Shown: positions 1-64,000 of the stretch, in pieces
Position numbering within the stretch: the first letter of the stretch is position 1
Layout: each line of letters opens with the position of its first letter
Assembly: GCF_964188315.1 (NCBI RefSeq)
Contig: NC_135668.1
Location: 41,664,001-41,728,000 of the forward strand
Origin: Podarcis muralis
Lineage: Eukaryota
Length of the DNA stretch: 64,000 nt
Direction of reading: 5' to 3'
Notes under the pieces: model-generated
Database searches by the model: none
Seen by the model: the letters and a program-made list of their open reading frames with translations, nothing else
What the model was told of the DNA's origin: nothing
Program-made: the position numbers and the translations under genes

Positions 1-1029
1 AATGACAAATTTCTAGGTCCACCCATTTCAATTCCCTGAGCAGAACTCAGGTTGGAGATAAACCTGTGTTTACTCTCAGGGTGCAAAGCACAGTATTTCC
101 CCAAAATTGTCCCAGTACTTGATTAGCGATATCAGAACTATTCTATTTAATTTGAAGCCCATAAAATAACCAAGCAGTAGTGCGGACCTGTGTATTTAAG
201 GGGAACTTCCACACTCATTTTTTATGTCATTTTTTAAAAACAGCACCCACATTCTATGTTGTCATTGTGGACCATTTGCTCCTGCACCAGCATGCATTAA
301 GATATCAGAGGTAAGCACAATCAGGAGACCATGTGCTCTGTTATGCTCTGCATCTGGTAAGTGGTGCATTCGAAAGACAGCAAAAACCATGTGAAAAACA
401 TGAGAGTAGGACAGACCCATTGTGATGGCTTAACCACATTCCAAAGGAAAGTACCTATGGGCCAAACTACACATTACATCAAATGCATAATTACAGTAAA
501 CATGTGTTTTATATATTTAAAAATAGCAACTGGAGAGGATCAGGATTGTAAGGGGGAGGGACTTCATAAGTTCTGACAAAACTCTCTTCCCCAAAAGTTG
601 TTACTGAATATGGAACAGAGGTTGCTGTTGATGTCAATAGCAGATTCCTGTTCGTACATAAGAAGAGCCCTGATGATCGATCTACTTCAGCATCCTGCTT
701 TCACCGTGGCCAACCAGATGCCCATGGGAAACCTGTAAGCAGTATCTGATCCCAACTGGGCTCTTCTCACCTGTGATTCCAAGAAACCGTCATTCAAAGG
801 TGTGAAGAGGTTTAACAATATATCTTAAGTGTGATCATGCATTTAAGGCAACACAGGTGTGGGGGGACTTCTGGTCCTCTGGTTGTTGCTGAACTACAAC
901 TCCCATCAGCTTCAGCAAGCATGGCCAATAGGCCAGGGATAATGGGAGTTGTAGTTCAGCAAGACATGGAGGCTCTGGTTCAGAGGAGAGTTACAAGTCT
1001 GGAAACAAGCCATAACACCAGAAGAAGAG

Positions 1030-1350
1030 AATAACGGGAGACAGAATAATGGTCTTCAAATATCTGAAGGGCTCTCACTAAGAAGACACAGAAAACTTGT
1101 TCTCTGAAGCTTCAGAAGGCACAACTAGAACCTAAAGGATGGAAATGGCAGATTTCAGCTAAGCTTTAGGACATCCTAATGGTAAGAGCTGCTGGGCCAT
1201 TAGGGAGATAGTGGGTCTCTTCTTTGCTGGTGTTTAAGCAGAAGGCTGGTGGTGATCTCTCTGTATATGCTTATTCTCACACTTCAAATCCTGCTTTGAG
1301 CAGGGGTTGGACTAGAGGACCTCTACAACCCCTTCCAACTCTGCAATTAA
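1030..1350 (+). mobile_element. CR1 LINE 3' fragment
   Basis: GTCTTCAAATATCTGAAGGG...GCAGGGGGTTGGACTAGA...CCCTTCCAACTCT. A short CR1 3' end is also at about 24746-24812. Confidence 0.7.
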
Positions 1351-1431
1351 TATTATGAAGGCCACAGATTGAGGAAAGGCACGCACAGCCCAAATGGTGC
1401 TCCCTTAAACTGAGAGTCCTCTGCTCTGTTC

Positions 1432-2937
1432 TCAGGCAGGATGTTTTCTCCTGTATCTGTGGCCACTGTACATCCTGATCATCTTGGGCGCCTGCTTCCA
1501 AGTGTTTAAGAGCTGGCCCGCCACCTTGTCCAAGGTTGGGCCATCAAAGTCGGCCAGCAGGTTGACTGGAGCGGCTTCCTTGAGGATTTTGGGCAGGCTC
1601 AGGGCTTCGGGGAGCTTGGGGTTCCCCAAGAAGAGGTGCAACAGCTCACGCCTCTGCAGGCTTTCCACGAGGAACAGGAAGAGGTTCTCCAGCCTCTCCA
1701 CCAGGAACTGGTCCTCCCAAGCTTGCAAGGGACCCCGCAGGAGGAGCCACAAAAGCGCCGTCTTGAGGACGTAGGAAGAAAGGATCCGGTTCCACTGAGA
1801 GCCCAGAGGCTGCTCCAGAGAGCGTCCCCCCAGGTCCCTCAGCCCCTTGAGGATCTGCAGGCACTTGAGGTGGCAGGAGTCAGCAGGAGCTTGCTCCTTG
1901 AAGAAGCCCAGCAGCTTCTGCTCCGGTTTGGAGACGTTGAGCGTCCAGAAGGCTCCCAGTTTCCCGGGAGCCGGCGGCTGGGCCGACGGCAAAGGGGTGA
2001 GGTAGAGCGCCTCGCCCAACGGGATGGCCGGGGTGAGGCGCACGGCCATGGAAAGGTGGCAACAGACGTAGTCGGAGCGAGGCGCGATATGCAAGGTGAG
2101 CGGGCGCCCGGGCCCGACGGCCAAGCTGACCCGGCAGCGCTCCTGGAGGCGGGAGCGCACGGCCCCCAGGCACCGCTGCACGTGGCCCTGGAACCAGCGC
2201 AGCACCAGCGCCGACGACAGGTGGCGCCCGCCGCCCTGCGCCGACGGCAGCTCCACGCACAGCGCCTCGCTCAGCGCCCCCGCCGCGCGCGGAGAGGGGC
2301 CGCCGCCCGCCTCGTCGTGCGCGCAACCGGCCGCCACTTGCAGGGCGCACACGAAGGCTCCGAGCAGGCCCGCCTCGGTCCCCCGACGGGGCTGCACCCG
2401 CAGCTCCAGGCGGGGCGGCAACCGCAGAGGCACCAGCACGTCGAAGCAGTCCGGGCTGCGCACTTTGTGCTGCTCGTAGGCGCTGCCCACTTGCACGAAG
2501 TCCCCGCGCGACGCCAGCCGGTCGGGGGCCTTGCCGGCGCGCACCAGCTCGCCCACCACCAGGCTGACGTGCGCCTTGCTGTGGCCCAGCACATGGGGCG
2601 AGAGCCGCAACTGCTGCTCGTAAAACTCCTCCAGCAAGTCGCGCCGGCGCTGCTGCCGCCGCCGTCGAAGTTCACTCCAGGCACCCTCGGGGCTCTCCGC
2701 CAGGCCGGCGGGTCTCTGGGCGCGGCCGGGCAGCCGGGCGCGATAGCGCAGCGCCAAGCAGGCCAGGAGGAGCAAGAGGAGCAGCGAGGCTTTCAGCAGC
2801 GGGGCGCCCAAGCCGGAGCCCTCGAGGGCCGCGCCGGCTTGGCTGCTGCTCAGCGCTTGCAAGACGTACAGGATCGCGGTGCAGCCGCACGTCACCAGCG
2901 GCCAGAAGACGCGCAAGTTGAGTCTGTAGGCGGTCAT
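1432..2937 (-). CDS. ITPRIPL2: Inositol 1,4,5-trisphosphate receptor-interacting protein-like 2 (single exon, 501 aa; two N-terminal hydrophobic segments plus Mab-21/cGAS-like fold)
   Basis: The ORF matches recalled human ITPRIPL2 motifs: LNLRVFWPLVT, RLSPHVLGHSKAHVS, GDFVQVGSAYEQHK..PD.FDVLVPLRLPP, LSMAVRL. It has a GCC-ATG start context, is intronless, and lies next to COQ7 as in mammals. Confidence 0.95.
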   Translation of the reverse strand: MTAYRLNLRVFWPLVTCGCTAILYVLQALSSSQAGAALEGSGLGAPLLKASLLLLLLLACLALRYRARLPGRAQRPAGLAESPEGAWSELRRRRQQRRRDLLEEFYEQQLRLSPHVLGHSKAHVSLVVGELVRAGKAPDRLASRGDFVQVGSAYEQHKVRSPDCFDVLVPLRLPPRLELRVQPRRGTEAGLLGAFVCALQVAAGCAHDEAGGGPSPRAAGALSEALCVELPSAQGGGRHLSSALVLRWFQGHVQRCLGAVRSRLQERCRVSLAVGPGRPLTLHIAPRSDYVCCHLSMAVRLTPAIPLGEALYLTPLPSAQPPAPGKLGAFWTLNVSKPEQKLLGFFKEQAPADSCHLKCLQILKGLRDLGGRSLEQPLGSQWNRILSSYVLKTALLWLLLRGPLQAWEDQFLVERLENLFLFLVESLQRRELLHLFLGNPKLPEALSLPKILKEAAPVNLLADFDGPTLDKVAGQLLNTWKQAPKMIRMYSGHRYRRKHPA

Positions 2938-3600
2938 GGCGCCTCGTTGCGCGCCGGGAAAGTTCAGTCGCGAAGCCTGCGGCGCAAAGGGTGCCTCTGA
3001 GCGCGCACAGAGGGCATGGCACTCAAGCGGTGCTGGTAGTCAAGAGAGCGCCACGGTTCTGTTTTTAAGTGAAATCTCTTCAGCCCATTGTAGCGGATCA
3101 GGAGCAAGTCAATCGATCCTTTCCAGCGATCCTTTCCCGTCCACCGGGACGCGCGATGCAGGGCCCCGGGCGCAGCAGCCGATACCCCCGCCTCCTTCCT
3201 CCCGGCAACAGCCGACAACACTTGGGCGGCCTCTTCCTCCTCCCCCGGCGCGGTAGATCTCCGATCTGCTGGTGCGCTGGGATCCAGCCGCCTCTGAAAT
3301 GGGCTGAGGAATACTTTGGAAGCTGAGCTTCCCCGTTCCTGGAATCAGATCTCGGGTTCCCCGCGTTTCCCTCTCGCTCTCGTCCTCTCCAAACTCCCTT
3401 GGCTGAAACTTTCTGCCTGGAGGACGGCTTTCCTTTGCGGTTTCCTGTCTTGTTGCCGCCGCCTCCTCCTCCTCTCCAGTTTTTACTGTCCCGGGACTAC
3501 GCGGGGGGAGCGCGCGCCAAAGTGGCCTCCTCCGACGCCTCTTCCCCTCTCCAGCCCTTCCCGCAGACCGTTACTTAAAGGGGGGAGGAATGGGGCTTTT
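1950..3600. promoter_or_regulatory. CpG island covering the ITPRIPL2 5' half, 5'UTR and promoter
   Basis: Very GC- and CpG-rich relative to its flanks; boundaries approximate. Confidence 0.75.
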
Positions 3601-4930
3601 GAAGCTTCCTCTTCCGAGTGGGAAAGAGGAACTTTTTCGCGTCACTTATTCTATGAGCTCAGGGAGGAAATAACAAAGACTGGGATGGTGGGTGGATGTG
3701 AAATCAGAGCTGGTAGTCCAAGAGTGGGAGGGGGAACCTCTGGCTCTCCAGATGTTGCTGAACTACAGCTCCCATCAGCCCTGGCCTTTGGGCATATTTG
3801 CCAGGGATGATGGGAGCCAGAGTCCAGTCACATCTGGAGAGGCTCAGGTTCGCACATTCTTCTTTTAGACTTTAACAGCCTGGCAGCTTCCATCTTCCGA
3901 TGGTAATTAGTATTACTCCAAAATGTGGTAGTAAGTATGTGGGGTGGTGGTGTTTTTAGGGGCGCATGCTGCTCATTGTACTGAATGGGGGCCGGGACTT
4001 CTGCACCAAAGTCCAGCCATGAGTCCATTGGCTGAATGCTTTTTGCTCTGCTGATGTGTCAGGGGCTTCATCCATTCAGAAGAGATAAGCGAATCAGTTC
4101 CTAAAATTGACCGCAATTTAAAAGAGGGAAGGAAGGAAGGAAAACTATTTACTTAAATAAAATAACATTGGTTTAAATCTGCAGGTAGTTAATTACATTT
4201 TAACAATAACCTTTTATATGGCTTTATCTGTATTTTAATTTTTGCAAACCACCTTGAGTCCTGTTTCTGGGGAAAAGGTGGGATGGATAAACAAACAAAC
4301 AAACAATGTCTTATAAAGGTTGTCCACCATCCCCAATCTCTGCTGACTGGTAGCAGAATTCCAGAGGGTTCCAGGCCCTCACCAGGGTTGTGTTTCCATT
4401 GAGAGATCAAGGCACAGCAGAGAAATATGGTTTATGTGCACATATTTATACTTAAAGCCTTCAATGGAGGGAGTTCAGAGCATTACATCTCAAGATGGGC
4501 TTATTCCTCCAGCAGGGCAGCACTGGATTTCCAAGGCACCCTTGAATGCCATCTCTGTGCCTCTGTCCCAGCACCTGCATGGAGTTATTCCTACTTCCTC
4601 CTCCTTGTTTCCAGAACACCAAGCTGCCAAAAAACCCGCAGTGTAAAAGGAAAACTTTTTTCCTGAGTGACACCACACACTCCCCTTGCCCTGGCAATCT
4701 CCCTCTTGGGAGGGAGACAATAGGGAGTTTTGTCTTGTAGATGGCTTTTGCAATGGGTTAATGGCAGGGCCATTATCTCCCTCTGCCCCTCTGGAAGGAA
4801 AAGAAGTTCAGCATGTCATCTCACCTTAATTATCAAAGCTCTGGTTCAAACCCCAGCAACCCAAGAATCGAGAGGGGGAAACCTGGCACCCAAAGATCTG
4901 GGGGAATCCCTGTTCCGCACTAACCTATAA

Positions 4931-5257
4931 CACTGGTGTGCATCAGTCAGGGTTTTGTCCAGTATACCTGAAGGAGCGTCTCCACCCCCATCGTTCTGCC
5001 CGGACGCTGAGGTCCAGCGCCGAGGGCCTTCTGGCGGTTCCCTCATTGCGAGAAGCAAAGCTACAGGGAACCAGGCAGAGGGCTTTCTCGGTAGTGGCAC
5101 CGGCCCTGTGGAACGCCCTCCCATCAGATGTCAAAGAGATAAACAACTACCTGACATTCAGAAGACATCTTAAGGCAGCCCTGTTCAGGGAAGTTTTTAA
5201 CGTGTGATATTTTAGTGTATTTTTGGTTTCTATGGAAGCCGCCCAGAGTGGCTTCCA

Positions 5258-5312
<55 letters not shown>

Positions 5313-5313
5313 T
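4931..5313 (+). mobile_element. L2-clade LINE 3' end with (TAT)n tail
   Basis: ORF2 C-terminus RAFSVVAPALWNALP..FRRHLKAALF*, followed by a (TAT)n tail at about 5258-5312. Confidence 0.8.
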
Positions 5314-7456
5314 TAAAGCAGATTTTAAACTGCCAAATTCATCATCAGACACCCAACAGTAAAAAAAAATTAAAAGCCGAACGTAAAACAAAGTGGTTTT
5401 TTTGCATGGTCATCCTGTATCAATGGTCCTTTCTCCATAGGAATCAGTAATTTTTACCTATTATGCAGTGATTATTCATTTATGAATCTGCCTTAGTTCA
5501 GTAATCAGCAAGCACAAAAAGGGGGAGCAATTTAGGGATATTTACAAGGACAAGACAAAGCATTACCTGCCCAAAGTGGAGGAGAAGGAGGTTCTGCCCA
5601 AGGTGAAGGCAGTGACTTTTAAGCAAAGCAATACTGTATGTCAGCTGAAGAGATTATCTATTGCACCAAAGCGTTGCTAAAGTGTGTCTGCAAAGAAGGC
5701 ACCCTCAGGATCCAGAGGGCAAGGTTGGAAGTAAGAGAAATGTGTTTTCTCACTGAAATGTGACAGAACAGGAACGTCCAAAGGAAAGAGATGTCAAAGG
5801 AAGGAATCAGACCTGTAATAGATCTTGCAGCCCTGACAAGAAAACTGGCAAGGTTCAGAGCGTACTCACAGTCACACTGACAGCCATACAAGAATTAAAT
5901 TCTTCCCAGTGCAAAGAGCGCAAGACGTCAGCTTTGATGAATGTGAAGATATAAAAGTGAGCTGTTAGCAACAATAGGTTCAATTCTGGCCAGGGAAAAC
6001 ACCGAAGAGCTGCAGTACAGGTGTGGAAAACCTTTGGCCCACCAGATGGTGCTGAACTACAACTCCCACCATCCCCAGGCCCATTGGCCATGCTTCCTGG
6101 GGCTGATGGGAGTTGTAGTTCAGCAACATCCGGAGGGCCCAAAGTTCCCAACATCTGGCGTGGAGAGAAGTAAATTCAGCTGAAAAGTGTTTGGGAGGGG
6201 AAGTTTTGTTGTCATAAGTGGAAACATTAAGAAACTGGCATTTTTGTTCTGAACATGGGATGGTCTTGACAATGTTCATTGGCATGCCAAAGGAACCATC
6301 AGAAGCAGATGCCGTTACAATAATGAACTGAGGTGTGGCAGAGTTTAATTTGTGTTGGACAATCCCACAATAAATAATGAGCTCTACATGGACAAGTGTC
6401 TTCTGCGTTAAATAAGCAGGTGAGTGACAGCAGGAATAACACTAGCTCTGTATCTAATCACACACACATGGTCATCCCCTGTGCATTAAAATGTTACTTT
6501 TACTATCTAGGGGTTATTTTTTTAGGGGTGGGGGTTCATTTAAATTTGCTTTTAAGGGCAAACTCACTTAAAACGCCCATCCTTTAAAATCCAGACCACT
6601 GCAGTTCTGCAGCTAATATGTGCAAAAATGTATTTTTATGTACAACGAAAGTTGTACATAGACATACATAAATTTCCACATATATCATCAAAAACTATAT
6701 ACAAAAATGCACTACATGAGGGGAAATTGGTTTGCAGAAATGTGTGCATTAGGCAACACTGCATACAAAAAAAAAATGCTGGGAGAATCCACACTGAAAT
6801 ACAACTTTCATGCAGGTTTTTGGGTTTTTTAATGCATATTGCTGCAGAAATGTACTGAATTGAATTTAAGGCTGGGAAAATGAGAAACTGAAATTGATGG
6901 ATCCGTTCCCTCCATGTAGGGTGCTTGCCTCATACGGTCTTCATTAGACTGGGATCCTATGGGGTGGGCAGCCTCTGCACCCACTGCAGATGGCTGGCTT
7001 ACGGGAATGTCAACTGGGAGATGAACACCTGAATAGGGGCAGTGCAGTAACTGCATCCCAAAACTGCCCACTCCTTGCCATTTGTAAGCTGACACCCTGC
7101 AGGAAAGGCACTCGAGTCAATGCCTTGTTCCTGACAGCTCCCAGAACAGAGGCGGGATAAGAACAGCACACAAACTTCTGCCAAACACGTGACTTGTCTG
7201 TGAAGAGTCTAGCAGAGAATTCCAAGAAATGTGGGACACTGTCAGAGAGTGAAGAGGAAAGGGGGGGGGGGAGAACACGTAGGATGACCTCCACATCAAA
7301 GCACCAGCCTCACAGGCGCCTTTCTGGAGCCCAGATGAAAATCTCTCAAAATACATCAAAGTGGGAACAAGGTGAAAGACCATCGGAAAGGCCTAAAACC
7401 AAGAGCCAAATGGATGACATGTTGGTAATATTTAGCCCAGCAGGCATTGTGTGATC

Positions 7457-7590
7457 CAGGCATAGGCAAACTCCGGCCCTCCAGATGTTCGGGACTATAA
7501 TTCCCATCATCTCTAGCTAACAACCAGTGGTCAGGGATGATGGGAATTGTAGTCTCAAACATCTGGAAGGCCGGAGTTTGCCTATGCCTG
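7457..7590. mobile_element. Palindromic hAT-type MITE
   Basis: TIR CAGGCATAGGCAAACT / AGTTTGCCTATGCCTG with 8-bp TSD GTGTGATC. Decayed relatives at about 855-985, 3725-3850, 6018-6160, 23660-23795, 28500-28635, 30590-30705 and 62945-63045. Confidence 0.88.
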
Positions 7591-8249
7591 GTGTGATCTC
7601 TCCATGTTACGTTAAGCAATTGCCACTTATGGCAGGAAGGGGCAAAATGAAAACAGAAGCCACGTGTTAATAAGCAGGACTGGGATGTAGTGGCAAATAA
7701 AGTCAGAGTCACGCCATACATTTAAAGCACACTTGTAGCACTGTGAGAGTCATGGTTTTCCCCAAAGACTGCTAGGAATGGAGCAACTTGTTAGAGGTCT
7801 CCTAACAATTCTCAGCATGCTTAAACTACAGTTCCCACAATTCTTTTTTGGGGGGAGGGGTTGGAATCCATGATTCCTAAAGTAGTAAGAGTGCTTTAAC
7901 TGTACAGTGTGGGTGGGACCTAACTCCAAAATAGAAAAGCATTATTTTTTTTGCCTGCCCGTCCCTCACCATATCAGAGGCCATTGGGCGGGTGTACTCG
8001 ACACATGTCCAACATGGTTTTCTTCGCTGTCACTTGACCTTTCCAAAAGCAGGGGCCTTGCACAAATAAAGCTGCTTGCGGTCACTTTAAACTCCTGGTA
8101 AAAATATTTAAATGACATTTTCTTCCCTACTTGGAATGAAGCCACACACACCCCACAACTGCAACATAATTTGCACCTGATTCCTCAGTGCTGGTTTCAA
8201 TGAGACTTAATTCCAATCAAATGTAGCCAACATGAATAGTTGACATCAT

Positions 8250-8551
8250 AAAGGTAAAGGTACCCCTGCCCGTACGAGCCAGTCTTGACAGACTCTGGGG
8301 TTGTGCGCCCATCTCACTTAAGAGGCCGGGGGCCAGCGCTGTCCGGAGACACTTCTGGGTCACGTGGCCAGCGTGACAAGCTGCATCTGGCGAGCCAGAG
8401 CCACACACGGAAACGCCGTTTACCTTCCCGCCAGTAAGTGGTCCCTATTTATCTACTTGCACCCGGGGGTGCTTTCGAACTGCTAGGTTGGCAGGCGCTG
8501 GGACCGAGCAACAGGAGCGCACCCCGCCGCGGGGATTCGAACCGCCGACCC
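8250..8551 (-). mobile_element. Sauria SINE (Squam1-type), 5'-truncated
   Basis: (ACCTTT)n tail on the minus strand; near-identical to the 27045 copy; TSD TTGACATCATA at 8240-8250 and 8557-8567. Confidence 0.9.
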
Positions 8552-9413
8552 CATCATTGACATCATAGTGGGAAGTAATGCTTGTTTTATTTCCCTCCTA
8601 CTATTGCACGGGTGAGGAGCCTCAAGCCCATGGGCTATTGGCCCACCAGGCTATTCCCCTCAAACCACACTCATCCATCAACTGACATCACCGGTGACAT
8701 CAGCTGATGGGCAGGACAACCCAATTTAATCCTCCACTGGCTGCGCTGTCTGTTTATACAGCCTGGGAAGCAGGATTCAATTTCTGCTCGTTCATCAGCT
8801 GATTAAAGACTGGAATGAGATCGGCACAAGACTGGAGATGTAAAAGGGATGGGGGAAACTCTGAAAGGCTTCTGAAAGCTGCTTCTATCTTCTCTTTTAA
8901 GAACCTAGGAACTTAAAAGGAAAGAGGGAGGAGGGTTGGAAAAGCCTCTGCAAGTCTCCACACTATTAAATCCCTGATCTTAAGTAGTGGGGAGGGGGCT
9001 GGATCTGAAAAAGGTTTTGCAAGCCTTCTCCTGCTTCCCTTTTACAACCAGAGGGAAAAGGGATTTTGACAAGTCGAATCTGATCCTGATACGGATCTGG
9101 ATCGCTACAATGGTATGTGTATTCTATACTACTGCATATATGCTGTGGATGTTTACACCTTCTTTTCATTTACATTTAAAATGCAGTTAGCTATCTTATG
9201 TGTAGATATAATTATTATTCTTACCAAGTGATAGATCAAACTATAATTATTTGCTCAATGTATCATGCCATCCCATCAACCCTAGGGCTTGTTTGTTTTT
9301 TGGTGCTGCCATAAGCACTAGAAGATGGCTTGTATGGACAGAACAGGAAGAAAAAAGATGCACCACTGTGTGATTTTACTTTTATATTATTTGAATGATG
9401 CTATAATAATCCA

Positions 9414-9419
9414 TTTATT
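9414..9419 (-). terminator. Candidate COQ7 poly(A) signal AATAAA
   Basis: TTTATT on the plus strand about 35 nt past the COQ7 stop; actual use not demonstrated. Confidence 0.35.
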
Positions 9420-9453
9420 CAAAACTGTTATTACACTATTGCACAAAACTTCT

Positions 9454-12400
9454 CTATATTCTTTCCGATAAAAAAATTGCCACTTTACATCCCATTTGTA
9501 TAGCATTCTTCAAAATGGAATACGCTGGAGCCTATAGAAGAGAGAGAGAAGACATTTAATACACTTTCCAGCTTAGTTTGAATAATTCAGAGTCTTGTGC
9601 CACCGTAGAAACTCCAAAACTGTCATCCAAGAGACCATATATTAAGTACCATATTTTTCCGTGTATTGGACGAGGTTTTTTGACTCAAAAATTACGTCAA
9701 AAAACGGGGAACATCCAATACACAGATAGATAGGGGAATGGGAAGAAGCAGGGCACGTCAGTCATTCGGTTGACAGGAGCACGGCTTCCCCCATGCCGCT
9801 CAATCTGGAGGGGACTGGGGGGGGGGGCGGCACGCTGCCAGCCAGCTCGTTGGCGGGAGCGCAAATTCCCTTGATGCCGCTGCACACGGCGTGCGCTCCC
9901 TGAATCCTTTCCCGCGTGCGGCAGCATCGAGGGAGGTTGTGTTCCCGCCAGTGGATTTGCGGGAGCGCAAATTCCCCCAATGCCGCTACATGTGGGAAAC
10001 AATCTAGGGAGTGCTTCCTGCCCGCAGCTGCCTGAGGGGAGAGGCTCAACAACTTTGGGCCATCTCCCCTCATTTTCTTAAAATTGAGTCCCTCAAAATG
10101 GGGGGGGGGGGTCCTTATACATGGGGGCGTCCTATAGACAGAAAAATACGGTAGTTATGAAGCTGCCTTATACAGAGTTAAACCATTGGTCCACTAGCCA
10201 GACCTAGTTTCCGTATTTGACATCACTGCACCAAAATCATTAATAGAGTCAGATCCAGGTTTGCAAACTGAAACCCAATCGAAGTGCCCTCTGGGAAACT
10301 CCCTGCAATCTTGGGGCCATCTTGCCAGCTGTCACTGGGGAGAAGCAAGACCTGTCCTCCATTTAAAAGTTAACATTGGCCTCGACATAAGCATAATTCA
10401 ATTGCATTCTGGGGAATTTAAATGGTGGCCTTCCTGTTAAAATTTCTGAGAGGAACCTGGAGTGATGCTACTTTGGGGATAATTAAAACATTGGATGGCT
10501 CACAGCCCCAGTTATTTATCCATGTGTCGACTCAGGGCTGCCATCTATGGTGAGCCATGCCGGGGTGATGAGGAACCATCCACTAACATGGATTCCAGGT
10601 GCTAAAACCAGCCATGATGGATAGCCTGGGGAGTTAATGATTGGCACCTACCAGTTCTGCATCATGATCAAGTCCAATGTCATGATGCTCCATCTCCTCA
10701 TCCCTGAATTTCTTTATTACCTTGTTTAAAAACAAAAACATACCAGATGAATATCTGACTATCTTGCATGCAAGTCAACAGAGATGCCAGAACACACAGG
10801 GTTGTAGCCCGTAAGCCCCACTCAAGAGTAGACCCACTGAAGCTAATGAACATAAGTAAGGCCCCATCTGCACCACACATTTAAAACAGCACCATACCAC
10901 TTTAAATGGTCATGGCTTCCCTCAAAGAATCTGGGAACTGTAGTTTGTTGATTGTGCCATGAGTTGTTAGGAGACCGCTCTTCCCCTCACAGAGCTACAA
11001 TTCCCAGAGTTCCCTGGGAAAGAGGGATTGACTGTCAAACCACTCGGGGAACTGTAACTTTGTGAAGGAAATGAGAGTCTCCTAACAGCTCTCAGCACCA
11101 GGGCTTTTTTTCAGCCGGAACTCACCGGATTTTGTGACCCTCCCGTCCCCTTTCAAAAGTTATCTCAAATGTTTGTTTTAAGAATGCCTATTTTACACTT
11201 GAGCCCCTAGAGCTTTCACTGTAAAACTAGCCAACCATGGATTAAAACACACCTCTAATAATTCTCTGTATTTTTCTGGATCCTCTTCCACAAGTGTCCT
11301 GATCTGGTTGTTATAATGGTGAGATATGCTCTCCTCTACAGCCACAGTGCAAGCCATTGCACCTTCTTTTCCAAGCAAGGCAGTTCCAGCACCTGTTGCA
11401 GAGTCATTGAAATAAGACGCATGCCCCATATATGTATTTGAATTAAAAATGAAGAAGAAAATGTGAAAGAGGGAAAAGGTTTAGCCTCACCTAACATAAA
11501 TCCCGCAATGTTCCAGAAAGGCAACAGAATGGTTGGCCGGACTCTGTACAAGACCATTAACTCGTTGAACTTTTTCAAATGGCCCTTTTCCTGATCCCAC
11601 ATTTTCTGCATTAAAAAAAATGGCATTCAGCAAGACAACCGCAGTAACATGGAAGGAAAATCTTCCCCAGGATAAACAGTATCAGCCTTCATGATACATT
11701 ATAGATTTAAGAGTGCTGCTGTCATTTTCAACACTATTTCATTATTGTTGCATTCTGATGCTCCAATACAGTGGTACCTTGGTTGTCGAACAGCTTGGCT
11801 CCCGAACACAGCAAATCTGGAAGCAAGCCTTCCGGTTTGCAAACGTATTTTGGAAGCCAAACATCCAACATGGCTTCTGCAGCTTCCGATTGAGTGCAGG
11901 AAGCTCCTGCAGCAAATCGGCAGCCACGCCTTGGTTTTCGAACGGTTCCAGGAGTCGAAAGGACTCCCGGAATGGATTAAGTTTGACAACCAAGGTACCG
12001 CTGTAATCTAAACCATAGTTTGGAGGACTGGGAATAAAGCCCATGACCATAAGCACCCTCCTTTCCTCACATGCCTGCCTCACATCACCATTCAACCAAA
12101 CCACAGTTTGCAGTTATGTCTGAACTGGCAAACAATGGGTTGAGGAACACTCCATATCAGGATCAAAACAGATAAGAAAAACACTTTGAAACAACTTAAC
12201 ATTACAAAAATGAAGTGGGTCTTTAAAATATGCATCGTATCAAAGTCAAGAGTAAGCAGGTGTGTTACTAAATACTATAGATTCTAAGTAGTGTACAATA
12301 AGGTACAGCATAAATTGTTGTATTCATAATATCTGGTGGCCTTCATTTACATTTTTTCATATTGTATTTTAATATTAATGTTCTGTTTTAATTAGTGTAA

Positions 12401-13925
12401 CCCACCTGGGACCTTAGGGTAAAGAACAGCAGGTAATAAATTGTATAAATAAATAAATAAATAAATAAATAAAGCAAGAAGGGTTGGAGAAAAAAATACA
12501 GGTATAGGTTAGAAATAGTCACCCTTATAACTGGTCCTACTGAAGTTCTCCCTAGCACTGCCATTTGTCCTGCATAAATGCGGTTCGCCCCATATTCCCC
12601 AGCATGATCCACTCTGATTATACGGTCAATAACTGGCCTATTGATGTTTTCATAGGTCGTTCCAGTACTACAGCATCTGTAAGGTGAGTGCAAGGATGGC
12701 AAATGCCATCTTCTTCTTCCACCTGTAAAAACACACATTTTATTTATCAGAAAAAGTCAGAGCAAGAATCCTGTCACTATTCACTAACAATGGGGAGGGA
12801 GGAGGGCAGCCAGGAAGTTTTTACTACTTAGTAATAACTACAGCTGTGTTGTTCGTCATTCAATTAAATCAACTAAAAAGGCCATAAAATCCCTTTAAAT
12901 TGGAAGGGGTTTTCCAGGGAATTAAATTATTATTACTAATTATAAAAACTGCAGGTGGAAAAGGTGTTCTTAAAAGAAGCATTTCCCTCTGAGCAGCAAA
13001 AGAGAAACACTCTCAAGGTTGGTGTTGCAATGTTTCACACATAATTTTTTTTAAACTGAGTTGATTTTAAGAATGTAGTTCCTTCTATGAATTTATAGAA
13101 AAAGCATCAATTAATGAAGGAAGACTTCTTTATCCAGATGACAGCCTCCATAATAACAACAGCTTTGGATCTTTGGGAGACTCCTCTTTGTACATCCCTT
13201 CACTGGGAGAACACTCCGCTCGGTCCTGCTCCCTGCTTCTTGTTGCTTAATAAATTATTAGCATTCTTATTATTTGTAAAAATCTCTGAAAATATAGTAT
13301 TACTAATAATGAGATTTAAGTATATCCAGTGCTTTTTTTCTCTTTTAAAAAATGTTTAGGGGGAATTCTCATTTTGATTCCAGAAAATCACCATTTTATA
13401 GTTCAAATCGGGAAAAATAAATACAGTAAATGGACAAAAGTACAAAGATTCACAAAATGTTTAGGGGTATGCGTCCGTCCCCCCCCCCCCGAAAAAAAGC
13501 AGTGAGTATATCATTAATAACAATACTATTTTACTAAGTTAAAATACGAGAGTTATAACGCGTTAAGTATTATTGTTGCAGCACACTATTCTTTTAGCTG
13601 CTGCAGAGACCTGATTGCATGCTGAAGGAGTAAGATCTAAATCATGCAGCTATGGCCGAGCGTGCCTCTGAGCGTACACAGAGCGCCTTCCCCTCACCGC
13701 CACCCATTGCGACAGACGAGGGTGTGTCAAGGGGACTGAAAAGGGCAGGGCGGCTGGGGGGGGAGGACGTTTAGAGGGCGGCAAGGAGCACCGGGGAGGC
13801 ATGAAGGAGAACATCCCGGGAGAGGGGCGGCTACGTCACGGGCGCCCTCCCGCCCTACCTTCCCTGCAAAGGGACCGCCAGCACTCAGCTCGCAGCAGCT
13901 GCAGCCCCACCACCTCCGCCGCCAT
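9454..13925 (-). CDS. COQ7: 5-demethoxyubiquinone hydroxylase COQ7 (222 aa). Exons: 13925-13859, 12722-12523, 11605-11491, 11392-11253, 10720-10652, 9531-9454
   Basis: All introns are GT-AG and in phase (669 nt). The protein contains [58 protein letters not shown] and [12 protein letters not shown]. Di-iron E/ExxH ligands are intact and the N-terminus is Arg-rich like a presequence. Confidence 0.97.
9649..10151. mobile_element. CCRTA-ended (Tc2/pogo-like) non-autonomous element
   Basis: CCATATTTTTC / GAAAAATACGG ends with TA TSD; in COQ7 intron 5. Confidence 0.8.
11769..12003. mobile_element. Tc1/mariner (Tigger-like) MITE
   Basis: TIRs CAGTGGTACCTTGGTTGTCGAAC / GTTTGACAACCAAGGTACCGCTG with TA TSD; in COQ7 intron 2. 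Confidence 0.85.
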
Positions 13926-14411
13926 CCTCCCGCCCACGAGCGCCTGGCGCGGTCTGATGACGTCGCAACCGTCGGCCTGCTCAACCGCGCCCATTCTGGA
14001 CAGATGAATGTCGGCTTCGCGTTCCCAGCCATTATACAACATTGCTTTGTCCCAATAGATTTATAACAAAATAGACATACACAAAGTTGCAGCTTTCCGG
14101 GTTCCTTTCTAACTTTTATTCTGCCTGCCGCCGAGCGGGGAAAGGAAATGACAGCCCATTACAGACATTTCGCTTTATTCACTCCTGTTCCTACTCACGC
14201 ACACACGCACATACCTACCTACTTACGCGCGCGCGGCGTGGGATCTCAATATTTCGTATCTCTGTATTCCCCTCTACTTTGGTTCCCGCCCCCGCTCGCC
14301 TTTCCCTTTCCCCAATTGGAGGAAAGCGACCGCCAATTCCTTGGGAGGCGCGTCCTCCTGAGGTTGTCATGGCGACCACAGAACGCCTTCCTGGCGCTGA
14401 GGGCTGAAGCG
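13926..14411. promoter_or_regulatory. Bidirectional CpG-rich promoter between COQ7 (-) and the unknown gene (+)
   Basis: Divergent ATGs at 13925 and 14412. Motifs: CCAAT at 14052, 14312 (CCAATTGG) and 14333, GC box 14285-14292, ETS-like TTCCGG 14095-14100, CRE-like TGACGTC 13958-13964. Confidence 0.7.
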
Positions 14412-14556
14412 ATGGCGGCGCCGCTGGGGGGCTCCGTGTCCCCCCGGGGACTGGCCCGCTCGGTGGCCCACAGGCTGTAAGGAGTGTGTATGTGTGCGCG
14501 CGCGCTTCAATGGCTGGGAAACGGGGGCAGAAATATTATTCGTAATTATCTGTATA

Positions 14557-14614
<58 letters not shown>

Positions 14615-17600
14615 CGCGCGCGCGCGCGCGTGCTTTAATTCTATTAATCTTTAATTGCTTGTTAATGGTTCTCCCCCCCATGTTTTTCACTGCAGTTGTT
14701 TTATCGGTAAGCCTCCTTGAGTCCCTGTCAGGGAAAAAAGGCAGAATATATATGCATTATTGTTATTATATTAATAATATATACCCATGACACCAGCAAC
14801 ATACATAATTATACAATTATTTGTAATCTGCCTTGTGGGTTTTTCTTTAGTGTCAAGCAGTATATAAATTTTAATTAATAAATACAAAAGGACTTTGACA
14901 TGACCGTAACAGTACAGAGCACACAACAGCTTAATATGTTCGTTTATTATTACACTTATGTGCCACCTTTTCTACAAAGAGCTCAAGAGGTAGCATACAT
15001 TCTTATTTCTTTCATTTTTCCTCACAGTGACCCTGTGAGGTAGATTAGGCTGACAGGCAGCGACTGGTCCAAAGTCACACAGTGAGCTTCATGGCCAAAT
15101 GGGGATTTGAACCCTGGTCTCTCAGCGCTCTAACCACTGTGCCACACTGTGTCTCACCATCACTCCCATGATGGGAGTGAAAACCAACAAGCACACTAAA
15201 TACATCCACTTAGCAGTGACCATCAAGGACTGATAAATGTTAATTTTAATTAAGATCTAGCAACCCTAGTTATAAAGCCACACAGCTCAAGACTGAACAG
15301 ACATTTGGCTTGCAGTATACAGCTGTCTGATCTTATAAAATATGTTCAGGGCAATGGCCCCATCCTCATTCCCTACTACCTAGACAGGTACTTCACAGCA
15401 CAGTCATATGTGAATGGAACTTATGCCTAGGTAAGTATGTGTAGGATTGCTGCCTTGGAGATCTGCCCTTTCCATCCTGCTTGGCAATGCTTCAACCGTC
15501 ATCTCAGGCCAATAAGTGATCTTTAAATGCTAAATTTGTACTGCAAAATTAGACAGGGAAGTAGAAGCATCTTGACACTCCCGAACTCTTCATGATAGCT
15601 TTGTGATTTTGAATGTTATGATGGCAATTGAGCAGCATAGCCAGATGGCAATTATGCTTTTTTTAAAATAAGGAAAAAATGTGTTTTTCCTCATTTAGAA
15701 AGTATTATGTTGATGTACAAAGAAAAGAAGATTCCTTCGATTCATCTGGAGTCATCCATGATGAGACTGAAAGTTTGCGTTTGGTAAATATTTGTTAACG
15801 TATGTGTGGGTTTCAAAATCACATCTGTTGCACACAATGAAGGCTGGTACATTAGGGAAAGGGGGGCACTGGCCCACTAACCTCAGCCAGCTCCCCATCT
15901 TCCTATTTTCTCACTTGCAACTAGGCTTGGGGGTGGCAATCCAAGTATGAAGGGAGTTTAAGTCCAGCAACATCTGGAGGGTACTATTCTAGCACTAATT
16001 AGCCTACCAGAAACTGTTCATTAGTAGATCTACCTTCTGCCTACTCCTGTTGTAACTTATCATGTGGTGGCTGATTGTTAGCCTCTCCCCATTTGGTCTT
16101 TGCTGGGTTGTTATGCTGCATCTGGCCTTGATGGTGATTATCATGGTAGCAAATTTGACCCTCGTGCCTTGCCATCCTAGCCATGTCCATTCACAGCAGC
16201 ACAATGTGCCTGATCTTATTTATACCCTGGCCATCTGGCTGGGTTGCCCCCGCCACTCTATCCTATATGGATGTAGCCCCACTGAGTTCAATAAGATTTA
16301 TATCCAAACGTGTGTTTAGGATTGCAGCCTAAATTTATAGATTTTGAGTGGTATTTGCAATACCAGTGAGATGCATTGGATTTTTTTCTTTTTTATGATT
16401 GAGTATTTTAACATTTGCATATAAAAAAGTGGGTTTTTAATGTTGAATATGCACACACAAAAACTAGTTTTGTGTACTGTAGATTTGAGCCTATTAGCTT
16501 TCTTGTAGAGTTTCTCAAGATTCCCCAATCTAAATAGTTTTCTAAGAATCTTCATTTTTACTGGTCTTGCAGCATCCAGCATTTTTGATGAAGCAGAAGG
16601 AAAACCGGGAGCTGGAACATAATTTTGCTGAGATTAAATTGGAAGCATCCTTACGTGCCTTTATGGGGAGCACCGAAGAATGCAACAGAAAATTGCAGAA
16701 AAGCCCAGAAAAGCAAAAGGATTTGGAAAAGCTTATTAAAAAGATGGCACAAGTAATATTTAGAATCACTCTTCTCTATTTCTTTATGCATACCACCTTT
16801 TTAATACATATCATTTCATGTTTGGGGAATCATCTGCCGTGTATGTTGGTAGAGCCATCATATGGGAAATAGTGTGTATCCAGCCAGTGGGTGTGTTCAC
16901 ACTTAATAAGTTCAAGGCACTGCTTTTGGTGTATAACGCCCTATACAGCTTAGGACCAATATACAGTACCTGAAAGATCATCTCTCTCTTTATATACCCA
17001 GTTGGTCACTGTGTTCTGCAGGAGAGGCCCTCTGCAGATACCATTTTTTCACAAGTTCTGTTCCGCACAATATAGGAATCCAACCTTCAGTGCCATGGTA
17101 CCTCCCCTTTTGAATCCCCCCTGTTCAGTATTAGACAGGAGCTGTCTTTGTTGTCACCTACTGAAGACCTTCCTCTTCCCAGAGAACTTTTCCAGCCATT
17201 ATCTATATTGGAATTGTTTTTAAAATGCTTTCATTGTTTTGTCACTTGTTGTTTGCTGCCATGGGCTCCTTTGGGATTTAAATTTAATAAATAATAACGC
17301 CAAACTGCAGTTTGACATTACACATCTCAGGATTGCGTGCCTCCTCTGCTTCCTTCCTCCCACTGAACAAGGCAGTTCCCTACCTGTATGGTGGAGCAGC
17401 TGAGTGGTAGGCTAAGACAGGGGAGATCTCGATTCAAATCTCCACTCATTCCTGAAGCTTACTTGGGTGATCTTGAGCCAATTGCTCTCTCTCTGCTTAA
17501 CCACCTTCATAGGGTTGTTGCAAGGATGAAATGGGAGGGGGTGGGACTGTGTATGCCATCTTGAGCTCCTTGGAAGAAAGGGGTGGGGTGGGGGAGCATG

Positions 17601-20600
17601 GCTGTCTGTTGTGATCAAGGCCATTACTTCTCCTTCCTCTGACTTATCTCCAGGGCATTTTGTGAAAATAAAACAGTGGCTACCAAGAGACAGCTGCTGA
17701 GAAGGCTTAAAAACAAAAACAGAGAGTGATAAAACAAATACGACTATAACTACAAATATGACATACAAGTTAACAGTGAAATAAATTGACAGTAGCAGAA
17801 CTCATCCTCTGCTGCCTACAAATTTTGCTCCCCAGGACTCGGCTCATTTGCTGCAGGCCTTTGCATAGTAGCAAAATCGGGATTCGTTATGGAAAGAGAT
17901 ACAGTGCAACTGGGTGGTTTTCTAGGCTCCCAAAGCATCTAGCGTTTTGACTTGCATTAGACAAGTTAGTAATGTGGTCTGCATCTTTATTTGTAGGATT
18001 ACATACCTGATAGAACAAACGAGGGCAAAGCAAAAAGTACAAAAAGGTAAAACCTATTGCTGTCTAATTGTTGCCTAATGATCAGCAGAAGCTCTTGCTG
18101 CCCTGCTGATTGCTAGCATGCTATAATGCAAATGTACACCCAAGAATAATCTCAAATTATTTTCTCCCTGAAATTATAGTAGTTGAGTGTATGAAAGAAA
18201 ACCTATTGCATTAACACACTCAACCGCCCCACTGCAGCTGCCACACATGTGCCGTGTCTGTGAGCTACTGGCAGTGGATTTGGGATTCACACAACCACAG
18301 CTGCTGGTTGAACCAAACTGAGATGCTCTGGATGCAGCCCCTGCTTGTGCAAAATGGCAGCTGGATCCAATGGTTTTGTCATTTTGAGATGGCAGTGTAT
18401 AATTGTGTCCAGTCTCTCCTATTGAAAGCTGTTGGTTTTGCAATCAGGCCCAGCGCCAGCACCTGGCATGCTTGGGTAAATACTGGGAGTCCCCAACACT
18501 AATGCCAGGATTTTTAATTTAATGGGGGCCGAGATTTAGGATTCAGTATTGAAGAGAGAAGCACAGGCTTAGGTGTTGTAGAAGTAGTCACTCTCATTAC
18601 CAACCGATTCCTCTGAATGTAGCAATGCTATATTGGGGGGCCGCAGGCATTTGGGGGAAATAGGCAGGCACTGTAGACCTGCCTGGCCCAGTACTGTGGC
18701 TAGCTGGCCACTTGCCCACCCATAATGCCAGCTGGGGACAGCACGGAGCAGAGTTATGAGCTGCATACACAGATTCTACAGCCTTGCTACCTTTATTACG
18801 TTGCCCCCAACATGCACACATCAGGGGAAAGATAATCATATTTAAGCCAGTGGCGTCAGGGAAGGGGTGTAGTTCAGTGATAGAGCATCTGATTTGCATG
18901 CAGAAGGTATCCTGGGTTCACTTCCAGCATCTCCAGGTATGGCTGGGAGAGATCCATGCCAGAAACCCTGGAAAGCTGCTGCCAGTCAGTGTAGACAGTA
19001 CTCAGATAGAGGGTCCAATGGTCTGATTCAGCGTAAGGCAGATTCTTATGTCCCTGTCAGGGAGTTTGCACATGTGAAGGCTCATAGCTCCATTCAGCAC
19101 CTCTCCAGAGCCACCACTTGTAAGCAAGTGAGCAGCCAGCAGCTCCAGCAGTGAGTTTGTGTATACGATCCCCAGTTCTGTTCAGCAGTGCCACCATCAT
19201 CTTAGCCAGGCACGTACCCCCATCAGCCCAGGGCCCCCAAAACGTGGAGCTGGGCCTGCTTGTTGTAAATATCGGCATTTTTCTTGGCATTAACTAACTC
19301 TACCTTTGTTTTTCATCAGGCAGGAAAATCTGCAGAGCACTCCCTCCAGACTGCATATAACTACTACTCCATGTATGGCACCAGAAGTACGGAGACTCAT
19401 TTCATCGGCTTCCAAGCTAATCGTGGCTGCTGTGGGTATCAAGTCACCCTCTTTCACACATTTACAAAATTGTTAAGCATCTCCCCTAAAATCTATCACT
19501 GTTCCTTTATGTACAGGAAGAAGTCAGCCGTCTTTTTTGCATTCTAACAAACACCTCCCAGCAATAATTCTGCTACTGTTTTACTTCGAGAATTGAGAGT
19601 AGACAGTTTTTGTGAACACATCTCTCTGTCAAACTCAATGAATAAAAAACATATTTCTTAAGAATTTATGTTGCTTCTCTCTCTCTCCAGACTTCTGAAG
19701 CCTCTCCAAGAGAAATGGGAACAACCCAAGAAAGGTTTTCAACCTCAAAGAGAAAAGAAGCAAAAAACATTCAATGTTTGGACAGTGGCAGCAAGACAGG
19801 TCTTTCCTCCACACATTCTCACAAAGATGAAGCAAGAAGGTATGGCAGCTTGGTGGCATGCCAGTTGGCATCTTGAAATAAACCTTTGCCCCAAATTCCA
19901 TACAATTAAACCCAGGGATGGAAGGATTTGTCCATTTCTACCAGTTCCTCATTTTTCCAAACTAAAATTTAGTTATTCACGGCGTGCAGCAATTTGCTAA
20001 TTTATTTTATTTTTAAATCTTGAAAACTCCCCAGCATTCTAGTGCAAATTTATCCTAAAAAACATATTTTACATGACTAATGTGCAGTTTTGCAAGCAAT
20101 TTCCCCTAATATAGTGCATGTTTTTAATCACTAATACCTCTACACTGGTACCTCAGGTTAAGTACTTAATTCATTCCGGAGGTCTGTACTTAACCTGAAA
20201 CTCTTTCTTAACCTGAAGCACCACTTTAGCTAATGGGGACTCCCGCTGCCACCGCGCTGCCGGAGCACAATTTCTGTTCTCATCCTGAAGCAAAGTTCTT
20301 AACCTGAAGCACTATTTCTGGGTTAGCGGAGTCTGTAACCTGAAGCGTATGCAACCTGAAGCGTATGTAACCCGAGGTACCACTGTATTTTTATCCACAT
20401 TTTGGTAAACAGTGGTTAGCTGGAGGCACCCCATAATAGGGTTAAGTGCGGATTTTAAAGGATGGCTGTGTTTTGGTTTGCATATCGTTCTTTAAACGCA
20501 CACTGAATCAAATGTCTCCTCCATCCCTAGACTAACCATTTCACATGCCCGATGATGTTTCCTATCCTCCTGAGATTCCACCATCTTCTTTCTTTCTGTT

Positions 20601-23600
20601 TGCTTTTTGTCTTTCAGAAAAGTATTCCCATCTCCTCCTTTCCCTTGCAGCTGATGGATCAGTTTTCTCTGGGCGCCTAATTGCCCTGGCATCTCCTCCT
20701 TTTAGCAGTGGACGAGTCATCTCTGGGATTGTTAGGCTTTTTCATTGAGGTGACATGATGAAGGGATCCTACAGTTTTATTAGTGTTGATATTTGCTCAT
20801 TTCTGTGGGGTTAAGGTAAAGGTACCCCTGACCATTAGGTCCAGTCGCGGACGACTCTGGGGTTGCACGCTCATCTTGCTTTATAGGCCGAGGGAGCCGG
20901 CGTTTGTCCTAAGACAGCTTCCAGGTCATGTGGCCAGCATGACTAAGCCGCTTCTGGCGAACCAGAGCAGTGCACAGAAACACCATTTACCTTTCCGCCA
21001 GAGCGGTACCTACTTATCTACTTGCACTTTGACTTGCTTTCGAACTGCTAGGTGGGCAGCAGCTGGGACCAAGCAACGGGAGCTCACCCCGTCACGGGGA
21101 TTCGAACTGCCGACCTTCTGATCGGCAAGCCCTGCACTCTGTGGTTTAGATCACAGTGCCACCCACGTCCCTAACCCACCTGTGAGGTTAGAATGCTAGA
21201 TTTTCCTTTGACTCTGATGAAGATCTTGTGTCAACTTTGTGGAACACAAGCATCCCCCTTCACACCTAAAGTTGACCTTCCAGCACTGCTGGGATGAGTG
21301 GGGGCACTGTGGCATTATCTTGTGTGTGAGAGAGAGGAGGAATAATGCAAGAATGTGGGGTGCCCTTGACACAAGTCCATTGGCTGCCTTTGTGTGTTGG
21401 GGAAGGGGGAATGATTGGTTGGGCTATGGTGGTGTTTCTAAAGATACCAAGGATATATCTGATACTTTTAAGCATCTTTTCCATATATTCTGGTTATGAG
21501 TTTCTCCCCCTCCTGAGCTGAATATCATTGGATATGCAGCCATTACACCAGAATAGCAGTGGCTTATTTCTGGCCTCAGTGTAATGGGAATATAGGATTG
21601 CTTCTTTTTGTTGGGATGCACCTTTGATCTTCTAAATTATTTCCTGGCTTCTCAAGAAGTCCTTCTCTAAAAATGTGAATGGGATTTTACAATGTTTTCA
21701 CTTTCTGGTGTCTTTCAGGGTTAAACGAAACCGTGAAGGGAAAAAATGGAAAGAGGCAAAGAGATCATCTGAAACTTCAAGCACTTCCAGCAACTCCAAG
21801 AAATCTAACAGGCCTTTTTTGAAAATTCCCCCTATACCAAGCAATATAAGCTCAGATGATAAGAGGTCCGTAGCTCTATATTTGCAAACTGGACAAAACG
21901 AAGCATTTAGGAAAGGTATACTTAGAAGCAGAACCTCCTCAGCAATGTCTGAACACCAAGATAAGCAGTCAAATGCTCGATGGAAGAACTTTTCACCCAC
22001 TCAGCAATTTGCAGAGAATTCTGCTGGACCTTCCAATAAACCACTTAAAATCAAAAGGGAAGAGTCATCTCTCAGACCCACTGAAACAGTCCCAAAAGTT
22101 AAGAGCTCTCCAGCAAGCAAGTTTTGGAATACAAGACCGATCCAGAGTTCCAGGAGTAATCGAGAAGAAAAAAGACGCAAAACAAAATATTCTGCAAAAT
22201 CGACCGCTGAAGTGATAAGTATCCAGAGTTTAATGTCCATAGAAAAGACTCAGAAGCAATATGATCCCACGCCGATTTCTGGGTGGTTTCTTAAAGGCCA
22301 AGGCAATCAAATACACGGCCAAGGTGATCAGAAAAGCAAGCTTGTGGAAAACTCTGAAAGTGACTGGCCTCAAAATGAGCAAAAGTGGTGTGATTTAGTA
22401 TCAAGGAACCCTGAATGCCGCCAGGTTCATTTCCAAACACTTAAAGAGGAGTCCATTCCTGGCGCCGCTGCTTGGGAACACCCTTCTTTGGAAAGTTGTA
22501 GCCGGCAAAACCTAAGAAGCCCTGAAAATGCAACTCAGTCAGTTGCCACCAACAAAGTATCCACTGGGATTGTGGCAGGTCTTCAAGAGGATCAGAACAA
22601 TGACCATATCCCCGTGGTCCAGCGTGAATCGCATTTTCTGTATCAAGTGTGCCAGGAAATGGATGAAGATGTACCACCAAGTTTAACTCTGAATAGGTCT
22701 ATGACTACAGATGGAAATGTCAGAAACCAAAGTACACACCATCTTTTAGACCAGCTCTTCTCTTCAGAGGAAGAAGGGGACAGCTATGCCATTGAGGACC
22801 CTGCCAATACCACACAGATGCAGGATGTTACTTTAGGAGAGTCCCAGGATAAGCAAATGATGTCTCTCCCATCAGTGACACCAGGTGCTTGCAGGTGTTC
22901 AGAACTACTGAGTTACTGTGTGTGTCAAGCTCCTGAAAAGCAACGTCTGGGACCCCCTGTTAAAACCGCAACTATTTTAGAAAGACTGGAAAGTGAGCAG
23001 TCGGAAGAAGAATTCACCATTTCATCTGCCTCTAGCAGCCTGAGTGCCAGATCATTAACTGGCCTATGTGAACAGATGGTAAGGCATTTGAAGTTGTGCT
23101 TTAATGACTTCTACTTGGCTTCTGGAATGAGGTTTCCCATTACTTTTCAGCAAAATTGGAAGCTGCCTAATGAGGCCAAACCCATCTTTTAAAATTGGGC
23201 AGATCGGTTATGATTTATTGGGCAGCTCAAGAGGTGCTGAGCCAATCTGCCATTTGTCTCTTACTAGTGCTGCAGCTCATTCTCTATCTTCATGTTCAAG
23301 TAGGTTTCGGGGAAAGGGCTTTCTGATGCATCCTCACCTGTTCTGAGGCGTTTACCTGGTAGTGGTGGGTAGCCACACCACAGTCATTGGCACTAGGCAG
23401 ATCAGATCCACCATATAAATGTCCCTCAGTGAACTAGAGTGATGCTGCCTCAGGGGTATTTGATGGGTCTTGCTCAGGATGGGCAGAAGCAGAAGACACA
23501 GACAAATTCATTTCCACCATATGTTACTTGTCAAAGTGGACATCTGGGGTATGGCTCTCTTCATATTACATTGTACCATCTCAGCAGCCCCACATCATTA

Positions 23601-26399
23601 TGAATAATACTTTTGTATCATCCTGAAGTGCTTTCCAGTGATTACTGGCTCCAGGACAGAGGTGGGAAACCTGTGACCCTCAAGTTATCAATAGACTACA
23701 ACTCCCATCGTCCTTGACAATTGGTTATGCTGGCTGGGGCTGATGGGAGTTGTAGTCCAACAACAACTGGACGGCATGATGGTGGCAGCCCCTGGTCTAT
23801 GACATAAGAGCTGGACAGCATAAGCAGTAGATCTAATTATGTTGATCTATGGCAGACACTGATGTAAACAGCTGCCTCCTGCAGTTTTATAGAGTTTAAA
23901 TAGATGGTGATTACTGTTCCCATTCAATCTTCTCTCTCCAGAGCTAAATATATGTTTGTCAACCTATTTATATGCACTAGAACAGTGCATCCCGTTTATT
24001 GTGCAAATTCATCCAAGGTGCCTGTTTTTAAAGATTTTACCTCTGCTACAACATACGTACTTCATGTGAAAGAGACATACTTTTGCTGAACTGTGTGCAC
24101 ATATTTACACACACCTGGCTCTAGCTGTTAGATCTTGGGGGCTGTGTAAAATACAAAATAGTTCCAGAGAGCCTGAAGTCTTCTTAACCCTGGGCCAGAA
24201 GATCTCCTCCATAGGAACTGCCCTGACATCTGAATTAGGGATAATCTAACATTTCCAACAGAAATCTATGTTATCTCCCTATTACCTAAATATTACCCAC
24301 ATGTGCTTTTCATCCTAGAGCAGAAACAGCAAGGAGGAAAACAACACGGACCCTAGCATGGAACTTCTTGTTCAGAAACTTCGGAAGGTGATGCCAGAAG
24401 AGACCACCACATGTCAAGATAGGTTCCTTCAAGAAGGCAAAAAGCCAAGGTATGAAAACTTGAATTCTGTTGACGAATGACAATTTTGAATTTTTAAAAA
24501 TACGATACTCTAGTCTAGATGTTTCCAGGTGTGCTGTAACATCACGGTTTCATAGTTTGGCCAGAGAGATTATGCCTAGCAATAACCACCACCACTCTCC
24601 CCCCCCCCACTTACATTCAACATATGGATGGCTAATGAGTTAGCAGCCCTTTCTTGCCATTAACATCTGGCCATTCAGGCAGGGTAAAAGCAAAGGAAGT
24701 AGTAGAGACTGAATCTGCCATGGATGCTTCAGCTGAGATTTCTGCACTGCAGCGGGGTGGACTGGATGACCCTTGGGGTCCCTTCCAACTCTTAAGTTTC
24801 TATGATTCGATGAATCCTGTACATGTGAGAAAGCACTTCATCCCCGATGCTCTTAAGGTTGTCTAAAAGCTCACCCTCTTGTTCACATTTGTGGAGTATA
24901 TCCACATTATTCAAGCGTGCAGAAAAGCATTATGTGGCTGCTTCCCACTTACAGATCCCCTCCCCGCACATGTCTGCCAAAGCTCAGCTTACAGGATTCT
25001 GGAAAGCATGCTTGGACTGGCTTCTGGTGAATGCACTGGTTCAAGAGTAATGTTTGAATAACATATGGTCTCATATGGTGGTTGGTTGTTTGTATGTGTG
25101 TTATTTGGTTGAGAGTGGAGTACCTTTGAGGCTTTTAAATACTTGGGATCTATGGCTAACTTTAGGTATGCAGGGCAGTACCAAACAAAACCCACCACTT
25201 TTTTTTTTCCCTGGGCAGTGATCAGATGGGAAGAGGAAGCATTCAGAAGGTCTTTTTTAAAGTGTTCCTTGCTGGGAAGGGTAGTAAGGTTACTTTTGTT
25301 GTGTCTCTCACTGCTGCAAATTAAGCTTAATGCTCAGTTTCGCTTCCTTAATCTCCACATACCCTAACATTATGTTTCAGTTTTACTTCCTTGTTTGGGT
25401 GAAGAGTCTACAGAGCAAAGCAAGGGGAGTGGCTTTGGTCGGGTTTGAATTTCCTTTAGTTTAGTGCAAGGATGCTCCACCTTGTTTCACTCAATAAGTT
25501 TTGCCATCTGAGCTACATCATAGCCTAGCCCATGGGTAGGCAAACTAAGGCCCAGGGGCCGAATCCAGCCCAATCGCCTTCTAAATCTGGCCCACGAATG
25601 GTTCGGGAATGTTTTTACATGAGTAGAATGTATCCTTTTATTTAAATGCATCTCTGGGTTATTTGTGGGGCCTGACTGGTGTTTTTACATGAGCAGAATG
25701 TGTGCTTTTATTTAAAATGCATCTCTGGGTTATTTGTGGGGCATAGGAATTCGTTCTTTTTTCTTTTTCCTTTTCAAAATATAGTCCGGCCTCCCACAAG
25801 GTCTGAGGGACAGTGGAGCGGCCCCCTGCTGAAAAAGTTTGCTGACCCATGGCCTAGCCAGTCATTTTCTCCCTAAGTCTATTTTGTAATCCTTGCTTTT
25901 TCTCCCTTCAGTTCTCCCTCTGAGACGAGAAGAGACTTGGATCATGGAACCGAGGGTACCTGCGTCAATCAAATAGTTTATTTTTCTCACTTCCCCCAGT
26001 CGTTTTAGTGCAGAGCCCCAACAAGAGGACCACGTTAATTGTTGCCTCATCTCTTTCCTCGTCATAAAAAAAAGGCATGGTAGCCATTGCTCTTTTTTAC
26101 CACTCTGCTTGTGATTGTTTAATGCATTATTTGCTATGTTCATGGAAATCAAATCAGTAGCATTAAGATCTCAAATGCATTTTTCTCCCAATGCCTCTCC
26201 AATTTCAGTGACTGTCTGCCCAGGCTGATGCTTGCGTCCGGTATGAATAGAGTGCCGTTTTATTTTTGTAATCTTGACAGCTGATAAAATCACCCACCTG
26301 AAACAAAAAAGCTGTTTCCACTGTGGGAATCTTCTTAAAAGATTGAAAGATGAACTGACCTCTAAACGAAATCTGCCCATAATGCCCAGAGACTCTTGA
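14412..26399 (+). CDS. Uncharacterised multi-exon protein (about 677 aa). Exons: 14412-14476, 15699-15783, 16573-16752, 17997-18046, 21719-23078, 24319-24449, 25912-25955, 26281-26399
   Basis: All seven introns are GT-AG with matching phases (2,0,0,2,0,2,1), totalling 2034 nt without an internal stop. It includes a 1360-nt open exon (ORF 21675-23192). Start context is GCG-ATG-G in the CpG island. No homologue recognised; the small exons are less certain than the large one. Confidence 0.72.
14551..14633. repeat. Compound microsatellite (TG)n(TA)n(TG)n(CG)8
   Basis: 83 nt of uninterrupted pyrimidine/purine alternation. Confidence 0.95.
14970..15150 (-). mobile_element. Older Squam3/MIR-like SINE
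   Basis: Diverged similarity to the 32666 element (GGTTCAAATCCCC, GTGACTTTGGACCAGTC, CTCACAGGGT). Related decayed copies at about 17388-17580 (+) and 52600-52710 (-). Confidence 0.6.
16905..17290 (+). mobile_element. Decayed L2-type 3' fragment
   Basis: Diverged resemblance to the 4931 element. Other L2-like pieces at about 12390-12480, 40570-40800, 43740-43860 and 61100-61240. Confidence 0.5.
18859..19056 (+). mobile_element. tRNA-derived SINE (Squam2-like)
   Basis: GGGGTGTAGTTCAGTGATAGAGC tRNA-like head; 3' end ...AATGGTCTGATTCAGCGTAAGGCAG..TATGT. Related fragments at about 10155-10200 and 52990-53095 (-). Confidence 0.6.
20143..20385. mobile_element. Tigger-like MITE
   Basis: TIRs CACTGGTACCTCAGGTTA / TAACCCGAGGTACCACTG with TA TSD; same family as 54137-54362. 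Confidence 0.88.
20813..21171 (-). mobile_element. Sauria SINE, full length, different subfamily
   Basis: tRNA-like head GGGACGTGGGTGGC and ACCTTT tail; imperfect TSD CTGTGGGGTTA / CTGTGAGGTTA. Confidence 0.88.
25531..25851. mobile_element. hAT non-autonomous element
   Basis: TIR CATGGGTAGGCAAACT / AGTTTGCTGACCCATG, 8-bp TSD GCCTAGCC, internal tandem duplication. Confidence 0.88.
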
Positions 26400-27044
26400 A
26401 ATCGACGGGACTGAGCTCTGATTTTTTAAGACAGTTTAATCCCCAGTGTTGAAAGATTTTGAAATTGTCATTTTAAGAAGAGCCCTGCTGGATGAGAACA
26501 AAGGTCTGTATAGTCCCAGTAGCCAACAGATGCCTCTCACAAAAACTGCAAGAAGGACATGAGCAAAACAGCCCTCTCACAACCATTGTTTTCCAACAAC
26601 TTGTACTCAGTGGCATGTTGCCTCTGAACCGGGAGGTTGCAGATTGCCACTACATCTAGAAACCACTGACAGCATTACCCTTTATGAATCTCCCTCCCTT
26701 TTTAAAAACTATCTAAATGGATGACTCTCAACAGTAGCAAATCTGATAGTTCAACAATGCACTGTGTGATGTTCTTCTTTTCAGACCAGTGGTTCTCAAG
26801 GGGTGTGGCAGGAAAGGATGGCAAGTATTGCGGGAAGATTCAAGGGCAAGCAAAGAAACATTTAAACATTTCAGAGTAGCATAGTTGAAAACTTATTGTT
26901 TTGGAGGGGGGGGATATCTATCCATGTCTCTCTTCGAGAGCATTGGCTATTCTTCTACAGTTCTTTACGACGTATTGTTGTGAACAAGGTCTTCCGAATA
27001 TTAAAGATCAGAAAAGAGAAAGGGTTCTTTGTGTTGAGGAGATG

Positions 27045-27404
27045 GTAAGGTAAAGGTAAAGGTACCCCTGCCCATACGGGCCAGTCTTGACAGACTCTGG
27101 GGTTGTGCGCCCATCTCACTCAAGAGGCCGGGGGCCAGCGCTGTCCGGAGACACTTCCGGGTCACGTGGCCAGCGTGACAAAGCTGCATCTGGCGAGCCA
27201 GCGCAGCACACGGAACGCCGTTTACCTTCCCGCTGGTAAGCGGTCCCTATTTATCTACTTGCACCTGAAGGTGCTTTCGAACTGCTAGGTTGGCAGGCGC
27301 TGGGACCGAGCAGCGGGAGCGCACCCCGCCGCGGGGATTCGAACCGCCGACCTTTCGATCGGCAAGCCCTAGGCGCTGAGGCTTTTACCCACAGCGCCAC
27401 CCGC
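27045..27404 (-). mobile_element. Sauria SINE, young copy
   Basis: (ACCTTT)n tail, CpGs intact, perfect 12-bp TSD GTTGAGGAGATG (27033-27044, 27405-27416). Confidence 0.93.
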
Positions 27405-29214
27405 GTTGAGGAGATGAGTTTGTCTCAAATTAGACCTAATATCAAGGAGATTACCCAGCAAAAGCAAGTTCACACCTCTGAGTTTGTATACATACTTAAG
27501 GGGAAAGATGACCATCCAGGGGTCCTTTATCTTTTCTAAAAAAAACATAGCTAAGGTACATATGTAAGAGGTTCATTTATAATTATATTTTGGGAATGAT
27601 TCAAGTTCTTATGTAGCTGTGTTGTTTAATATCTTTTGAACGTCCCATGGTCATATTATAAAGTTATTGTCTTCTATGTTATAAATCAAGCACTGCTAGG
27701 AGTTGTTTGTTTTCCAATGTATTGCTTATCAATAAAAAATTTGGTGTGGCACAAGCAGATTTTTATTCTGAAAGTGTGGCTCAGAATTCCCTCCCCCCTG
27801 AACCACTACTTTAAACTGACTAGAATCTTCTACCAGGCTCAGAAATAAAGACAAAATACTGCTGTCTCCTTGAAAGAAGACAAAGTGTTTTTAAACTTTG
27901 GTCAGATTATGCCTTGTGTTTTGGAAACATGATTTTTAATGTTGTGCTGAAAGCTTGACCCTTGGGTAATATGATTTGACAAAGCTGAATAATGTAGTCA
28001 AAGAGAAATAAAAGCCAACTCTCCATAAAGCAGCTGCAATATATTTATTAGCATTAATTACTATATACATTACCATTTTTATAATATTTCTTTCTTTGTT
28101 TGTTTTTAAGTACCTCTGAAGTGTGCCATTTAATGCAACAATTAACGCTTATCCAAAACGGAAATAGAGTAAGAAAACATGGCTACTTAATAAAGGCCAA
28201 AGATTAGCAAACCCTTGGCTTCTATTTCAACACAGCAATTAACTCCAGCCAAGGATCTGGCTGTTACCTGATAGTCTGACCCTTCTACAATTTGAAAAAC
28301 CAAGGTTTCTGAGGATTCTGAGTAACTATATAGTTACAAACCTACCTCAATACGTCCTTTCTTCCACCCCCATCTCATTCCCAAAAATCTTTTTGTTTCA
28401 ACTTAATGACTTGAGCATCTACACGTTCGTTTTGAAGCATAATGCTATCAGCATTTTCCTGTCCCTTGCCGCTTATATTTATACCCAGTGAATACAGCAG
28501 GAGTAAGGAACCTGTGGCCTTCCAGATGTTGGACTCCAATTCCCATCAGCCCCACGCAGCAAGACCAACAGCCAGGGATGTTGGGAACTCTAGTCTTAAC
28601 AACGTCTGGAGGACCACAACTTTCCATCCCTGGATTTAAGTGGTTTCTATAGATGGCCATGGACTGCATGAACCATGGGCACCTATGGGCAGGGCTTCAC
28701 AGCTATGCCTCTAAGGTTCCATTGGCTTTTTGATTAGGAAGAGTTTGTTACAGCTCTCCTAAAGCAGCAATTAAAACAAAACAAAGTATATAGTTGGGAC
28801 ATGTATATAGGCTTCAGCATAAAGCCGTTCTTATCTAGTATGCAAAATCCAACCATCTGGCAGTGTAATCAACAAAAGTCAGATTCTGGGTTGAAGCACA
28901 ATACATGCCTAGTTTATACCCAGCAAGTCTTCAGGAAGATTTGGAGCAGCAGAGATAATTGCTCTAACATTATTTTTTTTTTGGGGGGGGGGGTTGTATT
29001 TGAAGACAGGTAATGTATCTTCCCTTCCTCAAGCACATACTGAGTTCTGGACAGGTAATCAACCAAGCCTCTCCATCAAAGAAGACTAGAAGGACTACAT
29101 TTCACTGCATACACTCTGCTATATGACTGAACCAGCACAGACCCAGGCAGTTACCATTAGGAATGATGTACTTACATGTTATTAAGTAAAACTGATAAAT
29201 AAAAGTTGCTTTTT

Positions 29215-29220
29215 TTTAAT
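29215..29220 (-). terminator. Candidate TMC7 poly(A) signal ATTAAA
   Basis: TTTAAT on the plus strand about 500 nt past the TMC7 stop, in a U-rich context; not demonstrated. Confidence 0.3.
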
Positions 29221-29477
29221 AAAAAAGTGAATGGCATTGAAAACAACACTGAGAACCTTTTACAAAGATCTTCCTGGTCAAGACAGGGAAGGCAGTTCAC
29301 AACAGTTTTAAAACACCCATGAAAAACAGGCTTAAAGTGTAAACAATGAAAATAAAGATACAACCTCACAAAGACCTCTACAATGGTAGAGATTCTGAGC
29401 ACGATTTTTAAGAGTCAATTCTGCACAAACAGAAATACAGAAATCCTGTATAATCCTGTATATGCCTAACAGGTCAA

Positions 29478-29557
29478 CATGATAAATGGCTCCCTGAGTT
29501 GATCAACAACTCACTTATGCACACCAGCCCCGGATCCGGACACAGATATTGGAACAG
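29478..29557 (-). pseudogene. Degenerate duplicate of TMC7 exon 15
   Basis: 29478-29528 is 39/51 identical to the 3' part of exon 15 (31106-31156). It keeps a TACAG|C acceptor at nearly the same spacing, has a CGA>TGA stop, and has lost the donor. Confidence 0.7.
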
Positions 29558-29719
29558 CTGTAGGAGGCCCACATCTACTGCAAGTTACACTGGTCCAAGA
29601 ATGAAGTTCCAAGTCACTTGGCTCAAGGTTCAAGGCACTAGATTTCTTCTCTTTTTAGCATCCCCTAAACAGCAGCTCCAAAAAAACGACTCCAAAGGCA
29701 GCAGGCATGAAAAGGCACC

Positions 29720-32700
29720 TCAGCTAAGTCTCTGAGCTTCAGTCAGCTTCCTGATCAGGAAGAGCTTGTCACGACTCTCCTAAGGCAGAAATTGGGTGGT
29801 GGGATGGGGAATACAAAAAGCAGAGCATTTAAAGTTCTCCTTCAATATAAAGTGCAAGTCCCCTACCAAGCAAGATCTAAACCAGAGTGGGGAGCCTATG
29901 GCCTCTCCAGATATTGCTAAACTCTTATCCCTGACCATTGATCAGGGGTCAGCAAACTTTTTCAGCAGGGGGCCAGTCCACTGTCCCTCAGACCCTGTAG
30001 GGGGCCAGACTATATTTTTGGGGGGGAAATGAACAAATTCCTATGCCCCACAAATAACCCAGAGATGCATTTTAAATAAAAGCACACATTTTACTCATGT
30101 AAAAACACCAGGCAGGCCCCACAAATAACCCAGAGATGCATTTTAAATAAAAGGACACATTCTACTCCTGTAAAAACACGCGATTCCCGGACTGTCTGCG
30201 GGCCAGATTTAGAAGGCAACTGGGCCGGATCCGGCCCCCAGGCCTTAGTTTGCCTACCCATGCCATTGATCATGCTGGCTGGGGCCAATGGGAGCTGGCA
30301 TCCAAGAACATCCCTACCCTTAACCTAAGCAAAAGTACAGTGATTGAACAGCAGTTGGCTCTGAATAAAGAAATGCATGCATATATTTTCATCTTTTTAA
30401 AAACTGTGTACTGCAGCCCTTTACTCTGCAACATGCAAACTGGCAGAAACTTTGGGTGACATCTTCCCAGAGGTCAGTTGGTCAAGGACAACCTTCCACT
30501 TCCCTCCAAATTCCTGTTGCCACTCCTTAGAGTGTGGCCACACTTAGAAGACTGTGTTCAGATACTTGCTCCATAATAAAGCCACAGGCTAATCCAGCCT
30601 AGTGCCCTCCAAATGCTGGGACTACAGCTCCTATCAGCCTTCACCAGGACAGCTAATGGGAGTTGTAGTCCAACATCTGGAGGGCACCAGGTTGGCAAAG
30701 GCTGGTGTAAGCCTTGGACTCCATGGGTTGCAGCTTGCCTCTGTGGCTCTCTCTGAAGCCCAGAAATGTATTTCTAGCCATCAAGATTGAAGCTAAAACA
30801 AAAACACAGTGCAACATTTTAAAGAGGCAGAATTTGTAAAACACACAGGGGGGAAGGGAAGCAACCCTGCCAAACTCTTGCAGAGTTCACTGAATGATAG
30901 TGGGGCCTAGGAGTTAATTACACAAAGCAACGGCCTTGGTTGACATCCCATGTGAGTAATCTGTCCAAGGTATTAATTTGACATCGTCCTATGATCCCAC
31001 AACAAATATTTAGCCGGTTAAAAAAAAAGATGGCTCTCATCACACAGGATAACTTGTGCATGCAGTATTTGGGGAGGGGAGATGAAACATCTGATTTAAA
31101 CTTACCATAACTAATTGTTCCCTGAGTTGATTAACAACTCGTTTATGTGCTCCGGCCAAGGCAATGAAATAAAACATAATAAGGCTGTAAAACAATGGAG
31201 AAATGCAAACATCAGGACAGTTTAATACCAATGCAGGCCCAAGTTTTGTAAAACAGCATCCAGAAGACTGAGATACATACGAAATAATAGTAAGGATTCC
31301 CAAGCTACCAAATGCAGGAACAACTTCAACAAGACAGATGAAGAGTTCCTCAAGCCCAGTAATCTGTCTCCAATAGCAATTTAATGTTTATCGTGGATGT
31401 TTAGGGCCATAAATGTATTAACTAACCAATGACTTTTTTCTGCATTTATCCAGGAAGCTAGTCCTTCCCAGTACAGGGCCAGTCAGCCTGGTGGCCTCCC
31501 AGTACAGGGCAGCTTCAAACGTACATGGGACATTCAACCCTAGCAAAGGCTGCAACACTGTCCACGCTGCTTTCTCCGCAGCAGATGCCTGCCAATGGTG
31601 ACCTCAGCAACTGAAGCTAAACAAGGGACTAGTATTCTAAGCTTGAGAAGAGGAATGGCCTTGTTTTTTTATTGAACTATAAGCTGCTCTCGGAGCCTTT
31701 GCCACTGAAGTGCAGGGCAAAAATCCTTTAAATAAACAAAGGAACAGCAGTGACATTAATAAAATAGTGCTTCTAGCACACAACTGCGGTATCATGCACA
31801 ATGTAAGAATACCGACTACAAAAACACTGCTCTATATAGTGCTAAGCGATTGTCAAGAGTTAGAGGGGGAAAGGGTGGCAGCTAGACACATTATTAAGAT
31901 ACAGTAGATCTTTTTTATTTTTACAAATGTACCTAACAATATCATATGGATATCATACTCGCAGAAACACCAGCAGTACGAACTGTTTCAACTAAATATC
32001 TCATGGTTGCAACTATCTAATGGTTGCTTATGCATAGCAGTGCTCAGCATCCCACCCCCCACCAAAAAATCTGGTACATTTACATTGAACATGATCCAAT
32101 AGCTGTGTACTGGGAACATTTTTCTATTGACCCCAGACAACACCGAAGAACAACATGGAAGAGATCAAGGCCAGCCTGGCCAGTGCTTACCAGACAACCA
32201 TAAAGAAAGGCACTGCAAACGCTTCCGACACAATGCCATTCAGAACCTTCTGCAATACTGGTGGAAAATGATGTGCCGTATGTTCTATGACATCCCACGA
32301 ACGGTTAACATTCACAAAAGGCCCACACGCTTTTGAGGAGGGAATGCTGTTTAAGCGAGGAAGGAAGGAAGCATGTGCAAGAAAATTACTATTAACTAAG
32401 CATATTAGTCATTTTTTTAATGCAAAAGTAACTCAAAATGACTTGAAACAATGACGAAGTAACGGATACATTAAAACCAGTATAAAACTAAAACAATAAA
32501 ATATAAAACTTGATCATATTTTTAAAAGACAGAACTAAAACATCCCACCTGCTGAAGAAGGCCACAAATAGTTAAAAGCCAAAGGCCTGTCATAAAAGGA
32601 ATGCTTTTGCCTGGTGACTAAATGATGGCACCAGGTGAGCCTCCCTGGGGAGAGCATTCCACAAGCAGGGAGCCAGTGTGGTGTAGTGGTTAAGAGCGGT

Positions 32701-33629
32701 AGTCTCGTAATCTGGGGAACCGGGTTCGCGTCTCCGCTCCTCCACATGCAGCTGCTGGGTGACCTTGGGCCAGTCACACTTCTTTGAAGTCTCTCAGCCC
32801 CACTCACCTCACAGAGTGTTTGTTGTGGGGGAGGAAGGGAAAGGAGAATGTTAGCTGCTTTGAGACTCCTTAAAGGGAGTGAAAGGCGGGATATCAAATC
32901 CAAACTCTTCTTCTCTTCTTCTTCAGGGAGCCACCACTGAAAAGGCCCATTCTTGTGTTGTCATCCTCCTGACCTCCCACAGAGGGGGGCACATGGAGAT
33001 GATGATAGAAGGGTCTAGGTTGATTCATATGAAGCCCTACTCCAGTGTCTTCTGATAGCAGGAGCCCCCATTCAGAAGGTAGGTGTGCCCCCACATCTGA
33101 AATGAGACAGGGGAGAGCCTTTCTGCTTGGAAACTCTCCCCCCAGAAAGGCTTATACGACACCTATAAAAATGTTTGTTAAGCACTAGGAAAATTCCCTT
33201 TTATTTTCCAAGGCTTTTTAGCTCGCATGTATTTTCCCCTGACCATTTCTACAGTGAAATAAGCTGTCATCACAACTTAGGATTTTGAACATTGGCACAT
33301 AAGTGGACTTGGATAGACCCAGGTGAAGCCCATTTCCCCTCCCAGCTACACAGTAACAGAGAGGCAAAGCTGTATTAAAAGGACTGCTTACTGCGTCATG
33401 CTGAGTCCCAACGGAATGAAAGCTAGAATGAGGCCAATCAAGAGCACCACCAGGAAGAAAAAGTTGGAGCTGGACGCTCTGAAGGGCCGCGTTGAAGGCT
33501 TGCATGTATGCATCAGACTAATCTGGAGAGAAGAGAAGAGCTCAGCCCAGGTGCCAGAAGTTTGGGCTCCTGGAAAGGAACTAGTTTTGCAAAGCGGGGA
33601 GGCACTTCGAAAAAAGCAGCAGGAAGGCC

Positions 33630-33673
<44 letters not shown>

Positions 33674-36600
33674 AATCACCTGTCAGTAACTCCCAATGTC
33701 ATTTGAACCAGCACCTTCTTGCATATCTGGGCTACCAAGTGGGGCTCAGGCCTTACGCTGAAGGGCCAGATTTTACCCAGCAACGTCCAGTTGTGGATTC
33801 CTATTCTAAACTCTATTCCTGTGGTCCCCAGACATCTTTCCCCAGACTTAAAATTTCTGGCAGCCTCAATGTGGTCATTGTAATGCACTGCGCTAGATGC
33901 CATATGCTTTTTAATTGCATTTTTCTTTTCTTTCTTCTGTTGTATTTTATTGTATTGCACAGAATTCAAACTGTAATACAATTAACATGCAGAGGGCCGC
34001 AAGCTCCACCCCCCTCTGTACCTGACTGAAGAGAAACAAGTAAGGAATTTGCACAAGAGCAAAAATGGTTGGTCTGCATCTCCTCCCTTTACAAGTCCGG
34101 TGCAGGATGGAAACTATTAAAACTGTTGTTACAGATACACTTAGGCGACAGTCAGCATTAAAAAGACCAGGTACCTTTTTAATGTAAAAGACGACAAAAT
34201 ATTTTACTGCTGCGATGGCAGGGAGAAGAGGACAATAGAAAGTCCCAATCCAACAGATAGTTTGCCCGTAAACAATTTCCAGCACGTTGTCAGGGATGGC
34301 AAACTCCTGCAGACCACACCACCGGAAGGCCTTATATGAGCAATAGGTAACCATCAACCTAAGAACAGTAATAAAAAAAAACCTACTTTACAGTCCAGCA
34401 ATAAAACTAAATGAACCTTTTCATCATTTATAGAAATATAATATCAGAAACATAAGTGCATTTGTAGCTAGCCAGGTAGTGCATGGTGCAGAAATGTGGG
34501 GTCGGGCAAATGTTGCCAGATCAGAAACAAATAAAAAAATATTTCCGAGGTTGCTCTTGAACCTAGCCCGTGGCACCCTTATTGCCATGATGAGATTTGA
34601 GACTGTCCCCCCCCCCCAAATATTGTCCCAAGTTCATACACACTTAGCATGAACGTGCAAGTTCCAAGAGTGAAGCTCATGGTCCCAATATTCCTCCTAG
34701 GTTGTCCTGCTACTGCAGCATGATGAGCTAAGACAGGGTTTAGCACAGCATGTCAGCCAAACTCAGGCTCATGGTTTAGCTCCATACAAACTAACCCAGG
34801 TTTATCTATGGTTTGTGGCTCAGTTATCTGCTTAAATACCGCTTAATATTTTCAAAAATCTCTACTCTTGTACTTCATCTTTTAATAAAGGATTTACAAG
34901 GGGAAGCTTAAGTATTTTGGACCAAGTTAGGCAGAACAGGAAACCATGGTTTCTCTACAAATGAGATGCAGTACAGTGGTGCCTCGCAAGACGAAATTAC
35001 CGTATTTTTCGCTATATAACACGCACCTGACCATAACACGCACATCGTTTTTAGAGGAGGAAAACAAGGGAAAAAATTCTGAATGAAACAGTGGATGTAT
35101 CATTTTTGTGCTTCATGCTGTGGCCACAGACATGTGATCTGATGGTGAATTTGGGGTAGCTCAATGCAAAGATCCTGAGGATCCATGTGGATCCATGCTT
35201 TTTAACCACATTTTTGCACCATTGCAGCCCCAGGCAACAGTGGGTGTGTGATTTTTGGGGGGCAGGCTGCTATGTGATCTGATGGTGAATTTGGGGTGGC
35301 CCAATGCAAAGATCCTGAGGATCCATGTGGATCCATGCTTTGTAACTACATTTTAAGTGGGGAGTGAAGGAAAAACACAGAAGGAACAAGAGAGCGGTGT
35401 GCAGAGAAGCAGCTGGCTAAGAAAGCAGGAGAGGGATTTTACGGGAGGGAAGAAAGAAAGGCAAAAGTTTCCACAAACCGAAGCCAGCTTTCTCTCTCCT
35501 CCTGCATGTTTTCTGGCTGCCTGCGAGGAGCACGGAGAGGAATTAGAAGGAAAGACCTCTGCTTTCCCCTCTGCTTGCCTGGAGGGGAGGGGATTTGCCT
35601 GCTCTTTGTTCCGTTTGAGCAAACACAGCAACGAAACAGAGGCGGGTGGGCAGTAAGACCCTGAGGCAGAATGCAGGAAAGCAACTACTTCCTCTTTTCA
35701 GGTTTCCCTCTCGGACACAACGCACGATTGATTTTTGCTGATTTTTGTTCCTGCGCTCCCCTAATCGGCTCCAGGGACCCCCCCCCCCACATTCGCTCCA
35801 TAACACGCACAGACATTTCCCCTTCCTTTTTAGGAGAAAAAATCTGCGTGTAATAGAGAGAAAAATACGGTAATTCGTTCCGCAGGTTTTTTCTTCTTGC
35901 GAGTTTTTCGTCTTGCGAAGCACGGTTTCCCATAGGAATGCATTAGTACAGGGCCTTCAGACCAGGAATGCATTAGTACAGGGCCTTCAGACCAGGTCCG
36001 GGGATAGTCTGTCCCCCGACCTCTTCTGAAGGCTTGGGGGGGGGGGGGGACAAGGGCTTTTCTTCCCACCGCCAGCCTTCAGAAGGCTGTTCTGAAGGCT
36101 GGCGGTGGGAAGAAAAGCCCTTCTCCCCACCTCCCGCCCCGGGGACAGGAGGGCTTTGCTGCCGACCGCCAGCATTTTAAAAGCCCCCGGGACAGCGGAG
36201 ACTTCTCCGCTGTCCCGGGGCAATTTTAAAATGCTGGTGGGCGGCAGCGAAGCCTCCGCTGTCCCGGGGCGATTTTAAAATGCTGGCGGGTGGCAGCGAA
36301 GCCTCCGCTGTCCCGGGGCGATTTTAAAATGCTGGCGGGCGGCAGCGAAGGCTTCGCTACAGCCTGCCAGAATTTAAGATCGCCCCGGGACAGTGGAGAA
36401 GTCTCCGCTGTCCCAGGAAGGCAGGCGGGGGGGAGCAAAGACTTTTGCCCCCCGCCGGCCTTCAGAAGAGGTCCAGGACCTCTTCTGTCTTTGCTCCCGA
36501 CCGCCAGCATTTTAAAAGAGGTCCCCGGAGATTTCCCTATGGGCTTGCTTCTTGCGAAGCAAGCCCATAGGGAAATTCGTCTTGCAGAACGAATCAAAAA

Positions 36601-39600
36601 CGGAAAACTCTTTCGTCTTGCGAGTTTTTCGTTTTGCGAGGCGTTCGTCTTGCGAGGCACCACTGTAAAGCCTTGGGAGCCTATGGTTCCCAGACCCCTC
36701 CCCTTCTTTCATGCCTGCCAGGAGATTAGAGGCATCCACTAACTGCAGTTCCCTGTGATGTTCAAACTCAAGCAACCATGGTTTGCTTAAAGTAGCAATG
36801 GTTTCAGTACAAGCCAGGACCTAAAGCAACCGTTACGATTCTGGCTTTTCTTGCTAGCACAGCATTTCTCACAAACTACAGATACCCAAGTTTAGACATT
36901 AGAGGAAACAGCATTTTTTTAAAAAAACAAAACTGAAAGTGGTTACTTTTGGCCTTAAATTGTGTTTCAACTGTAAAGAAAGGAAATGCCTTGCCACTGA
37001 AGTTCATACTCACTTTCTTGGAAAGTCAATAAAGACTGTAATAGCAAATATTATGATAAAGTCAAAGATCATCAGCTTATACATTTCCTGGCCAACTCGA
37101 GATTCCCAGCACTGAAAGGAAAGGAAAAGGGTTTATCAAAATAAATTCAGCTGATTATTATGTTTTAAGATTATCATAAAACACCACTGCACTGTCATCT
37201 CAGTAAAACAAAATTCACAAAGCTACTGGAAAAGCTTTTCACTCTGGTGAGCAGTTTCTGCCAGGGTTCCTTTGCTTCCAAGCGGGGTCAATGGAGAGGG
37301 AGACCTTGTTTCACACGTCTCATTTTAGTTCACATGTATATCTACTTACAGGGTAGAGCTGATAGTTGTATCCACAGGCCATGCATTTTGCATTAGTACA
37401 GGACCTGATCCGAGTCCACAGTGAGAACAAGAGAACACCAATGTTGGCCAGCCTCACAAAGACACACCTTCAAAACAAAATGGAAGGAACACGCCAATGA
37501 ATTGTCCAAGTTTTATACTATGGGGATTTTGCAATACCAGGGGCTTGATTACAGAAAAGCAAGATATCCATGAGATAGTTAAAATACGCAGCTTTAGGCA
37601 TTCTAATGCAAAAGGTCAAGGAGAGGAAGCCAACTGGCTAAGGTGATTCTGCACAGAAAGCTTAGGGAAGGGATCCCTCCCTCCCATTTCATCAGTTTCA
37701 ATCCATGATGGAATTTCATAGAATCTCCCCTCCCTTGATCCCCTCTCTTCCTTTCCCAACAGCCAATCCATGGTTTTAAAGCTGCTGCCATGATCTCTTA
37801 GAAGTGAGGAGTCAACATGCCAAAGTATTCCGCTCTCTCACTTGACCAGAGCAGCAGAGGTAACACTATTATTTCTATTCCTGCAAGTTGTCATCAGGGT
37901 GTGGCATGATGTTTGGTCACCCAACTCAATTTTGGAAGCATCTATGAACCTAGAAGCCCAAAGAGTGACCATTTGGCAACACACAATTAGAGAAGCCCAA
38001 CCAGCCACAAGGCGCTACCAGACCTAAGAACACCAGAATAGGTGGCGGCAGGTGCACAGAGTTGGAAAAAGGTTCTATTTCGATATTGTGTTACGGAATC
38101 GAGCAGCGCGGGTGCTTACCTCATCAGCGTTAACCGGATTTCAAAGGCTGGCGAGTAGTCTTCAAATTTGATGAGAACTGAAAAAATTAATGGGGCAATA
38201 AAGTTGGCCATCGTAATCACCATGGAAGGTAAGTACTGTACTATGAGGTTATCATCAAATCTTGGTTTGTGGTCCTGCACAGGGAGAAAGAAAGCAAAAG
38301 GAAAGGGAGGAGTTGTTTTCTCTGGTTGGCTGCAGAACTCATAAAATGGGCCAATGGCCCATCTAGTCCAGCATCCTGTTCTCACCCCCACTGTGTCCAA
38401 GCAGATGCCCGTGGGAAACCGGCAAGCGGAACCTAAGCACAAGAGCCCTCTCTCCTCCTGGGGCTTCCAGCAGCTGGTATTCAGAAGTATTACTGTCTCA
38501 AAACATGCAGGCAGAGTACAGAAACTTTCAACTTGAACTGAATCGCTCGTCAAGACCTGTTGCCTGCTGACCTGATACAGTAGCAACTACAGCTTCTTTC
38601 CCAGCAGATGGAAATACACTTGGTCCCCGATTCTTTAGTTTTGTCAGCTATTTCCTCTGCTGTGTACTTCTCTCTAGCGGATAGAATCCCCGTATCTGCA
38701 CACAAGACAGCAGCTGCAAAACTCCCTTAAATGTACTTTTAAGTTCCCCAAAGTGTCTGCCTCTTGCTTGTGTGGGAAGGTGCACAATTCCTAAGCTCAT
38801 CAGCCTCCCTTTCTGGCATCTTCGTTCCTCTCCATGGCTGCTCTACTGCTAATAACAGCTTGTCAGAGTTTAAACTGGACATTCTTATAAATTACCCAGT
38901 GGGGCACCATATTTGTAGCGAAATTACAACTCCTTGGAAATGGCGACAGTTATTCCCATTGCTTGCCCTGCCTGGAGAGATTTGTTTATAAAAATGTGCC
39001 ATGCCACTTACATTGGAAATGTTTTCTTGTGAGTAGACTGTTGCTCTATAGATAGAATAAAAGCAAGCTGACAAAACAGCTAGGACAATGCAGTTTAGGA
39101 ATATTCTCAAGCAATAGATGCGTATTTTCTCTCTGGTGGTCCTTTCTGCGACCTTCTGCCTTAGTCTCTCTTCCTCCAAGTCAGTCTGTAAACAGAAATT
39201 CATTCACCAATGATATTTTTTAAAACTAAACCCCAACTTTTGTCAAATGATCCCTAAGGAGGCTAACAACAGATTAACAACATTCTTTATTATTCTTATG
39301 ACTAAACATATTACCTACCCTTCATGAGCAAAGTTCCAGGGCAGCTTACAACAATTTTAAATTCAGAATTAAAAACAGCATTTAACTCTTCTGTTGGTGG
39401 TGAAGCAGCCAAATGTGATGCCGGAGACATTCTGCTGAAGCCTCTCATCCACCTCTGCTATATTGCTATTTATTCTAAACCCACTGTCCTGGGAGTAAGC
39501 CCCACTGAACACGGAAGGCTCAGACAGGCTTACACAGTAAGAGTAGTTTTTACATTTTTCTTACATGTTGTTTATGCTATGATTCACTCACTGCTATTTA

Positions 39601-42600
39601 TTTAGATTTCTCTCTCACTTTAATTGAGGTATTATGTGTATTATGACACACAGCCCAGTTTTACATAGAGCATATAATTATAGAATTGTAGGTAGGGACT
39701 ATGAGAGTCATTTAGTCCAACTCCCTTCAATGGTGCACATGGATGGTGTGCTTTTTTTTGGGGGGGGGGGGGATACACACAAGCCCCCTGCAAGAAAAAT
39801 TTGCAATATCGAGTTCTGCTGCTCAAGATTCTGGCCACTCCATTTCATTTGTTCCATCCACACCTGGTTTCCCACCCACACCTCCACAGGTCAGACAGCA
39901 TTCCATGGTCACTGAGCATTCTCCAGTGGTCTGTTTTGCCCCCTACCCTCCCTAAAAGTATTTCCCCCTTTTTTTTGCAATTCTGCAAACCTTGGGAGTT
40001 CCCCAGACCTGCTGCTGCCTCCCTCTGGTGTTTAGGTAGTACTGTTTGGAGTACATTTGCAATGGCAAGTCACAGCCTGAACATTATAAAGAGACGGAAT
40101 GGTACACTCACTTTAAGCTCATAATGCAAGCTGCTATGCTTGAGCCGTGCAGCATTTACATCCGTAATACAGAAATCCCAGCCAGCAAATATTTTGTTGC
40201 AGTAACTCTGAAACTGATCGTCGTTGCGTACCAAGCTTTGTTTGAATCCATCGACAGATCTGGAGAAAGCATCCCCGAAAAATGAAATGCTTGATTAGCA
40301 ACTTAAAGATTTTCCCATTTGTACAAGTACATGGAAGAGTATACTCATTCACATCCAGATCCTACCCATGGACACTCAGAATTAAATGCTGCTTAATTCA
40401 TTTGAATTTCCTCCAAAGTAACTCTGCATAGGATTAGACCATTAGGGGATGAAACAGACAAAAAGCATTTCATGGTTTTCCTGTTGCTCTACTGTATAGC
40501 TTCAGCTGAAAACAAAATATTTCTAAATGTCTGACTATCTACCTATCTATAAACACTCCCTAGAATTATTATCAATTTGATTTATTCCCCGCCCTTCACC
40601 CCAAGGTTCCAGGGTGGGTCACAACAATTAAAAATACAACACTGAAAACAGTTTTAATGAATTACGATAGGAAGAATAGGGTGGGTCCAAATATACCCCA
40701 AGTGTAAAGATGTGCATCTTGAGAATGTCAGGGAGAAAGCAGGTATGCAGGGTTTTTTTAAGCTGGGGAGCACTGAAATATTTGGCACCCACCCCCCAGC
40801 AGTCTCTAGTGATACAATCCAGCACCAGTTTATACAAAAGGATTTACTGATCACGAGGCAAAGCTCTTACTTGCCACGAAGTAAGCCATGATTGCAATCA
40901 GGGCCAGCCCCTGAGAGTACCCACAAAATGTTTTTCCCCCTTACCACGAGAGAAGGGGGTGAGTGAAGATCCACATCAGGAGCTGCCCCTGTGGATCCTG
41001 ATCCCTGAGGCAGTCACCTCATTTTGTCTCAAGGGTGGGCTGACCCTGAGTGCAACTCTACACATTCTCACTAGGAAGCAAGTCCCGTTGAACTCAAGCA
41101 GAAGAGACCTTTGCAAACCTACAAAAGGCACTACTAGACAACACAGGGAAGCTCCTTGCCTGTTTTATTACCCGCATCATTTTCAGCCCAGTTTATCAAG
41201 TAAGAGAGTCTCTGGGGTGGGAGTGAAGGGAATTCCTGACCTATCAGATGGCACTTCCTCCTGGGGCCTTTAGCACTGCTGCTTCTCCAGAAGGAAGGGC
41301 TGCCCACCTTCCTGACCAGACTGGCAGAGCAAGGACCTCCTCAAATCCCTCTAAGGTTTTTTTTTTTAAAGGAATTGTGCCTGCGGCATAAATAAAGGAT
41401 AACTAAATAAAGGATAACTAAAGTAAGTTGAACATTAACCATAGTGACAGGAGAAAAGATCATGAAGAAATAAGAGAAATGCCGGTGAAAGACCCAAATG
41501 GGCCATCACAGTGCACACTTCAAGCTAACTTTACCTTTTCACGATCCAGAGAAAGCTTAATGAAAGGTAACCCAGCGTGGTCAGCAAATAGGCAAGCGGC
41601 ACATGGTATTTCAGGAAGCCAAAATAGATGGTATCTACTGTGTAATAGCCATAAAAGAGACTAGTCATTTCCAGAAAGCCCTGCAAGAATTTAGCACAGA
41701 AGAAAGTTACTACATAGAAGCACACAACGGTTTACAGACATGCTCTGGAGTCTTTGCCAAGTGCCAAAAGCAACTATTTTTGAAAACAAATGGTGTTGCA
41801 CCCCCGATAAAGCTCTTTACCTATAAGGAAAAGCCTTCAACTGCGTAAATCAAGATAAACTGGAAGAGCCCCAAAGGGTGGTATCCAATGAAGTAGCTCA
41901 ATTGGCACAAGCATTTCCATTTGAACAACAGAACTTCCCCTTCCTCTCCTCAAACTCCCCATATGCCCTCCTTGGAGGGCTGGGGAGATCCCCAGCACAG
42001 ATTTAAGAGGAACATGGGGGGAGGGAGGCCAAGTAGAGGGAGGGAGAAGTTCCATTGCACAGTCCGAGGTCCTTGCATTAAGGAAACTACTTCATTAGAT
42101 GCCATCCTATGTAGTACAGCTGTCCTGTAAAGGGAAGAGAGGCAGGAACCATATACACTGCCCTAAGGTTTCTGGAGGAAAACTCTTCCAGGGGAGTAAT
42201 TTTTTTTTAATGTAACAATTAAATAAAACAACTTTACAATGCTACAGCTAGAAGGACAAAAAACTTAACATTAAAGCAGGGGGTCTCAGGATGTTCTGCA
42301 TTCAGTACTGTATGTCACATGCACACTATGGACGCATTCGGAAAAACAAGTATCTACTTAATAAACCAATACATGCACAGGCTTCAGGCACCTGGAAGCG
42401 GTGGCTCTGCACGAGTGAGCGAGAAAGTGGCAAGGCTGCACTGAATGGGATAAATCTTTACCTGTCAAAGTAAGGGAACTATGTTTAATGGGTTCTAAGG
42501 AAGCCAAAATATAAGGCGACGGATCAAAGCTGGTTTAACAGGAAGCAATGGGCCAGTGCTTGCATGACACTGTAAAGCTACATACACACCATACACTTAA

Positions 42601-45600
42601 AGCACATTTCCCCCCCAGCCCCCCAAAGAATCCTGAGAATGGCAGTTTACACCTTGCCGAGCTAAAATTCCCAGCACCCTTAACAAAACTACAGTTCCCA
42701 GGATTCATTGAGGGGGCGAATTGACTTTAACTGCACAGCGCGTACACAACCTGAGAGTCTCTACTCTGAAGAGCTTAGATTTAGAGATTTACCCTGCCCA
42801 ATGCAGCCTTACCATTTTGCCCAGAAGGTGGAGGGAGGGGGCTTTCTACCTCCTAATGAAACCCTCTGCTTTTTTTAAAAAAAAAACTGCTTCTTTGGAT
42901 TTAGCAATATATGTCCAAATACTTACTGTGCCAGTCAGCAGATCTATAACGTAACTGTAGAAGTAAATAAGTCCCTTGGTACCACTGACAACATAAACTG
43001 TACAGTGGTGCTCTGTAGATAAGAGATCAAAAGAAAATAAATGGAACAGGAGGAGTGAAAACAGCCAAATGCTCATCTGCTATGTCTGTACTTGCGAACA
43101 GAAAACAGGTTAGTAGGAAGAGTGTATTACCTATGCTCTTCAGGGGAAGTTGAACGTAGCTGCCATTGACCGTTCCATGTTTGTAAAAGGCACTAGGAAG
43201 GGTGATAAAGGTGAACACAAGGAGAAAGATCACAACGTTCAGGATCACGAGGAATCGTAGAAAGGAAAAGTAAGACTGGATCCCAGTGCCAAACTTCCCT
43301 ATGAAAAGAAAGATTTAATTTATGAATGAACACATTTACTGTTACTGTAAAACTGTGCGCGCGGGATGCAGCCACCTTGCTGAAGGAAAAGGTCTGGGCC
43401 TGGTCGGAAGACCCCCAAGTACCCTGCCTCAAGTTCCATAGTGGAAGAAAGGTGGGCCCTTTGAATGGTCTGTTTGCACATAATACTAAGCCAAACCAAG
43501 CCAATCCATTGTACATGGCTTAGTGTGAATGTACTGCCTCCCAAGGAGCAGATTATAACCACTTGGTTCCTTCACAGGCTTTTTAGCTCAGCACAGCACC
43601 TAAGGTTTGGCTTATGATATTGTCCAAACCTGGAATTGTGGTCAAGATCTTTGCTCCTTAACGACAAACTTTGGTGACAGATCATGGTTAATCAGGAGAA
43701 ACTTTAAACACAATCCCAGGTTTGGACAACACTCTAAACCTCTTCAGTGGTAGCCCGCTCAGCTGTGGAACGCTCTTCCAAAGTTGCCTTGTCTGTCACC
43801 ATCACTGGAATCTTTCCTTTGCCAGGCAAAGACACTTTTGTTTTCCCCAAGCATTTGCCCCCCTCACTGTTCCCTCCATCATGAGATTCTGAGGGTGGCT
43901 GGTTATCTTCCCTCCACCCACCACTTCAAAAGCACACAGAGATAAAGGAGGAAGTTGAAGCAATGACATTTACTCTCACATCTTCTTTTCAAGGCTCAGC
44001 TCATCACCTGAAGATCTGAACAGTTGCCTCATCCTGCAGTTGTGGGGTGGGTGACTTGTGACAGATTTGTCTGTCTGTGAACGTTTGGTGCATTCTTTTT
44101 AAAACTGGCTTATTTAAATGCATTGTACTTTTGGTGTTACTGTTTTAAGCCAAGTTAGTTACTGTAAAGGCAGAGAGCTGAAAAAGGAATCAGGAGAGAA
44201 CCTGTGTTGTATGTTCTGCAGAAGCTGCTGTTTCTGCGCTATCTTCAAAGGCAGCCTCAGTATATAACACATTGCAGTAATCTAACCTAGAGGTTTTTTT
44301 GTATTTTTATGTTTAATTTGTTTGTGGATTTTAGCTGTGTCTTATTTACAATTTCATTTGTGCAATTTCTTTGTGGAGAGTTTCTCAGTCAACCAGTTTA
44401 TAAATCCACTGAATAACGGAACAAAAGATGTGAAAAAGACAATGAAAATAAAGAGCAAAATCAAGCAGCATACAAATTAATAAAGAACATACCCTCAATA
44501 CTGCGGATGTCATGTCCCCAAAGTTCAAAGTAAGATGACAGTTCTCTGGTATCCTCTACAATTTTTTTCCATGATTTGTTACTTATCTGTCTCCACTGAT
44601 GCCAACCTGACAGGTATCTTATGTTAGCCACCTGAATTTCCCTAGTAAGATAAAACGAATTAACATGACAAGATCATTGGGGGGTTCATTTTAGAACTGG
44701 TGAAAATGCAGGATTAATTTTTAAAAAAGATAACTGCACATGATGCAACCCAAAGCAATTTACAATATAAGATATAAAGTTAAAAGTCTCTTAGCTTACA
44801 ATTTCCATGCCTGTTGGACCATGAGTGAGAACTGCGAATGGCCATTGCCTATATCATAAACTGAAAGGGGGTTTATACTTTTGGAATTAATTTTTCATCT
44901 AAACACAAAGATTTGGATTCTTTTACTTCCGTCATCTTAACCTAGGTTCCCTGAACACGGACCAATGCTTAGGAGCGTGGTGGAGGCAAAATGACTTACT
45001 GCTATTTAGAAACAATTTTAGAAATTAATAAAATCCATTTCCCAGAAGCAATTTTTACCCAGAAATGGATCCCACTATCACAACTACTATACAGCTCAAA
45101 GAGTTTCTCTCTCTAACCTTAATCTTCTCTTCTCTGCGATAGTTAAGGCATATTCTCTCAGCGGCTGTGCAGAGCCTGGGCTTCCTGGTCCAACCCTTTC
45201 TAGGAGACTGCTGGTCTCGCCAGAAGCTGTCCGTGCTAAACTGCGGTAGTCCCGCAATCCTCCAGCTGAAGTTCTCCTCCTCAACATAGACTGGTAACTG
45301 GGTAGTTCTTGCAGAAAAGCAACAGTTGGTGCTGCATACTGTGAGTCAAGAAGGAAAACCTCTGCAAAAAGAAAAGGGGGGAAAGGTTAACAAATTAGCT
45401 CCCAAGCTCAGTTGGTTAAAGCATGGTGCTGATGCTGAGGTTTCAGGTTTGGTTTGGCTGGACAGCTGCATATGCCTGCATTGCAGGGGGTTGGACTAGA
45501 TGATCCACCATGGAGAGAGGGGGGTGGTGTTGGGAATGAAGTGTGCCATGTTCCCATGTATCCTTAACCATGACCTGTGATCATAGGAAAACCTTGGCTA

Positions 45601-46893
45601 CAGATTATTAAGGATAAGAGACTTTAACCATGATGCAGAGTTCAGATGACACAGGAAGGCTGCCATTGCACTGACCTGCTGCGTTGCACTGACCTGAAAA
45701 GCCGAGGGAGCAATCTCATTGGGGGCCAGCAAGTCCAGGTAAGCCATAGTTCACCATGTGAACATGGCTGTTGTTTTGGACTAATTTAGATATCACTAAA
45801 CTAATAAATTAGCAGCTATCCCATTATTAAATTAACATTAATATCACTCCTATTAATGCTACCAATACCATATATTATTGTTACTATTAATCATTAAATT
45901 TGTAAACAGCCCTATACCTACAGGACTCAATGACCAACCCAAGAATCCCCCTTCCCCAGCACATTTTAAAAGGGCATTGGTTATGTTTATTATTATGAAC
46001 TCTCTCTAAGCCTTAGCTATGGGCCCCAAAGGAGGCGGCTAAAAATGATCACATAATTAAATTAAACCATTTCACAAATCTGATGAAGTGGCACTTGTAG
46101 CCAATAGAGCTTTTACACTGTGACAAATAAACCAATGTTTCTCTAGTTAGTTTTTAGACGGTACCCACTCAGGCCTCTCCACGATGACGTGAAGGACAAA
46201 ACCCGCAGACACCCAACATTTTGTTGATTTTGAACCCCCTTTAAAAGCACAAATTCGCTCTAACCGGAAGCATTTTTTAAAAAAAAAAGCTTCCCGCAGA
46301 GTCGCAACGTGATCCCGGAGCAGGTTTACTCAGAAGCAACGCCCAGGTGACCTCAGCGGGCTGCATCACACTCGGAACTTAACTCAGCCGCGACCCGTTG
46401 AAAATTAAAGGGCCGAAATTTGTCGTGCCTATTCATCTTAAGCTTTTGAGCAAAGGCGAGCATTGGCTGCAACCCACAGCTAACTCCGGCCCATTCATAA
46501 AAATTAAAAAGGGCCTACCCTGAGCATGGTCAACAGGGGAACCCCGTGGGATTTATTTACTCCCCAAGAAAGCAAACTTTACGAGTTGCAACCTGCAAAA
46601 AGCGAGCTACGGGGACTCGGTGCACTTGAGAAGAAGCCGGAGCAAACGAGGAGCAGCCCCCATCTCTTCCCCGCCACCCCTTTCGCATCCACGGCGCCCC
46701 AAAGTGCCCACTCCCGTTGCCCACTCGTTTTACGCGGGAGTAAACAAAACAAACCCGCGCTGTTCAACGGAACTTTCTCCCAAATAAGACACCCAAGAGG
46801 CCGGCAACGCCGTCCCCGTCCCGCCCTCGACCCACCGTTGCTCCCCCAGCCGGGGCTGTCCCGCCTCGCGGCGCCCTGCAGCTGCTCGCCCAT
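29720..46893 (-). CDS. TMC7: Transmembrane channel-like protein 7 (717 aa). Exons: 46893-46836, 45361-45118, 44641-44493, 43298-43131, 43012-42927, 41680-41535, 40259-40112, 39185-39012, 38274-38120, 37467-37350, 37111-37014, 34358-34175, 33522-33392, 32346-32191, 31184-31106, 29779-29720
   Basis: 16 in-phase GT-AG exons (2154 nt). Motifs match recalled TMC7: [52 protein letters not shown] (TMC signature), [45 protein letters not shown]. Confidence 0.96.
29943..30262. mobile_element. hAT non-autonomous element (same family as 25531, opposite orientation), inserted into an older palindromic MITE
   Basis: 8-bp TSD CCATTGAT on both sides; the flanks join into a decayed CCAGATATTG...GATGGGAG-type MITE. 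Confidence 0.88.
32666..32923 (+). mobile_element. tRNA-derived SINE (Squam3-like) with (CTT)n tail
   Basis: A-box TGGTGTAGTGG, B-box-like GGTTCGCGTCTCC, CTT tail, flanking repeat CAGGGAGCCA. Family name from recall. Confidence 0.8.
33639..33670. repeat. (CA)16 microsatellite
   Basis: Read directly; in TMC7 intron 12. Confidence 0.95.
34974..36665. mobile_element. Tigger-like non-autonomous element carrying a nested insertion (35000-35870)
   Basis: TIRs CAGTGGTGCCTCGCAAGACGAA / TTCGTCTTGCGAGGCACCACTG with TA TSD. Internal 49-bp tandem repeats start at 36205, 36254 and 36303, with inverted copies. Confidence 0.88.
35000..35870. mobile_element. CCGTA-ended (Tc2/pogo-like) non-autonomous element, nested
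   Basis: Ends CCGTATTTTT / AAAAATACGG with TA duplication; removing it restores the outer element GACGAAAT-TA-ATTCGTTCC. Internal roughly 140-bp duplication. Confidence 0.85.
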
Positions 46894-47220
46894 GCTGGCC
46901 GTCGGGCGGCCTCTCGCCGTCGTCGCAAACAAAGCCTCCGCCGCCTTCCTCAAGAGAGGCGCCGCCGCCGCCGCGGCCAAGTCCTAACCGGGCTGTTTCC
47001 GGCCCTCTCCGGGGGAGCCAATGGAAGCGAGCTCGGCTGCTGACTGGGCCGGATATTATTGTTGTGAGGGAGGCCGGCGGGGAGCGGCCTCAGCGCCTCG
47101 TGGTGCAGCCGCCGCCCGAAACTCACGTTCGTTTGTTTCGAGTTGTTCACGTTTGAGGCTCGTCTCCCTTTTCCTTTTGAAAGTTTTAGGTATTAGTAGT
47201 CACCCCCAGAACTGGCGCCG
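46200..47220. promoter_or_regulatory. CpG island / TMC7 promoter and first exon
   Basis: GC/CpG-rich block around the TMC7 ATG (46893), with CCAAT at about 47019; boundaries approximate. Confidence 0.7.
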
Positions 47221-47480
47221 CTTTCCAAGATAATCATGACTCCATTAACATTATACTGTACAGAGCAATTATAATAACCCACCCGACTCTTCAGGAGCCT
47301 TATAGCCTCATATAGACATTGGAGACACCTGTCAGGAGTAAACATGGACCGATGGTGTCAAATTGTATGGGAAACGGCCTTACTAGTGTTAATCAGAATT
47401 CTGAGGTCTCCGATATAGAATAAATGTTCATGAATGTACAAGGCAGGCACATAAGTATATAAACCACATGGTCTGAAATA

Positions 47481-48415
47481 GTTGTTGTTGTTTAGTCGTT
47501 TAGTCGTGTCCGACTCTTCGTGACCCCATGGACCAGAGCACGCCAGGCACTTCTGTCTTCCACTGCCTCCCGCAGTTTGGTCAAACTCATGCTGGTAGCT
47601 TCAAAGACACTATCCAACCATCTCGTCCTCTGTCACCCCCTTCTCCTTGTGCCCTCCATCTTTCCCAACATCAGGGTCTTTTCCAGGAAGTCTTCTCTTC
47701 TCATGAGGTGGTCAAAGTATTGGAGCCTCAGCTTCACGATCTGTCCTTCCAGTGAGCACTCAGGGCTGATTTCCTTAAGAATGGATCGGTTTGATCTTCT
47801 TGCAGTCCATGGGACTCTCAAGAGTCTCCTCCAGCACCATAATTCAAAAGCATCAATTTTTTGGCGATCAGCCTTCTTTATGGTCCAGCTCTCACTTCCA
47901 TACATCACTACTGGGAAAACCATAGCTTTTACTATACGGACCTTTGTTGGTAAGGTGATGTCTCTACTTTTTAAGATGCTGTCTAGGTTTGTCATTGCTT
48001 TCCTTCCAAGAAGCAGGCGTCTCTTAATTTCGTGGCTGCTGTCACCATCTGCAGTGATCATGGAGCCCAAGAAAGTGAAATCTCTCGCTGCCTCCATTTC
48101 TTCCCCTTCTATTTGCCAGGAGGTGATGGGCCCAGTGGCCATGATCTTCGTTTTTTTGATGTTGAGCTTCAGACCATATTTTGCGCTCTCCTCTTTCACC
48201 TTCAATAAAAGGTTATTTAATTCCTCCTCACTTTCTGCCATCAAGGTTGTGTCATCTGCATATCTGAGGTTGTTGATATTTCTTCCAGCAATCTTAATTC
48301 CGGCTAGGGATTCATCCAGCCCAGCCTTTCGCATGATGAATTCTGCATATAAGTTAAATAACCAGGGAGACAAAATACAACCTTGTCGTACTCCTACAAC
48401 CTTGTCGTACAGGAG
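47481..48415 (-). mobile_element. RTE-BovB LINE, 5'-truncated, with intact RT C-terminal ORF
   Basis: ORF 47633-48373 has GVRQGC, NINNLRYADDTTLMAESEEEL and FELWCWRRLLRVPWTARRSN; 3' tail (CGACTAAA)(CAA)n. Confidence 0.93.
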
Positions 48416-48611
48416 AGCAATCCTGAAGCCATTTTGACTCTTCCCAAGTAGACCTCAAATATTTCTCTGCAAGGAGGAAGGAAAATGGGAAAAGCTTTCC
48501 AATTGTCCTTGGGCTGTAGGGGCTTACACCTCCCTGCAAATAAAGTCTGGCAAAGTATCTGTTAAGCTGAGCAAACTATCAATATGTGTAGGAGATTCAG
48601 GAAATAAAGTC

Positions 48612-50450
48612 TTTGGCGATCACTCGTAGTCAAGTAAGATTGTCTTCCATGAAGTGAGTCCATAAGTGGCTTTGGAGAACAATTCTCAATCCATGCATTC
48701 TTTCACAGTGGGGACGTAGGTTTCCGGGTGGGAGTTGATCACGGTGAGGATTTGCGAAATGTGCCTTCCTCTTAGCACGTTTCTCCCTTGCGTCCTGAGT
48801 TTGAGTGTCTTCAAAGTCCATGACACCTTTGGTAAAGGCTGGTCTCCAATTGGAGCTCTCACAGGCCAGTGTTTACTAATTATCAGTGTTTATACTACAT
48901 TTTTAGAGATTTGCCTTGAGACAGTCTTTAAACCTCTTGTGTTGACCACCAGCATTACGCTTTCCATTTTAAAGTTTGGAATAGAGTAGTTGCTTTGGAA
49001 GACGATAAGCAGGCATCCAAACAACATGACCAGTCCAGTGAAGTTGATGTTGAAGAATTATTGCTTTGACACTGGTGATCTTTGTTTCTTCCAGAACACT
49101 GGCATTAGTTCACCTGTCTTCCCAAGTGATGTGTAATTTTTTTCAGAGACACCATTGATGGAATCTTTTGAGGAGTTGGAGATAGTGGTCCATGTTTCAC
49201 AAGCGTACAGTAAGGTTGGTAGTACAATAGCTTTGTAAACAAGCATGTTGGTTTCCCTGTGAATGTCCCAGTCCACAAACACTCTGTACTTCAATCGGGA
49301 GAAAGCTACACTCGCAGAAATTGGGCGATACTGGATTTTGGCATCAATGTCGGCCCTTGTGGAAAGCCCAGGTAGGAGAAGTGATCAACACTTTGCAACG
49401 TTACACCATTGAATTGGATTTGTGGCACTGCAGAGGGGTTGTTTTGTGCTTGTTGGTGCAACACTTTGGTTTGGAAGTTGAGTGATAGGCCAAGCTTTTC
49501 ATAAGCTTTTGCGAAGATATTTAGGATGGTTTGGAGGTCAGCCTCTGAGTGTGCACACACTATGTTGTCATCAGCATACTGAAGCTCTATGATGGAAGTT
49601 ACGGTAACCTTACTCTTTGCTTTCAGCCTATTCAGGGTAAAGAGCTTTCCATGTGTTCGATATGATTTCTACTCCAGTGGGGAGTTTCCCTTCGACAAAG
49701 TGTAGGATCATGGCAATGAAAATAATGAATAGAGTTGGAGCGATAACACAACCCTGTTTAACACCTGATCCCACTGTGAATGGTCCACTTTGAGAGTCAT
49801 TTTTATCTGTGATTGTTGATGTCATATTATCATGGAGGAGCCAAAGAGTGTTCACAAATTTATCTGGGCAGCCAGATTTCAGAAGGACAGTCTGCAGGGC
49901 ATTACGATTTACAGTGTTGAAGGCCTTAGTCAGGTCAATAAATGGCATATACAGGGGTTGGTTTTGCTCTCTGCATTTTTCTTGAAGCTATCGAGCAATG
50001 AAAATCATGTCCACTGACCCCCCCAAAGGTCGAAAACCATTCTGGGATTCAGGAAGGGTAGTCTTGGATATTGTTAGGAGGCAGTTTGCTAAGATCTTTG
50101 CAATAATTTTGCCGGCCACAGCTAATAAAGAGATGCCTTGATGGTTTCCGCAATCAGTTCTCTTACCTATTCTAAAGAGATGGATAATTTTGGCTAAAGT
50201 CTGCTGGGATCTCCTCTTTCTCCCAGATTTTTCGATACACTTGTGAAGTTGTTGTGTAAGTTCAATTCCACACACTTTGAAGACTTTGGCATGTATTCCA
50301 TCAGGTCCACCGGCTTTGTTGTTTTTTCATTTGGTTAAAAGCTGTACACAGCTCTCCCAGATTTACTGCAAGCTCATCTCTAGTATGTTTTTGCGGAATT
50401 TGTGAGAGGACCTCAGCAGCTACGGGGGAGTTGCTGTTAAGCAAAGACGT
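48612..50450 (-). mobile_element. Older RTE-clade LINE, frameshifted
   Basis: Fragments FIDLTKAFNTVNR, GVKQGCVIAPTLF, QGISLLAVAGKI and PTLLYACETW are spread across frames. Confidence 0.85.
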
Positions 50451-50649
50451 AGGAAGGGGGGCAGGGGGATGTACTGCCCCAGGTGTCATTGCTGAGGGGG
50501 GTGACATTCGGCATGCCACCCATGACTCCCAAGCCTACCCCAAGCCGTCGGGGGAAGGGGGGAGCTGCGCCGCTTTGTCTTCATTTTGACAGCCCAGGGG
50601 AGGCTTGGGAGTTGCAGGCGGGTGGCGTGCCCGGGTGTGAACTCTGCTC

Positions 50650-50830
50650 CTGATAGATGGTCCAGAAGGGCTCCATGATCCATGGTGTCAACAGCTGATG
50701 AAAGATCTAGTAAGAGGCACATGGTCACAATCCCCCTGGACCTCTCCCAACAGAGGTCACCCACCAGGCTCACCAAGGTATGCTCAGTCCTGAATCCAGA
50801 TTGAAATGGATCTAGATCATTGGTTCCCAA
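50650..50830 (-). mobile_element. L2/CR1-group RT fragment
   Basis: Translation DLDPFQSGFR...LLLDLSSAVDTMDHGALLDHL. Confidence 0.65.
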
Positions 50831-52112
50831 AGTGGACAGTACTGCCCTCTAGTGTGTGGTGGGATGCTAAGAGGCAAGGATGTGGCAGTGGAGGTGGACC
50901 CCTTATTTACAACTGACCAGGTTTGAGCCTAGAGTGAGACACCTTCCTCACTTCATATTTACTACTCTTAGCACTTTTCAGAGCTATTCCCTTTGGTCAC
51001 ATTTTTATTTATAATTCTGAGTTGGCACAAGTCACAAGATAGCCAATTATTGGCCATAGCTATTTTTTCCTTATACTGGAGGGGATAATAGCAGGAATGA
51101 AGCACTGAATTCAGCAAGAAAGTGCTTCCCACTTATATGTTTATAGAAACGATAAACGGCAGTTTGGACTTGCTTTCAGCCAGATGGCACAGTGCCCACG
51201 TAAACCTCCAGTACAGGTATACAGATGCTTGGGACATTCTGTAGGACTGCACTCAAGCAAAGATCCACATGTTCCAGACCGACTGTTCCAAGCTACAGGT
51301 TGTTATTTCTTCCAAGATTAACAGGAACTCAGCAGAGTAATCATTCTTCCTAAGACTTTTGACATCTAAACATAAGAAAACAGTTGGCAGCTCCCCTCTT
51401 GCCCCAGTAAATCACAACAGTGGAGCATCAGGTAGGGTTGTATATGGATCAAAATAGGCATAGCGTATGAGTTTGTGAGTGAATCTGTCAATTTTGGTTT
51501 CTTTCAGTTTCTCATTTTATCCCACCTTGAATTCTGTTCTCTGTTTTCCCCCATCAATTTACAATAAAAAAAAAGTTATATTGAAAATCCATCAGCATTT
51601 TAGTGCAATTCTCTTAAAATACTATTTTTAAAAGATAATGTTGCCTATTATGCACACTTTTGCAAAGCAATTTCCCCTAATGTGATTCATTTTTGTATGC
51701 TGATTCCACTAACATATGCATTTTTCTGCACACATTTCTTGGCTGCAGAACTGCATTGCAAAACTCTATGCAAATTTCTATGGCCGGCTGTATTTCGGTT
51801 CACATATTGTTTCAGAAAGAGCAAATTAATTAGACTCACCTTCGTATGTCAGTGCACTCCTTTCATCTAATATTGGAGGCTGGAGCCAGCCGGCAAGCCA
51901 GATCTTTATTTCCCTCACCTGCTGCAGGTCACATCTGGCAGGTGGGCAAGGCTACCCACCTGTCAACCAGCGGATGACACAATGACATCAGATGAGGCAC
52001 TTTTTGCCTGCATGGCTTGAAACGGTGTAGGCAAAGGCACGGCACTTTCCAAGCCTGACCCCTGTAGCTAGCAAAGCCACTTGCACAGAACTATCCAAGC
52101 TCCGAGTCATAA

Positions 52113-52272
52113 CATGGAATCATAGAATGGTATTGCAAAGTTGGAAGGGGCACTGAGAATCATCTAGTCCAACCCCCTGCAATGCAGGAATCTGCAACTG
52201 GACAATACAGGGATCGAACCTGCAACCTTGGTGTTATCAGCACCACACTCTAATCAACTGAGCTATCCAGGC
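52113..52272 (-). mobile_element. SINE with tRNA-Ile-like head and CR1-type tail
   Basis: Minus strand TAGCTCAGTTGATTAGAGTGTGGTGCTGATAACACCAAGGTTGCAGGTTCGATCCC is fused to GGGTTGGACTAGATGA...TTCTATGATTC. A decayed sister copy is at about 45396-45510 (+). Confidence 0.7.
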
Positions 52273-54136
52273 TGATATACATAAATCTCTGCATCTGTAT
52301 TGGAATTGTTTCTATTTATTTATTTTTAAATCAAATTGTTTATTGCTTGTTGCATGCCACCCTGTCCTACTTTAAGAAGAATAGTGGAATATCAATTCAA
52401 TAATAATAGTATTTATAATGTAATATAATATACCGGTACCTATATCACACTTTCATTCCACCCTTTTTCTCCAAGGAGCATAGATAGGAGCACCATCCTA
52501 TGCTTTTTCATATATTGTTACTTTTGGGATTGCATTTGTTTATTAAAAATACTTTCTGTCCTGCCTTTCAGCTCTCAGTGCCATACCTCATTTGAATGAC
52601 ACATTTTCTCAAAGCAGAGTATACGGTTTCCACCAGCCCATTTCGAGGTAGGCTACACTGAGAAAGTGAGGTCGACTAGTCTAAATGAGGTCTTGAACTC
52701 AGGCCATTCTGCTATTTCTGTGGCAGGAATTGGCATAGTGGTTAAACACAAGCTACCACAAATATATTAAATGAACATAAAAGCATAACCGCTGCAGTGT
52801 TTACATAGTACATTCATGGGCTACAGATAGGTGGAAGCTTGTGTTTAAAGCGACTCAGACTGCATGCAGTCTTGCTCGTGGTTAGAAATGTTCAGCTAGG
52901 AGAGAACTTGTAGGAACACCATGTGGTGTTAAAGCAGTGCTGTTCAAACCAGGGTCCTGTGAGCATCTGCAGGAACACAGGAAACTGCACTTAAGTGGAA
53001 TCAAATGCTGTGGTGGATCTAGCTCAATATTGTTGACAAGCTGGTAGCAGTTCTTCAGGGTTTCAGACACAAGTCTTTTTTTCCAGTCTAGAGACAGTGG
53101 AGGCTGGTCCATTAGGGCAAGTGGGGCACTGCCCCCCTTCCGCCAACCCCACCTTCAGCCAAACCCCAGCTGCCTGCCTTCTTTCTTACAACCAGTTCAG
53201 GAGGTGGCACTGACTGTCAGTTTCCTCTTCCTTAGTCTTAGTCGTGCCTTTCTAGATCTCAGTGGGGCAGGAGTGACAACTTGAATAAAACATTGTGGGG
53301 CCCAGGTAAGCCCCGCCCCGCAAAATTGATCACATGACGCAGTGCACATAAACCATTTGAATGGGAATGCCCATCAACTTTGTGGGGGCTTGGTCCCCTC
53401 AATTATTTTATTGTGGAGGCCAAAGCCCCCAAGACCACTAGGCGTTGGCTCCTATGCAACGGGGCTTACTTCTGAACAGATGTGCCTAGGATTGCACACT
53501 TCCCTTTTGAGCCAGCCACCCTGAAGAGCATCCAGCCCAACAGGCGAGATTCTGAGGATTATGGGCTGAGAGTGGGATTTTACTGCTGGTGTGCTCTGGT
53601 ATAGATGCTTGAATTCCAAAGCTGCAGACCTCTGGTAGATGTAATTGAGAAACGTAGGCTACGACCCTGTACACGCTTCCCTGGGAGTAAGCCAGTGAAC
53701 TCCGTGGGTAGTGTCTGAGTAGACACACATTGGCTTGCAGCATTGAATGCTAAGCTTCTGTTTGGTTCACCAGGGACATGAGCTATGGGTTGTATCCAGT
53801 ATCCATCCTGCTCAGAGTAGTAGAGCCCTCAGAACTGATGGACAAGGTTAGCTTAGGGCCACTAATTTCAGCAGGTCTTCTCTGAGTAGAACTTAGTTGG
53901 TTACAGCCCCCCAAAATGTAGGGATGATCATCAGAAGAATGGCAGATTAAGTTGATGGATTATGCCGAAATGGCTAAAATGACCGGAAGAATCAGAAATC
54001 AAGACCAAAATTTTAATAAGGAATGGGGGAAATTTATTATTTATCTTAAAAACCATTGTAAACAGCTAACGTTGTTACTAGGTGAATTTTTAATGGTGAA
54101 TTTCGGACATAATGGAGATGTAAAAGATTTGGATTA

Positions 54137-54362
54137 CAGTGGTACCTTAGGTTAAGTACTTAATTCGTTTCGGAGGTCTGTTCTTAACCTGAAACTGTTC
54201 TTAACCTGAAGCACCACTTTAGCTAATGGGGCCTCCCGCTGCTGCTGCACCGCCGGAGCACAATTTCTGTTCTCATCCTGCAGCAAAGTTCTTAACTTGA
54301 AGCACTATTTCTGGGTTAGTGGAGTCTGTAACCTGAAGCGTATGTAACCTGAGGTACCACTG
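54137..54362. mobile_element. Tigger-like MITE
   Basis: TIRs CAGTGGTACCTTAGGTTA / TAACCTGAGGTACCACTG with TA TSD. Confidence 0.88.
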
Positions 54363-54512
54363 TATTGTAAAAGATGCAGGAGGAAATGATTAACAGTAGG
54401 ACCCACAAAGGGGAGGAGGGGAGTCCAGGAGATTCCTTGGAATCTTGTTTTTATGTTGTATGTTAGAAATGTGATTGTAAAATTTCAATCTGAAAAACCA
54501 AATAAATAAATT

Positions 54513-54540
54513 TAATAATAATAATAATAAATAATAATAA
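54513..54540. repeat. (AAT)n microsatellite
   Basis: Read directly; one interruption. Confidence 0.85.
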
Positions 54541-55059
54541 AACCCAATTTGGGTGACTTTAAGAGATTAGACAACTTCATGAAGGAATGGGCTCATCAAT
54601 GGCAAGTTTTTCGACCACCCACTGAGGCGTTGGCGTGTACATAGTACAAGTACATAGTACAGTATCGACGCAACACAGCAACGTTTCTCCGTGTCTCCTG
54701 TGGTTTTATATTGCCTACTCACGTTGAATAGCACAGACCTCGGACAAAGAATGAATGCGTATAGTTATGCGGAAATGTGAACACGCCAGTGAAAACATGC
54801 AGCAGGTTAAGCATCAGGCAAAGCACGGGGGGGGGAGTGGACTTTCGTTGCAATTACTGCTAGCAAACCTTCAGCTGAGCTTCAAGGGGGAAATCCCGGG
54901 GTTTGGATGCAGGAATGGAGATTGCCCCCCAGAGCTGCTGTAACCTCAGCTGCCCGGACGAGACGTTCCTTTAACGCACCACCTTTGTGTGTTGCGACTG
55001 TGCCTTTGCGGGGCAGTGGGTGGGTTGCTGCTGGGGACGAGGGCAGCTTAAGGTGTCGG

Positions 55060-55294
55060 TACCTGCTGATCTGCCGGGGGCGGAACCCTTCCCTCTCTCC
55101 ACCCGCCACCCCCACCCCTTGCCTGGGATTCTCTGCCAGCCACTTCCTGAGAAAGCAGCAGCCCAAGAAGAGGACCAGAATGATGACTTGAGCGGAGCTT
55201 GCAACATTCCAGCAAAACCTTCCCGCTGCGGGCCGGATCCACTAGCCGGCTGCTGCATCCCTGAGTGGAGAGGAGAGCCGGCTCCTTCCAAGAG
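55060..55294 (+). promoter_or_regulatory. Candidate promoter and non-coding first exon of the plus-strand gene (probably TMC5)
   Basis: Small CpG-enriched patch with a GC box (GGGGCGG at about 55077), ending in a strong donor AAGAG|GTAAGA at 55294/55295. TSS unknown. Confidence 0.5.
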
Positions 55295-56934
55295 GTAAGA
55301 AGCCACGACATCATTTACTACTTCCTTGTCTGTTTCAGGACTTGTTTCTCTCCCCCCTTGTTTATACCGCGTGGGTGGTCTTACAGGAGAACCTCTTTCC
55401 CTTCCTGGCGCTTCCCACGGCTTCATGGGCATCCGCAGGGGGCGTGGACGAGGGGGCTCCCTCCCCAGATACTCCGCTTTCTGTTCTTAAAAAGCTTAAT
55501 TTTCTAGCATTTGTAGAGTCTGAGTTACGAGAAGAAATGTGCAGGCAGCATTCTTTCTTTTTCCCCTTTTGCTGAGAAACTAGCCTACTCCCACCTGTCT
55601 GCTATCACTTTGTAGTTTTTAAAAAATCGTCAGGACGCCCACGCAGAGCTTCCTTACTCTTTCACCTCTCTCTTTGCCAGGGTCTCCATGTAAAGGGCTG
55701 ACTTGGTACCAGTGGTAGCCCCAAAATACAAAGAGACCTAGAGACCTTAAACACACTCAAACACATTATACAGATAAAAATATAGGTGTCCACAGAGGTG
55801 GGAAATGGAGACTGTTGCTCCCCCTGGAAAACCCTAACCCCCGGATTCCCAGGTTTCATTAAAACAAAACAGAGAAAAGGATTAAGTTTCTAGCTTTTCT
55901 ACAACCCCAGATCTGATGCAAACTCTTACAAGCATTATTCTTACTGAGAAACTAGTCTGCTTCACACTTTCATTGTTATACTTTCTCTTTCCTCCAATTC
56001 CCCCCCCCCCCAGGACACCCCCTCTTGTGTGTGCTTGTGTATTGTATGTATTTTGTAGTATTTTGTGTGTGTGAGTGTTTTATCAGGGAGTTTAGGATAT
56101 AGAAGCTATCAGTTAGGAAGTACAGAAAGAACACAGTGACTGGTTAGATTTTTGAAAGATGTATTTAACTTTAACACTCCCATCCTAGATGTGTTTTTGG
56201 GAAGTTGGCCCTATTGAGTTTGATGAGTGCTTGTTTGTTAAAGTGATTTGTAATAAAAAACTCTTCCTGCTTTAAAGAAAAATTCTGAACTTCCTTTTTG
56301 CTCCCAAAGGATCTGTGTAATTTTTATAATCCACCTTTGGACATTTAGTCAATAAGGAAGTGAACAACAGCATAATGTTCTGATGGGGGTGGGAATTTTC
56401 AGCGAGGCTGATTAGCGAACATTAGTATCAACAGCTATAAGTATGCCAAGGTCTTTGAAAAGAGCAGGATAGGATAATAAAACCACTTAGAGCTTTTATT
56501 AAAATAAAGTGTTGTGAAATAAAATAAAATAGCGTAGCTGTTATCCTTGCTGATGGACAGATAACTTTAAAAAAACAGGTTCCAATTTATTTTCTCAGTA
56601 TTATAAAATCTTAAAATTCGGTTGCAGCTGAATAAATTCAAAACTACGTATATAAACACAAGTGCTTGCACATGTAAACTTAGTGCTTGCTTTATTGTAG
56701 AAGGAGTTTTATGTAATATGTTATTCTTCCTTATCAGTTAACTGCAATGTTTATGCTAACAGGTGGTGCCCCAAGGCAAATAAAGTGTCTAGTCCTTGTA
56801 GAAATCGATAGGATTTTAACATACTTAGCAGCACACGTCCTGTCTCCTTCTGAAGTGCCTGGCTGGAATGTGTCATCTAATTGTGACACATCCTCCTCTG
56901 GATGGAAGATAGTCTAGATTTTGTATTTATATAT

Positions 56935-57225
56935 TTAAAGCGGTATTGTACCACTTTAAATAGTCATTGCTTCTCCCAAATAATCCTAAAAACTGTAGTT
57001 TGTTGAGGGTGATGAAAGTTGTCAGGAGCTACAATTCCCAGAACGGTTTAACAGTCTATCCCTCTGCCAAGGGAATTCTGGGAATTGTAGCTCTGGGTGG
57101 GGAATAGGAGTCTCCTAACAACTCTCAGCACCCTTAACAAATTGCAGTTCCCAGGATTATTTGGGGGAACCTATGACTGTTTAAAGTGGAGTGATACTGC
57201 TTTAAATGTATAGTGCAGATGAGGC
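56935..57225. repeat. Abundant roughly 150-290 bp inverted-end repeat family (MITE-like)
   Basis: Arms ATTTAAAGC...AACTGTAGTTT / AGTTCCCAGGATT...CTTTAAAT. Partial copies at about 7715-7920, 10880-11100, 42590-42740, 57915-58065, 58650-58800 and 59500-59675. Confidence 0.65.
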
Positions 57226-57241
57226 CTAATGTAAGAGTATA

Positions 57242-57624
57242 GGGACGCGGCTGGCGCTGTGGTCTAAACCACTGAGCCTCTTGGGCTTGCTGATTGGAAG
57301 GTCGGCGATTCGAATCCCCATGAGGGGGTGAACTCCCGTTGCTCTGTCCCAGCTCCTGCCAACCTAGCAGTTTGAAAGCACGCCAGTGCAAGGAGATAAA
57401 TAGGTACTGCTGCGGCAGGAAGGTAAATGTTGTTTACGTGCGCTCTGGCACTCGTCACGGTCATCCGTACACCAGTAGCGGTTTAGTCATGCTGGCCACA
57501 TGACCCGGAAAGCTGTCTATGGACAAACGTCAGCTCCCTCGGCCTGAAAGCGAGATGAGCACCGCAACCCTATAGTCGCTTTTGACTGGACTTAACCGTC
57601 CAGGCGTCTTTTACCTTTTACTTT
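57242..57624 (+). mobile_element. Sauria SINE, full length
   Basis: GGGACGCGG head, B-box-like GATTCGAATCC, ACCTTTT tail, TSD TAATGTAAGAG on both sides. Confidence 0.9.
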
Positions 57625-59844
57625 AATGTAAGAGCCACATCTGTTGCTCCACTTACTTTTCCATCTTCCTCTATCTATATTTTGTCTCTGACCACACCCG
57701 CCACTTCAGTGTGACCCCAAGAAAGATGCTCACGAGGGAATGTGGCTTTCAGGCTGAAGAAAAACTTCCCTGTACCTGGGGTACAGGATTGCAATTTGCA
57801 GCTTTAACTTTCTCTGCTGCATTCATCTTGGACCTCCAGCCTTGGGAGATGGGAAATTCAGGCATCTGCCTAAGCCCACCCCCAGCAGGATCCCCACAAC
57901 CATAATCTTCTCACTGTTTAAAGCAGATTTAAAGAACATGACTTCCCCCAAAGAATCCTGGCAACTGTAGTTTGCTAAGGGTGCTGGGTATTGCGTCTCT
58001 ATGAGGGGTGAACTCCAGTTCCCATAATTCCTTTTTGGCTTTAAAAGTGCTTTAAATGTACAGTGTGGATATGAGCTGGCTGCTATTCATGGTGGCTAGC
58101 TCAAGTGGATGGGCTTGTAGATTGGGATAAAGACTGCTCTGAAGGTTGTGGGGGAGCCCTTGGAAAGCCTGGCTCCCACCACATGTCTGCTCTAATCAGC
58201 ATGAGCATCATGCTCTCAGGAATCAAGGTGCGCAGAACAGGATCTGAACTCAGGTGAGCTCTCCTTACTTTATGGGCAATTTCCGCACCTGGCTGCCAAC
58301 CTACCCACTTAGAAACTTTGGAAGATGCCCAATGGTAGGGCTGGCTCTGTACTTCTATGAGGATTAACTTTCAGCCTCAGTTTTCCTTCCATCTAGAAGC
58401 CTACCTTAACTGTATTTTTATGGGGAAGAACATGATAAAGGCTGTGAACCATATTATTTCACAACTGTCCTTCTGAAAACAGCACCCCTTGGCACTTCAC
58501 TACTTGCCAAACTCAGGATACTTCTTTAGCGTTAGTGGAACATTTTTATTTGCCCCGTAGTAACAGAAACCTAGAAGGTAGTCTGTGGAGAAAAAGCCTA
58601 TTTCTCCGTAAATCAAGGTGTGGTTACTAATACCTCTATCTCTCGCTGTGTATATGCTATATCTTTAAAGCACATTTCCCTCCTCTAGGAATTCTGGGCA
58701 ATGTAGTTTGTTGAGTGTGGCTGGGAATTGTAACTCTATGAGGGGTAGACTACAGCAACCAGAATTTTTGGAGGGGGAAAATGTGCTTCGAATATATGCA
58801 GCATGACTGTTTGCTGAGGGCCAAATCAATTTCTGGGAGGGGGCTGGGCACGTGGGGGTGCAGTTGTGTGGGAGAAGGCAGTCAAAAGTGGGTGGGCAAT
58901 GGAGGTAAATCTAGGCTATTTTTTACACACCTTGGTGTGACTGAGAAGATGTGTGGCGTGGAGAGAGTCCAAAGGACCAAAGAGAGAAGGAAGCCTGTGG
59001 TTCAGCCCTCCTGATCTATCTTAATGGGAAATAGTTTTCTAAAAAGATACCATGGTTGCAGAGATTGCTAATCCAATTGCTGTGTTCTTTAAAAGCAAAC
59101 AGAGAATCCATATATTTTAATTTCCTCTCCTTCCTGCTCCAAATGAACTTGGTCGGTGAAGATCTTGAAAGCGATACATCTCATTAAATTATAACCTGGA
59201 ACTGGTAGCAAACACAGTATTCAGTTCGATGTAACCTGAGAAGCAAAAGAGCCTCGCTCTTTGTTGATTCTGATGGCTCAGGCTATTACTTTGAGGTTGC
59301 AGTTTCTCGCTGCTCAAGTTGGCTGAGAACATTCTGAAAGCAATAAAGTGAATGAGCTAAAATAAATAAATACCCAGAGCCAGTGAAGCTACATGTCTAT
59401 AGCAGGGACAAGGAAGAACGACCTTAAATGAGTCCAGAGAAATATACCTTGCCCCTTCTGTGCCCCCCCTTTCTTTTCTGGCTCAGCCATTGCCCTCCTT
59501 TCCCTCACAGAGCTTCCCAGAGAACTCTGGGAATTGTCATTGTAGGGTGACAATGGGGTCTCTCCCAACAATTCTCAGCACCTTTAGCAAACTGTAGCTC
59601 CTAGGATTTTTTTTTTTTGGGGGGGGGGGGAAGCGGTGGCTCTTTAAGGTGGTGTGATACTGCTTCAAATGTATGGGGCAGGTAGGATATATAGGAGGGG
59701 AGGGAACATTGCAAAGGGACTCCTTGATCCTGGAGCTTGTCCTGTTTGTTTTGACCTCGGTGATTAAATCACTTAATAATAGCATGATGTGCTAAGGCGG
59801 TATACCGACTGAGGGCAAAATGACACACTTTATTTAACTAAATG

Positions 59845-59936
59845 ATTGAATTTGACAAGTTTGCGTGTGTACGTTTGAAAGTAAAAGAAAGTAGCTGGTA
59901 CATACATATGACCAGCTACTTTATTTTTCTTTCAAA

Positions 59937-59971
<35 letters not shown>

Positions 59972-59987
59972 ACATGTCAAATTCAAT
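59845..59987. repeat. Long inverted repeat with a (CA)n expansion in one arm
   Basis: Inner arms 59865-59899 and 59911-59945 are complementary at 33 of 35 positions; outer arms ATTGAATTTGACA / TGTCAAATTCAAT. Confidence 0.9.
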
Positions 59988-61964
59988 GAATGACTAGACT
60001 AGAATGAAGATATGGTTTTATTTGTAGATGTGTGCTCCCCCCCTTTTTTTTCTTTTTTTCTCCTTTTTCCTTTTTGTGTCTTGTTTTTCTTTCTTGTTTG
60101 TATAGTTTTTATTTTGGATTCAGTGTTTGTAATTTTTGTTGTAATGTTGCATTGAAGATAAAATTTATATTAATTTTTTTTAAAGTAGCTGGAGAGAGCA
60201 GAATCAAGGCTGTGTGTGTGTGTGAGTGAAAACCTATTCCTTTCTGTGTTACACAAATTAGTTTTGTAGAAGCGTAAACACTTTCCTTCAGGATTCTGGG
60301 AAGAAAAAGAGAGTTTTGCTGATGGTGTTGGTATCGTGTTGGTATCGAAGTCCGAGTAAAAGAATGTATTAACTTATTCGCCATGTTTTATATTGCCACC
60401 TGGAACTTTTGCTGACAAGTTCCTGATGACACGATAGAGAGGGTAGGCTGCTTATGTTCAAGTAAAATGGCTGACCTTTGTCTTGAGGCCCATGAAAGCA
60501 TTTCCACCTTTCCTGGTCTCGCTGAACAAAGGTGTGCTAACTCTTTTAGCACTCAGTATTTCCTTGTGGTTTCTAAGTGACGTAGCGGATATTTGAAGAT
60601 GGGATTTGTGTTTGGTTTTTTGGCAAGCTAAAACATGTCATCTCATAGGAATAACATAAGAAGGCCAGAACAGGTTAATCCTAACCTGAAGACAAAAATG
60701 CAGTTGAAAAGTTAGAATTGTGGCTTTTCTATTGAGCCCCTGTGCTGTTAGACTGACACGTATCAACGGAATTTGTCCCCAGACTGAAAGATACGTTTTT
60801 AAGTATTGTAAGAAAAAATAAATGGGGGCGGGGGGGGGTCAACAATAAAAATACAAAACAATCCACAATTCAACCAGATCATAAACCAAAATATTAGCAT
60901 AAAAATCAAGACCGTAATCCTTAACCAGGGTTTGTCCTTAACCCAAGGTTTCAAACTGAGATTTCAGGCTCTGTTATCAGCACTTAAACACAGTTAACGT
61001 TAGTGCTGATGTAATTTGATCTTTCGTTAAGCTGGGTGAGACATACTCTCCAATGTTTCTCCAGTGAAAATAGGGCTGTCCTATTCCACAATTTTATTCT
61101 TTATACCCCACCCATCTGACTGGGTTGCCCCAGCCATTCTGGGCGGCTTCCAACCTACATAAAAATGTAAGAAACCATTAAACATTTTTTTTAAAAAAAG
61201 CTTCCCTATACAGGGCTGCCTTCAGGTGTCTTCTAAAGGTTGTCTAGTTACTTATCTCCTTGGCTTGAGGGTCACAAAACTCCATGCCCTTCAACATTTA
61301 TCTGATGAAAATAGGGACATCCTAAGGAACAGTAGGATCAAATCAGAAACTGAGACAGCTTCTGTAAATCTGAGACTGTCCCTGGAATATAGGGACACTT
61401 GGAGAGTTTGGAGAGATTCTCATGAGAGAGAAAGTATGCAATCCCTTCGCCTGTTCCCAGTGTCATAACCATGGTTCACTGAAGTGGTATATCCACACCG
61501 GAATGTAGTATTCAGCATATGTGGTTTCCTATAACCATCACCCCAAAATACTACAACTCAAGGACAGCTAATAAGTTGAATTGGGGTAGATTTGGGCTGG
61601 ATAAACGGAGCCATCTTGCACACAGTCTTTAGTGGGTTATATTCAACACAGAGTATATCCACTGAAATTCATGGACTGCAGTAAGTAATGTCCATGATTG
61701 AGTAGGGCTAACACTGGATATAACCCTATGCATTTATGACATTCATTGTTAGAAGAAAACATGCTGGCTTCTGAGTTTGATGGCTTTAAAAGGAAAGGAA
61801 AGAAACTCAAAGAGGACAAGGGTATCAGTGGCTACTAGTTGTGATCGCTCTGTGTAACTCTTTTGTTGGGGATAGGGGACCTATAGCCTTCTAGCAAAGT
61901 GAAACATGCCCAGTTCAACTCCTCATAGGACTTCTGAGAGGGTATGTGATTTTTAACTGAGAAA

Positions 61965-61968
<4 letters not shown>

Positions 61969-62044
<76 letters not shown>
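61969..62044. repeat. (TG)15(AG)23 compound microsatellite
   Basis: Read directly; about 80 nt upstream of the 62126 acceptor. Confidence 0.95.
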
Positions 62045-62047
<3 letters not shown>

Positions 62048-62222
62048 TGGTTAAAGGCTTAAACAAGAGGGTGTGAGTGTGAAGGATTGGCTGGAACGTA
62101 TTTTAATTTAATTTCTTTTAAAATAGATTCGGGATGAAACTTCGCCCAGTAAAAAACTGAAAACAGTCCACCAAGTTGATTTCTAAACATCTTTCATACG
62201 AAGGCAAAGATTTGGATGCATC

Positions 62223-62299
62223 ATGTCTTTCCACTACAATAATGAAGCCTTTGAAAACCCAGACTATCACCACTCTGAAACGCTAGAGATTGACAGAAC
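62223..62299 (+). CDS. TMC5: First coding exon of probable TMC5 (MSFHYNNEAFENPDYHHSETLEIDR...); exon 62127-62299; the gene continues beyond the window
   Basis: Acceptor TTTTAAAATAG|A at 62126, A at -3 of the ATG, and donor AC|GTAAGT. The NPDY motif resembles the recalled TMC5 N-terminus, and the head-to-head position to TMC7 matches the recalled mouse order. Only 25 codons are visible. Confidence 0.62.
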
Positions 62300-63470
62300 G
62301 TAAGTCTGAAATATAGCATATAAAAGACTAAGCTGTTGCTATTGTTGAATTAACAAAGCAAATAATGATGCATGTTCCTAGAATAAACCTAGCTACTCAT
62401 TCTGTGCATTGATATCTAGATTATTTATTACAAGTAAAAGTATTTCTGTTCAGGGTGCCAACGAAACACACCCTTCTCCAGTAAGCCATTTCATTTCCTC
62501 AGACTTCTGTTTTCGTTTCCTGATTGGCAGCATTCTGTTACTGAATGTTTAGTCCTCATGGGTACCAAAGTTACTTTTGTAACACAGGTAGAATCCAAAG
62601 AGAAAAGAAATCCAGATAATAATACCTCACTGAGAAAAATGAACGAAAACAGTATATAATTTGAGGAGAGAGGACCAGAGAGCTTTTCTTTTGTAGTTCC
62701 AGCCTTCTACATAGCAGGGAAACCTTGAACCAAACATAAAGAGGAAAACTCCTTCACAACTACACAGCCAATTGGAGCATGTATTGCCACTGCATTTCAG
62801 GCTTGTTAGGATATGCATTTCTGGTCTCTGAGAGGAGACCTCTACTAATTGCACAGAAAACACAATATCGCCAGTGTCACAGACACCAACATTTTACGTA
62901 TGCAACACACATTCAAAATAAGATTCACATTTTCATTAAAAGATCTGGGGAACTTTTGGCCCTCCAAATGTTACTGGGCTCAAATCCCATCAGCCATCAC
63001 CATTGACCTTGCTAGCTGGGGGCCAAAGGTTCCCCAAGCCTTTTTCAGGTCATGCTCAAAGATGGCTACTCTTAGGTGGTTATATGGAGGGAAAAGGCTA
63101 TCAGTGGCAACTAGTCATGAGGGCTATATGCTACCTCTAAGATCAGAGAGGGCATGCCTCGCACTACCACTTGCTGGAGATTGTGAGGAGGAGAATTTGT
63201 GTCCTGCTAGTTGACGTTCCACAGGTATCTGAATAGCCATTGTGAGATACAGGAGGTTGAACTAGATAGTCCTGGGGCCACCAGTGTGGCACCCATGGGC
63301 AAATGTCGCCCTTGAGAACTGCCTCTAATCATGAAGCCTTTGAATCATTGTCCCTACAAACGGACACTCCATTTCATCATGAGATAGTGAGAGGTGGTTA
63401 GCTTTTCAGACCTGTAGTTGGATCCATCAGGGTTCTTCTGACATTTTTAGGCCTTTCTAAGCCATGCCTA

Positions 63471-64000
63471 CCATATTTTTTGCCCTATAGGACACACCGG
63501 CCCATAGGACGCACCTAGTTTTCAGGGGGGGAAATCAAGGGAAAAATATGACCCCCCCCCCACAGATCTGGGAGCAGTGGACAGGCTGCACGCAGCCTGT
63601 GCGCTACTCCAAGACCTTCTCCCTGCTTTTGTGGGAGGTGTGGGAGGAATTCCCCCACCTCCCGCAAAAGCCCAGAGGAGCCCCGCGTGACTCCTGCGGG
63701 CTTTTCGACCAGGAGGGAGAAGGGACTGAAACGGCCAGTTAGTCCCTTCTCCCTCCTTGGGGAAAAGCCCCCAAGTGCCGCTCGCTCTTTAAAGGGTGCT
63801 CGGCTCCTGCGGACTTTTCTATGAGGTGGGGGAATCCCCCCACCTCGTAGAAAAGCCAGCAGAAGCCGCGGAGCCCCTTTAAAGAGCGTGCGGCTTTTGC
63901 CTGCTTTTGCGGGAGGTGGGGGAATTCCCCCATCTCCCGCAAAAGCCCAAAGGAGGGTTGGAGAGTAGCGGGAAGGCGTCGCACACCTTCCTGCTGCCCC
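63471..64000. mobile_element. CCRTA-ended element, truncated by the window edge
   Basis: TA-CCATATTTTT start and GC-rich internal inverted repeats (GCTTTTGCGGGAGG / CCTCCCGCAAAAGC). Confidence 0.65.

Follow-up and report, generated by a model that had tools for sequence, protein, structure and literature searches.

A putative domain-depleted orthologue of an old metazoan PLAT-ankyrin gene in the COQ7-TMC interval of Podarcis muralis

The closest described relatives of the gene considered here form a metazoan protein family that extends from sponges to lizards and has no characterised member. Reptiles and ray-finned fishes apart, most members have the same plan, namely a conserved N-terminal helical region of about 170 amino acids, followed by a PLAT/LH2 domain and by C-terminal ankyrin repeats. 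Among the proteins submitted to Pfam, the frog, annelid and hemichordate ones and that of the sponge Oscarella have PLAT (PF01477) and ankyrin repeats at the C-terminus, while that of the sponge Ephydatia gave no match. HMMs made specifically for the family, from the PLAT and ankyrin regions of its own proteins, and run across its members located both domains in sharks, in nearly every amphibian protein, and in the majority of invertebrate proteins, with the exception of a Rana isoform and two mollusc-like proteins, which contain PLAT only, and of Ephydatia. With the same HMMs, no protein of squamates, turtles, gar, bowfin or sturgeon showed either domain. The lizard protein has its N-terminal motifs in common with members such as Xenopus laevis LOC108701546, Scyliorhinus canicula LOC119978605, and Nematostella vectensis A7RYU3 (LOC5515317). 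LOXHD1, from the PLAT/LH2 proteins, shares only the PLAT domain, and only with members of the ancestral type, whereas the lizard gene has no PLAT domain at all; one Pelobates orthologue has nonetheless been automatically named "lipoxygenase homology domain-containing 1-like", a label taken from this one domain.

The distribution of the family was traced through its N-terminal region. The N-terminal segments (about 175 amino acids) of eight members were aligned, and the resulting profile was searched against 1.84 billion representative proteins, which gave 80 matches, 51 of them at E<=1e-10 and none characterised. Taxon names were obtained for 30 clusters of these matches, and the named clusters include frogs, a salamander, Xenopus laevis, skates, catshark, gar, bowfin and sturgeon, as well as invertebrates (a crinoid, a hemichordate, gastropods, bivalves, annelids, a nemertean, Nematostella, and two sponges). 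Invertebrate matches at E<=1e-10 include Owenia, Capitella, Nematostella and Glandiceps, while the sponges match more weakly. The unnamed matches all lie close to a named group, and one that looks intermediate occupies the same COQ7/TMC position in an assembly that is presumably that of a sea turtle. When a further search was seeded with the N-terminus of the turtle protein, the matches were confined to turtles, squamates, frogs and a shark. In these two very large searches of protein databases, no protein of a mammal, bird, crocodilian or teleost was found, which accords, as far as protein databases go, with the loss from placental mammals that an earlier sequence-only reading of the locus had proposed. 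No fly or nematode protein was present among the N-terminal profile matches.

The motifs of the N-terminal region, RLKYYxDVxRxExxFD, LKHxF and ExxRLxSSASKLIVA, are nearly invariant from sponge to lizard. Y25, E32, F35 and R152 are the same in all sequences of a 50-sequence alignment, and conservation is at least 90% at L22, R30, D36, F68, E149, L153 and A157. Pfam gave no family for the full-length lizard and turtle proteins or for the exon pieces of the window, a PDB sequence search with the N-terminal profile gave chance matches only (E >= 0.08), and the literature yielded nothing relevant on the domain combination, six LOC identifiers or a COQ7 divergent transcript. When the Protein Atlas was queried with the N-terminal region by language-model features, the best score was 0.77, below a meaningful level, for unrelated families such as CENPJ, C12orf40 and HJURP; the catshark protein retrieved only generic ankyrin and PLAT clusters there. 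KNOP1, a lysine-rich nucleolar protein on human 16p12, was also weighed as an identity and dropped, since the metazoan family with N-terminal helices, PLAT and ankyrin repeats explains the gene.

The window analysed here is a stretch of 64,000 nucleotides of the Podarcis muralis genome (contig NC_135668.1, positions 41,664,001 to 41,728,000), and its COQ7-TMC7 interval contains a real protein-coding gene on the plus strand. The exon model was built by reading junctions and by aligning the closest database protein to the window (Table 1). It spans 14412-26008, all introns are GT-AG, and the reading frame is open throughout a CDS of 2229 nt. It can be said with considerable confidence that this is a functional gene of nine coding exons encoding 742 amino acids. 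The sequence-only reading had proposed eight exons and about 677 amino acids: it placed exons 1 to 4, 7 and 8 correctly, overlooked exons 5 and 6, and set the wrong 3' end in place of exon 9. The peptides that it quoted are all encoded on the plus strand at the places that it gave. Its description of the gene as unrecognised has to be withdrawn, as NCBI already lists an "uncharacterized protein LOC..." in many squamates and turtles. What was already known is thus an annotated, unnamed and unstudied gene, and what is new is its ancestry and domain history.

Table 1. Features of the COQ7-TMC interval, in positions of the window.
Feature	Position	Strand	Remarks
CpG-rich region common to the start codons of COQ7 (-) and the lizard gene (+)	13600..14600		Probable bidirectional promoter
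Coding exon 1	14412..14476	+	ATG; 65 nt; donor GT
Coding exon 2	15699..15783	+	Carries the KYYVDVQRKEDSFD motif, conserved from sponge to lizard
Coding exon 3	16573..16752	+	Central helices of the N-terminal region
Coding exon 4	17997..18046	+	50 nt
Coding exon 5	19320..19431	+	Carries EVRRLISSASKLIVAA, among the best-conserved motifs of the family; absent from the earlier model
Coding exon 6	19691..19839	+	Absent from the earlier model
Coding exon 7	21719..23078	+	1360 nt (1 base + 453 codons); predicted disordered, S/K/E/Q-rich; 3' end is the acidic-serine motif LESEQSEEEFTISSASSSLSARSL
Coding exon 8	24319..24449	+	Short helix SMELLVQKLRKVM, collinear with the amphibian helix preceding the ankyrin repeats (weak hhalign match)
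Coding exon 9	25912..26008	+	Stop TAG; relic of the first ankyrin repeat; ends ...DHGTEGTCVNQIVYFSHFPQSF*
Last "exon" of the earlier model	about 26281..26399	+	Non-coding (3' UTR or intergenic); stop in Lacerta and Zootoca, 1-nt insertion in Lacerta

With the large exon alone as query, proteins were retrieved from Podarcis lilfordi (93% identity), Lacerta agilis, Zootoca vivipara, Rhineura and Anolis, all named as hypothetical or as "uncharacterized protein LOC...", and a profile of five such matches added geckos, snakes, Pogona, Hemicordylus and many turtles. The direct orthologues are LOC117056409 (Lacerta agilis), LOC118093146 (Zootoca vivipara) and the hypothetical protein of Podarcis lilfordi. 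Their exon structure is identical to that of the P. muralis gene: when the nine window exons were mapped to the three loci, the joined translations were exactly the database proteins. The lacertid RefSeq models show no difference of substance from the P. muralis gene, with 88-93% protein identity in the large exon and a pairwise dN of 0.026-0.045 over the whole CDS. Full-length orthologues are found across squamates and turtles at 30-47% identity, and retention of the gene in reptiles, as had been supposed, is borne out.

Selection was estimated by the Nei-Gojobori method among four lacertids (the P. muralis window, P. lilfordi, Lacerta and Zootoca). Pairwise dN/dS is 0.51-0.59 for the whole CDS, 0.16-0.33 for residues 1-165, 0.66-0.86 for residues 166-668, and 0.19-0.42 for residues 669-742. 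Pooled pN/pS, summed over the window-P. lilfordi pair and the Lacerta-Zootoca pair, which are independent of each other, and evaluated by a one-sided Fisher test, is 0.57 for the whole protein (p 6e-4), 0.26 for residues 1-165 (p 9e-4), 0.71 for residues 166-627 (p 0.057), and 0.45 for residues 628-742. All indels among the four species are of whole codons. Given these pN/pS values and the whole-codon indels, purifying selection acts on the gene, strongly at the N-terminus but weakly in the middle, where some 460 residues evolve almost neutrally among lacertids.

The pairwise pN/pS of the large exon (0.66-0.86) could also be read as the mark of a decaying relic, in which case the COQ7 promoter would drive a divergent transcript that is essentially non-coding, with a reading frame that survives in gene predictions but no longer yields a useful protein. 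The disappearance of both globular domains and the apparent outright loss of the gene in mammals and archosaurs would be in keeping with such decay. However, a relic would hardly be expected to maintain 742 open codons, intact GT-AG introns and an exclusively codon-sized pattern of indels in four lacertids, nor full-length orthologues throughout squamates and turtles. Furthermore, the constraint on the N-terminal region, whose motifs scarcely change between sponge and lizard, and the preservation of the YF(S/C)HFP ending and the acidic-serine motif between turtles and lizards run counter to decay, which leaves this explanation improbable in comparison to a functional gene.

The 3' end of the gene bears on a second alternative, in which the 677-residue product, with exons 5 and 6 skipped and an end at 26399, is a genuine isoform. 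Exons 5 and 6 combined measure 261 nt, and because their omission preserves the frame, the phases of the earlier model still matched. A GT-AG path through 25912-25955 and then 26281-26399 does exist, and several isoforms are annotated in the orthologues. However, the terminal segment to 26399 is interrupted by an in-frame stop in both Lacerta agilis and Zootoca vivipara, and Lacerta has in addition a 1-nt insertion, and thus a frameshift, so that the CxxC motif once assigned to the C-terminus falls in a non-coding stretch. None of the retrieved lacertid proteins has that end, and skipping would remove from exon 5 one of the motifs that the family has conserved best. Additionally, enumeration by script produced twelve different GT-AG paths with a stop-free 677-residue product ending at 26399, so that eleven other, arbitrary paths reach the same length; small phase-matched exons are therefore cheap, and that part of the earlier model is at chance level. 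Such an isoform is very unlikely, and the model of nine exons is retained in what follows.

COQ7 and a TMC gene, both on the minus strand, flank the gene, as the sequence-only reading had placed it. The COQ7 CDS starts at about 13925, which leaves 486 bp to the ATG at 14412, and the two genes are thus head-to-head, while the TMC gene, with its 3' end at about 29720, faces the 3' end of the lizard gene tail-to-tail. Between 13800 and 14600, most 200-nt blocks have a ratio of observed to expected CpG of 0.9-1.1, and the value at 13600 is 0.61; on this composition the region probably acts as a bidirectional promoter of COQ7 and the lizard gene. The order COQ7 (-), gene (+) and TMC (-) recurs in Lacerta, Zootoca, a turtle and the catshark, and in the last of these the product of the interval gene has PLAT and ankyrin domains. 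In Xenopus, where only the TMC side was seen, the gene (+) is followed by TMC (-). The Nematostella locus has neither COQ7 nor TMC as a neighbour, and linkage with these genes is therefore seen in vertebrates only. TMC channels are said to work together with LOXHD1 and ankyrin; a functional link between the lizard gene and TMC7 was considered and dropped for lack of evidence.

Vertebrate members with N-terminal helices, PLAT and ankyrin repeats thus hold the same position beside COQ7 and TMC as the lizard gene, and a gene of the family has stood next to COQ7 since before sharks and tetrapods diverged. As the syntenic gene in catshark and Xenopus is a PLAT-ankyrin gene, the lizard gene is its positional orthologue and has lost both domains; in all likelihood it continues an old metazoan gene, uncharacterised to date, that reaches back to sponges. 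An innovation of squamates, or of reptiles, without older ancestry, which had been entertained earlier and would suit the missing Pfam family and mammalian counterpart, is virtually out of the question in view of the positional orthologues in catshark and Xenopus and of relatives in cnidarians (Nematostella, like Owenia, Capitella and Glandiceps, at E<=1e-10) and, more weakly, in sponges.

Set against the metazoan family, the lizard gene has the N-terminal motifs and the synteny but neither PLAT nor functional ankyrin repeats. The lizard protein contains no PLAT beta-sandwich of the PF01477 type and does not reach the two recognisable 33-residue repeats expected at least of an ankyrin-repeat protein; its residues 166-742 are predicted to be disordered. 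No relics of PLAT or ankyrin exons came up on the plus strand from 14 to 32 kb of the window when it was scanned by tblastn and HMMs, and a turtle locus gave nothing either, while the Xenopus locus, as a positive control, yielded three exons of each kind in the same scan. Turtle residues 176-330 have no similarity to the PLAT region of Xenopus. According to the Xenopus exon map, the large exon of the lizard corresponds to the large disordered exon of frogs, and in both groups this exon has an acidic-serine end, EEEFTISSASSSLS in reptiles and EEYLFSDTSLxLSLS in frogs.

Traces of the first ankyrin repeat appear further downstream. Turtle FHFSSTDEEGRANMDHA and Xenopus FLLSSTDKEGRTLLHHA match at 10/17 positions, with an E-value of 2e-4 for a single comparison. 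This direct comparison is clearer than the profile-profile alignment (hhalign) between the C-terminus in reptiles and the ankyrin region in amphibians, which is collinear but weak (E 0.033, probability 1.5%). The PLAT exons are gone from squamates and turtles, and of the ankyrin repeats they retain only a relic of the first. The YF(S/C)HFP ending is common to turtles and squamates, which suggests that the truncation predates their split, and it may date to their common ancestor. The lizard gene is best described as a domain-depleted orthologue, and its protein ends inside the relic of repeat 1.

AlphaFold2 models bear out the helical N-terminus and the long, disordered, S/K/E-rich exon of the sequence-only reading. 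With 50 sequences, the N-terminal region was modelled with confident helices at about 11-33, 68-112 and 148-166 and no compact fold (pLDDT 69.5, pTM 0.21). With 47 sequences, the full-length model kept the same helices, and 551/742 residues had pLDDT <50, including nearly all of 166-742. The lizard protein has a pI of 8.8, 13% serine, an acidic C-terminal part, and a pattern resembling a bipartite NLS at residues 213-229. The nuclear scaffold suggested in the sequence-only reading has this pattern as its one hint and is not supported. What remains in reptiles is a set of N-terminal helices under clear purifying selection and a basic, serine-rich, predicted-disordered tail of about 575 amino acids with a conserved acidic-serine motif. 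The helices may bind a conserved partner, and the tail could be a flexible, probably phosphorylated linker or hub. Without its lipid-binding and ankyrin modules, the reptile protein might be a soluble adaptor or regulator, unlike the ancestral multi-domain protein, and any such adaptor role would be exerted through the N-terminal helices as a putative binding module.

A wider reading can be offered tentatively, with the balance somewhat against it: the N-terminal helices may be an undescribed, pre-bilaterian, stand-alone interaction module, kept under selection once sauropsids and, probably independently of them, gar, bowfin and sturgeon had lost PLAT and the ankyrin repeats, with the whole gene seemingly gone from mammals, archosaurs and teleosts. 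If so, a widespread animal gene has escaped study since no standard model except Xenopus has it. The possible squamate orphan becomes a specific evolutionary case, with no Pfam model for the signature region of its family, and the reduction in reptiles amounts to a natural deletion experiment, in which the N-terminal region stands out as the part that cannot be dispensed with. Functional work could turn to Xenopus laevis LOC108701546, a full-length member that is tractable. For the lizard genome itself the practical gain is modest, given that the gene is already annotated. Elsewhere in the window, a single open reading frame of the Mab-21 family at 1435-3039 on the minus strand resembles ITPRIPL2.

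Outside the lizards, neither PLAT nor ankyrin was found in the orthologues of gar (P0050), bowfin (P0053) and sturgeon (P0033) with HMMs built from the family's own PLAT and ankyrin regions. This absence in non-teleost ray-finned fishes may reflect a second, independent domain loss, or the gene models may be incomplete. In Nematostella, the neighbours of the cnidarian family member (locus L006) are a gene for an AMP-binding enzyme and one of the HLH/HMG-box type; neither COQ7 nor TMC flanks it. The annotated Anolis sagrei isoform (P0006) shows a gap in the protein alignment where the equivalent of exon 3 is missing. This exon encodes the central helices of the N-terminal region, so some transcripts may do without them.

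Within the window, the Mab-21-type ORF lies in a block of 65% GC and is probably ITPRIPL2, a gene located downstream of COQ7 in human.

Additional features in the window
Feature	Position	Strand	Remarks
Mab-21-type single ORF	1435-3039	-	535 aa; Pfam Mab-21 and Mab-21_C
(TG)n/(TA)n microsatellite	about 14500-14640		intron 1 of the gene
Recurrent ORF	8220-8444, 20783-21121, 27004-27246, 57137-57482		almost identical translations
RVT_1 (reverse-transcriptase) fragment	47636-48454	-
RVT_1 (reverse-transcriptase) fragment	49631-49987	-

The two RVT_1 fragments are LINE remains, both probably situated within TMC7 introns. The recurrent ORF looks like a dispersed SINE-like repeat, one copy of which is housed in intron 6 of the gene. 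The microsatellite leaves its trace in translations as CVCV/YIYI.
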